The notes under the pieces were generated by a model that was given only the letters and a program-made list of their open reading frames with translations, was not told the DNA's origin and searched no databases. A program made the translations under genes and the position numbers. Below are positions 1 through 64,000 of a stretch of DNA of 64,000 bases, one piece after another. Source of the DNA: Candidatus Kaiserbacteria bacterium (GTDB lineage Bacteria > Patescibacteriota > Minisyncoccia > Phycocordibacterales > UBA2100); NCBI GenBank assembly GCA_016217925.1, contig JACRFK010000003.1, positions 143,656 to 207,655 on the forward strand. Direction: 5' to 3'. The stretch's first letter is position 1. Each line of letters begins with the position of its first letter.

Positions 1-269
1 GTCTACGAAAATATCGCGTGTGTCGTAACGGTCTTCCGGAAGCGCCGCGAGCATCGCCGCACCCGTTTTGAGCGAAAGGTCATATTCACTCGATGTCCCT
101 CCGCGCAAAATACCGACGCTCGTGCGTGCCATCCGAAAATTATACCATCCGTTTGCGTTGTCGAGTCCGGTGCCACGTAATGTCGCTACACTCCTTGGAA
201 ACCCACGGTTTCCAACGCTCGCTTTGCTCGCTGCTTTCCGTCACGGGGAACTCCCGTTCCCCGACCCCC

Positions 270-1565
270 TCACCATCCCATGGCTCGCCGCCTCCGGCTG
301 CGGTGCCAAGTGATGGCGAATCGGTGTGCTTCGCTATTGGCAAGCAATATGTCGTGCTCGTGGACGGAAATGGTGTGTCTGTCGCCGATGAGGCGCTCCG
401 GTTTGTGAAATTCATTCTTTACGACTCCGACGAGCGGCACGCTGATGCCGGCCTTGTTCAAGACTTTCTTTGCGGCATTCATCTGTCCTATGCCGCCGTC
501 GACAACAAAGACCCTCGGCAGCGGCCACTCGGGATGGCCGAGTCGTCGTTCAAGAACTTCGCGCAGAGCAGCAGTATCGTTGTTGGTGGCTGAATGAATC
601 TCGAATTTCCGGTACGCCGCGGGCAACTTCTCGCCGTTCGAAACAACCGTCATCACGGCTACCGTCTCGGAGCCCCCTGTGTGAGCCACATCGTATGCCT
701 CAATGCGGACGCCCCCGCCCGAGGAAATTTTGTTCTCACTTTTGATGAGCGACACATCGCGTATGTGTTCGAGTGCTGATATCTGCCGGCGGAGCTTTGT
801 CGCTTCTTCAAAATGCTCGCTCCTTGCGGCGGCCCGCATCTCACGCGCGAGCCGGCGTTTAAGCCCGTGAAAGTTCGCCGAGAACAGGTCTTTTATATTG
901 CGTATCGTTCGTGCGTACTCTACTTTCGATACTTCACCCGTGCAGACGCCTGGGCACAATCCTATCTGCCGGTTGAAGCACGGACGGCAAGGTTTGTTTT
1001 TGCCTTGTCCGCAGGGAATGCACTTCGAGTCACGGAACGGAAATATTCTTCGCACAGTTTTCACCGCCTCCTGCAGTTGCATTCCGTGCGGAAACGGCCC
1101 GAACGTGTACTTGACGTCCTTTTGGTCCCACTTTTGTCCTCCGAAGGAGGATCCGCCTCCGGCGGAATACAACTCGCGGCCGCGGACGAGGAGTACGCGA
1201 GGGAAATCTTCTTTTGTAATGACGACGTAGTTCCAACTCTTGTTGTCTTTTTCATCTACGTTGTACGGCGGCTGATGGCGCTTGATGAGTTCGGCTTCGA
1301 GTATGAGGGCTTCGAGCACCGAGCCTGTCGTCTGCGACGAGAGCCGGTCGGCCATCTCGACCATCCCGACGACCCGTCCGCCGCGTGCCGCAACGAGGTC
1401 GGCGGCAAAATAGCTCCGCACGCGGTCGCGCAAATTGGTCGCCTTGCCGATGTACAGAATTTTCCGTCCTTTTTTGAAGATATAAACTCCCGGCCTGTCC
1501 GGGAGCTTGAACTTCTTCAGTTCGTCCTTCGTCATCAGGACACTATACAGAAACCGCTTATCCAC
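270..1565 (-). CDS. uvrC: UvrC-like excinuclease ABC subunit C, short form (GIY-YIG nuclease, UvrC Cys cluster, RNase H-like endonuclease region)
   Basis: 431-aa ORF. N-terminal GIY-YIG motif GVYIFKKGRKILYIGKATNLRDRVRSYF. Cys cluster CIPCGQGKNKPCRPCF. Shorter than the canonical ~600-aa UvrC, probably lacking the C-terminal HhH. Confidence 0.8.
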   Translation of the reverse strand: MDKRFLYSVLMTKDELKKFKLPDRPGVYIFKKGRKILYIGKATNLRDRVRSYFAADLVAARGGRVVGMVEMADRLSSQTTGSVLEALILEAELIKRHQPPYNVDEKDNKSWNYVVITKEDFPRVLLVRGRELYSAGGGSSFGGQKWDQKDVKYTFGPFPHGMQLQEAVKTVRRIFPFRDSKCIPCGQGKNKPCRPCFNRQIGLCPGVCTGEVSKVEYARTIRNIKDLFSANFHGLKRRLAREMRAAARSEHFEEATKLRRQISALEHIRDVSLIKSENKISSGGGVRIEAYDVAHTGGSETVAVMTVVSNGEKLPAAYRKFEIHSATNNDTAALREVLERRLGHPEWPLPRVFVVDGGIGQMNAAKKVLNKAGISVPLVGVVKNEFHKPERLIGDRHTISVHEHDILLANSEAHRFAITWHRSRRRRAMGW

Positions 1566-1576
1566 CGCGAATTTGA

Positions 1577-1657
1577 CCCCGTTAGAGGCTCCGGACGCTG
1601 TGTGTATCTGGAACTATCGAACCCACGAGGTCTTTTCAGAGGCTGCCTCTAACGGGG
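1577..1657. repeat. Palindromic element, GTTAGAGG family: CCCCGTTAGAGGC, 55 nt, GCCTCTAACGGGG
   Basis: Exact 13-nt inverted arms at 1577-1589 and 1645-1657. The same arms recur at 14007-14035, and related arms at 15075-15105 and 52342-52425. Confidence 0.7.
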
Positions 1658-1685
1658 TTGACTTTTTCCCGACCCCGTTTATACT
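1658..1685 (+). promoter_or_regulatory. Sigma70-like promoter, TTGACT-16-TATACT, upstream of carA
   Basis: TTGACT at 1658-1663, 16-nt spacer, TATACT at 1680-1685. It lies about 100 nt upstream of the carA ATG and directly abuts the right arm of the palindromic element. Confidence 0.5.
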
Positions 1686-1789
1686 TACGTTTTAATGACC
1701 TCCAAGAAGTTTCCAACGACAAACACCCGCCCGGGTGTATTTTTATACCCTCACTCTCGACCCGCCTCTGGCGGGTCTTTTTCTAGCCT

Positions 1790-2860
1790 ATGAAATTGAT
1801 ACTCAAAGACGGTACGGTGTTCGAAGGGCAAAGCTTTGGTGCCCCCAAAAGTACCGCCGGCGAAGTGGTTTTTAATACCGGAATGACGGGATACGTCGAG
1901 AGCCTTTCTGACCCTTCGTACGCGGGACAAATCGTCGTCCTCACCTACCCGCTCGTGGGCAACTACGGCGTACCCGACAAGAAGTATTTTGAATCAAATA
2001 AGATGCAGATAGCGGGGCTAGTGGTCTCCGAATATTCGGAAAACTACTCACATCACGACGCAAAGGGGTCGCTCGCCGAGTGGCTCAAGTCTTCCGGCGT
2101 ACCCGCGATAACGGGCGTGGACACCCGCGCGCTCACCAAGCGCCTGCGCGAGCACGGGGTGATGTTAGGCGCGCTTAGCGTCAATCCCGCCAAGGGCGGG
2201 ACGAGGTTCACCGACCCAAATGACGAAAATCTCGTCGCCCGCGTGAGCATCAAAAAGAAAAAGACCTACGGCAACGGGCCGGTGAAAATAATCGCCGTTG
2301 ACTGCGGCATGAAAGAAAACATCGTTCGCGCGCTCACGCGACCCGAGACTACGGTCATCCGTGTACCGTGGGATTATGACTTCACCGAAGACAAGTACGA
2401 CGCGCTCTTTATTTCCAACGGCCCCGGCGACCCGACGCAATGCTGGATAACAATCGAACATATCAAGCACGCGATGTCTGCGGACAAGCCGATACTGGGG
2501 ATCTGCCTCGGTAATCAACTACTTGCACTCGCTGCAGGGGCAAAAACGTACAAGCTTAAGTACGGTCACAGAGGTCAAAACCAACCCTGCATAGATCTTG
2601 AGAACGGGCGCTGCTACATCACCTCACAAAATCACGGCTTCGCCGTGGACGGCAAAACACTCCCCGACGGATGGGGAGAATGGTTCGTGAATGCGAACGA
2701 CGGAAGCAACGAAGGTGTGCGGCACAAGACGAGGCCGTGGCGCTCGGTGCAATTCCACCCCGAAGCCTCCCCCGGACCCACCGACACCGCGTGGATATTC
2801 GATGAATTCATCGCCGCGTTGAGCAAGTCAGACCCGCACAAAAAGAAAACGTATGAATAA
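1790..2860 (+). CDS. carA: Carbamoyl-phosphate synthase small subunit (glutamine amidotransferase)
   Basis: 356 aa. CarA N-terminal domain, and GATase triad region GICLGNQLLALAAGAKTYKLKYGHRGQNQP. Confidence 0.9.
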   Translation: MKLILKDGTVFEGQSFGAPKSTAGEVVFNTGMTGYVESLSDPSYAGQIVVLTYPLVGNYGVPDKKYFESNKMQIAGLVVSEYSENYSHHDAKGSLAEWLKSSGVPAITGVDTRALTKRLREHGVMLGALSVNPAKGGTRFTDPNDENLVARVSIKKKKTYGNGPVKIIAVDCGMKENIVRALTRPETTVIRVPWDYDFTEDKYDALFISNGPGDPTQCWITIEHIKHAMSADKPILGICLGNQLLALAAGAKTYKLKYGHRGQNQPCIDLENGRCYITSQNHGFAVDGKTLPDGWGEWFVNANDGSNEGVRHKTRPWRSVQFHPEASPGPTDTAWIFDEFIAALSKSDPHKKKTYE

Positions 2861-5800
2861 AGTCCGCAAGGTGCTGCTGTTGGGTTCGGGGGGCCTTCGC
2901 ATCGGTCAGGCGGGTGAGTTTGATTACTCCGGCTCGCAGGCTATCAAGGCGCTCAAAGAGGAGGGTGTCAAAGTCGTACTGATGAATCCGAATATCGCAA
3001 CGGTGCAGACGGATGATAAGCTCGCGGACACCGTGTACTTTCTCCCCCTCACAGAACACTTCGCAACGCAGGTGATAAAGAAAGAAAAGCCCGATGCCAT
3101 ATTGCTCTCCTTCGGCGGGCAGACGGCTCTCAATCTCGGACTCTCGCTCGAAGAGCGCGGAGTCTTGAAAAAGTACAGCGTACGCGTACTCGGCACATCG
3201 GTCGCCACTATCCGCGACACCGAGGACCGCGAGCTATTTGTGCGACGTCTTTCGGAAATCGGTGTAAAGACCGCGCAAAGTCGGGCGACAGAAAATGTAC
3301 GAGACGCACTGAAAGCCGCGGGCGAGATAGGCTACCCGGTAATGATGCGTTCGGGCTTTGCACTCGGCGGTGAAGGGTCGGGAGTCGTTCACAACGAGAA
3401 GGAATTATCTGTGAAGCTAACGGAGGTGTTCAGGAACGTACCGCAGGTTCTCATCGAGGAAAACCTGAGCGGCTGGAAAGAGGTCGAATACGAAGTGGTG
3501 CGCGACCGCGCCGACAACTGCATCACGGTGTGCAATATGGAAAATCTCGATCCGATGGGCATTCATACAGGCGAGAGCATCGTCGTCGCGCCGTCGCAGA
3601 CGCTATCGAATGCCGAGTATCACGGACTTCGCGAGATAGCGATTAAAACGATACGCCACTTGGGAATTGTCGGAGAATGCAACATCCAGTATGCCCTTCA
3701 TCCGCAGACAGGTGACTACCGCGTCATCGAGGTGAACGCCCGCCTCTCGCGCTCTTCCGCGCTCGCATCGAAAGCCACAGGATATCCGCTCGCCTTCGTG
3801 GCCGCCAAGCTCGCGCTCGGATACAAGCTCACCGATATCAAGAATTCAGTCACTGGCAAAACGACTGCCTGCTTCGAGCCCGCACTCGATTACCTCGTCC
3901 TCAAAGCCCCACGCTGGGACCTGACAAAATTCGAGAACGCGGCACCTCGCATCGGTACCGAAATGAAAAGCGTCGGAGAGGTCATGGCCATTGGCCGCTC
4001 TTTCGAAGAAGTGCTGCAAAAAGCGCTTCGCATGCTCAACGTCGGCGTAGACGGATTCGTGCCCGCAAAAAACCCTTGTCCGAAAACCCGGTATTTGGAC
4101 GAAATACAGTACCCGACGACTCGTCGCATCTTTGCGCTCGCGGAAGCGCTGCACGACGGCGTCAATGTGGCCAAGCTGCACGACCTATCCAAAATTGACC
4201 CGTGGTTTCTGGAAAAGATGGGCAATATCGTCGGACTGGAACGTGAACTTAAGAGAAAGAAGTTGACCAAAGAGCTACTCGCACGCGCAAAACGCGCGGG
4301 ATTCTCCGATAAGCGCATTGGAACGTTGAAGAAAACGACTGAAGTGGCCGTCCGCTCTCTCCGCGCGCGCTTGCACGTGTTACCCGTCGTCAAACAGATA
4401 GACACACTTGCGGGTGAATTCCCCGCACAGACCAATTACCTGTACATGACCTACCACGGCACCGAAAACGATGTTGCGCGCGGAAAAAATCAGGTTGCCG
4501 TTTTGGGAAGCGGCCCGTATTGCATCGGCTCATCAGTCGAATTCGATTGGTCCTGCGTACAGGCGCTCAAAACTTTGAAGGCGGAAGGGCGCAACACCAT
4601 CATGATCAATTCCAACCCCGAGACCGTTTCGACCGATTACGACATGTCCGACCGGCTGTATTTCGAGGAACTTTCGCTTGAGCGCGTACTCGACATTGTC
4701 GATTTTGAGCGACCTCTCGGCGTCGTTATCTCAACCGGCGGCCAGATACCCAACAATCTCGCACTTCCGCTGCAGCGCAACAAGGTCAGAATTCTCGGCA
4801 CGGACCCGCAAAATATCAACCGTGCCGAAGACCGTCACGTATTCTCCAAATTGCTCGACGAGCTCGGTATTGACCAGCCCGAGTGGGCGGAACTCACCAC
4901 TCCCGCAGCAGCGGCGAAAGCGGCCGAGAAACTCGGCTACCCGGTCCTCGTGCGTCCCTCATACGTCCTCTCGGGTGCCGCGATGAAGGTGGCCTATGAT
5001 GAGAAATCTTTGCTTGAATTCCTTCAGCGCGCCGTTGACGTATCGTCCGACCACCCCGTTGTGATTTCAAAATTCATCGAGAACGCGCGCGAGATAGAAA
5101 TAGACGGCGTGGCACACAAGGGCGCGCTCGCAATCTACGCCATTACCGAACACATCGAAAATGCCGGCACGCACTCGGGCGACGCCACCGTGGTATTGCC
5201 GCCCCAGCGCACCTACCTCGAGACCATCCGGCGCGCCAAGCACATCACGAAGGATATTTTGAAGGCGCTGAAGATTACCGGCCCCTTCAATATGCAATTC
5301 ATCGCCAAAGACAATCACCTGCTTGTCATCGAGTGTAATCTGCGCGCCTCGCGCAGTTTCCCGTTCGTCTCAAAAGTGACGGGACACAATTTCATCAACC
5401 TCGCGGTACGCGCCATGCTAGGCAAAGATATCGCCGGCCACTATCGGACCGTCGAGCTTGATACCGTCGCCGTGAAATCGCCGCAATTTTCCTACGGCCG
5501 CATCAAGGGGGCCGACCCGCACACGAGCGTGGAGATGGCCTCGACTGGCGAAGTGGCGTGTTTCGGCGATTCCTATTCCGAGGCACTTCTCAAATCTATG
5601 ATGGCCGCGGGTTTCCGTTTGCCGAAGAAGAACGTACTTGTATCTCTCGGCAAAGAGGAGAATAAGATCAAGATGCTGCCGGCTGTAGCCGTGCTCGCCA
5701 ATATGGGATTCAAGCTCTACGCGACCGAGCACACGGCGGATTTTCTGCGCGAGAACAACATCCCGTGCGAGAAAGTCTATAAGATAAGTTCAAATATTGC

Positions 5801-6116
5801 GCCCAACGTCTCGGGGCTGTTCGAGGGCGGCGAGCTTGACCTCATCATCAACATCCCTACGAAGGGGCGCGAGAACACGACAGACGGCTTCACCATCCGC
5901 CGCAAGGCGATTGATATGAATATTCCGCTTATCACCAACCGCCAACTCGCCGAAGCCTTCATAACGGCGCTTGCGGAACAGAAAGCGGAGCGAAGCGGAG
6001 TCCCGCACCAAAAGCCAAAGAAGAAACACATTGGCACTTCAAAAGAGAATGGTAAGCTTTTTGGTGCTGGGAGATACGGACTGGAAGCGAAATCGTGGGA
6101 AGAATATCGTTCATAG
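2853..6116 (+). CDS. carB: Carbamoyl-phosphate synthase large subunit
   Basis: 1087 aa. Two ATP-grasp halves, oligomerisation domain and MGS-like domain. Start overlaps the carA stop by 8 nt. Confidence 0.95.
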   Translation: MNKVRKVLLLGSGGLRIGQAGEFDYSGSQAIKALKEEGVKVVLMNPNIATVQTDDKLADTVYFLPLTEHFATQVIKKEKPDAILLSFGGQTALNLGLSLEERGVLKKYSVRVLGTSVATIRDTEDRELFVRRLSEIGVKTAQSRATENVRDALKAAGEIGYPVMMRSGFALGGEGSGVVHNEKELSVKLTEVFRNVPQVLIEENLSGWKEVEYEVVRDRADNCITVCNMENLDPMGIHTGESIVVAPSQTLSNAEYHGLREIAIKTIRHLGIVGECNIQYALHPQTGDYRVIEVNARLSRSSALASKATGYPLAFVAAKLALGYKLTDIKNSVTGKTTACFEPALDYLVLKAPRWDLTKFENAAPRIGTEMKSVGEVMAIGRSFEEVLQKALRMLNVGVDGFVPAKNPCPKTRYLDEIQYPTTRRIFALAEALHDGVNVAKLHDLSKIDPWFLEKMGNIVGLERELKRKKLTKELLARAKRAGFSDKRIGTLKKTTEVAVRSLRARLHVLPVVKQIDTLAGEFPAQTNYLYMTYHGTENDVARGKNQVAVLGSGPYCIGSSVEFDWSCVQALKTLKAEGRNTIMINSNPETVSTDYDMSDRLYFEELSLERVLDIVDFERPLGVVISTGGQIPNNLALPLQRNKVRILGTDPQNINRAEDRHVFSKLLDELGIDQPEWAELTTPAAAAKAAEKLGYPVLVRPSYVLSGAAMKVAYDEKSLLEFLQRAVDVSSDHPVVISKFIENAREIEIDGVAHKGALAIYAITEHIENAGTHSGDATVVLPPQRTYLETIRRAKHITKDILKALKITGPFNMQFIAKDNHLLVIECNLRASRSFPFVSKVTGHNFINLAVRAMLGKDIAGHYRTVELDTVAVKSPQFSYGRIKGADPHTSVEMASTGEVACFGDSYSEALLKSMMAAGFRLPKKNVLVSLGKEENKIKMLPAVAVLANMGFKLYATEHTADFLRENNIPCEKVYKISSNIAPNVSGLFEGGELDLIINIPTKGRENTTDGFTIRRKAIDMNIPLITNRQLAEAFITALAEQKAERSGVPHQKPKKKHIGTSKENGKLFGAGRYGLEAKSWEEYRS

Positions 6117-6446
6117 AAAAGGAGCGGGAGGGGGGACGCGTGTTACCGACGCAATACAAAACGCAAAACTGATGAGTCCCCCTCCCTCTGCGCCTTTACG
6201 GCACAATCTCGCATTGGCGGATACCCTCAGGGTCCGCGACACAATGCGAACACGAACACAACGTACACAACTGACGCAACGCTACAACATCCCTTACTAG
6301 GGATCGCGGAGTGCGAAGTCCCCTTCGCTTCAACCGCCTCACGGATATTCCGGATTACGTCCGGAGGTCCGTGGAGTCCGCCGAAAGACTTAGCTGGGCA
6401 GCGAAGCTATCGACGGAGTGAAAGGTATGTATACATTATTTGGAGG

Positions 6447-6575
6447 ATTTCTTCAACATTCTCTTCAAATAGTACCCCGTGTGAGAGCCGTCGGTCTTTG
6501 AGACTTCTTGGGGTGTACTCTTAGCAACCAAGTGAGATGGTCGATACTTTGATAATGACACCATTTAGTTTGATG
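6447..6575 (-). pseudogene. Diverged duplicate of the uvrA 3' end (remnant ORF, 42 codons)
   Basis: Minus-strand translation is [42 protein letters not shown]. The real UvrA C-terminus, encoded at 7543-7640, is [32 protein letters not shown] 25-nt core gagccgtcggtctttgagacttctt is identical in both copies. Confidence 0.6.
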
Positions 6576-6631
6576 TAGAATATAAAAAGCAGCGCCGCTT
6601 TGCCTATGTTGGGGCAAAGCGGCGAGAGTTG

Positions 6632-7426
6632 CTACCAGAGCCTAGTAGCACCGATTTTCTTGAAGAACGCCTCTCTCGGGTCTTCCCGAGGTGGAGGTTC
6701 GCAGCCGAACGCAAATGCGACGTCTAGCCGATTCCACCAGGATTCCCGATTCACGTTGAGGCAGGTGAACATGTTATCGTAGAAGTCCGGCCCCCCGCCA
6801 CAGTATGTGTGCACTCCGATGGCTAGCACGACAAGCTGTTGCTCGGACAAAGGAAACGGGTCGTGGAACCCGGCAATTTTGGAACCGCTAAGGCCATAAC
6901 GCCCTGTCCCTATGATGCGTTCGACTTGGAACGGCATCAATTGATGACGTAGACGCGGCATGATGCCTGCGGGAAGTTTCTTGTAGCCAAAGTTATCCAC
7001 GGCAGCCTCCACGCAGGAGAAATCGGACTTGTCGTTCGAAGTCTCTTTGCATGGAATGTCTGCGCCGGGGACAATCGCTATGTAATAATCCTTCCCCGGC
7101 TCCAAGATATGCCCGCCGTTGCTCAAGTGACGTTCGAGCGCATGTTGAGCATAGCTATCAGCCCTTTCTTTTGGGGCGTATCCGGCGGCTCGGAGGAGTT
7201 CTAGCTCCTTTGCTCCGTCAAGACCGAGGCCTCTGACGGTCAACATGAGATGCCCGTGTTCGTTATATTCGAACATCGACGGACCCCAGCAGGGTTGGCG
7301 TTTGACGAACTTCTTCAATTCCGTAAGTGCCTCCTCGCCGTCGTCTGCGGCGAGAAGATCGTCAAGGGCGCCTTTCGGTCCGCGCACTCGGCGGAGCGAA
7401 AGTGTTCCGAGCATACCTTTCGGCAT
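6632..7426 (-). CDS. Hypothetical protein, 264 aa, no recognisable domain
   Basis: Intact ORF. Consensus SD AAGGAG sits 7 nt upstream of the ATG. Extended -10 promoter lies immediately after the uvrA stop. The gene sits between the duplicated uvrA 3' ends. Confidence 0.6.
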   Translation of the reverse strand: MPKGMLGTLSLRRVRGPKGALDDLLAADDGEEALTELKKFVKRQPCWGPSMFEYNEHGHLMLTVRGLGLDGAKELELLRAAGYAPKERADSYAQHALERHLSNGGHILEPGKDYYIAIVPGADIPCKETSNDKSDFSCVEAAVDNFGYKKLPAGIMPRLRHQLMPFQVERIIGTGRYGLSGSKIAGFHDPFPLSEQQLVVLAIGVHTYCGGGPDFYDNMFTCLNVNRESWWNRLDVAFAFGCEPPPREDPREAFFKKIGATRLW

Positions 7427-7500
7427 GGTCGTTCTCCTTGTTTTGATTTCAACGAGCGGTCATGAAATGCGAGCGAATCTCGAATCCCACCGCAACGGTG

Positions 7501-7530
7501 CATTATATCATGATGTCATAAAAAAGCAAG
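7501..7530 (-). promoter_or_regulatory. Sigma70-like promoter TTGCTT-N17-TGaTATAAT for the 264-aa gene
   Basis: Reverse complement reads cttgcttttttatgacatcatgatataatg. It begins right after the uvrA stop codon at 7543-7545. Confidence 0.55.
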
Positions 7531-7542
7531 AGCTTCACAAGT

Positions 7543-10287
7543 TTATTTAATCATCCTTTTCTTCAATGTGCGTTTCAAGTAGTATCCCGTATGCGAGCCG
7601 TCGGTCTTTGAGACTTCTTCGGGTGTGCCCTTTGCTACGATTTTTCCGCCTCCTGCTCCCCCTTCGGGCCCCATGTCGATGATGTAATCGGCGCATTTCA
7701 AGACGTCGAGATTGTGCTCGATAGCTATCACGGTATTGCCGCGTTCGACAAGCTTCTGGAGAATATCTACAAGCTTTGCGACGTCGTCATAGTGGAGTCC
7801 GACCGTCGGCTCGTCGAGCAGGTAGACGCTTTTTGTAATGAGCGGACGGTAGAGCTCGGACGCGATTTTCACGCGCTGCGCTTCTCCGCCGGAGAGCGTC
7901 GTCGCACTTTGACCGAGTTCCAGATATCCGAGCCCGACGTCAATAAGGCTTTGCATTCTATCGGATACCGCAGGTATATCTTCGAAAAACGCGTACGCTT
8001 CCTCGACGGTCATGGAGAGCACATCGTGAATACTCTTTTTCTTGTACTTCACTTCGAGCGTCTCCTTCATAAAGCGCTTCCCGTTGCACACATCGCAGGT
8101 CACGTACACGGTCGGCAAAAAGTGCATCTCGACTGCGACAAGCCCATTGCCTTGGCATGCCTCGCACCGTCCGCCTTTCACGTTGAAAGAGAAGCGCCCG
8201 GGCCCCCAACCGCGCGCCCGCGCCTCTTCGCTCATGGCAAACATGTCGCGGATATGTGTCCACGCCCCCGTGTAGGTCGCTGGATTGCTGCGCGGGGTGC
8301 GGCCGATTGCGGATTGGTCTATCAAAATCGCCCGCCCGAGGTACTCGGTGCCCGAGAATTCTTTTGCGTTGTAGATTTTGGCGGTGCGATATCGTTTGTC
8401 GAAACGCGCCTGCAAATTGCGGTGAAGGATTTCGTAGAGAAATGTAGACTTTCCCGAGCCGGAAACACCCGAAACAACGACAAACTTTCCGAGCGGTACA
8501 TCCACGTTGAGATTTTCGATATTGAACTTCCCCGCGCCGCGTATTTTGATCTTGCCTCGGTCGGCGGTACGTCGCGTTTCGGGAATCTCAATCCTTATTT
8601 CATCCCTCAAATATTGCAACGTCCGTGAGACGTGCGCGCCTGCCCCGTAGGAAGCTTTGCTTTCCTTCGGGGAGCCGGATTTGTTGGTTTTAGCGGTGAG
8701 CAAGTCTTCAAGCCACCCATCCACAACCACTTCCCCGCCGTGTACGCCCGCACCGGGGCCGAGGTCAACGATGTAATCCGAAGCAAAAATGGTGTCTTCG
8801 TCGTGTTCAACGACGAGAACGGTGTTGCCGAGGTCGCGTAAGTGTTTCAACGTCTCGATGAGCTTGTCGTTGTCGCGCTGATGCAAGCCGATTGTCGGCT
8901 CGTCGAGCACATAGAGCGCGCCCACAAGCCCCGAGCCGAGCTGTGAGGCAAGCCGGATGCGTTGCGCCTCACCGCCCGACAAGGTATTCGCCTTTCTATC
9001 CAGCGTCAGGTATTCGATGCCCACATTGAGCATGAACTGCAGGCGCGAAGTTATCTCCTTGATGACAACGCGGGAAATGTCTTGTTCTTTTTTCGTGAGT
9101 TTCAGTTTGTTGAAAAAGTCCATCGCATCTTCGATTGAAAGGGACGAGAGATGTACGATGTTCATGCCCGTGGCCGGACCGTCGTTACTCTCCGGTTGCT
9201 TCACGTGTCCGAGAAATACATTTAGTGTTTCCGGTCGAAGACGCGCGCCCTCACAGACGTCGCATGCCTCATCGCCAAAGAAATATTTCGTCCCCAACCC
9301 TTTGCACTCCGGGCACGCGCCGTAGGGTGAGTTGAAGGAGAAGAGGCGCGGTTCAATTTCAGGAAATGAAAAGCTGTCGTACGGACACATGAATTTGGCC
9401 GAGACGATACGGGACTCCCCCGCCGCGTCGGTAATTTTTACCAATCCTTCGCTCTCGTGCAGCGCGCGCTCGATAGCCTCCGATGCGCGCTCATGCGCGG
9501 CTTTGGCGTCGTCCGCAAATTCAGAGACGAATATTTCGTCAACGACAATATCAATGTCGTGCTTGAAATGCTTCTTGAGGTCGACGCGCTCGCGGAGTGA
9601 CTTTTCCTCACCGTCTATAACGGCCTTCTCGTACCCTTTGTTGAGCATGTCGTAAAGGAGCTGGTAGTATTCTCCTTTCCGACCAACTACCACGGGAGAC
9701 GATATCCGTATCTTCGCTCCTGAAACTCCCGCTGTCAGCTTTCCTTTTCCCCGAGAACCGACCTCTGTGCTTTTCCCCGAGGTCGGTTCTCTGTGCTTTC
9801 GAGCCGCTTCGACGATGGAAAGCACCGATTCCAGTATCTCTTCGTTGGAAAGTTTGCGGACCTCACGGCCGCAAATCGTGCAGTGCGGCTTGCCCACACG
9901 CGCGTACAGCACGCGGAGGTAGTCGTAAATCTCGGTGATGGTCGCGACCGTCGAGCGCGGGTTGTTGGAGCGGGATTTTTGGTCTATTGAAATTGCGGGT
10001 GAAAGTCCCGTTATCTCGTCCACATCGGGCTTTTGCATTTGGCGTAAAAACTGCCTTGCGTATGCGGAAAGCGATTCCACGTACTTGCGCTGGCCCTCGG
10101 CAAAAATGGTATCAAAAGCAAGCGAAGACTTCCCGCTTCCGGAAAGCCCCGTGAAAACGACCATCTTGTTGCGTGGTATCTCAACACTGATGTTCTTCAG
10201 GTTGTGTGTCCGCGCCCCTTTGATGACGATTTTACCTGCCCCGACCGTAGCGTCGGGGTCTGAACCTTGTCTTCTTGAATTTGGCAT
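7543..10287 (-). CDS. uvrA: Excinuclease ABC subunit A
   Basis: Two ABC ATPase modules with zinc-finger insertions and conserved UvrA blocks throughout. The listed ORF extends to 10473, but the conserved N-terminus begins at MPNSRRQG...[15 protein letters not shown], so the start is probably near 10287. Confidence 0.9.
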
Positions 10288-10400
10288 ATATAGTTCCGAC
10301 CCCCGCTTTGCGCTAGGGGTTAGTATGGGGGATTGTATCAGAAACAGGAAGGGACCGCGATGTGCGGCCCCACTCCACTTTTCATTCTCCGACGCGGCGA

Positions 10401-10763
10401 TCATTCCGGCGTGGACAGCGCAAGCTTGTGCCACGGGATGACGTGACTTCTTCCACGCAGGAAGACGATGCATCCTTCCTCGCCTTCGTGATAGTTGCGC
10501 CGGCGATGTTCGTAGTCCTCCCGGTCGGGCACCCTCCCGACGAGAGCGGCCGGAAAATTTTCGTGCATGTACAGCAGATAGACTTTCTCGCCGTACGGCG
10601 GTCCATCCGAGCCCGTAAGGGCACGGGGGTCCGAAGGCGGGGGCGTAAATCGATAGTCGGCCGCACTGCGATTCCTTGCTGCACGACGACCGCGACCCGA
10701 ACGTCCGGCATCCGCATAGAAGTTACCCAAACCTGTCGATCTTCTCATGACACAACCCTCCAA
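10401..10763 (-). CDS. Hypothetical small protein, about 120 aa, Arg-rich N-terminus
   Basis: GGAGGG sits 7 nt upstream of the ATG at 10763. It lies downstream of the terminator of the 335-aa gene. An extended -10 TGaTACAAT for uvrA lies beyond it. Sequence is GC-rich and shows no recognisable domain. Confidence 0.35.
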
Positions 10764-10827
10764 GTCGCTCCATGCGACTGAACCGTAAGCACCCTACAAT
10801 AAGATGAACTCCCCGTAAAGGGAGTAG

Positions 10828-10873
10828 TAAATTGAAAACGAAACGGCGGCGGACCCCACGAGGGTCCACCGCC
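10828..10873 (-). terminator. Intrinsic terminator after the 335-aa gene
   Basis: GC-rich hairpin ggcggtggaccc / gggtccgccgcc, followed on the minus strand by GTTTCGTTTTC. Confidence 0.45.
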
Positions 10874-10932
10874 AGTTGCCAGTTGATTGAAGATCAGTTT
10901 TTTGTAGCTCCCGCAAGATGGGGCGACCCCAT

Positions 10933-11940
10933 TCACAGGTCGCGCTCCCTTGCCTTAGGATTTTGCGTAACACCGCCGGAGTGTCCAATGGTGCCAAGAC
11001 GCTCATAGTCGAGAGTGTCAAGATCCACGGGAACAAACACTCCATACTTGTCGATGAACGCATCGATCAGCTGCAAGGCTTGGGTGCAGCTTGCCGTCAT
11101 CCTGTAAATCTGGAAATTGCGGGCCTCCAGATCGGCGGCATCGCCGACGAAGATGATTTGCTTCATCGGCACGAGCGGCCATTGCAACCGCCGCCACCAG
11201 GACATGAATTTCCCGCGGAATCCTTTGGGAATTTCATTCTTGGATAGAGATGCCTTTTCAGGGGCTAAAGGCCATTGCAACTGGCGTCGCCAATGGAACT
11301 TCAGCCCCACGTCGGTTCCGTTCGGCCCGCCCTGCTTCACATGAAGCCGGGCGAACCCTGCGTAGTAGATCTTGTCGTTCAGGCCAGCAGCAACAACTGC
11401 ATGTCGCATCTGCGGGTAGACGAGCAAGGCAAAGTCGCTGAACCGATTTCTCAAGACGAAATCCTCAGCGAAGATTTGAGCCCTGAAAGTCGCGGCAAGT
11501 TTCCCAGGACCCGCCGCCCACTCGATGATGCGACAAAGCATTTCGGCATCTTCGACGCGATATTCGTCGCCTTGCACCGCGGTGACACTGGCTGGTTTTC
11601 GACCCATCCAGTGCCGGAAGCTAACGCGGTAGTCGACCGACTCCTTGGCGGGACTTGTGAGCAAACACCTCCAAATATAAAGAATCTGGGATGTGAAGTG
11701 TCTGAAGAAGTCGTCGCCGGTGAAGTCGGGGGTTGCGCGAAGTCGGATGGCCTGCGAAAGGCGGTCCCGAATTGCCGTCGCCGTGATACGTTGGATCGCA
11801 ACTTTGGCGACATATTCGGGGCCGGTTAAACAAGCCGGTGTTGACGACGTTTCGTAGAACTTTGCTTGGATGGCTTCAGCGAAACCGGACGACGAAGTGA
11901 TTGGCCCTTTCGCCAGATCCCTCATTAGGTTTTGAATCAT
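10933..11940 (-). CDS. Hypothetical protein, 335 aa, with an internal tandem duplication (possible R-x4-H motif, unverified)
   Basis: No recognisable family. The protein repeat WRRQLQWPLAPEK... / WRRLQWPLVPMK is encoded by a 93-nt tandem duplication at 11177-11310. It has its own consensus promoter and terminator. Confidence 0.6.
   Translation of the reverse strand: MIQNLMRDLAKGPITSSSGFAEAIQAKFYETSSTPACLTGPEYVAKVAIQRITATAIRDRLSQAIRLRATPDFTGDDFFRHFTSQILYIWRCLLTSPAKESVDYRVSFRHWMGRKPASVTAVQGDEYRVEDAEMLCRIIEWAAGPGKLAATFRAQIFAEDFVLRNRFSDFALLVYPQMRHAVVAAGLNDKIYYAGFARLHVKQGGPNGTDVGLKFHWRRQLQWPLAPEKASLSKNEIPKGFRGKFMSWWRRLQWPLVPMKQIIFVGDAADLEARNFQIYRMTASCTQALQLIDAFIDKYGVFVPVDLDTLDYERLGTIGHSGGVTQNPKARERDL
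11177..11310. repeat. 93-nt intragenic tandem duplication, 1.4 copies
   Basis: ggccattgcaaccgccgccaccagg... is repeated as ggccattgcaactggcgtcgccaatgg... Confidence 0.6.
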
Positions 11941-12027
11941 AGCCCCTTGTTTCCTCTACTGGGGTTGCACTGATTGTGGGCTACGCACTCACGCTTACTG
12001 TTACGCTACACTACAATATTAACAGCT

Positions 12028-12059
12028 AGTATAATGCCTCTTTAAAGCTCATTTGTCAA
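12028..12059 (-). promoter_or_regulatory. Sigma70 consensus promoter, TTGACA-18-ATTATA, for the 335-aa gene
   Basis: Reverse complement reads ttgacaaatgagctttaaagaggcattatact. It lies in the 125-nt gap between the murB stop and the gene start. Confidence 0.5.
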
Positions 12060-12065
12060 CTTCGG

Positions 12066-12986
12066 TCAGAGGACAGCGGCTTCCTCGTGAAGCTCGACGC
12101 CAAATTGCGATTTGACCGCCTCTTTTACCTCTTCCGCAAGCTGTCTGACATTCTCAGCCGTGGCATTTCTTTGGTTCACGAGGTAATTTGGATGTTGGAG
12201 CGATGCTATTGCGCCGCCTACCGTCGCGCCTTTCATGCCCGCCTTTTCGATAAGCCAACCCGCGGGGACTCTTCCCTCGCGGGATTTCGTCTGCTTTTCA
12301 CGCTCGAACATTGCGACGATTTCCGCGGGCGCCGTGGGATTCATAAAGTAGGAACCAGCAGCACGCACATTCTGCAAATGCCGTCTTTCCCGCTCTGCAA
12401 TAGTTTCGTCGGCGAGTTTTGCGCTCACTGTGGGGTCAACTTTTTCAAGGCGGATAAAGACGCGTGTGATTATCCATTCCGGATGGTCTTTGAAAAAGCT
12501 GTGGCGATATGAAAAATCACATTCTTGATTCACAAAATCTTTTATCTCGCCTGTTTCGGAATTGAGTGCACGTACATTTGTCACAAAATCTTTTATCTCC
12601 GGCCCGAACGCTCCCGCATTGCCGCGCACCGCCCCCCCGATAGTGCCCGGAATACCCGCGAGCTTCTCCCATCCACCCCAGCCCTGGGCACCAAGAGCCC
12701 GCATCGCCGAGAGGAGATTCGTCCCCGCCCACGAATCCACAGCGCCATTGTTGCAAGCATACAGGTCACCGCGAAGCCTCACGACGAGCGCGTCGATTCC
12801 TTCGTCGGGTATGAGCACGTTGCTCCCGCCGCCGAGAATTACAACTCTGAGTTTATTGTCTGCCGCCCACGCGAGCGCCTCGCGGATATCCGCCTCCGTG
12901 CGCACGCTCAGCAAATATTTTGCAGGCCCCCCAATCTCAAAAGTTGTAAGGGAAGCAAGTAGGACGTTTTCTTTGACCTTCTGCAT
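12066..12986 (-). CDS. murB: UDP-N-acetylenolpyruvoylglucosamine reductase
   Basis: FAD-binding MurB N-terminus LLASLTTFEIGGPAKYLL and C-terminal domain. The start MQKVKEN lies 1 nt after the uvrB stop, so the two are probably co-transcribed. Confidence 0.85.
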   Translation of the reverse strand: MQKVKENVLLASLTTFEIGGPAKYLLSVRTEADIREALAWAADNKLRVVILGGGSNVLIPDEGIDALVVRLRGDLYACNNGAVDSWAGTNLLSAMRALGAQGWGGWEKLAGIPGTIGGAVRGNAGAFGPEIKDFVTNVRALNSETGEIKDFVNQECDFSYRHSFFKDHPEWIITRVFIRLEKVDPTVSAKLADETIAERERRHLQNVRAAGSYFMNPTAPAEIVAMFEREKQTKSREGRVPAGWLIEKAGMKGATVGGAIASLQHPNYLVNQRNATAENVRQLAEEVKEAVKSQFGVELHEEAAVL

Positions 12987-12987
12987 A

Positions 12988-15051
12988 TTATTTCTTCTTT
13001 CTGTTTTTCTCCTCCAGCTTCTGTATTTCATCACGAATAAGCGCGGCTGTCTCGAAATCAAGTTTGTCAGCCGCTTCGTGCATCTGATTGCGCTTGTCTT
13101 TTATGAGCTTCCTGATGTCCCCTCCGTATGCAGCTTTATCCATCTCCGCAAGCTCGCTCACCGCGCGCTTGCGGCTTCGCTCGATGTCGCCAACGATGTC
13201 GTGAATGCGTTTCTCTATCGTCTTCGGCGTGATGTGATGTTTTTTGTTGTACGCCTCCTGTATCGCACGCCGCCTGTTGGTCTCGCCTATCGCACGCCCC
13301 AAGGAGCCCGTCATCAGATCGGCGTAAAGAATGACGCGGCCCCTGACGTTCCTCGCCGCGCGACCGATAGTCTGGATGAGCGAAGTGTCACTGCGCAAAA
13401 ATCCCTCTTTATCAGCGTCTAGAATTGCGACCAGTTCGACTTCCGGCAGGTCCAAGCCTTCACGCAACAAGTTCACGCCGACGAGCACGTCGAAGGTTCC
13501 TTTGCGGAAATCGGTAAGGATTTCGATGCGGTCAATAGTTTTCACATCACTGTGCACGTAGCGTGCTTTTATTTTCTTCTCGACGAGGAACTGCGTGAGG
13601 TCTTCCGCCATCTTTTTGGTCAGCACCGTCACCATGGAGCGCGCACCGCTTTTCGTCACCGCTTCGGCTTCTGCAATAAAATCTTTGACCTGCCCTTCAT
13701 AATCCGTGCCACTTACGATGGGGCGGACGACAATTTGCGGATCGACGAGGCCCGTCGGGCGGATCACCTGGGAAATCGGCTCGCCGCTGTGTTCGAGCTC
13801 AAATTTGCCCGGAGTCGCCGAGGTGTAGATGGTTTGTCCTGTGCGCTCCTGAAATTCAGCAAAGTTGAGCGGACGGTTGTCGACGGCACTCGGAAGCCGG
13901 AAACCGTGTTCGACGAGCGTATCCTTGCGCGCCCGATCTCCCGCATACATACCACCGATCTGCGAGACGGTCACGTGCGATTCGTCAATGACGGTGAGGA
14001 AACCTGCCCCGTTAGAGGCGATGCCTCTAACGGGGTCCGGAAATAACTTTGCACAGGCGTGAAAGTAATCAATCAAGGTATACGGCGGCTCCCCGGGCTT
14101 TCGCCTGTCGAAATGACGCGAGTAGTTCTCGATACCGTTGCAAAATCCGAATTCGCGTATCATCCCTATGTCCTGGCGCGTGCGACGTTTGAGACGCTCA
14201 GCTTCAAGGATTTTCCCTTCGCCGTTGAATTTCTTAAGTTGTTCCGCAAGTTCAATTTCAATATCCGCAAGCGCCGCCTCCAACACATCTTTGGGGGTTA
14301 CGTACTGACGTGCGGGAAAAATAAACATTGCATCGTGCTTCGCACCCAGTTTGCGCGTCATCGCGTCCACTTCCTCGATTTTCGCGATTTTTCCGCCCGT
14401 GAGGTCGACGCGGTAGATGACGCGTTCGCTCGCGGGCATGATCTCAACGGTAGCGCCAAGCGCACGAAATGTCCCCGGCGAAAGCTCGCCCGCGGTGCGC
14501 TCGAAATAGATAGAGACGAGTTTGCGCGACAGGTGGCTGCGCGTCATCTGTTCGCCCTTCGTCAGTTTGAGATTTACTTTTTGATATTCGATAGGGCTGC
14601 CTAAACCGTAGATGCAGGAGACGGATGCGACGACGATGACGTCCTTGCGCGTGAGGAGGGCCTGTGTCGCTGCGTGCCGCAGGCGTTCGATGTCTTCATT
14701 TATCATCGCTTCCTTCTCGATATACGTATCAGTAACCGGCATGTACGCTTCCGGCTGGTAGTAATCGTAGTAGGAGACGAAATAATGCACCGCGGCGTCG
14801 GGAAAGAAATCGCGGTACTCGGCGGCGAGCTGCGCCGCGAGTGTTTTGTTGTGCGCGATGACGAGCGTCGGTCTCTGCACTTTTTCAACGACATTGGCAA
14901 TGGTGAAGGTCTTGCCGGAACCTGTAACCCCCAAAAGCGTCTGGTCACGTGTACCCGTTTTCAGACTTTTTACGAGCGCAGAAATAGCCTCCGGCTGATC
15001 GCCGCCAGGCCGATAGTCGCTTTTTAGCTTGAATACGCCGCCTGATTTCAT
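12988..15051 (-). CDS. uvrB: Excinuclease ABC subunit B
   Basis: Helicase motifs (GVTGSGKTFT, DESHVT) and a C-terminal UvrB/UvrC interaction coil. Start is taken as ATG MKSGGVF at 15049-15051. The stop of the upstream uORF overlaps this ATG. Confidence 0.9.
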   Translation of the reverse strand: MKSGGVFKLKSDYRPGGDQPEAISALVKSLKTGTRDQTLLGVTGSGKTFTIANVVEKVQRPTLVIAHNKTLAAQLAAEYRDFFPDAAVHYFVSYYDYYQPEAYMPVTDTYIEKEAMINEDIERLRHAATQALLTRKDVIVVASVSCIYGLGSPIEYQKVNLKLTKGEQMTRSHLSRKLVSIYFERTAGELSPGTFRALGATVEIMPASERVIYRVDLTGGKIAKIEEVDAMTRKLGAKHDAMFIFPARQYVTPKDVLEAALADIEIELAEQLKKFNGEGKILEAERLKRRTRQDIGMIREFGFCNGIENYSRHFDRRKPGEPPYTLIDYFHACAKLFPDPVRGIASNGAGFLTVIDESHVTVSQIGGMYAGDRARKDTLVEHGFRLPSAVDNRPLNFAEFQERTGQTIYTSATPGKFELEHSGEPISQVIRPTGLVDPQIVVRPIVSGTDYEGQVKDFIAEAEAVTKSGARSMVTVLTKKMAEDLTQFLVEKKIKARYVHSDVKTIDRIEILTDFRKGTFDVLVGVNLLREGLDLPEVELVAILDADKEGFLRSDTSLIQTIGRAARNVRGRVILYADLMTGSLGRAIGETNRRRAIQEAYNKKHHITPKTIEKRIHDIVGDIERSRKRAVSELAEMDKAAYGGDIRKLIKDKRNQMHEAADKLDFETAALIRDEIQKLEEKNRKKK
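14007..14035. repeat. Perfect 29-nt palindrome CCCCGTTAGAGGC-GAT-GCCTCTAACGGGG inside the uvrB coding sequence
   Basis: It encodes DPVRGIASNG in frame. It lies within a roughly 17-aa insertion relative to E. coli UvrB (recalled from memory), between the conserved LIDY and VIDESH blocks. Confidence 0.7.
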
Positions 15052-15149
15052 ACACAACAATGAAATGAGTCCCGCCCCGTAGGAAGCTGCGCTTTCCTAC
15101 CGGGGTCGCCGGCGGGCTTGTAGGCCGCCTTCAGTTTGAACTTACTCAT
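15048..15149 (-). CDS. uORF or leader peptide, 33 aa, MSKFKLKAAYKPAGDPGRKAQLPTGRDSFHCCV, coupled to uvrB
   Basis: The N-terminus mimics the UvrB N-terminus FKLKSDYRPGGDQ. The TGA stop overlaps the uvrB ATG as ATGA. It contains the palindrome at 15075-15105. Confidence 0.5.
   Translation of the reverse strand: MSKFKLKAAYKPAGDPGRKAQLPTGRDSFHCCV
15075..15105. repeat. Palindrome CCCCGTAGGAAGC-TGCGC-TTTCCTACCGGGG, a diverged member of the GTTAGAGG family
   Basis: Inverted arms lie within the uvrB leader uORF. Confidence 0.5.
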
Positions 15150-15174
15150 CGGGACACTGTACAGGATTGGGCCC

Positions 15175-15215
15175 ATATAAAAAAGTCGGTCGGCGCCTCG
15201 CACGAGGCGCCGACC
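15175..15215 (-). terminator. Strong intrinsic terminator: 13-bp perfect GC stem followed by TTTTTTAT
   Basis: ggtcggcgcctcg / cgaggcgccgacc. On the minus strand it is followed by gacttttttatatgg. It lies between the tyrS 3' end and the uvrB leader. Confidence 0.55.
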
Positions 15216-15515
15216 AGTGCAAGACGGAACAGCTCTCGAGCGGCTGTCCTTATTGCTGCTGCGCGACGATCCGGGCGCACGGATCACTGCATACCCAGAC
15301 TTCCTTCTTCGACCCGCCTTCGCAGGTCATCGGAACCATCTTTCCCGTTCCAATTTTGAAGCGCCGACAACAGCGCGGCGCTTGGCAATACGAAACGGGT
15401 GTTTTGTCGTCTTCTTTGGTCGCCGACATTCACGGCCTCCTTGGCCATAGTTCGAGGTTGCGTTGGAACAAACAAGAGCATCGCGCAGGTACTGTATACG
15501 CCACATTTCCGTACG

Positions 15516-15551
15516 CGAAGCGGGTACTATATCCGCTTCGTTTAAATTTTC
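15516..15551 (+). terminator. Hairpin plus T-run oriented for the plus strand (cgaagcgg, 9-nt loop, ccgcttcg, TTTAAATTTTC)
   Basis: An 8-bp stem followed by a T-rich run on the plus strand only. It lies in the tyrS 3' flank and its function is uncertain. Confidence 0.3.
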
Positions 15552-15569
15552 AATATGGGCTGCTGTGGA

Positions 15570-16817
15570 TTACTTCAACATTAAAACACACACGTGCTTT
15601 TTGCCGCGTTTCAGGAGCGCTACGCCGTTGAAGAAATCTCCGGCTGCGAGCATGCTTTCTTCGTCGGTAACGACCTCTCCGTTCAAGTTGACGGCTTTAT
15701 CCTTGAGGAAAAGACGCGCCTCGCGCTTGGAGCTGGCAAGCTTGGCCCTTACAAGCACATCTACCAGCAGCTCACCTGTGCCGACTTCCTGCGATGGAGC
15801 AGAACTTTTCAACATCGAAAACGCGGTATCGTCGAGGTCTTTGAGGCCCGCGTCGTCGAAGAGTACGCTCGAAACTCTCTCCACGGTCTCCGCCGTCTCC
15901 GCTCCGTGCGCGAGCGTCGTGACCTCACGGGCCAAGAGATGCTGCGCGTGATGTTCCTTGTGGTCACGGCGATGCATTTCCATTACGGCCTCTATCTCCA
16001 TATCAGAAAGCAGAGTGAATATCTTGAGGTGGTCAACGACACTCTCATCGCTTACTCCGAGCCAGAATTGATAAAACGCGTACTGCGAGGTTTTTTCCGC
16101 GTCGAGCCAGACCGCATTGCCCTCGCTTTTGCCGAATTTCTTGCCGCTCGCTTTGTCGGTGATGATGGGGATGGTGAGCGCGTAGGCGGTCTTATTCTCC
16201 TTGCGCCGTATGAGCTCGACTCCGGCAACGATGTTGCCCCACTGGTCTGAACCGCCTATTTGTACGTCGCATTTATGTTTCTTGAACAAGTGCCAAAAGT
16301 CATACGCTTGCAAAAGCGGATACGAAAATTCGGTGAACGAGATGCCCTCATCGCTCTTCATACGCGCCGAGATGGCGTCTTTCTTGATGAGAGAATTGAC
16401 CGTGAAATATTTTCCCGTATCGCGCAGAAATGATATGAGGTCAAGTTTACCGAGCCAGTCGTGATTGTTGACGAGTTGCACTTCGATGCCGCCGAGTATC
16501 TTCTCCGCCTGTGCTTTGAGCTTCTGCGAACGCACGGTAATCTCCTCGATGCTCAAGAGCGGCCGCTCCACATCGGGCTTCGGGTCGCCTATCATGCCGG
16601 TGCCTCCCCCGATGAGAAGGATTACCTTGTGCCCTGCGTCGGCAAAGCGGCGCAGAAGCATGTACGCGGCCAAATTGCCCACATGTATTGAATCGGCCGT
16701 CGGGTCTACGCCGAGGTAAACAGTGCGCTTTTTGCCGTCTGTTATCTCTTCAAGAGTCTCAGAAGAATGCTGATATACGTACCCTCGCTCTTTCAAGATT
16801 TCCGACAGTTTTGCCAT
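15570..16817 (-). CDS. tyrS: Tyrosine--tRNA ligase
   Basis: Class I HIGH-like region DPTADSIHVGN, KMSKS-like KFGKSEGNAVWL, and a C-terminal S4-like domain. Confidence 0.9.
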   Translation of the reverse strand: MAKLSEILKERGYVYQHSSETLEEITDGKKRTVYLGVDPTADSIHVGNLAAYMLLRRFADAGHKVILLIGGGTGMIGDPKPDVERPLLSIEEITVRSQKLKAQAEKILGGIEVQLVNNHDWLGKLDLISFLRDTGKYFTVNSLIKKDAISARMKSDEGISFTEFSYPLLQAYDFWHLFKKHKCDVQIGGSDQWGNIVAGVELIRRKENKTAYALTIPIITDKASGKKFGKSEGNAVWLDAEKTSQYAFYQFWLGVSDESVVDHLKIFTLLSDMEIEAVMEMHRRDHKEHHAQHLLAREVTTLAHGAETAETVERVSSVLFDDAGLKDLDDTAFSMLKSSAPSQEVGTGELLVDVLVRAKLASSKREARLFLKDKAVNLNGEVVTDEESMLAAGDFFNGVALLKRGKKHVCVLMLK

Positions 16818-16835
16818 GCGGAAAATATACCATAC

Positions 16836-17225
16836 CTATAGGCCGTCGCGTTTGTGCTCACGGTCCTGCACCTCATGCTCGTCCATGCCAAAATGATGCG
16901 CAAATTCGTGCCAAATCGTCTCAGCGACGACCTGGGCGACTGGAATCCCGTCCTCTTCGGCCGCGTCTTCGATGGGAACTTGATACAGGGTGATGGTGTC
17001 AGGCAAGGTGATACCTACACCGTATTCTTCTCCGCGTACCGAAAGTGGAATTCCTTTATAGAGTCCTAGCAGTATCTCGTCGTCATCGAGTCCCTCCGCT
17101 TCCCTGTCTTCCTGCGAAGGCTCGTCCTCGACGAGCAAGGCCACATTTTTTATTTTCTCCCGCACCCACTGCGGCAGCTTCTCGTAGCCTTCGGCGACCA
17201 GTTTTTCAAAATCTTCCCGATTCAT
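16836..17225 (-). CDS. Zincin-like metallopeptidase family protein with HExxHH motif
   Basis: 129 aa. Acidic N-terminal half and C-terminal TIWHEFAHHFGMDEHEV. Confidence 0.6.
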   Translation of the reverse strand: MNREDFEKLVAEGYEKLPQWVREKIKNVALLVEDEPSQEDREAEGLDDDEILLGLYKGIPLSVRGEEYGVGITLPDTITLYQVPIEDAAEEDGIPVAQVVAETIWHEFAHHFGMDEHEVQDREHKRDGL

Positions 17226-17332
17226 TTACGAACTATATCAAAAACTAAGAGAGCCGGGGCATTCGCGCCTCGGCCCTCCACTTTTGGTTTTGGTCTCAAG
17301 GTGACCATGACCTTCGAGGATGCCGTCGGCAA

Positions 17333-17677
17333 TTACGAGCCGAAGAATCTCCGCCACAGCGCGAGCTCGTCGGCAACCGGTTCTTGGAATTTCCATGCCC
17401 GGTCAGCGTACATCGCAAGCGTCGTCAGCTTGCCACCTTTCTCGTAAACCGCGAAGGTTCCGCGATTGACGTCGTCCCACCGAAGGTTGCCGTGGTAGTG
17501 GACCGTCTTCGCATTTGTGTTGACGCGCACGAGTTGGTCTTTGCCGGCAACTTGGGCTTGGACGAAGCGGACGCTGTTGTCGGCCTGTGGAGCTGGTAAG
17601 ACGGCCTTCAGACCGCCAAGGCCAAACAGGACCGCGACCAACATGAACATTGGACTCGTGAATAACCTGCGGAACAT
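17333..17677 (-). CDS. Hypothetical secreted protein
   Basis: Signal peptide MFRRLFTSPMFMLVAVLFGLGGLKA. No recognisable domain. Confidence 0.45.
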   Translation of the reverse strand: MFRRLFTSPMFMLVAVLFGLGGLKAVLPAPQADNSVRFVQAQVAGKDQLVRVNTNAKTVHYHGNLRWDDVNRGTFAVYEKGGKLTTLAMYADRAWKFQEPVADELALWRRFFGS

Positions 17678-17772
17678 GGATATCCTCCTCTCGTTCCAGT
17701 AGCGGGCCTCCCCGCTACATGCGGCGAATATACAGGGAATTGAGAGAATATTCAAACTCAAAAAATCCCTCG

Positions 17773-18303
17773 CTATTGCTTCACCAGCTCCGCAAAGCGC
17801 TTTTTTACTTTCTCGATTTTGGGCTCGATGATGAGTTGGCAGTATGGGGCGCTTGTGTTCGATTTGTAGTAGTCCTGATGATAGGACTCTGCGGGAAAGA
17901 ATTTCTTGAGCGGTAAAATCTCTGTTACAACACGGCTGCCGTCCTTCAGGCTTTCTTGTATTTCTTGAATCTTGGCTCGTGCCTCTTGTTTCTCATTTTC
18001 GTCCCCAACGAAAATGATTGAGCGGTACTGTTCTCCCACGTCCGCGCCCTGCCTGTTGGGCGTCGTCGGGTCGTGCGAGCCGAAAAATACGGTGAGCAAG
18101 TCTTCGTATGAAATCACTGCAGGGTCGTAGGTGACGCGAATGACTTCCGCGTGTCCGGTATTCCCGCTCGAAACCGCCTCGTACGACGGATTATCCATTT
18201 TGCCGCCGGCGTATCCTGATTCTACTTTCGACACCCCCTTCAGCATTTGAAAAATCGCCTCCGTACACCAGAAGCAACCCCCTCCGAAAACAGCTGTACT
18301 CAT
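17773..18303 (-). CDS. msrA: Peptide methionine sulfoxide reductase A
   Basis: GCFWC active-site motif: AVFGGGCFWCTEAIFQ. Confidence 0.9.
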   Translation of the reverse strand: MSTAVFGGGCFWCTEAIFQMLKGVSKVESGYAGGKMDNPSYEAVSSGNTGHAEVIRVTYDPAVISYEDLLTVFFGSHDPTTPNRQGADVGEQYRSIIFVGDENEKQEARAKIQEIQESLKDGSRVVTEILPLKKFFPAESYHQDYYKSNTSAPYCQLIIEPKIEKVKKRFAELVKQ

Positions 18304-18322
18304 AGTGCTATTCTAGCAAAAA

Positions 18323-18352
18323 TTGAAGTTAAGGGGCGTTTCGCGCTATAGT
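18323..18352 (+). promoter_or_regulatory. Sigma70-like promoter TTGAAG-18-TATAGT for qor
   Basis: Lies in the 66-nt divergent gap between msrA and qor. Confidence 0.45.
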
Positions 18353-18369
18353 ACGATGGTTAATCCATC

Positions 18370-19371
18370 ATGACAAAAGCCATCCGCATCCACGAGAACG
18401 GCGGGCCGGAGGTGCTGCGCTTCGAGGACTACGAGGTGCTGCCGCCGGGTCCTGGAGAAGCCCGCGTGCGTCAGACCGCAATCGGCATCAACTTTTCCGA
18501 CATCAACGTGCGTCGCGGCGGTTTCTACACAGCACGGCCGGCGCAATTTCCCCTAATCCTCGGCAACGAGGCCGCCGGCGTGGTCACTAGCGTAGGACCG
18601 GGCGTGACCGGTGTCACGCCCGGCGACCGCGTCGCCTATGCGGGCATGACGGCCGAATTTTTCGAGCGCACCGGTGCCTATGCGGAGGAGCGCAACGTCC
18701 CTGCCGAGCGGCTCCTCAAACTGCCGGCGACGCTGTCGGATCAGCAGGCTGCCGGCATGATGGCAAAAGGCTTCACGGCCTCCCTCATCATCAATCACGT
18801 CTACCGGCCGAAGGTAGGCGACACCATCTTGATCCACGCGGCGGCCTCGGGCGTCGGCCTTGTCCTTACACAGTGGGCAAAGTATCTCGGCGCAAGCGTC
18901 ATCGGCACGGTCGGCTCGTCTGAAAAGGCCCGGATCGCCAAGGCGCACGGCTGCGACCACACGGTTCTCTATCGCGAGGTGGATTTCGTCGACGCCGTGA
19001 AGGACATCGCGCCGCCAGGCGTCGCGGCGGTGTTCGACGGCGTCGGTAAGGACACGTTCGTGTCCTCCTTACGATGCGTGCGGCCCTTCGGCATGCTCGT
19101 AAACTACGGCAATGCGTCGGGGCGGGTGCCACCGATAGATCTTCTCAAACTCTCCGAAGGCGGCTCGCTCTCGGTCTGCCGCCCGGCACTGAGTACGCTC
19201 ACCGGCAATGTCGCACTCATGCGTGCGGCGGCGGCGGAACTGTTCGATCTCGTCGGCCGCGGCGTCTTCAGGATCAGAATCAGCGGCACTTATGCGCTGC
19301 GGGATGCCGCGGCGGCGCATCGTGACATCGAAGCACGGGCACATGCGGGCTCGGTGCTGCTGTTGCCGTGA
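18370..19371 (+). CDS. qor: NADPH:quinone oxidoreductase, zinc-type alcohol dehydrogenase (MDR) family
   Basis: GroES-like domain plus Rossmann fold (AAASGVGLVLTQWAKYLGASVIGTVGS). By eye about 66% GC with strongly GC-rich third positions, unlike its neighbours. Confidence 0.85.
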   Translation: MTKAIRIHENGGPEVLRFEDYEVLPPGPGEARVRQTAIGINFSDINVRRGGFYTARPAQFPLILGNEAAGVVTSVGPGVTGVTPGDRVAYAGMTAEFFERTGAYAEERNVPAERLLKLPATLSDQQAAGMMAKGFTASLIINHVYRPKVGDTILIHAAASGVGLVLTQWAKYLGASVIGTVGSSEKARIAKAHGCDHTVLYREVDFVDAVKDIAPPGVAAVFDGVGKDTFVSSLRCVRPFGMLVNYGNASGRVPPIDLLKLSEGGSLSVCRPALSTLTGNVALMRAAAAELFDLVGRGVFRIRISGTYALRDAAAAHRDIEARAHAGSVLLLP

Positions 19372-19417
19372 AGCGGCGGCGTCACCGGAGCGCTGGTTCA
19401 TTTCGCTATCGCCGTGT

Positions 19418-20875
19418 CTATTGCTTAGGCCGCATAAGCGGGAATATCTGCGCTTCGTGGGCGGGGCGGTTCTCGAGGAACGAAAAGAGGCGCTCGGAGA
19501 CGCCGAAGCCGAAAGCCGGCGGCATGCCGTGTTCCATCGCACGAATGTACTCTTCATCGAGCCGTTGCGCTTCATCATCGCCGGCGTCGCGCAGTGCCTG
19601 CTGCTCTTCGAATCGCGCCCGCTGGTCTAGTGGATCGTTCAATTCGCTGTATCCATTGCCCACTTCACTCCCCGCAATGATTATCTGAACGCGGTCCGCT
19701 TTCTCAGGGTCTTTTACCATCTGTTTTGCAAGTGGCGAAAGATAGACGGGCACGCCTCTCAAAAATGCCGGGCCGGCGATTCCTTTACGTATCTTCTTCC
19801 ACAGATGGTCTATCGCGCGTGCTTTATTGGGTGATTGGCCGAAGGTAACGCCCACGTTCTTCGCGGCCTCTATTGCCTCGTCCTCGGTGCATGAAATGGC
19901 GTCAATACCGAATTCCTTTTGAATCGCGGTACAAAAATCTATCTCCGGCCATTCCTCGGCAAAATCGACAGTGTGCTCGCCTATCTCGAAGGTATAGCGT
20001 CCGTATGTTTCTTTGACGATGTGGCGGTATAACTCCTGTAAAAACTTCATTCCCAATCTCGCATCAGCGAAAGCCTCGTAGCTCTCAAGCTGGGTGTAAT
20101 CTTGCAAATGCTCCCGCGATTGTCCCTCATTGCGGAATACCCGCCCTATTTCGAAGACTTTCGGGAAGCCCGCTATGAGCAATTCCTTTTGCCACAGCTC
20201 CCCTGCGCAAATCCGCATGTACACGTCAATATCGAGTGCGTGGTGGTGGGTTTTGAAGGGCCGAGCATCAGCGCCACCGGGAGTCGTCTCGAGCACGGGT
20301 GTTTCTACTTCGAGGAAGCCCCGCGAAAGATAGAAATCGCGCGCCGACTGCCAGAATTTCGCGCGTCGAATGAACATCTTGCGCACCTCCTCATTGAGCA
20401 ATATATCGAGGTACCGCTGCCGTAAGATGAGCTCTTCATCTTTGAGACCAAAATGCTCTGTAGGTATCGGTAGCAAGGATTTCGCGAGCATTCGCCATTT
20501 CTGCACCTTCAGCGAACGTTCTCCGCGTTTTGTCTTGAACATCGTTCCGGAGGCTTCGATAAAATCACCGGCGTCCACGGTCATCGCGAAGAGGTCGAAT
20601 ACCTTTTCATCAATATCCGCCTTTTGCAGTACGAGCTGCATGCGACCGGTACCATCAAAAATATCGGCGAACATGATGCCGCCCTGTCCTCGCAGTGACA
20701 TAACGCGTCCTCCCAGGTGGACTTTGTGCGTACTTTTTTCTAGCTCGTCAAATTGAGCGATGAGATCGGCGTTGCTTGTGTCGCGGTGTGAATCCGAGGG
20801 GTACGCTTCCATCTCGGCCGCTTTCAGGATGTCGAGTTTTTTCAGCCGCTCGGCACGGATATCTTGCTCGCTCAT
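19418..20875 (-). CDS. lysS: Lysine--tRNA ligase, class II
   Basis: OB-fold anticodon-binding domain plus class II motifs (FRNEGQSREH..., GGADARPF). The start MSEQDIRAE at 20875 overlaps the uORF stop as ATGA. Confidence 0.9.
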   Translation of the reverse strand: MSEQDIRAERLKKLDILKAAEMEAYPSDSHRDTSNADLIAQFDELEKSTHKVHLGGRVMSLRGQGGIMFADIFDGTGRMQLVLQKADIDEKVFDLFAMTVDAGDFIEASGTMFKTKRGERSLKVQKWRMLAKSLLPIPTEHFGLKDEELILRQRYLDILLNEEVRKMFIRRAKFWQSARDFYLSRGFLEVETPVLETTPGGADARPFKTHHHALDIDVYMRICAGELWQKELLIAGFPKVFEIGRVFRNEGQSREHLQDYTQLESYEAFADARLGMKFLQELYRHIVKETYGRYTFEIGEHTVDFAEEWPEIDFCTAIQKEFGIDAISCTEDEAIEAAKNVGVTFGQSPNKARAIDHLWKKIRKGIAGPAFLRGVPVYLSPLAKQMVKDPEKADRVQIIIAGSEVGNGYSELNDPLDQRARFEEQQALRDAGDDEAQRLDEEYIRAMEHGMPPAFGFGVSERLFSFLENRPAHEAQIFPLMRPKQ

Positions 20876-20976
20876 CCCGCTATTTCTATATGAATAAAGG
20901 AGATATGTAAGCAAAGTTCACCGCAGTCCATATTGGTGCAAGCGAGAAGTAATCGTTCTGAAAGGGCGGGACTCAT
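20872..20976 (-). promoter_or_regulatory. Inverted-repeat leader module with 34-aa uORF MSPALSERLLLACTNMDCGELCLHISFIHIEIAG, copy A
   Basis: Arms are catcccgctatttctata at 20873-20890 and gaaagggcgggactcat at 20960-20976. The uORF TGA overlaps the lysS ATG. Copies B and C are at 31864-31959 and 43339-43404. Confidence 0.55.
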
Positions 20977-21018
20977 GATGTCTTAATACTAGCAAATTTC
21001 CGACACAATGCAGAGCGG

Positions 21019-21222
21019 TCAATTACTGATCTCTACTTGGTGAGTGGGCGCGGTGGCGCGCGTCAGAGTGACGCCGATGCCGAGAGCCGGTAGGAACGCA
21101 AGCAGGACGAGAATGGTGATGAGAATATTCGCGGTCTCATCGGAATCGAGCAGGTACTCCGATATCTGGATCATTTTACTGAGGACCCACGGTTTCGTAT
21201 TGTCAGGTTCAGTCTCTTCCAC
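21019..21222 (-). CDS. Small hypothetical membrane protein, 67 aa
   Basis: Single TM helix ILITILVLLAFLPALGIGV. Lies immediately downstream of the RND pump on the same strand. Confidence 0.3.
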   Translation of the reverse strand: MEETEPDNTKPWVLSKMIQISEYLLDSDETANILITILVLLAFLPALGIGVTLTRATAPTHQVEISN

Positions 21223-21270
21223 CGAAAAAGAATACCAAACGCCGCTTCGAATGCACGCTCTTGGTGTTGA

Positions 21271-24200
21271 TTACCGCTTTACGTCGGGCGGCAGAGCGCC
21301 GGGCCATCGGTACACAAGGACGGGAATGAGTATCAGCGTGAGTATCATGGCGAATGAAAGCCCGAAAAGTATCGCCAAAGCGAGCGGTCCGAAAAGCCCT
21401 GATGCGAAGATGAGCGGCACCATGCCTATCACTGTCGTTATCGTCGTGAGGAAAATGGGGCGTAAGCGTGTGGTCGCTGCTTCGGTGAGAATATCGATGA
21501 ATTGCTTCCCTGCTCCCCGTTTCAAACGCTGAATGATGGCGTCCATGAGAATGATGGCATGGTTGATGATGACGCCGGCAAGCGCAATAACGCCCATGAC
21601 CGACGGGAACGAGAGTGGTTGGAGCGTAAGAGCAAGGCCCCCGAAAACACCAATGAGCGAGAGGGGCACAAGGAGTAGAAGGAAGCCGGCAAACCGGAAC
21701 GAATCGAATGCGAGTACCAATATCACGAAGGTAAGTACTATCCCCGCGATGAGCGCGTATCCCATCTCCATGAATGATTTGTTCGTCTCCTCGTTCTCGC
21801 CCCCCACCGACATACGGACACCTTCATCCATATCCGCCTCTGTGAATGCTTTGTTGAAAGCGGCAAGTACTTCGGCGGTACTGTGACCTGGAAGCACGTC
21901 AGAGGTGAGTGTAGCGACGCGTTCCCTATTTTCGTGGGTAATAGATGTGTTGCTTTGTGCGATGGATTCAGAGACGAGCGAGCCCAAGAGGACCGTCCGC
22001 CCCGTGGACGTGATAAGCGGTACCTGACGCAGACTGCTGAGCGAGGTGTAGGACGATTCGTGCGGGTCGGTCGTATTGGGATTGAGATTGAGGGAAACCA
22101 CGATGTCCACGTTCTTCTCTCCTCCCGTGAGAGAGGTGGCGGTCACACCGGAAACCGCCGTGCGTAAGGTAGAGGCGATCGCCGCGGGGGAGAGTCCGAC
22201 GAAAGCAAGTTTGCCGCGGTCGATGGAAAGGACGAATTGTGTACTGTCGTATTTGTTCGATGAATTCACCGCGGTCACACCCGGTGTTTGCTCCAATACT
22301 TTGCGCGCCTTTACGAGTGTGTTGTTGAGCGCGGTACGGTCTTTGCCGAGGAATTTGATGAGGACCGCGGCGCCGACCGGTGGCCCGCCCGAGGGTTCGC
22401 CCGCGCGGATCTCTGCGATGTGGATGTCCGCGAGCGTACTTTTTACGTCGGCGAGTATTTCGGTCGAGGTCTGTGCGCGGTCTTTGACGAGATTGATGGT
22501 GATATTTGCGAACCGCGAGTCCGCCGACACGAACCCGTCCGAACTGGAGAACGGGCTGAGTGTGCCGACCGTTGTGATGAGCGAGGAAAAACGCGGATCA
22601 TCGAATAGCTTGTCTTCCACGGCGCGTGCGGCCAAGTCCGTACGACTGAGGTCGGTCCCCTGTGGCATTTCCATGTCTACGTACAAGAATTCGCCGTCGG
22701 CTTGCGGAAAGAAAGATACGCCCAAGATACCGACTACGGGGAGCGCAAGCGCTACGATGAATCCGGCGAGCATGACCGCAAGAAAGCGGTTTTGCCCGCG
22801 GCGATCTTGGAGGAATGCCTTGAGATGGCTTGCGTACCACTCCCGCGCACGCTGCGCGTATTCTTCTTGGCGCTTCATAAGCGCGGATTCTTCCTTGGCC
22901 GCCATCATATTCGCAATCGTCGGCACGAGGCCTAGCGCAACGAAGATCGATGCGAGCAAGACGAATACGAGCGTGAACGGGATCGAAGCGATGAATTTGC
23001 CGACGATGCCGGAAATGAAGAAGAGCGGTACAAAGAACGCGACCGTTGCGATGGTACCGCCCATAAGCGGCCAGGCGTACTCGCGAAGAGCTTCGAGCGC
23101 GGCACGCCGCTTGTCGCCATAGATGCGCGTGCGTGTATGAATAGCTTCAACGATGACAATGCCTGAGTCGACAAGAATGCCGATAGCGAGGATGAGCGAG
23201 AAGAGCGAAACGATGTTGAGCGTGTTGCCGCTGTAGAGCAATCCGATGAACGCCATGAGGAAAGAGAGCGGAATGGAAAGGCCCGCGACGACCGCCTCGC
23301 GCCATCCTATTGTGATGAAAAGCGCAAGCATGACGAGGGCCACGGTCTCAAGGCCCGTTTGCGTTAGTTCTGAAAGATTCTTTTGCACTTCATCGCCCGC
23401 GTCGTATGAAACGACGACGTCGCTTCCTTGCAGTATCCCCTTTTGGAGGTCCGCGAGCTTACCTTTCACTGCCTTCGTAACAGTGGTGATGTCATACCCG
23501 CGCACCTTCAATACGCCCAAAGTCATGGCTTGTCTTGCGGGTGCGCTGCCCACGGAAATACGTGAATACGATGTGGCCTTCTGTACCCCGTCCGAGACAT
23601 TTGCAATATCTCGCATATAGATCACTTGCCCTCCGACATTGAGAATGGCGACGCTTCCGATATCCTCGACCGTGTCGAGGCTTCCCCTGAACGCGACGGC
23701 GTAAGAAATGTCGTCGACCGTGATCGAGCCTACGGGCAGCGAGGCGTTCGCAGCGGCAATGGCTCCCACTACTTGAGGGAGTGAGATGCCGAGGCGAGCG
23801 ATCTCTTCTTTACGCACAACGACTTGTATCTCGCGATCGCGTACGCCCGAGACCTCTACACGCGATACGCCCTTCACGGTCTGGATTTCGCGCTTCACTT
23901 CTTCTGCAAGCGCCGCAAATTGAGCCGGCGGGAGGTCGGCGCTTACCGATATGAGCTGTATTGGCTGGTCGACGAAATTTACTTCGGTCACTACCGGGGT
24001 CTTTGCTTCAGCCGGTAGGTCAGCCACCGCTTTGTCCACCTCGTCCTTCAGTTTTTGTATGGACCGCTGTATATCGGCTGAGGCGTTGAATTCTGCCACG
24101 ACGACTGAGATGCTTTCCCGAGACGACGAGGTGAGCTTATGCAAGTCTGGAAGATTCGCGAGATGCTCTTCTATTTTGTTGGTAACGAGCCGTTCGACAT

Positions 24201-24375
24201 CTTCCGGCGACGCTCCTGGAAGGACCACTGTGACACCGCCTACTGGTATCTGTACCTCAGGTGTTGATTCCCTTGTCATCGAAAGCATCGCCGCACCGCC
24301 AACGATAACGAGCCCTGTTATGACGAGAAGGGTGAATTGCCGCTTTTCTATAAAAAACCTCCAGAGCGGTACCAT
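21271..24375 (-). CDS. RND efflux transporter permease, AcrB/HAE family
   Basis: 1034 aa with 12 TM helices and two large periplasmic loops. Typical AcrB N-terminus. Confidence 0.9.
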   Translation of the reverse strand: MVPLWRFFIEKRQFTLLVITGLVIVGGAAMLSMTRESTPEVQIPVGGVTVVLPGASPEDVERLVTNKIEEHLANLPDLHKLTSSSRESISVVVAEFNASADIQRSIQKLKDEVDKAVADLPAEAKTPVVTEVNFVDQPIQLISVSADLPPAQFAALAEEVKREIQTVKGVSRVEVSGVRDREIQVVVRKEEIARLGISLPQVVGAIAAANASLPVGSITVDDISYAVAFRGSLDTVEDIGSVAILNVGGQVIYMRDIANVSDGVQKATSYSRISVGSAPARQAMTLGVLKVRGYDITTVTKAVKGKLADLQKGILQGSDVVVSYDAGDEVQKNLSELTQTGLETVALVMLALFITIGWREAVVAGLSIPLSFLMAFIGLLYSGNTLNIVSLFSLILAIGILVDSGIVIVEAIHTRTRIYGDKRRAALEALREYAWPLMGGTIATVAFFVPLFFISGIVGKFIASIPFTLVFVLLASIFVALGLVPTIANMMAAKEESALMKRQEEYAQRAREWYASHLKAFLQDRRGQNRFLAVMLAGFIVALALPVVGILGVSFFPQADGEFLYVDMEMPQGTDLSRTDLAARAVEDKLFDDPRFSSLITTVGTLSPFSSSDGFVSADSRFANITINLVKDRAQTSTEILADVKSTLADIHIAEIRAGEPSGGPPVGAAVLIKFLGKDRTALNNTLVKARKVLEQTPGVTAVNSSNKYDSTQFVLSIDRGKLAFVGLSPAAIASTLRTAVSGVTATSLTGGEKNVDIVVSLNLNPNTTDPHESSYTSLSSLRQVPLITSTGRTVLLGSLVSESIAQSNTSITHENRERVATLTSDVLPGHSTAEVLAAFNKAFTEADMDEGVRMSVGGENEETNKSFMEMGYALIAGIVLTFVILVLAFDSFRFAGFLLLLVPLSLIGVFGGLALTLQPLSFPSVMGVIALAGVIINHAIILMDAIIQRLKRGAGKQFIDILTEAATTRLRPIFLTTITTVIGMVPLIFASGLFGPLALAILFGLSFAMILTLILIPVLVYRWPGALPPDVKR

Positions 24376-24378
24376 GAG

Positions 24379-26073
24379 CTATGTTCCTCCCGAAGAGGAG
24401 CCGCCTTCGGCGGAGACTTCCACGTTTTCCCCCTCGCGCAAACCTCGCGCGTCGACGACGATACGCATATCAGGAGTAAGCCCGCCGGAGATGACGACGC
24501 GCTCGCCAAGCAGTGCTCCGAGCTTGACCTCATGTGCCGTAAGGACGCCGTTATCAAGAGTGAAAACGACGGAGCGTTCTGATTCGACCTTAACGGCTGA
24601 TATCGGTATCGTGATCCGAGCCGTGGTAGGTGAAGTACCCACCGAGGCACGAGCTATCGTCACCAGCACCGACTGCCCGTTGGTGAGGTCGCGAGCATTG
24701 CTAACGCTTATGCGTACCTCTATTTTTTTCGTGAGAGGATCCAGCGCAGGTGCTAGGCGCGTAACCACTCCCGTGGCCCCATCCATCGTTACCCTTTGCC
24801 CGACCGTTATGTCACGGGCGTCATTTTCTGTGACGTACGCCAGCACTTCCAATGAACCGTTGTTCGCGACCGTGAGAACGGGCGTGGTCATTTGTACATA
24901 ATCACCGCGCTTGAGAGAAAACGAGTTGATCGTCCCCGATATCGGTGCGCGTATGATGGATTTCTCAAGGTTCGCTCGTGCGGCAGCAAGGCCTCCTTGG
25001 GTTTGTTTTAGAGCGGCCCGCGCACTCGCCACATCTTCAGCCTGACCTCCGCTTATACCTTGTTCGAGATTCTTTCGTGCCACGCTGAGGGCGGCTTCCG
25101 CGGAAACAAGACCCTGCGCGGTAACTGAAAGACTCGAAAGCGTCGTCGTGAGGCTCGACCGGGCGGCAGTTGTCTCGGCGAGATATGTTGCGAGCAGAGT
25201 CGTGGAAATGGATGGCGTCGGGATCCCTTTGTTGAGCGCGTCCACGACGACATCGAGGAAATTGCGGACTTCGCGAACTTCCGATTGCGTAGTCGTGACC
25301 TCTTGCGCAAGATCGGAGTGTATTGATAGGACACTCGAGATAGACGACTCTCGCGCCAGATATTGTGTTATGGCGTCGCGCATGCGTTCTGCTTTGGTCG
25401 TCAAGCTCGAATCGGTAGACACTATGTTGAATACGGCTCCATTAAATCCTGGATTGGTGAACATCTTGTCGGTCGTGCCGCGTACAGCACTGTTTATGCT
25501 TGCGTGAGCCGAGAGGATAGCCGACACCGCTCCTGCACGTGCAGCAGTGAGTGCGGCATCTGCGTTGACAACGTTCGCTTCGAGGATCGCGCGTTGTTCC
25601 GGACGCACTCCCCCTTGAACCTTCCCAAGGTTCGCTTCTGCTCCCTCCACCAAGCCGACCGCAGAAAGTACGGCAGCACGTTCGGATGCGTTCTCAATTT
25701 CCGCCACGATAGTCCCCGCAGTAACGGTGTCCCCGAGTGTACCGGAAACCCGAACTACCTGACCGGATTTCTCTGCACGCACGGTCGCTTCTGATACCGA
25801 ACTTACCTGACCGATTATAGAAAGGGGTGACGTGTCTGCAGATAGTTCAGCGACGGTCTTCACGGTGACGACTTTCAGAGAGGTGGCCGGTAGCTCATCA
25901 ACACGTGTTCGTTGTAATAGCACAAGTGTTACAACGGCTCCTATAATAACGACCGCCGCCAAAGCGCCTTTTTTCCACCCGATTTTAGCGAGCCAGCTAT
26001 CAGCCCGCAAACTTGAGCGGATGAATAAAACGGCTCTAATTATGAGCATTTCCGGATGCATAAGAGAGCGCAC
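24379..26073 (-). CDS. RND efflux periplasmic adaptor (membrane fusion protein)
   Basis: N-terminal TM anchor, long coiled-coil region, lipoyl and beta-barrel domains. Lies directly upstream of the permease. Confidence 0.8.
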   Translation of the reverse strand: MRSLMHPEMLIIRAVLFIRSSLRADSWLAKIGWKKGALAAVVIIGAVVTLVLLQRTRVDELPATSLKVVTVKTVAELSADTSPLSIIGQVSSVSEATVRAEKSGQVVRVSGTLGDTVTAGTIVAEIENASERAAVLSAVGLVEGAEANLGKVQGGVRPEQRAILEANVVNADAALTAARAGAVSAILSAHASINSAVRGTTDKMFTNPGFNGAVFNIVSTDSSLTTKAERMRDAITQYLARESSISSVLSIHSDLAQEVTTTQSEVREVRNFLDVVVDALNKGIPTPSISTTLLATYLAETTAARSSLTTTLSSLSVTAQGLVSAEAALSVARKNLEQGISGGQAEDVASARAALKQTQGGLAAARANLEKSIIRAPISGTINSFSLKRGDYVQMTTPVLTVANNGSLEVLAYVTENDARDITVGQRVTMDGATGVVTRLAPALDPLTKKIEVRISVSNARDLTNGQSVLVTIARASVGTSPTTARITIPISAVKVESERSVVFTLDNGVLTAHEVKLGALLGERVVISGGLTPDMRIVVDARGLREGENVEVSAEGGSSSGGT

Positions 26074-26129
26074 CCTACACTATTTGCATGCCTATGTCAA
26101 TTCTTTTTGGGTTTATAGAAAAGTAAATC

Positions 26130-26160
26130 ACACCCGCGCGGTTGCCCGCGCGGGTGCATG
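26130..26160 (-). terminator. Hairpin terminator after ilvD: cacccgcgcgg-ttgc-ccgcgcgggtg
   Basis: 11-bp GC stem followed on the minus strand by tgatttacttttct. Confidence 0.4.
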
Positions 26161-26182
26161 AGTAGAAGCCGACTGCCGGCTT

Positions 26183-36639: not shown

Positions 36640-37542
36640 TTAGGCTTCGCGGGACTGGATAAGGGATGTAAGCGGCATAACCACCAACCCCTCCGCCTCA
36701 AGAATCAAGAGGCGCTCCTGCAGATAGTTCAAGTCTGCCCGTGGCACGACAACACTCACCGATACATACTTCTTATCGGCGAGCGCAGTGACCGTCGGGC
36801 TCCGAAGTGCGGGCAAGGCGGCCAACACTTCGTTAAGGTTTGTTACCGGCACATTCGCAACAAGCATGACCTTCTCCCGCGCGGCGATGACGCCGAGTAG
36901 TATTGTCTTGAACATCCCCACGGCTCTTCTGACATCGTCATCTCTGAAGGCTCCCTTATTCGCGATGAGGACGGTGCTTGTGTGCATCAGGGTTCCGATG
37001 ATGCGGAGATTGTTTGCCCGCAGGCTCTGTCCCGTTTCCGTTAGGCATACGCCATACGGATACGGATCCGGGATTTCGGATTCGATAGAACCCCGGGACG
37101 CCACTATTTCCACCTCGCAACCTATCTTCTCGAAATATGCGCGGGTCAGGCGCGGATATTCCGTGAGCACCCGGGCACCTTTTGGTATCCTAGCCGGACC
37201 ACCCGTCTGGTCCGTAACGAGAACGATTTCAGCTTTGTTCCACGTTGAACGGTTGAACAGGAGGTCCGCACACACCTCGACATCGGCGCCACTTTCGCGT
37301 ACTGAATCGAGACCGACCATGCCAAGTATGTACCTGCCCGTTTCGACCAGTTGCGGAATACGGGACTGATGAACGAACGAGGCTTTCTGAGGCCAAGTGA
37401 CACCAGTGAGCGGGATGTTGGTATCGCCTCCTCGACCGCGAAATAGTTTAATGCCGGCAACGTCGAGCAAATCCAGTGCACGCTGATGCACACTTTTAGT
37501 TGACGGAAGAAGAATGGTGGGAGGATAGAGAGTTGTGCTCAT
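36640..37542 (-). CDS. hisG: ATP phosphoribosyltransferase, long form with regulatory domain
   Basis: ETGQSLRANNL block, and the C-terminal regulatory domain. Confidence 0.7.
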   Translation of the reverse strand: MSTTLYPPTILLPSTKSVHQRALDLLDVAGIKLFRGRGGDTNIPLTGVTWPQKASFVHQSRIPQLVETGRYILGMVGLDSVRESGADVEVCADLLFNRSTWNKAEIVLVTDQTGGPARIPKGARVLTEYPRLTRAYFEKIGCEVEIVASRGSIESEIPDPYPYGVCLTETGQSLRANNLRIIGTLMHTSTVLIANKGAFRDDDVRRAVGMFKTILLGVIAAREKVMLVANVPVTNLNEVLAALPALRSPTVTALADKKYVSVSVVVPRADLNYLQERLLILEAEGLVVMPLTSLIQSREA

Positions 37543-37561
37543 TTCAGACCTCAATGTGCAC

Positions 37562-37581
37562 GTTCTGTTGTGGGACAGAAC
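37562..37581. promoter_or_regulatory. Palindrome GTTCTGT-tgtggg-ACAGAAC in the hisG 5' region, a candidate operator
   Basis: 7-nt inverted arms about 20 nt upstream of the hisG start and adjacent to the terminator of the YerC-family gene. Confidence 0.3.
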
Positions 37582-37585
37582 GCAA

Positions 37586-37605
37586 AACCCCCTCGCAAGA
37601 GGGGG
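37586..37605 (-). terminator. Terminator hairpin ccccctc-gcaa-gaggggg after the yerC-like gene
   Basis: On the minus strand it is followed by TTTTGCGTT. Confidence 0.45.
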
Positions 37606-37654
37606 CTGGTTTGATTAACGATATCGTAAGTCGTTATGAAAAAATGGAATCAAC

Positions 37655-37963
37655 TCAACCCTCTCTCGCCAGAGCTGTTGAGTGATGATGCAACTTAGCG
37701 ATAACAGAGCGATACCCGCCCTCTTTGCCGTTGAGCCACTTAGAGACCCGGGCGACCGTGGTCGAGCTGAGTCCCGTTATCTTTTCTATAGTGGAATATG
37801 GCACCTTTTTGGCGAGCATTTCCGCAGTCTGGAACCGTTTGGAGAATTCTTCTATCTCATCGGGCGTGAGCAAATCGCGCAAAAAGCGCCGCGCTTCGTC
37901 CGGCGTTTTGAGCGTGAGCAGCGCCCGTACCAACTGTTTATATTTGGGCTTATTCCAGTCCAT
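37655..37963 (-). CDS. TrpR-like YerC/YecD family protein
   Basis: 102 aa. The HTH region STIEKITGLSSTTVARVSKWL is typical of the family. Confidence 0.75.
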   Translation of the reverse strand: MDWNKPKYKQLVRALLTLKTPDEARRFLRDLLTPDEIEEFSKRFQTAEMLAKKVPYSTIEKITGLSSTTVARVSKWLNGKEGGYRSVIAKLHHHSTALAREG

Positions 37964-38072
37964 CAGGACACTTTACTCTAGTGGAGTGCTTTTGTAAACC
38001 TCCCGATTTGTCCACGCGCAGCGTGGCTACAAATCGCAGTCCCCTTGGGGGATAAAGCTGTGGATAGCGACG

Positions 38073-38582
38073 TCATCCTCTATGCCGTTCGATCTCCGTG
38101 CGAATACGTTTGAGATCGGTGCCCTGCTTCATGCGCTCAAGTTCGGGGTTGGCTTCCATCGGGACCTGGAGATGCTGCGCGACCTTCTCGAGCATGACGA
38201 GGAGCATTGTTATTTCCTCCTCCGCGCGCACGTCAATTTCGGTATCGATTTGATCTCGGATGTCCTCCATCTTGCTTTGCCGGTTCTGTGCCATGAGTAC
38301 GATTACCGAGAGCACTATCGCTTCGAGGGAGACTACCATCGTGAGGAGGTTGAACGGATACGGATCGAATATGCCGATGCCGGGTATGTCGCCGAGATTG
38401 ATGAGTATCCACAGAGCAAAAACAGCGACATTGGCGAGGAGAAAAGGCACCGTCCCAAATCTAAGCGTGAGAAATTCAGCGAGGCTATCCGTCCAAGTCC
38501 GCCGCATATACAATCGCGACTTTATTTCTTCACGGATCCTTTTTTGTCGGATTCTAGTGCCCGTTTCAGATATTTTATCCAT
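38073..38582 (-). CDS. DUF1003 family membrane protein
   Basis: FDPYPFNLL and QNRQ blocks within two TM helices, followed by a C-terminal coiled coil. Confidence 0.65.
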   Translation of the reverse strand: MDKISETGTRIRQKRIREEIKSRLYMRRTWTDSLAEFLTLRFGTVPFLLANVAVFALWILINLGDIPGIGIFDPYPFNLLTMVVSLEAIVLSVIVLMAQNRQSKMEDIRDQIDTEIDVRAEEEITMLLVMLEKVAQHLQVPMEANPELERMKQGTDLKRIRTEIERHRG

Positions 38583-38599
38583 ATCGGACCAGTATACCT

Positions 38600-38983
38600 C
38601 TATGGGAAAACATTTCTTTCAGCAACGGGGGTGACGGGTTTGTTCATGAGCGCGAGCGCGAGCGCGGTAGCTGCGATAGAGAGGTCCCGAAAAACGACGA
38701 CGAAATCTTGCCGATCGGTAATGACTATCATGAGGAGGATGGCCGTCGCCGCAAGTGAAGGCCAGAAGATATTCTTGCCCCAGAGGATCCAGAGCGCGAG
38801 CGTCACCTCAACAAGCCCAAACCCATGCAAAAGCACCATGTCGGGGACGTACCCGCGCGTGAACGCGGGAAAATAGCCGATCCAGTCGAGCGGGTTGAAC
38901 ACAGCAGCGATGGGTGGATACAAGAAAGCGAACGCTACTCCAGCGCGCAGCACGAAATTCGCGAGATGAGCTCGTTCCATCAT
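38600..38983 (-). CDS. Hypothetical membrane protein, 4 TM helices
   Basis: Hydrophobic 127-aa ORF with no family assignment. Confidence 0.45.
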   Translation of the reverse strand: MMERAHLANFVLRAGVAFAFLYPPIAAVFNPLDWIGYFPAFTRGYVPDMVLLHGFGLVEVTLALWILWGKNIFWPSLAATAILLMIVITDRQDFVVVFRDLSIAATALALALMNKPVTPVAERNVFP

Positions 38984-38992
38984 ATGCCGATA

Positions 38993-40819
38993 TTATACCC
39001 TTATAGTACCGAGGACTTTTTTGGCGATGGCAGATGCCGAGATTCCTTCGTATGCCAAGAGTTCTTCCGGTTTGCCGCTGTGCGGCATTTTTTCCACCGC
39101 AAGACAGAGTACTTTCCCGGCGGATTGCGCGAGCGCGCGAGCGACGGCCTCCCCCAGCCCCCCTTCGATATGATGGTCTTCTACCGTGATGATGGTCCCC
39201 GTTTCCTTTGCGGCCTTCCTCAACGTCTTCACATCGAGTGGCTTCACGCTGTAGAGATCGACGACACGCACATTGATACCCTCCTTTTTCAATATCGCAT
39301 GTGCGGCAAGCGCCTCGTGGAGCGTGATGCCGGCCGCGACGATGGTCGCGGCGTCCTTTGCACTCCTGCGCAGCACCTTGCTTCCACCGATGGGAAACTT
39401 TTCGTCGTTGTCATACAAAATAGGGGTTGCCTGGCGAGTTGTACGGATATAGATTACGCCTTTGTGTCCCGCGGCGGCTTCCGTCAATTTGTCGCAGGAA
39501 ACCGCATCAGACGGATACAGAACGGAACTTCCTAGTACGCTTCTGAACATCGCGATATCTTCGAGTCCCATCTGCGAAGCACCGTCTTCTCCGATGGATA
39601 CACCCGCATGAGAACCAGCACATATCATGTGCGCACCGGCGTACTGCGCCATCCGTATCTGGTCATATGCGCGCGAAAGAAAAGCCGAAAAGGTCGAGAT
39701 GAAGGGAATCTTGCCGCGCCGCCACATCCCGAGCGCGACGCCTGCCATATTCTGTTCGGCAATGAACATCTCAAAAAAATCCTTCGGATACGTGCTCTTG
39801 AAACCGTCCGCATACGTGGAATTGCTCACTTCGGCATCGAGGACCGCCATGTGCGGGTATTTCGCACGGATACGCACGAGCGCGTTGCCGTATGCCTTTC
39901 TCGTCGCGACTTTATCTTCCTTCTTGTACGAAACGGGCCCAGACGCACGCACCGGCTGCTGCTTTTGCTTTCGCGTAGATGGTTTTTTGAGCTGCGCTGT
40001 CTCTCCTCTCTCGATGCGGCCCAATTCAAGAAGCGCTTTTTCGAGCTCCTCTTTTTTTAGTGCTTTGCCGTGCCAATCCGGCTTGTTCTCAAGGAACGAG
40101 ATGCCTGCGCCCTTAAAAGTTTTTGCGATTATCATCGTGGGCTTTCCTTTGACGCGCAACGCTTTTTGAAATGCCGCTTTAATTTCTCCGAGCGAATGAC
40201 CGTCTACAACGACGATTTCCCATCCGAATGCTTTGCACTTGCGGGCGTAGGCTTGCACATCGTGCCCGTGCATCGTTTCTCTGCTCTGTCCCAGCCTGTT
40301 CACATCGATAATGCCGACGAGATTGTCGAGCTCGTAGTAAGCCGCCGATTGCATCGCTTCCCACACCGAGCCTTCGGCCATTTCGCTGTCACCTAAAAGC
40401 ACGTATGTTTTGAAGGGGAGTCTGTCGCGCTTCGCCACGAGGCTCATACCGACACCGACGGAGAGTCCCTGCCCGAGCGAGCCGGTCGGCACTTCGGTAA
40501 AAGGAAATTCCATGGTGGGGTGGCCTTCGAGCCGCGAGCCAAATTTCCGCAAGGTGTTGAGCTCCTTTTTCGGGATACCGCCGGCTACCGCCCACAGCGC
40601 ATAGAAAAGCGGTGAAGCGTGCCCTTTCGAGAAAATGAGTCGGTCATTGTTATGGTACTGCGGGTGCTTCACGTCGAAGCGGAAAAATCCGCCGAAGAAA
40701 AGCGCCGTCATCAGATCCGTCGCCGAGAGCGACGAGGTCGGATGTCCCGACCCGGCGGCGGTCGAGGAGGTGAGGATGTGATGCCGTATCAACGCCGCAA
40801 GCCGTTCCAGTGTTGGCAT
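38993..40819 (-). CDS. tkt: Transketolase
   Basis: ThDP-binding N-terminus GSGHPTSSLSATDL...SKGHASP, pyrimidine-binding domain and C-terminal domain. The likely start MPTLERLAALI avoids the gpmA overlap. Confidence 0.85.
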   Translation of the reverse strand: MPTLERLAALIRHHILTSSTAAGSGHPTSSLSATDLMTALFFGGFFRFDVKHPQYHNNDRLIFSKGHASPLFYALWAVAGGIPKKELNTLRKFGSRLEGHPTMEFPFTEVPTGSLGQGLSVGVGMSLVAKRDRLPFKTYVLLGDSEMAEGSVWEAMQSAAYYELDNLVGIIDVNRLGQSRETMHGHDVQAYARKCKAFGWEIVVVDGHSLGEIKAAFQKALRVKGKPTMIIAKTFKGAGISFLENKPDWHGKALKKEELEKALLELGRIERGETAQLKKPSTRKQKQQPVRASGPVSYKKEDKVATRKAYGNALVRIRAKYPHMAVLDAEVSNSTYADGFKSTYPKDFFEMFIAEQNMAGVALGMWRRGKIPFISTFSAFLSRAYDQIRMAQYAGAHMICAGSHAGVSIGEDGASQMGLEDIAMFRSVLGSSVLYPSDAVSCDKLTEAAAGHKGVIYIRTTRQATPILYDNDEKFPIGGSKVLRRSAKDAATIVAAGITLHEALAAHAILKKEGINVRVVDLYSVKPLDVKTLRKAAKETGTIITVEDHHIEGGLGEAVARALAQSAGKVLCLAVEKMPHSGKPEELLAYEGISASAIAKKVLGTIRV

Positions 40820-40872
40820 AAAAAGCCACAGTACCACAACCGCAGGGCAAATAAAACCGACCCTAAGAATCT

Positions 40873-41505
40873 TCAAATCCTCAGTTTTTCCGGATTCGTC
40901 GCACGTATCTCTTTGTGAGTGACCTTCCCGTCCGCATCGATTTTGTAGCAATACACTTCCCCGAAACCTATCTCGAGTTCGTGGACCTTATCATCGGCGA
41001 TATTATCAAGATGCTTCACGAGAGCCCTAAGCGAATTGCCGTGAGCGACCACGAGCACATTGTGTCCGGCGAGAAGCTGGGGGTGGATGTGTTGCTCATA
41101 GTAAGGGATAACGCGACCATGCACATCTTTCAGATTTTCACCGTTCAAAATCACGGTATCCCAACCGCGACGGATATCGTGGAACGCTTTTTCTCCCAGC
41201 TCGTCTCTCACCTGCCACTTATCCTTGCCGGTGTGTATACCGTAGTCGCGCTCGTTTAACGCGGCATGAACGTTCGCTTCAAGATCGTGCCTGTTCAACG
41301 TCTTTTTAATCTCGTGCAGCGTCTGGTGTGCGCGCTTTAGCTTTGAAACGTGTGCTTTGTGAATGTCGATATCCCGTAATGCTTCCCCCATGCGTCGTGC
41401 GTCTTCTATCCCCTCCGAGGCAAGATCAACGTCCGTGAGCCCCGTCCACTTGCCGAGCTTGTTCCACTCCGATGTGCCGTGCCTAACCAAAATGAGGTAT
41501 GCCAT
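40873..41505 (-). CDS. gpmA: 2,3-bisphosphoglycerate-dependent phosphoglycerate mutase
   Basis: LVRHGTSEWN motif with catalytic His. Confidence 0.8.
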   Translation of the reverse strand: MAYLILVRHGTSEWNKLGKWTGLTDVDLASEGIEDARRMGEALRDIDIHKAHVSKLKRAHQTLHEIKKTLNRHDLEANVHAALNERDYGIHTGKDKWQVRDELGEKAFHDIRRGWDTVILNGENLKDVHGRVIPYYEQHIHPQLLAGHNVLVVAHGNSLRALVKHLDNIADDKVHELEIGFGEVYCYKIDADGKVTHKEIRATNPEKLRI

Positions 41506-41513
41506 TTGAAGTA

Positions 41514-43411
<1,898 letters not shown>

Positions 43412-43418
43412 TTATATA

Positions 43419-44702
43419 TTAAAGTTTCAAGTTTTCCGCCTCTGCCTCCTGTGTCTTCAGTCCTACGCTCTCGGAGATAGTACGCAACCAGTCCGTCTGT
43501 AGGAGTGTGCGCGCCGCATAGACGGCGGCGGCCATCGCGGCGATGCCGCCTATTGCCAGGCCCCATCGCGGCCCGATGTATTCCCCGGTCAATCCGACGA
43601 ACGGAGCGCCCACGAGTGTCGAGCCGAAAATGGCCATGGACCACAACGACATGACGCGCCCGCGCATATGCGGCGAGGCGGCGAGCTGTATCATCGTGTT
43701 GCCGAGCGAGGTCAGGTTGATGGAGAAAAATCCGACAAACACCATGCCGACAATCGCAAGCGAAAGCGTGGGCATGCTCGCGGTCACCGCGATGGAAAGA
43801 CCGAAGAAAAATGCCGACGCGACGAATTCGTGCGGTGCGATCTGTTTGCGGCTGGCGGCAAAGAGCCCGCCTGCCACCGAGCCCGCACCCATCGCGGAGA
43901 GCAACGCCGCATAATCTGCGGCGGCACCGGCGAAGGTACCCTGCGCGAGGAGCGGCAGGCTCACCTGAAATTCGTACGATAAGGTCCCGATGACGGCCAT
44001 GGCGATAAGTACCGTCTTGATGACGGGTACCGAAGCCGCATACGAAATGCTTTCGAGAAGATGCCCGCGCGGTTTTTCTTCCCGTTCCTCCGTATGCATA
44101 TCCTTTTTGTCCATGAGGAGAAGCATGGCGATGAGTGCGATGAATGAGATCGAATTGGCAAGAAAGCAGAATGCGATACCGACCGTCGCGATGAGAGTAC
44201 CCGCTATCATCGGGCCTACCGCGCGCGCGACGTTTGCCTCGGTGGCGTTCAGCGTAACGGCATTGCGAAGATTGTCGCGCCCGACCATTTCGTGGACAAA
44301 GGTCTGACGCGTCGGATTGTCTATCACGTCGACGAGGCCAAGCGCCATGGCAAAAATAAAAAACATCCACGTCTGGATAAAATCCGTATAGACGAGGATC
44401 GCGAGCGCGAATGCGAGCACGGCAAAGCTTGATTGTGTGATAAAAAGAATGCGGCGTTTATCAAATCTGTCCACAATGATCCCTGCAAAAGGGCCGCCCA
44501 ACAGCATCGGCATAAAGCGGAACGCGAGTACCGTGCCGAGCGCGGTTCCCGAACCGGTGAGCTGCAGCACGAGCCAACTGAGGCCCACCGTCTGCATCCA
44601 ATTGCCCACATGCGAGAATCCCTGCCCTATGAAATAGAGCCGGTAGTTTGGCACCTTGAGCGACGAGAACGTTTGTGTGCTGAATTCTTTTAGTGCTTCC
44701 AT
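43419..44702 (-). CDS. MFS transporter
   Basis: 427 aa with 12 predicted TM helices. Confidence 0.8.
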   Translation of the reverse strand: MEALKEFSTQTFSSLKVPNYRLYFIGQGFSHVGNWMQTVGLSWLVLQLTGSGTALGTVLAFRFMPMLLGGPFAGIIVDRFDKRRILFITQSSFAVLAFALAILVYTDFIQTWMFFIFAMALGLVDVIDNPTRQTFVHEMVGRDNLRNAVTLNATEANVARAVGPMIAGTLIATVGIAFCFLANSISFIALIAMLLLMDKKDMHTEEREEKPRGHLLESISYAASVPVIKTVLIAMAVIGTLSYEFQVSLPLLAQGTFAGAAADYAALLSAMGAGSVAGGLFAASRKQIAPHEFVASAFFFGLSIAVTASMPTLSLAIVGMVFVGFFSINLTSLGNTMIQLAASPHMRGRVMSLWSMAIFGSTLVGAPFVGLTGEYIGPRWGLAIGGIAAMAAAVYAARTLLQTDWLRTISESVGLKTQEAEAENLKL

Positions 44703-44817
44703 ATAATAGAGGGGTCAGGATACCCCATGAGATAGGGCCGAAAACGACGTTGCAACTTCTCACCCTTCGTCATCTCACGGGGTAAACCTGATTGTATCGC
44801 ACCTCCCGCGGGTGCGA

Positions 44818-45099
44818 TCACGCTTTTGGGGTGGGATTACTGTCGTCTTCGTCAAGGGGTCCGATGATGCCGAGGATCCATTTTTCTATCTTTTCGAGCG
44901 CGGCGTGGATCTTTGGGTAGCGCACAGTGTGCACTATCGCCCATGCGCGGAAACGCGGAGAAGAGATAGAGATGAGGATGAGGCCGATAGCGAAGAAAAG
45001 GAATCCTTGAAGGATCGGGAGCGCAAAGCCAAGGAGCCCAAGCAGGATAAAGACGATGGCAGCCAGAACTACAAGAACGCGTTTGAACTCTCTGTTCAT
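44818..45099 (-). CDS. YbaN/DUF454 family inner membrane protein
   Basis: GLLGFALPILQG...SSPRFRAW, which matches the YbaN SSPRF block. Confidence 0.55.
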   Translation of the reverse strand: MNREFKRVLVVLAAIVFILLGLLGFALPILQGFLFFAIGLILISISSPRFRAWAIVHTVRYPKIHAALEKIEKWILGIIGPLDEDDSNPTPKA

Positions 45100-45351
45100 T
45101 CCGCTGAGTGTACACCAGAGTTTCCGCGCGGTCAGCTACCGTTCATCGGCTTTATAGATACACTTGATACACTGGGTCTGTTTGTCACGGGTCTTGATGT
45201 ACTTGTTACCGCATGCGCACACGGGGACGTGCGTCAAAAAAGGTTTTTCTACCCATTTACCATGCCTCTGAAATGTCTTCGAGGGAAGGTTCATGCCTGC
45301 AACAATACCACGTCTTGAGACAAAAATCAAATGGCATGCTATATATTCGTA

Positions 45352-46599
45352 ATGTCGGCTGGAAAAACGAAATACGATGTCATTGTGATAGGCGGCGGAG
45401 CTTCCGGAATGATGGCCGCAGGCCGCGCTGCGGAGCGCGGCAAATCCGTCGTGCTGCTCGAGAAAAATCCCGCGGTCGGTAAGAAACTGGATATCACGGG
45501 TGGCGGTCGCTGCAACATCACCAACGCCGAATTCGACCGGCATGCCTTCGCCAAGCACTACGGCGCTTCGGAGCAATTTCTTTATTCTCCCCTCTCCCAA
45601 TTCGGCGTGCAGGACACTTTTGATTTCTTTACGAAGCGCGGGCTTCCGCTCGTCGTCGAGGCACGCAAGCGCGCCTTTCCTGAATCGCAGAAATCTCCCG
45701 ACGTGACGCGTGTGATGAAAAAATACCTGGCCGATGCGGGGGTGACCGTCCTCACTCACTCAGCGGTGCTCGGTCTGACTTGTATTGGTAATCGCATCAC
45801 TGAAGTACTGACAAAGAAGGGCGTGTTTGCGGCTGATGCATTCGTCATTGCGACGGGCGGCGTATCGCATCCCGAGACCGGTTCGACGGGCGACGGTTTC
45901 AGGTGGCTCGCGGAGCTCGGACACACGGTCCATCCCCCCACTCCAACCATCGTGCCTCTCAAGACGGCCGAAAAATGGGTGAAATCGCTTGCAGGCATTT
46001 CGCTCGCGGCTATGAAAATCACATTTTTTGCCGACGGCAAGCGAGCGTTTTCCAAAAAAGGCGGACTGCTCTTCACGCACTTTGGGCTTTCAGGACCGCT
46101 CATATTGAACAGTGCAAGCGCTGTTGCGGAATTGTTTAAAGAGGCAGACGTAACCGCGACCATCGACCTTTATCCTGATATGGATTTCGCCGCGCTTGAA
46201 AAATTAGTCATCACGAAAATCGAGGCCAACAAGAACAAAGATTTTAAGAATGTCCTTGCGGATATACTGCCGCCCGGCATGGCAAAAGCGATTCCCCAAC
46301 TTTTCACGCTGTCCGAAGCCGGGGTCAAAGCTCATAGCCTGACCAAAGAGGAACGTAAGCGACTAATTCATATTCTGAAAGCCGCGCCACTCACGATAAC
46401 GGGCCTCATGGGATTCGACAGGGCGGTCATCTCTGACGGCGGCGTGCCGCTCACCGAAGTGGACACGCGCACGATGCGCTCGCTCAAAATCAACAATCTC
46501 TATCTCACGGGCGACATACTCCACATCAACCGCCCGTCGGGCGGCTACTCGCTGCAGCTGTGCTGGACCACCGGCTTCGTCGCAGGCAACAGCATTTAA
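45352..46599 (+). CDS. FAD-dependent oxidoreductase, HI0933/aminoacetone oxidase-like family
   Basis: N-terminal dinucleotide-binding fold YDVIVIGGGASGMMAAGRAAERG, and the GGGRCNITN motif. Confidence 0.8.
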   Translation: MSAGKTKYDVIVIGGGASGMMAAGRAAERGKSVVLLEKNPAVGKKLDITGGGRCNITNAEFDRHAFAKHYGASEQFLYSPLSQFGVQDTFDFFTKRGLPLVVEARKRAFPESQKSPDVTRVMKKYLADAGVTVLTHSAVLGLTCIGNRITEVLTKKGVFAADAFVIATGGVSHPETGSTGDGFRWLAELGHTVHPPTPTIVPLKTAEKWVKSLAGISLAAMKITFFADGKRAFSKKGGLLFTHFGLSGPLILNSASAVAELFKEADVTATIDLYPDMDFAALEKLVITKIEANKNKDFKNVLADILPPGMAKAIPQLFTLSEAGVKAHSLTKEERKRLIHILKAAPLTITGLMGFDRAVISDGGVPLTEVDTRTMRSLKINNLYLTGDILHINRPSGGYSLQLCWTTGFVAGNSI

Positions 46600-46607
46600 A
46601 AGTCCCC

Positions 46608-46637
46608 GAAGCACAGAGAACCGACCTATGTGCTTTT
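46608..46637. repeat. Hairpin repeat (REP-like bidirectional terminator), copy 1, inverted orientation
   Basis: gaagcacaGAGAACCGACCTAtgtgctttt. Stem aaaagcaca/tgtgctttt with a 13-nt loop. Lies between the convergent oxidoreductase and collagen-like genes. Confidence 0.6.
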
Positions 46638-46646
46638 CCAGTTGGT

Positions 46647-47426
46647 TTACCGAACTTCAAGAGGCCACGCTAGAGGTAAGGTAAATGGTAAAGGAATTTC
46701 CTCCAGTGGAAGTATGGCCCCAACACCAGAAAGCTCATTTCTACATCCGGAAGAATCCAAAGTGGAGAGTGGCTGTTGTCCAGTAACTGTTTCTCCGTTA
46801 TTACTCTTGAAGAGTCTGCCGTCCACGACTCCACCTGCTTGCGGATTCATACCACCGCTTTGTCTGTATGGTATACCACTACAGTTCTGCTGAAGAAAAT
46901 ATAGGGAGAAACCTGGTCCAACATCAACCCTTGCAGTAGGAGCAGGATTTTGTTCAAAAGATAGAAATATTTCTTGAGAAGGAAAATAAGTAACAAAGTC
47001 GATAGCCCTCGAGTCGGCATTGACTAGGGTGCCAAGATCTTGTCCGCTTGCGTCATAAAGGTGAAGTGTGCTACCGGAATTACCTTTATCACCCGTGTCA
47101 CCTTTGGGACCCTGTTCGCCTGTGTCTCCTTTGTCGCCTTGGATTCCCTGTGATCCGGCATCACCCTTATCACCCTTTGGGCCCGTGGGCCCCTGAATAC
47201 CCTGCGGTCCTTGAGGTCCGGATACGTTCCACGAAAGTGGCTTGTCCTTCCCATGACATTTCTTAAAGAGAAAACCATCACCGATTACATATACCAATCC
47301 CGCCCCGTTTACACAGGCAGATATTGAAGTTCCGGCGGCTAGAGAAAAGCTCCAGAATCCTAGAGAAATTATGGTAATCGCCAATATCAAAATAGAGGTT
47401 CCTACCCATGCAGTGTTCGTTTTCAT
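46647..47426 (-). CDS. Collagen-like triple-helix repeat protein with signal peptide and a C-terminal globular domain
   Basis: About 20 uninterrupted G-X-Y triplets: GPQGPQGIQGPTGPKGDKGDAGSQGIQGDKGDTGEQGPKGDTGDKGNSGS. N-terminal signal/TM segment. Local GC about 45%. Confidence 0.7.
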   Translation of the reverse strand: MKTNTAWVGTSILILAITIISLGFWSFSLAAGTSISACVNGAGLVYVIGDGFLFKKCHGKDKPLSWNVSGPQGPQGIQGPTGPKGDKGDAGSQGIQGDKGDTGEQGPKGDTGDKGNSGSTLHLYDASGQDLGTLVNADSRAIDFVTYFPSQEIFLSFEQNPAPTARVDVGPGFSLYFLQQNCSGIPYRQSGGMNPQAGGVVDGRLFKSNNGETVTGQQPLSTLDSSGCRNELSGVGAILPLEEIPLPFTLPLAWPLEVR

Positions 47427-47484
47427 AGTAGACCAACAATACGCTCATTAGGGCGGCTAGCAAGCCACACATTCCAGAGGTTTA

Positions 47485-47515
47485 AAAAGCACATAGGTCG
47501 GTTCTCTGTGCTTTT
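47485..47515. repeat. Hairpin repeat, copy 2
   Basis: aaaagcacaTAGGTCGGTTCTCtgtgctttt. Lies between the PKD gene stop and the collagen-like gene start. Confidence 0.6.
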
Positions 47516-47532
47516 CGGCCCTTTCCCGTCTT

Positions 47533-48306
47533 TTATCTCGATGTGTCGACCAGTAGAACGCCTGTCGCAAGTACGAGGGCGATTCTCGCGTCGGAGATGA
47601 TGACGGTGTAGGTGCCGTTTTCTAATTTGACGCCTGCGTCAGCAACCGTCGCGGACCAACGACCGCCCACGACCAAAAATCCTCCCGAATACCGCCACAC
47701 GTAGTCCTGTGAAGCCTTGTCTATCGGCGAAGGCACGGTCACGCGGCCTTTCTTTATCCGCACTTCGATATCGGCGTTCTGGACTGTGCCCGAAAGCGTC
47801 GGATTAGCGGAATTCGTCGTAAGGGATTTTTGGTCAATCGTCGCAAAAGCGCTACCTGCCGTCGGTTTATAAACGGTAAATGTTACCCATTTCCCTGTTC
47901 CCTGCCATTCCGAACTGTTCCCCGCGCCTTTTCCAATCAGTTGAGCAGAGTAAACGCCCGGCATCGTGTACGCGTGAGTGACGCGGCACAACGAATCAGT
48001 GGGTCCTGCGAGAGGAGTACAAGTCATTGTGCCGAAGCCGGTCCCATCGCCAAAGTCGACAGCGAATGTCCCGGCGAGAGCGGCGGTGCGCTGTTGAAAT
48101 ACAACACTCAGTGGCGCAAGTCCCGATATAGGCGACGCTGTAAATGTTGGTGAAGGCGTGACGACGCTCTCGGTTTGCAGTTGTTGCAACTTGGCTAGGA
48201 TCGACTGTATTTGGGCTTGCAAATCGCTCACCATATCAGCCGACGCAACGACCGGTGATGCGAGGAGAAGTACACTGAGACTGGCGAATGCAAGCTTTCG
48301 AATCAT
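47533..48306 (-). CDS. Secreted protein with PKD-like domain
   Basis: Signal peptide MIRKLAFASLSVLLLASPVVASA. PKD-type motifs PLSVVFQ and FAVDFGDGTG. Confidence 0.65.
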   Translation of the reverse strand: MIRKLAFASLSVLLLASPVVASADMVSDLQAQIQSILAKLQQLQTESVVTPSPTFTASPISGLAPLSVVFQQRTAALAGTFAVDFGDGTGFGTMTCTPLAGPTDSLCRVTHAYTMPGVYSAQLIGKGAGNSSEWQGTGKWVTFTVYKPTAGSAFATIDQKSLTTNSANPTLSGTVQNADIEVRIKKGRVTVPSPIDKASQDYVWRYSGGFLVVGGRWSATVADAGVKLENGTYTVIISDARIALVLATGVLLVDTSR

Positions 48307-48383
48307 GAATGAAATGACGCTAAGGTAATATGAAAATGCTAACACCAGTTTCCCAATTGTCTATGACGTTCGGTGTTGTTCGA

Positions 48384-48413
48384 AAAAGCACATAGGTCGG
48401 TTCTCTGTGTTTT
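48384..48413. repeat. Hairpin repeat, copy 3, with a slightly degenerate 3' arm
   Basis: aaaagcacaTAGGTCGGTTCTCtgtgtttt. Overlaps the obg stop codon. Confidence 0.55.
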
Positions 48414-49380
48414 ACAAACCTTTTTCGTCCTTAATTTTGTTGAGTATCTTTTTTACCTGTTCGAGACTCTCGGTTTCGAGTATTGATATCGCAAGAGGTT
48501 TGAGGCCGGCTTTTTTCAACGCCGCCAGTTTTTCTTCCACTTCCTCGGGCGTGAGCATGTCGGACTTTGTGAGGAATACGTGCTCGACTTTTTTTGTGAG
48601 CTCCGGGTTGTACGTCTCCAATTCTTTGCGGATGATTTTATGATCGCGCACGACGTCGTCGGATTCGGCGTCTATCAAATGGAACAGCACTTTCGTGCGT
48701 TCAATGTGCTTGAGGAATTTGACGCCAAGCCCCTTACCGCCCGAAGCGCCTTCGATGATGCCCGGGATGTCGGCGAGAATGACGCCGTAATACGAGCCGA
48801 GGTGCGGCTCCAGTGTCGTGAAAGGATAATTCGCGACGCGACTCTTGGCGGCGGTGAGCTCATTCAAGAGGCTCGATTTACCTGCATTGGGTAGCCCCAC
48901 GAATCCGACATCGGCGATGAGACGCAGTTCGAGCTTGTATGTCGCTTCATCGCCCTTTGTGCCGTCCTCATGTTCCATCGGCGTCGTGTTGGTCGCCGAG
49001 CGGAACTTGAAATTGCCCCTGCCGCCTACCCCACCGCCTGCCGCAAGGACACGCTGCCCGACCTCCGCTATTTCCTGTTTGAATCCGGTCCCCAGATTGG
49101 TGACCGTGGTCCCCGTCGGCACTTTCAGCACCATGTCCTCGCCTCTCCGGCCGTCGAGAAATTGCCCGCGGCCGTCCCTTCCGCGTTCGGCCTCCACTTC
49201 CTGCCTGCTCGCAAATACCATCAGCGCATTGATATCGCCGGTCCCTTCGAAGTACACGCTGCCGCCGGTACCGCCGTCTGCGCCCGTAGGGCCCCGTGAA
49301 AGCTTGACCTTATTGAAAGCAACGGCGCCATTGCCGCCGTCGCCCGCTTTGACCTTGATTGTCAGCTCATCTATAAGCAT
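48412..49380 (-). CDS. obg: GTPase Obg/CgtA
   Basis: Gly-rich Obg fold at the N-terminus, G1 GLPNAGKSSLL, and a G domain. Confidence 0.9.
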   Translation of the reverse strand: MLIDELTIKVKAGDGGNGAVAFNKVKLSRGPTGADGGTGGSVYFEGTGDINALMVFASRQEVEAERGRDGRGQFLDGRRGEDMVLKVPTGTTVTNLGTGFKQEIAEVGQRVLAAGGGVGGRGNFKFRSATNTTPMEHEDGTKGDEATYKLELRLIADVGFVGLPNAGKSSLLNELTAAKSRVANYPFTTLEPHLGSYYGVILADIPGIIEGASGGKGLGVKFLKHIERTKVLFHLIDAESDDVVRDHKIIRKELETYNPELTKKVEHVFLTKSDMLTPEEVEEKLAALKKAGLKPLAISILETESLEQVKKILNKIKDEKGL

Positions 49381-49427
49381 TGAGGCATGCTACCATAATC
49401 GACTCTATTTGATGTATTCTGTGTTGG

Positions 49428-50564
49428 ATGTTCGAATTTAAGATTCTCAAACGTTCAAAAAAGTCGCGGGCCCGGCTCGGCGTGATAACAACGCCGCACG
49501 GTGAAATTGAAACTCCCGCATTCGTACCCGTCGCCACGCGCGCGACCGTCCGCACGCTTGAAAGTGACGAGGTCGCGGCCGCCGGCTCGCAAGTCCTCAT
49601 CTGCAACACGTATCACCTCCACACTGCGCCCGGCGAAAAAAACGTGAAGCGTGCGGGCGGCCTCCACCATTTCATGCAGTGGAAGAGGCCGCTCATGACG
49701 GATTCCGGAGGATTCCAGGTATTCAGTCTGGGATTCGGCAAAGACCACGGCGTCGGAAAGATATTGAAGGAAGAGCCCGAGCGGCGCATACCGGAGGGTA
49801 CACAGCCCACGCATATCAAGATTACAGACGACGGAGTGCATTTCCGCTCGCCGATAGACGGTACCGAGCTGTATCTCAGCCCCAAAGAATCCATCCGCAT
49901 TCAGGAAGCGCTCGGCGCAGACATCATGTTTGCTTTCGACGAATGCCCCTCGCCTCTTGCCGATGAGGACTATTTGCACACATCGCTCGAGCGGACGCAT
50001 CGCTGGGCGGCCCAGTGTCTCAAAGTCCGCAAGACCTCTCAGGCGCTGTACGGCATCGTCCAAGGAGGAGGCTTCAAGAACATGCGTATCGAAAGCGCGC
50101 GCCTCATCGGCGCGCTGCCTTTCGAGGGATTCGGCGTCGGCGGAGAATTCGGCTACGACAAGCGCTCGCTGCAAAAAATGCTGGAGCATGTGCACGATGA
50201 ACTTCCGGAAAACAAGCCGCGCCACGTGCTCGGCGTTGGGCACCCGGAAGATTTCCCATACATCGCGGGCGCGGGCGGCGACACCTTCGATTGCATCGCG
50301 CCGACGCACTACGCGCGCCGCGGGACGATATTTACATCCAAAGGCAGGCTCCAAATCCGCAACCAACGCCATCTCACAGACCAAAAACCGCTGGACCCCA
50401 CCTGCTCGTGTGACATATGTAAAACATACTCACGCGCTTACATCTCACACCTCATGCGAGCATACGAACTGACAGGCATGAAGCTCGCTTCGTATCACAA
50501 CCTTCACTTCTTCAACGCGCAGGCCACCCTTTTGCGCAAGCGCATCCAAAACGGCGAAATCTAG
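49428..50564 (+). CDS. tgt: Queuine tRNA-ribosyltransferase
   Basis: ITTPHGEIETPAFVPVATRATV N-terminus, and the C-terminal zinc site CxCxxC...H (CSCDICKTYSRAYISH). Confidence 0.9.
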   Translation: MFEFKILKRSKKSRARLGVITTPHGEIETPAFVPVATRATVRTLESDEVAAAGSQVLICNTYHLHTAPGEKNVKRAGGLHHFMQWKRPLMTDSGGFQVFSLGFGKDHGVGKILKEEPERRIPEGTQPTHIKITDDGVHFRSPIDGTELYLSPKESIRIQEALGADIMFAFDECPSPLADEDYLHTSLERTHRWAAQCLKVRKTSQALYGIVQGGGFKNMRIESARLIGALPFEGFGVGGEFGYDKRSLQKMLEHVHDELPENKPRHVLGVGHPEDFPYIAGAGGDTFDCIAPTHYARRGTIFTSKGRLQIRNQRHLTDQKPLDPTCSCDICKTYSRAYISHLMRAYELTGMKLASYHNLHFFNAQATLLRKRIQNGEI

Positions 50565-51349
50565 AGCCTGCCGTTGCGCTCCCATCGCACAATATTGGAG
50601 ACGACTCCATACCGCGCCTCGTTCGTCCACTCACTCAAACTGAAAAAATCGCCTGCGCCCGCATCCTGTTTCTGCGCAGGTACGTCCTCCCCGGCAAGTA
50701 TCCGTTTGGCGATATCAATATACTTTTTGCGCGTCTCATAATTCAACTCGCGGAACATATCTGCCGGAGGCTTCGTCGTGTCGGCCTGTACGCGGGCGAT
50801 GATATCTCCCGTATCTACTCCGTTCGTCACATAGTGGATGGTGTTGCCGATTTTTTCCGTATCGCGCCGGAGCACGGCGAATTGATTCGCTACGGCTCCG
50901 CGATAATGCGGAGAGAACCCCATATGAAGGTTGACCACTTTTTTGGCTGTTTGTATAACGGGGTGCCTTAGGACGGAACCACCGAGAACCATAATGAGGT
51001 CGGGCGAGAGGCGTTCTAGAATTGCACGCGTCTCCTCCGAGTTGATATCCTCGACTTCGAGCGTCTCGGGGTCGTATCCGGGCGATGATTCGAACGGCGA
51101 ACTCTCCCTGAAATACCGTATGACCGCCCCTGTCTCACGGCGCAACCGCAGCAGTATGCCGAACCATAATTCGCGCCAAAAGGTACCCGCGCGCGCAGCC
51201 GTCATCGCACTACGAAAACGCCCGGCGAGCCTCCGGGGTTTCGGTTTTTCGAAGAGTACGAGGTCAACTCCGCGCCCCGTCTCTTTATGAAGGGCATTGA
51301 CGAACGCTTTCTCCGAATCGCCGTAGATGGTAATAAATACAATGCCCAT
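50561..51349 (-). CDS. Formyltransferase family protein (Fmt/PurN-like N-terminal domain)
   Basis: LHMGFSPHYRG resembles the formyl transferase catalytic block HxSLLPxxRG. Start taken at MGIVFITIYG. Confidence 0.55.
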   Translation of the reverse strand: MGIVFITIYGDSEKAFVNALHKETGRGVDLVLFEKPKPRRLAGRFRSAMTAARAGTFWRELWFGILLRLRRETGAVIRYFRESSPFESSPGYDPETLEVEDINSEETRAILERLSPDLIMVLGGSVLRHPVIQTAKKVVNLHMGFSPHYRGAVANQFAVLRRDTEKIGNTIHYVTNGVDTGDIIARVQADTTKPPADMFRELNYETRKKYIDIAKRILAGEDVPAQKQDAGAGDFFSLSEWTNEARYGVVSNIVRWERNGRL

Positions 51350-51606
51350 AGTACCGAAAATTGTATTCACTGATTCTACCATCCCTCAGCGGAGTTGAGG
51401 CGTGGACCGTCCGGAGTTACAATTGCGCCATGCGGGATGTGGAGCACGCAGAGTGGCTGGAGGACGAAAAGGCCCGTAAGGCGGCTGCAAAAGCGAACCA
51501 TAAGTCGCTGCCCATTCCGCCCAAGAAGGCTGACGAAAAAAAGAAGGAAGGACCTGCCGACGATATGGAAGAGCGTGTGTGGTGGCGCGGCGAGACGTAA
51601 TCGCCT

Positions 51607-52017
51607 TTAGATAAAAAAGCGGAAAAAATATACGGCCGCGGTAGCTCCTACGCCGTTGTCCAGAATATCTTTGTAGGTGTCCGCCATGCTGTGATGCGCG
51701 GGATAATAACCGTGGGCTATGCCGTAGAAGACATCAAAACCGTACTCTAAAAATTCCCAGCCCAGCCCGATGAGCATCACGAGAGAAAATACGAACAGGC
51801 GGTCCGTGCGGCGAATGACGTTGGGATAGAGGAAAAACAGCACCAGCCACGCGCCGAATATTATGTGCACCGGGATGTCTATGTCGGGCCAGGCGTAATA
51901 CAAAGGCAGTGAAATATCCGGGCGGCTCATAAATGCCCACACATGGATGAGTAGGAAAACCGCGGCGAGCGTGATTAGCGCTCCGCCATGCCGCGACAAA
52001 AACAATTTAGAATTCAT
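51607..52017 (-). CDS. Hypothetical membrane protein, 4 TM helices
   Basis: 136-aa hydrophobic ORF. Confidence 0.45.
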   Translation of the reverse strand: MNSKLFLSRHGGALITLAAVFLLIHVWAFMSRPDISLPLYYAWPDIDIPVHIIFGAWLVLFFLYPNVIRRTDRLFVFSLVMLIGLGWEFLEYGFDVFYGIAHGYYPAHHSMADTYKDILDNGVGATAAVYFFRFFI

Positions 52018-52033
52018 AGGTAGAAGAATCCTA

Positions 52034-52279
52034 TCACGGCCGTATCAGCGCCAATTTCTCTTGTCGCGTGAGGCGTTTTATCCCGGCTTCCCGCGCACGG
52101 GCTTTTGCAAGCGAGCGGAAACGTTCGAAATGCACGAGGACAACCGGCCGGCGGATTTTGGTGTAGTGCGCGCCCGCTTTCGCGCCGTTGTGTTGCCTAA
52201 GCCTTTTCTCCAGGTCATTCGTGCAGCCGACGTAGAGCGTTGTGTCGGCACATTCCAGAATATAGGTAAAATGATACAT
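52034..52279 (-). CDS. GIY-YIG nuclease family protein, small stand-alone form
   Basis: 81 aa. YHFTYILECADTTLYVGCTNDLEKRLRQH. Confidence 0.75.
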   Translation of the reverse strand: MYHFTYILECADTTLYVGCTNDLEKRLRQHNGAKAGAHYTKIRRPVVLVHFERFRSLAKARAREAGIKRLTRQEKLALIRP

Positions 52280-52341
52280 GTAGTGGTAGTCTACTACTTC
52301 AGCAATATATGAATACCGACGAAGCCGAATTCCCCATGCGT

Positions 52342-52425
52342 CCCGTTAGAAATCGCGGACGACTCGTAAAACATCCCACTAGGCAGAGCCCAGGGATTCC
52401 GGTTCCGCGTCCTATTTCTAACGGG
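52342..52425. repeat. Palindromic element, GTTAGA family: CCCGTTAGAAATCGCGGA, about 45 nt, TCCGCGTCCTATTTCTAACGGG
   Basis: Roughly 20-nt inverted arms. The right arm ends exactly at the rluB ATG at 52426. It has the same architecture as the element at 1577-1657. Confidence 0.6.
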
Positions 52426-53103
52426 ATGCGGATAAATAAGTACCTCGCGCGAGAGAAGTACTGCACGCGGCGCGAGGCGGATGAGTTCATCAAAAAAGGG
52501 CTCGTTTCTATCAATGGCCGCCCGGCGGTCCTCGGTGACAAAGTGAAAAAGGACGACAAGGTCGAGGTGAAATGGCGGCAGACCAAACACCGGTACTTCG
52601 CATACAACAAGCCGCGCGGCATTATTACGCACTCGGCACAGGAGGGAGAAGAGGAGATCAAAGAGATATTGCCGGTAGAAGGCGTATTCCCCGTCGGACG
52701 CCTCGACAAGGATTCGTACGGACTCATTATTCTCACAGACGACGGCCGCATCACCGACGCACTTCTCAATCCCGAACGTGCCCATGAAAAAGAATACGAG
52801 GTAAGGACCACAGATGCATTGCCCGCGAATTTCAAGGCGAAAATGGAAAAAGGCGTCGACATCGGCGGCTATGTGACGAAGCCGTGCAAAGTCGAGATTC
52901 TCGGCGACCGCAAGTTTGCCATCACACTTACGGAGGGCAAGAAGCACCAAATACGCCGCATGTGCGGATTTTTCGGCGCGAGCACATCCAATCTGGAGAG
53001 GAAACGCATTATGAACATCACGCTCGGCGGCCTGAAGCCCGGCGAGTATCGGACGATACAGGGCGCGGAATTGGAAACGTTTATGAAGAGTCTCGGGTTC
53101 TAG
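52426..53103 (+). CDS. RluB/RsuA-family pseudouridine synthase
   Basis: S4 domain MRINKYLAREKYCTRREADEFIKKGLVSINGR, followed by a catalytic domain with the conserved Asp region. The listed ORF extends in frame to 52309 through the palindromic element. Confidence 0.8.
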   Translation: MRINKYLAREKYCTRREADEFIKKGLVSINGRPAVLGDKVKKDDKVEVKWRQTKHRYFAYNKPRGIITHSAQEGEEEIKEILPVEGVFPVGRLDKDSYGLIILTDDGRITDALLNPERAHEKEYEVRTTDALPANFKAKMEKGVDIGGYVTKPCKVEILGDRKFAITLTEGKKHQIRRMCGFFGASTSNLERKRIMNITLGGLKPGEYRTIQGAELETFMKSLGF

Positions 53104-53291
53104 GGACCTCCGCTGCAGGGCAGACTTCTCAGCGGTCGCTGGCCGATGGCTGCTGCCATCGGCACCTTCGGCACTCACGTGCCTGCGGTCCGCGCTCTCA
53201 GTCTCGCCCGTCCGGGGTCGGCAGACGACGCGGCTGCGAAGACCGCTAAAAAGCCCGCCCCTTGCTCCAGTTAATGGTTTACGGACGTGCC

Positions 53292-54140
53292 CTAGAGTAA
53301 ATGTATCTCTCTGCCCGGGAGGTGCGCTTCGGCTTCGAGAACAATTTTCTCCATTTCGGTAACCGCTTCTATGGGATACGCGCCGCGCGCGGTTTCTTCG
53401 GAGAGCATGACCGCATCCGAGCCGAGCCCGATAGCGTATGCGACGTCGGTAACTTCCGCACGCGTCGGCTCCGGATTCGTAAGCATTGAGAGCATCATCT
53501 GCGTCGCCGTGATGACCGGTTTACCCGCGCGATTGCATTTTTCGATGAGCTCGCGCTCGATAAAAGGTATCTGCTCGATGGGGACTTCGTGACCAAGGTC
53601 GCCCCTGCCTATCATGACGGCGTCCGAGGCCGCGATAATTTCATCGGCGCGCTCCACCGCACACTTGCGTTCTATCTTTGCAATGACGCATGCACTCCCG
53701 CCGGCCGCACGTATTGCACTCCGCGCTTCTTCCACATCTTCCTTCCGGCCCACGTACGAGACACAGACGTACTCCACACCCTTCGAGAGACCGAAGCGCA
53801 GGTCATCCATATCCTTTTTCGTAAGCAAGGCCTGCCCGTCGTGGTGATTCGCCGCATCAAAATGATGTTCTGTATCGGTTTGTTTGCGCGGACCCGAGAG
53901 GTCAAGGATGATGGGGATACGCACTCCCGCATCAGCCGAGACCGCACGGAGCGCATCTATGTAAGAAGCATGTTCCTCATGCGTGCCCCACGACAAATTC
54001 AGGCGCATCACATCCATGTGATGCCGCACCATCTCGCGCAGTATTTCCGGAGTCCCGCTTTTCGGGCCGATGGTCGCGACTATCTGTGAGCGTGATGCTG
54101 CCATAGGTACCATTATCGGGGCGTGAGGAGAAAATACCAA
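53292..54140 (-). CDS. pyk: Pyruvate kinase, short form (barrel domain only)
   Basis: Matches PK motifs [15 protein letters not shown] and [10 protein letters not shown]. At 282 aa it lacks the usual C-terminal domain. The start may be [14 protein letters not shown] at 54104. Confidence 0.7.
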
Positions 54141-55390
54141 TCGGAGACGTTGGCATCCAGACGGCCCGTCAGAATCTCATCCCCCGTCGCCTCAAAGACG
54201 GGAATCGTGTCGAGGCGCGCGCGATACGGTGCCAGGTCTATCTTCTTTTCTTCGATGCGCTGTATGGTGCCGCCATCCACGATGGCCCCCGCCTCATCGC
54301 TGTTGTCGCTGCCGTCCGACGCGGCTGCGACGAAGACGTCGTCGGGCCCGAGAGCGCGCAGCGCCTCCATCGCAAGGAATTGGCAGCGGCCTCCCGTCCC
54401 GTGGTCTTCGGGTATTTGGAGCTGGACTTCTCCGCCCGCAAGGACGACGCGCCCCGCCGCGGACTGTCCGAATATTTTTGCGAGCGCCGGTCCGGGAAAT
54501 TCATACAGCGGCTTATCGAGAATGAGAGCTTCATAGCCGAGCGAGCGCGCCGCGTCGGCCATCTTTTGGATAGAGTCTTCGTTGGAAATGAGGACGATGT
54601 TGGTGACCTTCTCGAAGTATTTCGGGTCTTTCGGAGTTTCGCGCAACACGAACTTGTCTTCCAGTTTGTAACGCTTCAATATTTCCTGCGCGTCCGCATT
54701 GGTGGATGTGTCCGGGTACGTCGGGCCGGAGGCGACTTCTTCGGGGTTGCCGCCCACGATGTCGGAAAATACAAGCCCGATGACCGTCGCCGGATAGAGC
54801 GCCTCGGCGAGCCCTCCGCCTTTCAAATCGGCTATGTGCTTGCGCACGGTGTTCAGTTCCCGTATGGTCGCGCCGACGTGCTCGAAATCCTCGAACAGCT
54901 TGATATTTTGGTCGCACTCCGCGCTCGACGAGCACAGGAGTGACGAGCCTCCGCCTGCAACGATGACGAAGACGAGGTCGTCCTCCCCCGCTTCTTCCGC
55001 CACCCCCATCACGACCTTGGTCGCTTCCACATTCGCGTCCGACGGCATCGGATGCGTGCCGACGAATGCTTCAATAGCCGAAGGGCACGTGGTGAGTATC
55101 GTCCTGTCTATCACGACTGTCTTCTTGAGACGCGTGCTGAGTATTTTGTAGAGCTCATATGTGGCAGAGCACGCCCCTTTGCCGAAACCGACCAAATACA
55201 CATTTTTGAAGGGCCGCATATCAAATGTGCGGCCGCGAATGTTGATGACGTCGCCCGTTACCGAAATATTCTCTTGTATCACGCGCTCGGTGAGCACCGC
55301 GTCATATCCGGCCTCCAATATTTCGAGCGCATCCCTGCGCGGCTTATCAGTCGCAAGCTTTTCGTAATTGATGATGCGATTGGGCCTCAT
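54113..55390 (-). CDS. Glycerate kinase, MOFRL family (GckA/TtuD-like)
   Basis: DUF4147 N-terminal domain plus MOFRL domain, with [22 protein letters not shown]. Confidence 0.7.
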
Positions 55391-56382
55391 ACGCCCTTCG
55401 CGCCGGAAACATATTCGGTGATGGCACCCACGGCGCGCGATACGCGGTCAGTGTCCGCTTCCTTAGAGTGAAATGCGATGTGCGGCGTCACGATGACATT
55501 GGGCATATCCATGAGCATGTGGTCGCCGACGAGCGGTCGCAGGTCGTGGTCCGGCGAGACCCGCATTTTGATGATGGCTCCTTCCTTGTGCAGCTCGCGT
55601 TCGCCTTCGAGCACGTCGAGTCCGGCGCCGGCCACCTTGCCGCTTCGAAGCGCATCAACAAACGCGACCGTGTCCACCACCTCGCCGCGCGCCGTGTTGA
55701 CGAGAATGACCCCTTGCTTCATGCGCGCAAAGACTTCCGCGTTAATAAGGTGATGCGTCTCCTTCATGTAAGGCACGTGGAGTGTGATGACATCCGCCTG
55801 CGCCGCAAGGTCGAGAAGCGGGACATAGGTGAATCCGAGCTCCGCCGCACGCGCGGAATCGGGATGCACATCGAATGCGATGATTTTCATTCCGAAACCG
55901 CGCGCAATTTCCGCCACATGCATACCGATGCGCCCCGTCCCCACGATGCCGAGTGTTTTACCCTGCAAATCAAAACCCTGAAAAGCGCGCACATCAAACG
56001 TGCCGCTTTCGCGCACTTCCTGCGATGCGAAATTAATGTGTCGCGACAGGTTGAGCATGAGGCCGAAGGTAAATTCAGCTACGGAGCTGACTCCGTAGCC
56101 GGGGACGTTCGCCACCTTGATGCCCTTCTCCTTCGCATACGTCATGTCTATGTGGTCGGTTCCGGTGGATTCCGCGACGACGAGCTTCACGCCCGGCATT
56201 GCGTCAATCACCGCTTTTGAGACATCGCAGTCCACAAAGACCGCGATAGCCTCCGCTCCCGCGGCAAGCGCGGCATTCTGGAGCGAAAGCGGCTCCTGGA
56301 TAAAAACGACTTCGTGCCCCGTGAGGGCGGCAGTAAAAAGGCCTTCGGTATCCGCAAACGAACTAAACCGCACAATTTTCAT
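55387..56382 (-). CDS. D-isomer-specific 2-hydroxyacid dehydrogenase (hydroxypyruvate/glycerate dehydrogenase or PGDH-like)
   Basis: NAD-binding GIVGTGRIGMHVAEIARGFGMKII, and catalytic His/Glu/Arg blocks. Confidence 0.85.
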   Translation of the reverse strand: MKIVRFSSFADTEGLFTAALTGHEVVFIQEPLSLQNAALAAGAEAIAVFVDCDVSKAVIDAMPGVKLVVAESTGTDHIDMTYAKEKGIKVANVPGYGVSSVAEFTFGLMLNLSRHINFASQEVRESGTFDVRAFQGFDLQGKTLGIVGTGRIGMHVAEIARGFGMKIIAFDVHPDSARAAELGFTYVPLLDLAAQADVITLHVPYMKETHHLINAEVFARMKQGVILVNTARGEVVDTVAFVDALRSGKVAGAGLDVLEGERELHKEGAIIKMRVSPDHDLRPLVGDHMLMDMPNVIVTPHIAFHSKEADTDRVSRAVGAITEYVSGAKGV

Positions 56383-56434
56383 GTCCGCATTATAACCCGT
56401 GGCTGGGGCGAAGTAGATGAGGTTGTAAAATGCT

Positions 56435-56698
56435 CTAGGCGCCGTGCACTTTGTTCCACACCGTAGAAAGTATAAACCCCACAGCGTAGCCGATGCAGGC
56501 TGCGACGACGATGACCGTAAGCGACGCTACGGCGTCAAACGGCAAGAAGGCAGGACCGGACTGCACCATGTGCGCCCACATGGAGAAATTTACAAGCGGC
56601 TGCGCCCAGCCGAGGAGAATAAGAACCGAAAAGACGACATGGAACCCGCCGAGCATTATGGCACCTACGAGTCCCGCTTTGTGTGCATTTGTATTCAT
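56435..56698 (-). CDS. Small hypothetical membrane protein, 87 aa, 2-3 TM helices
   Basis: Hydrophobic ORF with no family assignment. Confidence 0.45.
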   Translation of the reverse strand: MNTNAHKAGLVGAIMLGGFHVVFSVLILLGWAQPLVNFSMWAHMVQSGPAFLPFDAVASLTVIVVAACIGYAVGFILSTVWNKVHGA

Positions 56699-56795
56699 AA
56701 AAATAGCAAAACTGTTAAAAGGTTGCTAATGCACTAAGCCTACCCCCGCAGCGTTTCCTGTCCAGCGCCCCCCGTCGCACAAAAATCATTCTAAC

Positions 56796-56821
56796 GTTTT
56801 GCAAAACGTTAGAACGTTGTG
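56796..56821. promoter_or_regulatory. Perfect 26-nt palindrome TTCTAACGTTTTGCAAAACGTTAGAA, a candidate operator
   Basis: Exact dyad symmetry. The half-site contains CGTTAGAA, which recurs in the GTTAGA palindromic family. It lies about 100 nt upstream of the 56698 gene start. Confidence 0.4.
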
Positions 56822-56898
56822 GGGGTACTGGGGGGATTGGGTAGAGATGCCTCAACAGCCAGTGAAGCGTTTGGCGGGCCTGCCTGCGCAGGCAGGGC

Positions 56899-57201
56899 TT
56901 AGGCCAGGAGGTCGAGGGTGAACGTAACGGTGTCGCCCGCTTGGATGCCTTCGGCTCTCCGCACCTTGGCCTTGAGCGGCAGGATGTAGGTGCCCGAACG
57001 CTTGTCGGGAAAAATAGATGTTTCCCACGTCGTTTTCCCTATGCGGACTTTTACACGCACGGCGCCGAATCCCCTGCGCGGCCCCGTATACTTTTTGCGT
57101 ATCTCTTCCGAGTGCTTTTTGTCCACGTAAGCAAAACGCCAAGCACCTTGCGCGCCCGGCCACAGCACGACTTCCGAGCGGAGCTTGTACGTTTTCGCCA
57201 T
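56899..57201 (-). CDS. DUF1905 domain protein
   Basis: 100 aa. WRFAYV...RVKVRIGKTTWETSIFPDKRSGTYILPLKAKVRRAEG. Confidence 0.6.
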   Translation of the reverse strand: MAKTYKLRSEVVLWPGAQGAWRFAYVDKKHSEEIRKKYTGPRRGFGAVRVKVRIGKTTWETSIFPDKRSGTYILPLKAKVRRAEGIQAGDTVTFTLDLLA

Positions 57202-57209
57202 AGGAACAA

Positions 57210-58667
57210 TTATTTCTCAAGGTCGAGGGTGTCGTCAATCCTGATTTTACCCACGAATTCGGGGACGTGGGAGACGAGTATCATCGCGCCGTCGTATTCA
57301 TCGAGCGCTTTTGCAATGACAGGCAAGTGGCGGAAGTTGATGTGATTGGTCGGCTCGTCGAGGATGAGCAGGCCCGGCTTCATAAGAACCAAACGCGCGA
57401 ATGCGACGAGCCCTTTCTGCCCTTCCGAAAGATGTCCGATTTTCGTCTGGATGAGATCGCCTGTGATGAGGAATCCAGCCGCGACGTGACGCATGTCACT
57501 TTCAACTTCTTTCTCCATGACCCCCGCCAGCTCCTCGTACACGGTGGAATTGAAATCGAGGTTGGAAAAATCCTGACGGTAGTAGCCCACTTTCACACCC
57601 TTGGTGATGATGGCTCCGGCCGCAGTGCCATTCGCCAGCGATTCGAGCAGTGTGGATTTGCCGATGCCATTCGGCCCTTTTAGCAGCAGGTGCTGATTCT
57701 TGCGGAGCGAAAGCTCTTTTTTCTTGATGACCGGTTTGTAATTCTTGATGGTCTTGAACGAAGTGATATGCAAAAGCTCGCCCGATAGGTTGGGCTGACA
57801 CGGGATATGAAATGATTTGATGGTCTTGTCCTCCTTGCGTACTTCCACCTTGGCTTCTTCCGCCTCCGCGGCTGCCTCGCGCATGCGCTTGGCGACGAGA
57901 CGCAGCTGTCCACCCTTCATCGCAAAGTAATTCGCTTTCTCTTTTTTGGCGATGATAATTTTTTCCATCTGCGCGTTTTTCATCGCCTCTTTCTCTACGC
58001 GCGCGCTGATTTCCAAGACGACGTCGGAATAGTTGCCCACGTACTGTTCCACTTTGTGCGTGTGCACATCGAGGTAGAGCACGCCGTGTGTGAATGCATT
58101 GAGGAAATCCGCGTCGTGCGAAATGACGATGACGGTCTTTTCGTACTCCACGAGGAATTTCGTGAGATGCGCGATGCCCGCTTTGTCGAGATTATTCGTC
58201 GGCTCGTCGAGCAAAAGTAGGTCCGGCTTCTGAATGAGCGCAGAGGCGAGCAGAAGCCGCGCCTGCTGCCCGCCGGAGAATGTGCTCATTACCCTGTCAT
58301 GAAGTTTTTCGTGATGCTTTAGATTGACGACTTCGAGCACGTCGTCAATGCGCGGGTCTATGTCGTACATTTTTTTAGGGAATACCTTCTGGAAAAATTC
58401 GCGCACGGTGAGCTTGAGCTCATCGCGCGGTATGACCTGTTGCGAAAGGGCGATGGAAAGACCTTTTTCTATATGTATATCGCCCTCTTCGGGCTTGAGC
58501 GCGCCGGTGATGAGCCCAAAAAGTGTGCTTTTGCCGGCTCCATTTTGGCCCATCAGGGTAATCTTCGCGCCGCGGCGTATGGGGAAAGAGACCCCATCAA
58601 GGATTTGTTTGTGGTGGCCGTGCTCAAATGAGACGTCCTCGAACCGGACTATCGTATCTTCAGCCAT
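57210..58667 (-). CDS. ABC-F family ATPase (two ABC domains, no TMD)
   Basis: Two Walker A motifs ([18 protein letters not shown]), two LSGG signatures, and an inter-domain linker. Confidence 0.85.
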
Positions 58668-58679
58668 TCAGGTGACACA

Positions 58680-59081
58680 CTATACCTGAGGCTGCGCACA
58701 ATGCGAACAGCGCTTGGCCGCGAGCGGTATTTCGCTCAGGCACTCGGTGCATTTTTTCGTAGTCGGATCCTCGGAAGGACCTTTGCGGGCGCGGCCTACG
58801 AGCAGATTCATCGGCTTCACAACAAAAAAGAATATCGTGGAAGCGACGAGGATGAACGAAATGACCGAATTGATGAAATGTCCGTACTTGAATTCGCCTC
58901 CGTTGAATGTGAAAGAGAGCCCGCCCATATCGGGGACGCGGGCCACGGCCGAAATGAAGGGTGTGATGAAATCGGCCACGAGCGCATTCACGATTGCGGT
59001 AAATGCGGCGCCGACAACGACGCCGACCGCGAGGTCGACGACGTTGCCGCGCAGCAAGAATTGTTTGAATTCCCTTAGCAT
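58680..59081 (-). CDS. mscL: Large-conductance mechanosensitive channel with a C-terminal CxxC-x10-CxxC zinc-ribbon extension
   Basis: MscL signature [16 protein letters not shown]. The extra C-terminus is [25 protein letters not shown]. Confidence 0.8.
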
Positions 59082-59087
59082 ACCCGG

Positions 59088-59564
59088 TTATTTTATCACG
59101 ACACTCTCGATGACCATCGCCTCGAGCGGCCGGTCCGAGGGGCCTGTCAAAGCGGACTCGATAGCATGCACGACTTCCATTCCCGCAACGACGCGTCCGA
59201 AAGTGGTGTGTTTGCCGTCGAGAAAATTGTTGTCGGCGGTGTTGATGAAGAACTGGCTGCCGTTGGTATCGGGGCCGGAGTTTGCCATCGAGATAGTGCC
59301 GATGATGTTGTGATTGTTGTCGCGTATCTCGTCGGCAAATTTGTATCCCGGGCCGCCCGTGCCCCAGCGCGAGCTCAGCGATTCGTCTTTGGTAAACGGG
59401 TCGCCGCCCTGAATCATGAAATCCTTGATGACGCGGTGAAATTTGGTCCCGTCGTAAAATCCCGCTTTGGCGAGCTTCACGAAATTGGCGACCGTGTTCG
59501 GCGCATCGGCTTCGAAAAAATCTATAGTAATGTCGCCCTTGTTGGTGTGGAGTGTTGCTTGCAT
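59088..59564 (-). CDS. ppiB: Peptidyl-prolyl cis-trans isomerase, cyclophilin type
   Basis: FHRVIKDFMIQGGDP and the cyclophilin fold. Confidence 0.9.
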   Translation of the reverse strand: MQATLHTNKGDITIDFFEADAPNTVANFVKLAKAGFYDGTKFHRVIKDFMIQGGDPFTKDESLSSRWGTGGPGYKFADEIRDNNHNIIGTISMANSGPDTNGSQFFINTADNNFLDGKHTTFGRVVAGMEVVHAIESALTGPSDRPLEAMVIESVVIK

Positions 59565-59574
59565 GTGAGCCGTT

Positions 59575-59877
59575 CTATTTCTGATTCTTCTTCGCGTCGC
59601 GCACTCCTTCGCGGACGCCCGCTGCTATGCCTTTGCCGAGCTTGGAAATGTGGGAAGCCGCTCCCCGCAAGGTCTTGTGCGCGTGGATGGCATCGGCGAC
59701 GACGGTGCGCGCGGCTGTGCGCGCGGCACCCTTCACCTGGACAGGATCTTTGATGATGCGAATTGCGTGCTTGGAAACTTTCTTCGCCTGGACGCCCGTA
59801 ATGCGCGCGAGCTCAGCCCCTTCTTGCGCAATTTTCTTCATCTCGCCATGTATCGTCTTTTTCATATTGTACGGCAC
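59575..59877 (-). CDS. Hypothetical small basic protein, 100 aa
   Basis: Ala/Lys-rich with no family assignment. Confidence 0.35.
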   Translation of the reverse strand: MPYNMKKTIHGEMKKIAQEGAELARITGVQAKKVSKHAIRIIKDPVQVKGAARTAARTVVADAIHAHKTLRGAASHISKLGKGIAAGVREGVRDAKKNQK

Positions 59878-59885
59878 GTACGCGC

Positions 59886-60758
59886 CTATCGGCTGATTGT
59901 AACATCATGCGCGCCGTCGCGCACAATTCCTTGAAAATCCTTGAACATCCGCTCGGCCGTTGCCCGACCACCGGCGCCAGGACCCTCCGCAACTTTTTCT
60001 CCGTTGATACATATGCAGTTGTTGACGCCCGAGGGGAACCACGATTTATCTTCAAAACTGAGGAACCCGGCGCGTATTCCCTCCTTGCTCAAGACGACGG
60101 CACATCGCGTGTTCTCTTTGTAGGCTTCCGTTTGCACATCTTCCGGAGTGAATACCTTTTCGTACATGCCGGAATGATTGGCGAGTATCGCCGTCTTGTA
60201 CGCGACGTCCTTGAGTTCGTTTTGAAAAACTTCCCGGAGATTGCGTGGACCCTGGTCGGTAAAACCGCGGCTTACTACATCACGGAATATATCGTCTTCT
60301 GCGCGTTTTTGAGACAACGCTCCCGACACGTAGTTAAGGGTCCCGTTGATTACCGCCTTGATTTCCGTAATTGCGCCCCGGTAATCGCTGACGGCGGGAA
60401 GGATACCGGAATTGCCGCCGACGGTCGCCGAGTACCGTATCCGCTCTTTGAACTCCTGAACGAGCTCGAAGTGATGCGCCAGTACGGCCTTCTCACAGGT
60501 CACGATGCGCGCGCCAAGCGCAAGAGACTCCACGTAGTAGTGAAGCATCTCGCTTCCGTCGCCGCGGCTAGGCACGGAAATAAACAGTACCGAGCCGGCA
60601 TCTACGTATTTCGCGAAATTTTCGTTGCCATCTATGAAAGAACCTTTTGAATAAACTCCTGAGCTCCGTACGACGAGCTCTACGGGGATACCGTTCTCAG
60701 CAAGAACCTTCTCCACTTCTTTGCCCACATTCCCGCTCCCTATCAGAATTATTTTCAT
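59886..60758 (-). CDS. hom: Homoserine dehydrogenase, short form
   Basis: NAD-binding MKIILIGSGNVG, then SATVGGNSGILPAV, INGTLNYV and GPGAGGRATAERMFKDF, which match Hom catalytic blocks. Confidence 0.6.
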   Translation of the reverse strand: MKIILIGSGNVGKEVEKVLAENGIPVELVVRSSGVYSKGSFIDGNENFAKYVDAGSVLFISVPSRGDGSEMLHYYVESLALGARIVTCEKAVLAHHFELVQEFKERIRYSATVGGNSGILPAVSDYRGAITEIKAVINGTLNYVSGALSQKRAEDDIFRDVVSRGFTDQGPRNLREVFQNELKDVAYKTAILANHSGMYEKVFTPEDVQTEAYKENTRCAVVLSKEGIRAGFLSFEDKSWFPSGVNNCICINGEKVAEGPGAGGRATAERMFKDFQGIVRDGAHDVTISR

Positions 60759-60809
60759 GCAAGGTGGAAGTGCGGTACGCCTGGAGACCCGGGAGGCGGA
60801 GCAATCACA

Positions 60810-61964
60810 TCAACGCCACTCCTTTGCCATGTCCCACTTTATCTTCATCATCGAACCGACTGCGAGAAGGATGAGTACGAATTTTGCGATACCACCAACG
60901 AGGGGGATGAATCCGAGGACGGTGTAGATGGCGACGCCGAGTAGTATCGTCTGCCATGCGACTTGGTATTCGGCAGGCTTGAAGATCCATTTGTGGACCA
61001 CGCTTCCCACGATGACGGCGGCGAGCGGTGACGCCACGAGCAGAAGTATCCCGAATGCGAGGAAACCGAGTATGCCGAGCGGAACGCCGATGAGGGTCAC
61101 GAGCAACATTACCGATACGACAGGTAGGACGATAAGCACGATAAGCCCGCGGCCCGTTTCGAGAAGCGGCTGCGTGATGGCGTTACTGACGAGCGCTTCC
61201 GCATAGCGACGGAAGAAAAGTCCGAGCGCGAGCGCGAAGACGAGCAACGCGAGGAACTTGCCGAGGAAGAGGAGCGACAGGAGCGCGATGATGCCTTTGC
61301 CGGAGATTGCCGGCGTCGCAGTTTTTTGCTGTTCGTAGGTCGTCTTCCCTTTGACGACCGCACCCGCTTCTATCGTTGCCTCCTTTTGCGCCGAGTAATC
61401 GAGATTGCCGTCAATGACTGCATCTTTACCGAGCGTGAGTTTCTGACCTTTGAACGAAACGTTGCCGTGTACCGGCGCGTTGATAACGACCTCGCCGCCG
61501 GCAAGTTGCATGTCGCCGCCGACGGGAGCGTCCACACGAAGCATACCGCCGCCCCACAGCACGTCGCCACCGATTCCGGCGCCGGCAATGGTCGTTTGCC
61601 CGCCTCCCACTACCACATCATTTCCGACTCTGCCGTTCAAGAAAATATTGCCGCCGCCGACGCGCACGTCGTCGCCGATCTCCGCGGTAACGGTGATAGA
61701 GCCGCCTCCTATCGCAAGGTCCTGCGACACCGGACCACTCACGATAATGGTGCCGCCGGCGATGCCGAGGTCGCCGTTCACCTTTCCGGAACTCGAAACA
61801 TTTCCGCCTGCCAAATACAGGTCGTTCTTTACTGTCTCCGATGAGGAGAATGAGGGTGATTCGCCTACACGAACCTCGGCCGCGAGAACCACTGCGGGGA
61901 TAATAAGCGCACTTATTAGTAAACTTGCTCCCGAGACCGCGAGAGATTTATTCATATGCCCCAA
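60810..61964 (-). CDS. Membrane protein with signal peptide, bactofilin-like (polymer-forming cytoskeletal) beta-helical repeats and a C-terminal multi-TM domain
   Basis: Repeats GDLGIAGGTIIVSGPVSQDLAIGGGSITV...IGDDVRVGGGNIFLNG are followed by 5-6 TM helices. Confidence 0.55.
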   Translation of the reverse strand: MGHMNKSLAVSGASLLISALIIPAVVLAAEVRVGESPSFSSSETVKNDLYLAGGNVSSSGKVNGDLGIAGGTIIVSGPVSQDLAIGGGSITVTAEIGDDVRVGGGNIFLNGRVGNDVVVGGGQTTIAGAGIGGDVLWGGGMLRVDAPVGGDMQLAGGEVVINAPVHGNVSFKGQKLTLGKDAVIDGNLDYSAQKEATIEAGAVVKGKTTYEQQKTATPAISGKGIIALLSLLFLGKFLALLVFALALGLFFRRYAEALVSNAITQPLLETGRGLIVLIVLPVVSVMLLVTLIGVPLGILGFLAFGILLLVASPLAAVIVGSVVHKWIFKPAEYQVAWQTILLGVAIYTVLGFIPLVGGIAKFVLILLAVGSMMKIKWDMAKEWR

Positions 61965-62019
61965 CTATACACCCCGCCTTTTGCCGCGCCAGTCAGGGTG
62001 GCCGCCATACGTTTAGAGC

Positions 62020-62310
62020 TCAAGAGAAAAAACAATGCCGACCGGCGGGAATGCGGCGACGATCTGTAGGGCCGAAACGAAGAGCGCCTCCTTTGGCGCC
62101 TTCGGCAGCCATTTGATTGCAAAAAAAAGGAATCATCAGCGCTTCCAGGACCAACCAGAGCTGGAAGAGATGCGCGGGCGTGCCCTCGTCCGCGTTCGGG
62201 TCGGGAGCGGCGACGCCGAACATCGCAACGTACGTAAGAATAAATGCCAACATGCCGAGCGAAAGCGCTATCGGTATCCACGCCCCCGGCTTTTTTAATG
62301 TCGAAATCAT
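62020..62310 (-). CDS. Small hypothetical membrane protein containing a T8 homopolymer (possible frameshift site)
   Basis: An A8 run at 62118-62125 on the plus strand lies inside the ORF. The -1 frame continues as a more hydrophobic, membrane-like sequence AIKWLPKAPKEALFVSALQIVAAFPPVGIVFSLEL. Confidence 0.3.
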   Translation of the reverse strand: MISTLKKPGAWIPIALSLGMLAFILTYVAMFGVAAPDPNADEGTPAHLFQLWLVLEALMIPFFCNQMAAEGAKGGALRFGPTDRRRIPAGRHCFFS

Positions 62311-62315
62311 ACACC

Positions 62316-62807
62316 TTATGAGCCTTTTTTGGATTTTATATCCACGGCATTTTGCAAAATCCGTTCAAACATCGCAGATGCAATGGCGACTACACCAAAG
62401 ACAACGATCATAAGAAGACCCATAAAAACACCGCCCGCAATGTCATCGCCGGGCCGAACTATAAATAGGTAGGCTTCTGCCGCCACAACAAAACTAACAA
62501 GGGTTGTCGCGCAGTATGTTATGGTCCGCAAAGTTTTCACGGCGGGTTGTGAGAATACATTATTCTGTCCGATGTAGGTCAATAGCTTGAATGCCTGATA
62601 GAGCGCCACGAAAAACGCGATGGACGCCGTATACGCCCACGCCAAAAAAGGATCTTTGAAATAAATCTCAAAGAGCGTGGCGTGCACATTCCTGCCCTCA
62701 ATCTGAGGTTCCCAAAGCAAAAATGCAAGAGCGCCGATGCCTACGAGCACAATGACTATTTGAAGAATTATTGTTGAGCTATTTTTCATGTGATTTAGCG
62801 AAATCAT
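62316..62807 (-). CDS. Hypothetical membrane protein, 4 TM helices, DUF2975-like
   Basis: Hydrophobic 163-aa ORF. Confidence 0.45.
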   Translation of the reverse strand: MISLNHMKNSSTIILQIVIVLVGIGALAFLLWEPQIEGRNVHATLFEIYFKDPFLAWAYTASIAFFVALYQAFKLLTYIGQNNVFSQPAVKTLRTITYCATTLVSFVVAAEAYLFIVRPGDDIAGGVFMGLLMIVVFGVVAIASAMFERILQNAVDIKSKKGS

Positions 62808-62935
62808 GTCGGCGCAACGTCCATTGAGCGCCGACTCTTACACATCTATATATTACATCCGAAGTCAGTGATTATCGTTTATGGGGCTGCGTTGAAATTT
62901 ACTAATTTCGACGTGATTTTTACGCTTAAAAATCA

Positions 62936-63190
62936 TCAACGGTGAGTACAGCCGGCCCAGCAGCAGGGGCGGCGCATTCCACCTTTTAGTTTCGAGATTC
63001 CCTTCTTGATGCGGATATCCCTCGTTTCCGCCTTTTTGCCCGAAGTGACCCAGCAAATCCACTCATTGCGCGCGAGCGGCGTGATGTCTTCCCACACCGC
63101 CCGCGCCTTCGGCGCAGAAATAATGGCCTTCCGAAAATCCTCCGGCATTGTATGTACGGTGCCATCGGCGAGTCCCTTTTCTTTTCCCAT
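62936..63190 (-). CDS. YdeI/OmpD-associated family protein
   Basis: MPEDFRKAIISAPKARAVWEDITPLARNEWICWVTSGKKAETRDIRIKKGISKL. Confidence 0.6.
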   Translation of the reverse strand: MGKEKGLADGTVHTMPEDFRKAIISAPKARAVWEDITPLARNEWICWVTSGKKAETRDIRIKKGISKLKGGMRRPCCWAGCTHR

Positions 63191-63203
63191 ACCGACAATC
63201 CGT

Positions 63204-63695
63204 CTAACGCACCCCCGTGGCTGGCGGAACGCATGTCCACTTTCCACTGCGACATTCGGGAATTGTTGGTGATTCACAAGCAAGCCCCGGTTCACCGCAC
63301 GCACCCTCGCGCAACTGCGCATCCGTCGGGAAATTCAAGGTATTTGTTTCTAGAAAGACGCGAGCGTCCGCATCGCGGCAATACCACGCTCCTCTGCGGC
63401 ATACGACGCTTCCACCATCCGGGCATGCAGGCCGTTCACTCGGACACTCCTCTCGAAGCACACCGCCCGCGCCACATGCGCGAATGCAGGCGTCGAACCC
63501 GGCGGACCCGCTCCCGCCATATTGATTGCGGCACCCGGCCTCACAAGCCGCGCGTGTTGAAACCGCAGCATCCTGCGCTTCGCGCGCATTTTGAGATTTT
63601 GGTTCGGTTGTGGTTTTGTCCGGCATGTACGCGAAATAATAACCAATGCCCGCGACTCCGATGACAAGAACGGCAATAGCAATGTATGCCTTCAT
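63204..63695 (-). CDS. Cys-rich secreted or membrane-anchored hypothetical protein
   Basis: Signal anchor MKAYIAIAVLVIGVAGIGYYFAY, then about 16 Cys in 130 aa. Coding-like codon usage. Confidence 0.5.
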   Translation of the reverse strand: MKAYIAIAVLVIGVAGIGYYFAYMPDKTTTEPKSQNAREAQDAAVSTRAACEAGCRNQYGGSGSAGFDACIRACGAGGVLREECPSERPACPDGGSVVCRRGAWYCRDADARVFLETNTLNFPTDAQLREGACGEPGLACESPTIPECRSGKWTCVPPATGVR

Positions 63696-63805
63696 GCACA
63701 TACTCTATACCAGCATGTGATGAGCGCAAGCAGCCGACTCTCGCCTGCGTAGAGGCTTACACTCAGGAGCAATCATCAGGCGCACTAGCCTGAGATTCCC
63801 ATCGG

Positions 63806-63850
63806 ATGTAAGAAAGTCGGGAGTCCGCGGTTCGATTCCCGCGCCCGCTA
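63806..63850 (+). other. tRNA-like or tmRNA-like 3' fragment (T-arm plus acceptor-side sequence), not a complete gene
   Basis: ggatgtaagaaagtcgggagtccgcggttcgattcccgcgcccgcta aligns with the 3' tRNA-like end of E. coli ssrA, GGATGTAGGAATTTCGGACGCGGGTTCAACTCCCGCCAGCTCC (recalled from memory). No 5' acceptor partner or tag ORF was found upstream. Confidence 0.3.
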
Positions 63851-63868
63851 GTTCTCACTCCGTTCAAA

Positions 63869-63939
63869 CTGGGGGACTTGGAATCGAACCAAGATAAACG
63901 CCTCCAAAGGGCGCTGTCCTACCGTTAGACGATCCCCCA
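63869..63939 (-). tRNA. tRNA-Gln, anticodon TTG
   Basis: Reverse complement is TGGGGGATCGTCTAACGGTAGGACAGCGCCCTTTGGAGGCGTTTATCTTGGTTCGATTCCAAGTCCCCCAG. It has a U1-A72 pair, D-arm GTCT/GGAC, anticodon loop CTTTGGA, T-arm CTTGG-TTCGATT-CCAAG and a G73 discriminator. CCA is not encoded. Confidence 0.8.
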
Positions 63940-64000
63940 AACTACCGAACACCGCTAAAGATAACAGGATATCGGTCTGTTATAAAGGGGCTACTGCTTC

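Follow-up and report, generated by a model that had tools for sequence, protein, structure and literature searches.

Mycobacterial MIRUs have no dyad symmetry and often stand in tandem arrays (VNTRs). They are described as sequences that 'insert themselves at start codons' and carry an ORF with a -4 coupling (Supply et al. 1997, as presented in PMC12548453). An element found in Kaiserbacteria and Parcubacteria, that is, in another phylum (CPR), resembles MIRUs by this description in being short, apparently mobile and located at start codons, and in containing an ORF coupled to the host gene by a -4 (ATGA) overlap. According to the same source, the -4 coupling of MIRUs would minimise the cost of insertion (PMC12548453), and the same idea is applied to the element below. 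Leaderless mRNAs are abundant in the taxa that harbour either of them, and in both the ORF runs in the direction of the flanking genes and can overlap the upstream stop codon too. MIRUs are the closest known analogue of the element, which differs from them in having 12-bp terminal inverted repeats and a 4-bp target duplication and in being a single unit at every locus.

Several other families share some of its features. Correia elements (CREE) of Neisseria and Nezha of cyanobacteria are likewise small and transposase-less, with terminal inverted repeats, target duplications, filled and empty sites in relatives, and hairpins at the RNA level (PMC3184786). However, copies of typical MITEs are alike over their full length and lie anywhere in intergenic regions, whereas here the ends alone are shared, the position is always a start codon, the orientation is constant and an internal ORF is maintained. 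The palindromic elements of Rickettsia (RPEs) also are selfish palindromic repeats of gene-dense genomes, tolerated because a reading frame is kept (PMC3184786). However, RPEs join the host protein, whereas the element encodes a separate mini-ORF stopping at the host start codon. Repeats of Borrelia and the REP2 repeats of Neisseria similarly lie immediately upstream of genes and bring expression signals including ATG, but they supply promoter, Shine-Dalgarno (SD) box and ATG, whereas the element has no SD box, contributes a single base to the ATG and carries at most a putative promoter. Finally, termination-reinitiation at ATGA has been demonstrated experimentally in bacteria and archaea (PMC6728339). 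The right end of the element has the same stop/start geometry as ATGA gene overlaps, and in several copies so has the left end; however, the published work concerns native gene pairs, whereas this junction is carried by apparently mobile DNA.

The window (the whole stretch of 64,000 nt that was analysed) contains three modules on the minus strand with the common ends ATGARTCCCGCCCTTTC and TATAGAAAKAGCGGGATGA and mutually unrelated cores of 69, 61 and 30 nt (copies A, B and C, or wA, wB and wC; labels of the type L0xx denote loci from relatives and metagenomes). An earlier note on this DNA had placed the same module before three unrelated genes, lysS, a histidine phosphatase gene and eno. The positions were confirmed, and the products agree with this assignment (tRNA-synt_2 domain after copy A, His_Phos_1 domain after copy B, and, after copy C, enolase with a 100% match to a Kaiserbacteria protein in NCBI). 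The note was also right about the upstream ORFs (uORFs) of 34, 7 and 21 amino acids in copies A, B and C and the TGA/ATG overlap in A and C, but copy B is 97 nt long and not 96. The right motif TATAGAAAGAGCGGGATG has three matches in the window with at most three mismatches, against 0.05 expected. The left motif has three exact matches; three further ones appear only at three mismatches, which is the chance level. The features are as follows.

20983..20988, minus strand: -10-like box TATTAA of copy A, 6 nt upstream of the first ATG, presumed to be the original leaderless lysS promoter
20872..20976, minus strand: copy A, whole module, 105 nt, upstream of lysS; the same span is the uORF (MSPALSERLLLACTNMDCGELCLHISFIHIEIAG, 34 codons and a stop), which starts at the original ATG of lysS and ends with the TGA overlapping the rebuilt one
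20972..20975, minus strand: left target-site duplication TGAG of copy A
20960..20971, minus strand: left terminal inverted repeat TCCCGCCCTTTC of copy A
20891..20959, minus strand: variable core of copy A, 69 nt, free of stop codons in the uORF frame
20875..20890, minus strand: conserved TATA of copy A and, after it, the right terminal inverted repeat GAAATAGCGGGA, with one G>T change; the lysS ATG begins with the final A of this repeat
20871..20874, minus strand: right target-site duplication TGAG of copy A, from which the lysS ATG takes its TG and the uORF its stop codon TGA
31863-31959, minus strand: copy B, module, 97 nt
31957-31959, minus strand: original ATG of copy B, 2 nt past the TAA of an M29 peptidase gene
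31955..31958, minus strand: left target duplication TGAA of copy B
31936-31959, minus strand: uORF of copy B, cut after 7 codons
31866..31954, minus strand: element of copy B from repeat to repeat, 89 bp, core 61 nt
31862..31865, minus strand: right target duplication TGAA of copy B
31216-31866, minus strand: His_Phos_1 gene downstream of copy B
43419-43421, minus strand: stop codon of an MFS gene, directly followed by the TATAAT of copy C
43411..43416, minus strand: -10 box TATAAT of copy C, 6 nt upstream of the first ATG, the original leaderless eno promoter
43339..43404, minus strand: copy C, whole module, 66 nt, upstream of eno; also the uORF of 21 codons plus stop
43400..43403, minus strand: left target duplication TGAA of copy C
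43342..43399, minus strand: element of copy C from repeat to repeat, 58 bp
43388-43399, minus strand: left repeat of copy C
43358-43387, minus strand: core of copy C, 30 nt
43354-43357, minus strand: TATA of copy C
43342-43353, minus strand: right repeat of copy C
43338..43341, minus strand: right target duplication TGAA of copy C
42050-43342, minus strand: eno

Fourteen unique two-arm copies, these three included, were assembled from Kaiserbacteria and Parcubacteria (MAGs and metagenomes). The ends, described earlier as inverse complements, are indeed imperfect terminal inverted repeats of 12 bp (TCCCGCCCTTTC and GAAAGAGCGGGA), complementary at 11 of 12 positions in most copies; one C·A mismatch is constant, and copy A has a second one. 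In 13 of the 14 copies both flanks carry a 4-bp target duplication TGAN, namely TGAA...TGAA in 11 copies, TGAG...TGAG in copy A and TGAT...TGAT in L004b. The fourth base thus co-varies between left and right, only two copies being informative. The remaining copy, L025, has no matching duplication. In L019 the left flank is tTGAA and the right side is A followed by TGAA, and therefore the A of the new ATG comes from the repeat. The insertion splits the start site between A and TGAN (A/TGAN), and the final A of the right repeat restores the ATG. In terms of the earlier note, the gene originally started at the upstream ATG, either leaderless or in coupling with the gene before it, and the downstream ATG is composed of the last A of the element and the duplicated TG.

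Empty sites were found in relatives for all three window copies. That of copy B is perfect: L043 reads aagtttgtactctaacaATGAAGACCATCTA, and the window contains the same string plus 89 bp and a second TGAA, so that the two differ by a single alignment gap of 93 nt. That of copy C is near-perfect, as L043 has ...gaaactctaaTATACTgtatccATGAAAATTGCATCC where the window has ...gaaactttaaTATATAATgcgggcATGA, the element and ATGAAAATCGCATCC. In three relatives (L043, L041, L044) eno is preceded by TATACT, 6 nt and then ATGAAAAT, and the module is absent. For copy A, the module is absent from lysS of a diverged syntenic relative, L035, which reads TATTATccggcgATGG, its lysS upstream region being TATTATccggcgATGGGCGAG. 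In the empty sites the ATGA of the gene lies 6 nt after a -10 box (leaderless type) or after the stop codon of the upstream gene. Four relatives whose enolases are 82-87% identical were also devoid of copies over about 90 kb. The rplN-rplX junction of 98%-identical strains was considered as a fourth empty site and discarded as unclean, having a 37-nt spacer or a different insertion. No transposase or recombinase was found by Pfam among the 50 ORFs of the window, and a search for full-length insertion sequences with repeats paired 0.3-4 kb apart, in the window and about 0.5 Mb of loci, gave chance two-mismatch pairs only. By this comparison of filled and empty sites the module is a MITE-like insertion and not an inherited leader, and the 'dispersed MITE-like unit' of the earlier note, with its terminal inverted repeats, target duplication and empty sites, is thus upheld.

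All 14 copies are inserted at start codons upstream of unrelated genes (lysS, eno, His_Phos_1, rplX, map, rplI, rmlA-like, Hsp20, a HAD phosphatase, hydrolases and membrane proteins). As judged from these alignments, the element is found only at start codons, in one orientation, and rebuilds ATGAN before the gene. The database copies were retrieved with ATG-containing patterns, which is an ascertainment bias, and the unbiased set consists of the three window copies and L004b; the arm pair pattern without ATG is TCCCGCYCTTTC...GAAAGRGCGGGA. Under a null model of TGA sites that do not interrupt a gene, all three window copies would lie on start codons with a probability of about 0.0015. The location of the element is not random. 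Its length is 58-100 bp, and its sole ORF is the uORF of 21-35 codons. The arms stay identical even between genomes with a protein identity of only about 70%, and the cores cannot be aligned between copies, even inside this genome, sharing only short subterminal likenesses (...TTATCAG ahead of the TATA and a TTGCnn box). Unalignable cores are unusual in a recently amplified MITE family. The ends may therefore also be kept for some function in the host. The L019 and L029 copies were considered as a conserved orthologous position, but their gene neighbourhoods differ, and thus the same start codon is just as likely to have been hit twice independently. A scan of the viral_contigs set gave no matches. 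The proteins at the window ends are carried only by contigs of 2-4 kb.

In 11 of the 14 copies an ORF of 21-35 codons without internal stops runs from the old ATG to the TGA of the new ATGA, and the cores of these copies are 30, 33, 66, 69 or 72 nt long, all multiples of three. Over 20,000 shuffling trials the number of open coupled uORFs averaged 1.9 and never exceeded 8. All 11 in-frame copies are open (expectation 4.2), whereas the reverse reading of the same elements is open in only 4 of 11. Thus the frame is kept open far above chance, and the earlier claim that the unit supplies an ATGA-coupled uORF stands. In wB, L023 and L025 the uORF is broken or absent and the genes behind are intact; therefore the relay proposed below is not the sole route to expression. 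The first ATG lies 6-7 nt past a TAnnnT box in wA, wC, L022, L028 and L029, and overlaps the TGA of the upstream gene in L004a (rplN), L034, L023/L033 and L019. In the window, TAnnnT boxes 5-8 nt ahead of starts are five-fold enriched, and SD cores are rare.

These observations are probably best explained by a non-autonomous MITE-like element that occupies the A/TGAN starts of Kaiserbacteria and Parcubacteria and is combined with a termination-reinitiation relay. The element is probably harmless in that the old start codon has become that of a short frame, which would pass ribosomes to the rebuilt start. The original ATG would still be translated as before, either from a leaderless 5' end (-10 box 6-7 nt upstream) or by coupling to the upstream stop codon; it would then open an ORF of 21-35 codons through the element, ending at the UGA of the new AUGA, where the terminating ribosome would reinitiate on the downstream gene. 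If the relay is right, insertion is cheap even in essential genes, and selection would then hold the length of the element at a multiple of three, without stops. Transposition would require a transposase in trans.

In the mRNA the repeats may pair, in a stem that would begin 4 nt past the first AUG and cover the A and U of the second. In 11 of the 14 copies the repeat stem is present in the predicted minimum-energy fold. One speculative extension is that the gene AUG would be reached mainly by a ribosome that unwinds the stem. In its strongest form, in which the element is more than a tolerated parasite, namely a portable gate locking the start of a leaderless or coupled gene in a 12-bp stem to be opened only by a ribosome translating the uORF, this is improbable. 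The semi-conserved C-terminus of the uORF is reminiscent of the SecM arrest motif GIRAG-P, and in the same improbable reading it could pause the ribosome at the UGA/AUG overlap, thus tuning reinitiation, while the transposase might truly recognise A/TGAN start sites, as opposed to filtering of the insertions by selection.

A vertically inherited cis-regulatory leader (riboswitch, attenuator or thermometer), or a regulon operator, in which the hairpin controls housekeeping genes, would account for the identity of the arms at the large protein distances mentioned above, for a modelled stem that would occlude the start codon, and for the fact that all five left-side pairing substitutions (four C>U in the left repeat and one A>G at the flanking target-duplication base) keep or improve pairing. 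However, the orthologues in close relatives have no module but precise empty sites, by which this reading is largely refuted; a target duplication flanks the module, and the cores have no conserved sequence or structure, folding no better than shuffled sequences. The regulon or operator variant is rejected because the downstream genes have no common function and the relatives have empty sites. The earlier note had named restriction to three loci, with no covariation of the arms in related genomes, as a result that would speak against its module; the motif does occur elsewhere, and no compensatory double change was seen at any pair. A claim of RNA covariation was dropped, as the arms are nearly invariant. 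Their complementarity is already explained by transposon ends, and therefore it is no evidence for a selected RNA switch. No module matched Rfam at the gathering score or at E<=1, the only match being a tRNA elsewhere. The earlier note did not recognise the module as a described leader family. The unit has a precedent, however, as MIRUs are described as doing the same (PMC12548453). The note's suggestion of an attenuation leader found no support. On balance we consider an inherited leader extremely improbable. A single-strand hairpin element of the REPIN/RAYT or IS200/IS605 type, inserting 3' of ATGA without target duplication, would be in line with the architecture, which resembles REP doublets in having two conserved inverted arms and, between them, a spacer that varies in length and is poorly conserved, and with the apparent tetranucleotide target. 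It is nevertheless very unlikely: the co-varying fourth base (TGAG/TGAG, TGAT/TGAT) and the L019 flanks indicate a true duplication, which this family does not make, and for this reason the reading is rejected. Moreover, the single arms are not hairpins themselves, and no Y1 transposase domain is present among the 50 window ORFs.

The competing explanation with a less remote chance, although a doubtful one, is a mobile promoter cassette whose right end fires a leaderless mRNA, or one with a 2-3-nt leader, at the rebuilt ATG, the uORF being incidental. A -35-like TTGCnn lies 15 nt ahead of TATAGA or 17 nt ahead of TAGAAA. The TATA beside the right repeat is invariant despite being unpaired; TTG(C/T)nn, located by eye, precedes TATAGA by exactly 15 nt in 8 of 14 copies, by 16 nt in one and by 18 nt in two; TATAGAAA is nine-fold over-represented in the window; and the three copies with a broken uORF still precede intact genes. 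There is also a precedent, as Neisseria REP2 and Borrelia repeats carry promoter, ribosome-binding site and ATG (PMC3184786). On the other hand, TATAGA and TAGAAA lack the final T that all -10 boxes ahead of other genes here have; the spacing to the ATG is 9 nt, compared to 6-7 nt in the genome's own promoters; and when the three regions were scanned with the sigma-70 consensus, the strand of the module showed no promoter. Thus the TATAGA proposed in the earlier note as a -10 element is a weak candidate, though possibly a secondary feature. A promoter cassette also leaves unexplained the in-frame, stop-free uORF and the length changes in steps of three. The cassette and the relay could coexist.

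In annotations of CPR genomes, such modules cause starts to be called wrongly and mini-ORFs to be overlooked. As a compact 'bicistronic design' part of natural origin, the element is also a candidate expression adaptor. As a mobile element shaped by these rules, it provides evidence at the sequence level that translation in an uncultured CPR lineage depends on leaderless initiation and on termination-reinitiation at ATGA. It would have converged with mycobacterial MIRUs through a different transposition chemistry, with inverted repeats and target duplication. This suggests that, where genomes are gene-dense and rich in leaderless mRNAs, selfish DNA generally finds a safe harbour on the start codon in the form of a coupled mini-ORF.

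The lysS, His_Phos_1 and eno genes of the window are each preceded by the same module, an inverted-repeat element with a variable core.

20872-20976, minus strand: copy A, upstream of lysS, core of 69 nt
31863-31959, minus strand: copy B, upstream of the His_Phos_1 gene, core of 61 nt
43339-43404, minus strand: copy C, upstream of eno, core of 30 nt

Re-reading of these sites bore out the three shared modules described in an earlier note, with the lengths given there for copies A (105 nt) and C (66 nt); copy B is 97 nt long, not 96. All three have the left end ATGA(A/G)TCCCGCCCTTTC and the right end TATAGAAA(G/T)AGCGGGATGA, and their cores are mutually unrelated. The left motif has three exact matches in the window; the 18-mer right motif has three at up to three mismatches, against 0.05 in shuffled sequences. 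The start-codon element of the window is a real finding. The window contains three His_Phos_1 paralogues (31216-31866, 40873-41505 and 41514-42053), two of them adjacent and following eno. The window also encodes a collagen-triple-helix repeat protein (46647-47426) and a pyruvate-kinase barrel ORF of only 282 aa adjoining an ORF without a Pfam match (52294-54140); the barrel ORF and its neighbour may be a split or mis-called gene.

Comparison with relatives shows that the module is an insertion. The MFS-eno synteny is kept and the module absent in four relatives with 82-87% identical enolases. The site of copy C reads …gaaaacctgaaactctaaTATACTgtatccATGAAAATTGCATCC in the module-free locus L043 and …gaaaacttgaaactttaaTATATAATgcgggcATGA[ATCCCGCC…GCGGGATGA]AAATCGCATCC in the window. 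At the site of copy B the flanks agree exactly: L043 reads …aagtttgtactctaaca|ATGAAGACCATCTA, and the window differs by a single 93-nt block inserted between them. At the site of copy A, a syntenic Kaiserbacteria relative with about 70% protein identity (L035) has TATTATccggcgATGGGCGAG, and the window TATTAAgacatcATGA[module]ATGAGCGAG. The eno relatives, searched over about 90 kb, contain no copy. Between the Zip gene and lysS the window carries ilvD and genes for an HlyD-type membrane-fusion protein and an AcrB-type RND pump (21271-27865); RND pumps are not usual in CPR bacteria. The syntenic relative (L019/L035) has a module, an MliC-like gene and lysS directly after Zip. The ilvD-to-pump block of the window looks like an insertion or rearrangement.

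The exact motif scan of one genome per species gave 24 loci, and both arms occurred only in CPR MAGs (three Kaiserbacteria, one Parcubacteria and one labelled Saccharibacteria). Single-arm matches in other phyla are chance or unrelated Bacteroidota sequence; seven of the latter (L007, L008, L009, L011, L017, L020, L021) have in common TATAGAAATAGCGGGATGAATC(G/C)GG(N)GT(A/G)T, an unrelated, accidental pattern match. With further copies from a metagenome scan, 14 unique two-arm copies remained after removal of duplicates, so the motif is not confined to the three window loci. NCBI has a protein of 'Candidatus Kaiserbacteria bacterium', encoded on a 376-kb contig, that matches the window enolase with 100% identity, and the lysS region is also present on a Logan contig from SRR12113407. 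The genes downstream of the 14 copies have no common functional theme: lysS, His_Phos_1, eno, rplX, methionine aminopeptidase, rplI, an rmlA-like nucleotidyltransferase, Hsp20, a HAD phosphatase, an alpha/beta hydrolase (two orthologous loci), DUF975 and MliC-like membrane proteins.

All copies parsed have 12-bp terminal repeats, TCCCGCCCTTTC and GAAAGAGCGGGA, with one constant mismatch. They are flanked by 4-bp direct repeats. Eleven copies have TGAA…TGAA, copy A has TGAG…TGAG, and L004b, a copy outside the window, has TGAT…TGAT. The matching duplication is absent from the copy upstream of rplI (L025, 3722-3821), which has both repeats, no ATG and the left flank cTTG instead of TGAA; it may have arisen by deletion, or by two copies recombining. 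L019 has tTGAA on the left, with TGA as the stop of the Zip gene and TTG presumably the old start codon, and A+TGAA on the right. The downstream ATG therefore takes its A from the end of the right repeat, and the element splits A|TGAN and regenerates ATGAN. Duplication of five base pairs, ATGAN, would be less parsimonious. All 14 copies lie at a start codon in one orientation. For the three window copies alone, to which no ascertainment bias applies, the probability of this placement is about 0.0015 if TGA sites not interrupting a gene are taken as the null.

The left ATG is the former start codon of the gene. It lies 6-7 nt downstream of a -10 box in copies A and C, L022, L028 and L029, overlaps the TGA of the upstream gene in L004a (rplN), L034, L023/L033 and L019, and follows a stop by a few nucleotides in copy B and L004b. 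TAnnnT boxes stand 5-8 nt upstream of 10 of the 48 window gene starts, compared to 4% of all ATGs, and SD cores are present at only 7 of 48. At many genes the box precedes the ATG by exactly 6 nt and an SD is lacking (e.g. 16826-16831, 18310-18315, 56389-56394). Thus the first genes of transcription units look leaderless, which implies that leaderless mRNAs are widespread in this CPR genome.

From the left ATG, 11 of the 14 copies are stop-free up to the TGA overlapping the rebuilt ATG, with cores of 30, 30, 33, 33, 33, 66, 69, 69, 69, 72 and 72 nt. Core shuffles with the frame freed gave a mean of 1.9 open copies and a maximum of 8 (20,000 trials); given the frame, 11 of 11 are open against 4.2 expected. 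The remaining two frames contain stops, and only 4 of 11 elements are open in the reverse orientation. The exceptions are copy B (61 nt), L023 (29 nt) and L025; L033, the ortholog of L023, has a 30-nt core and is open. The middle of the peptide is not conserved, so that selection acts on translation through the element, not on a protein. The peptide ends in (R/K)-x-(I/L)-I-S-I-E-R-A-G-stop (window 20872-20901 and 43339-43368), and the codons differ between copies in a synonymous-looking manner (acc/acg/aca; cga/aga; tca/agc). This end is similar to the SecM arrest motif GIRAGP; simple conservation of the element end at the nucleotide level may account for it.

At the level of sequence comparison, these data demonstrate insertions with inverted repeats and target duplication at start codons, whose ORF is maintained by selection. 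The earlier suggestion of a dispersed MITE-like unit with a coupled uORF was mostly right, given the inverted repeats, the target duplication and the empty sites. Three findings contradict an inherited regulatory leader or operator: sites are empty in relatives, the target is duplicated, and the downstream genes are unrelated. REPINs and IS200/IS605-type elements make no target duplication. An internal promoter in the right end is a possible secondary feature. The TATA by the right repeat is invariant though unpaired, TTGCnn precedes TATAGA by exactly 15 nt in 8 of 14 copies (by 16 nt in one more), and the genes downstream of the three broken uORFs are intact. However, neither candidate -10 hexamer has the final T, the spacing to the ATG is unlike that of the genome's own promoters, a consensus scan was negative, and frame maintenance would be left unexplained. 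Apart from TTGCnn and …TTATCAG directly before TATA (e.g. window 20907-20912 and 31900-31905; L004, L028, L029), the core is free; these features may represent a -35 box, a subterminal site for a transposase or a constraint on codons. No transposase was found by Pfam among 50 window ORFs, and no long repeat pair in the DNA of the window and collected loci. Rfam gave no match at the modules, by gathering score or at E<=1; its sole match in the window is a tRNA gene (63869-63939, minus strand). Unrelated cores within one genome are odd for a young MITE family.

For the coupled frame we infer a termination-reinitiation relay at AUGA. Ribosomes would initiate at the old AUG as before the insertion, translate 21-35 codons through the element, terminate at the UGA of AUGA and reinitiate on the gene. 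NTGA is found at 25 of 52 window starts, and ATGA gene overlaps are thus common; experiments have demonstrated reinitiation at overlaps of this kind (PMC6728339). In 11 of 14 copies the predicted minimum-energy fold pairs the repeats, in a stem that begins 4 nt downstream of the first AUG and reaches into the second to cover its A and U. Five substitutions occur at left-side pairing positions (four C>U in the left repeat, one A>G at the flanking base, part of the target duplication), and all are compatible with pairing; no double compensatory change was seen in any stem pair of the copy set. That the stem favours entry by a translating ribosome is speculative, because transposon ends already explain the complementarity of the arms.

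With its inverted terminal repeats, target duplication and single units, the element differs from mycobacterial interspersed repetitive units (MIRUs), which are not known to have dyad symmetry and often form tandem arrays. Its way of working would be like that of MIRUs. These are described as inserting at start codons, where an ORF in the repeat becomes coupled to the host gene by a -4 (ATGA) overlap, presumably keeping the cost of insertion low (PMC12548453). It has the structural hallmarks of bacterial MITEs and has the frame-preserving trick in common with Rickettsia RPEs (PMC3184786). Literature searches turned up no account of such elements from CPR bacteria. Small inverted-repeat insertions of at least two other families occur in relatives, at gene junctions of the ribosomal-protein operon and upstream of eno (L048 2920-3047 and 4507-4734, L049 4975-5170, L044 ~9957-10000, L041 ~120-182). 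One, CCCCTCCCCAATTT…AAATTGGGGAGGGG, of about 190 nt, lies at the rplN-rplX and rpsC-rplP junctions. Another, TATACCCCGTGAGAT…ATCTCACGGGGTATA, between rplB and rpsS, carries a called ORF of 34 aa that ends in a TGA overlapping the rpsS ATG. Thus ATGA-coupled mini-ORFs in insertions may be a general theme in Kaiserbacteria.
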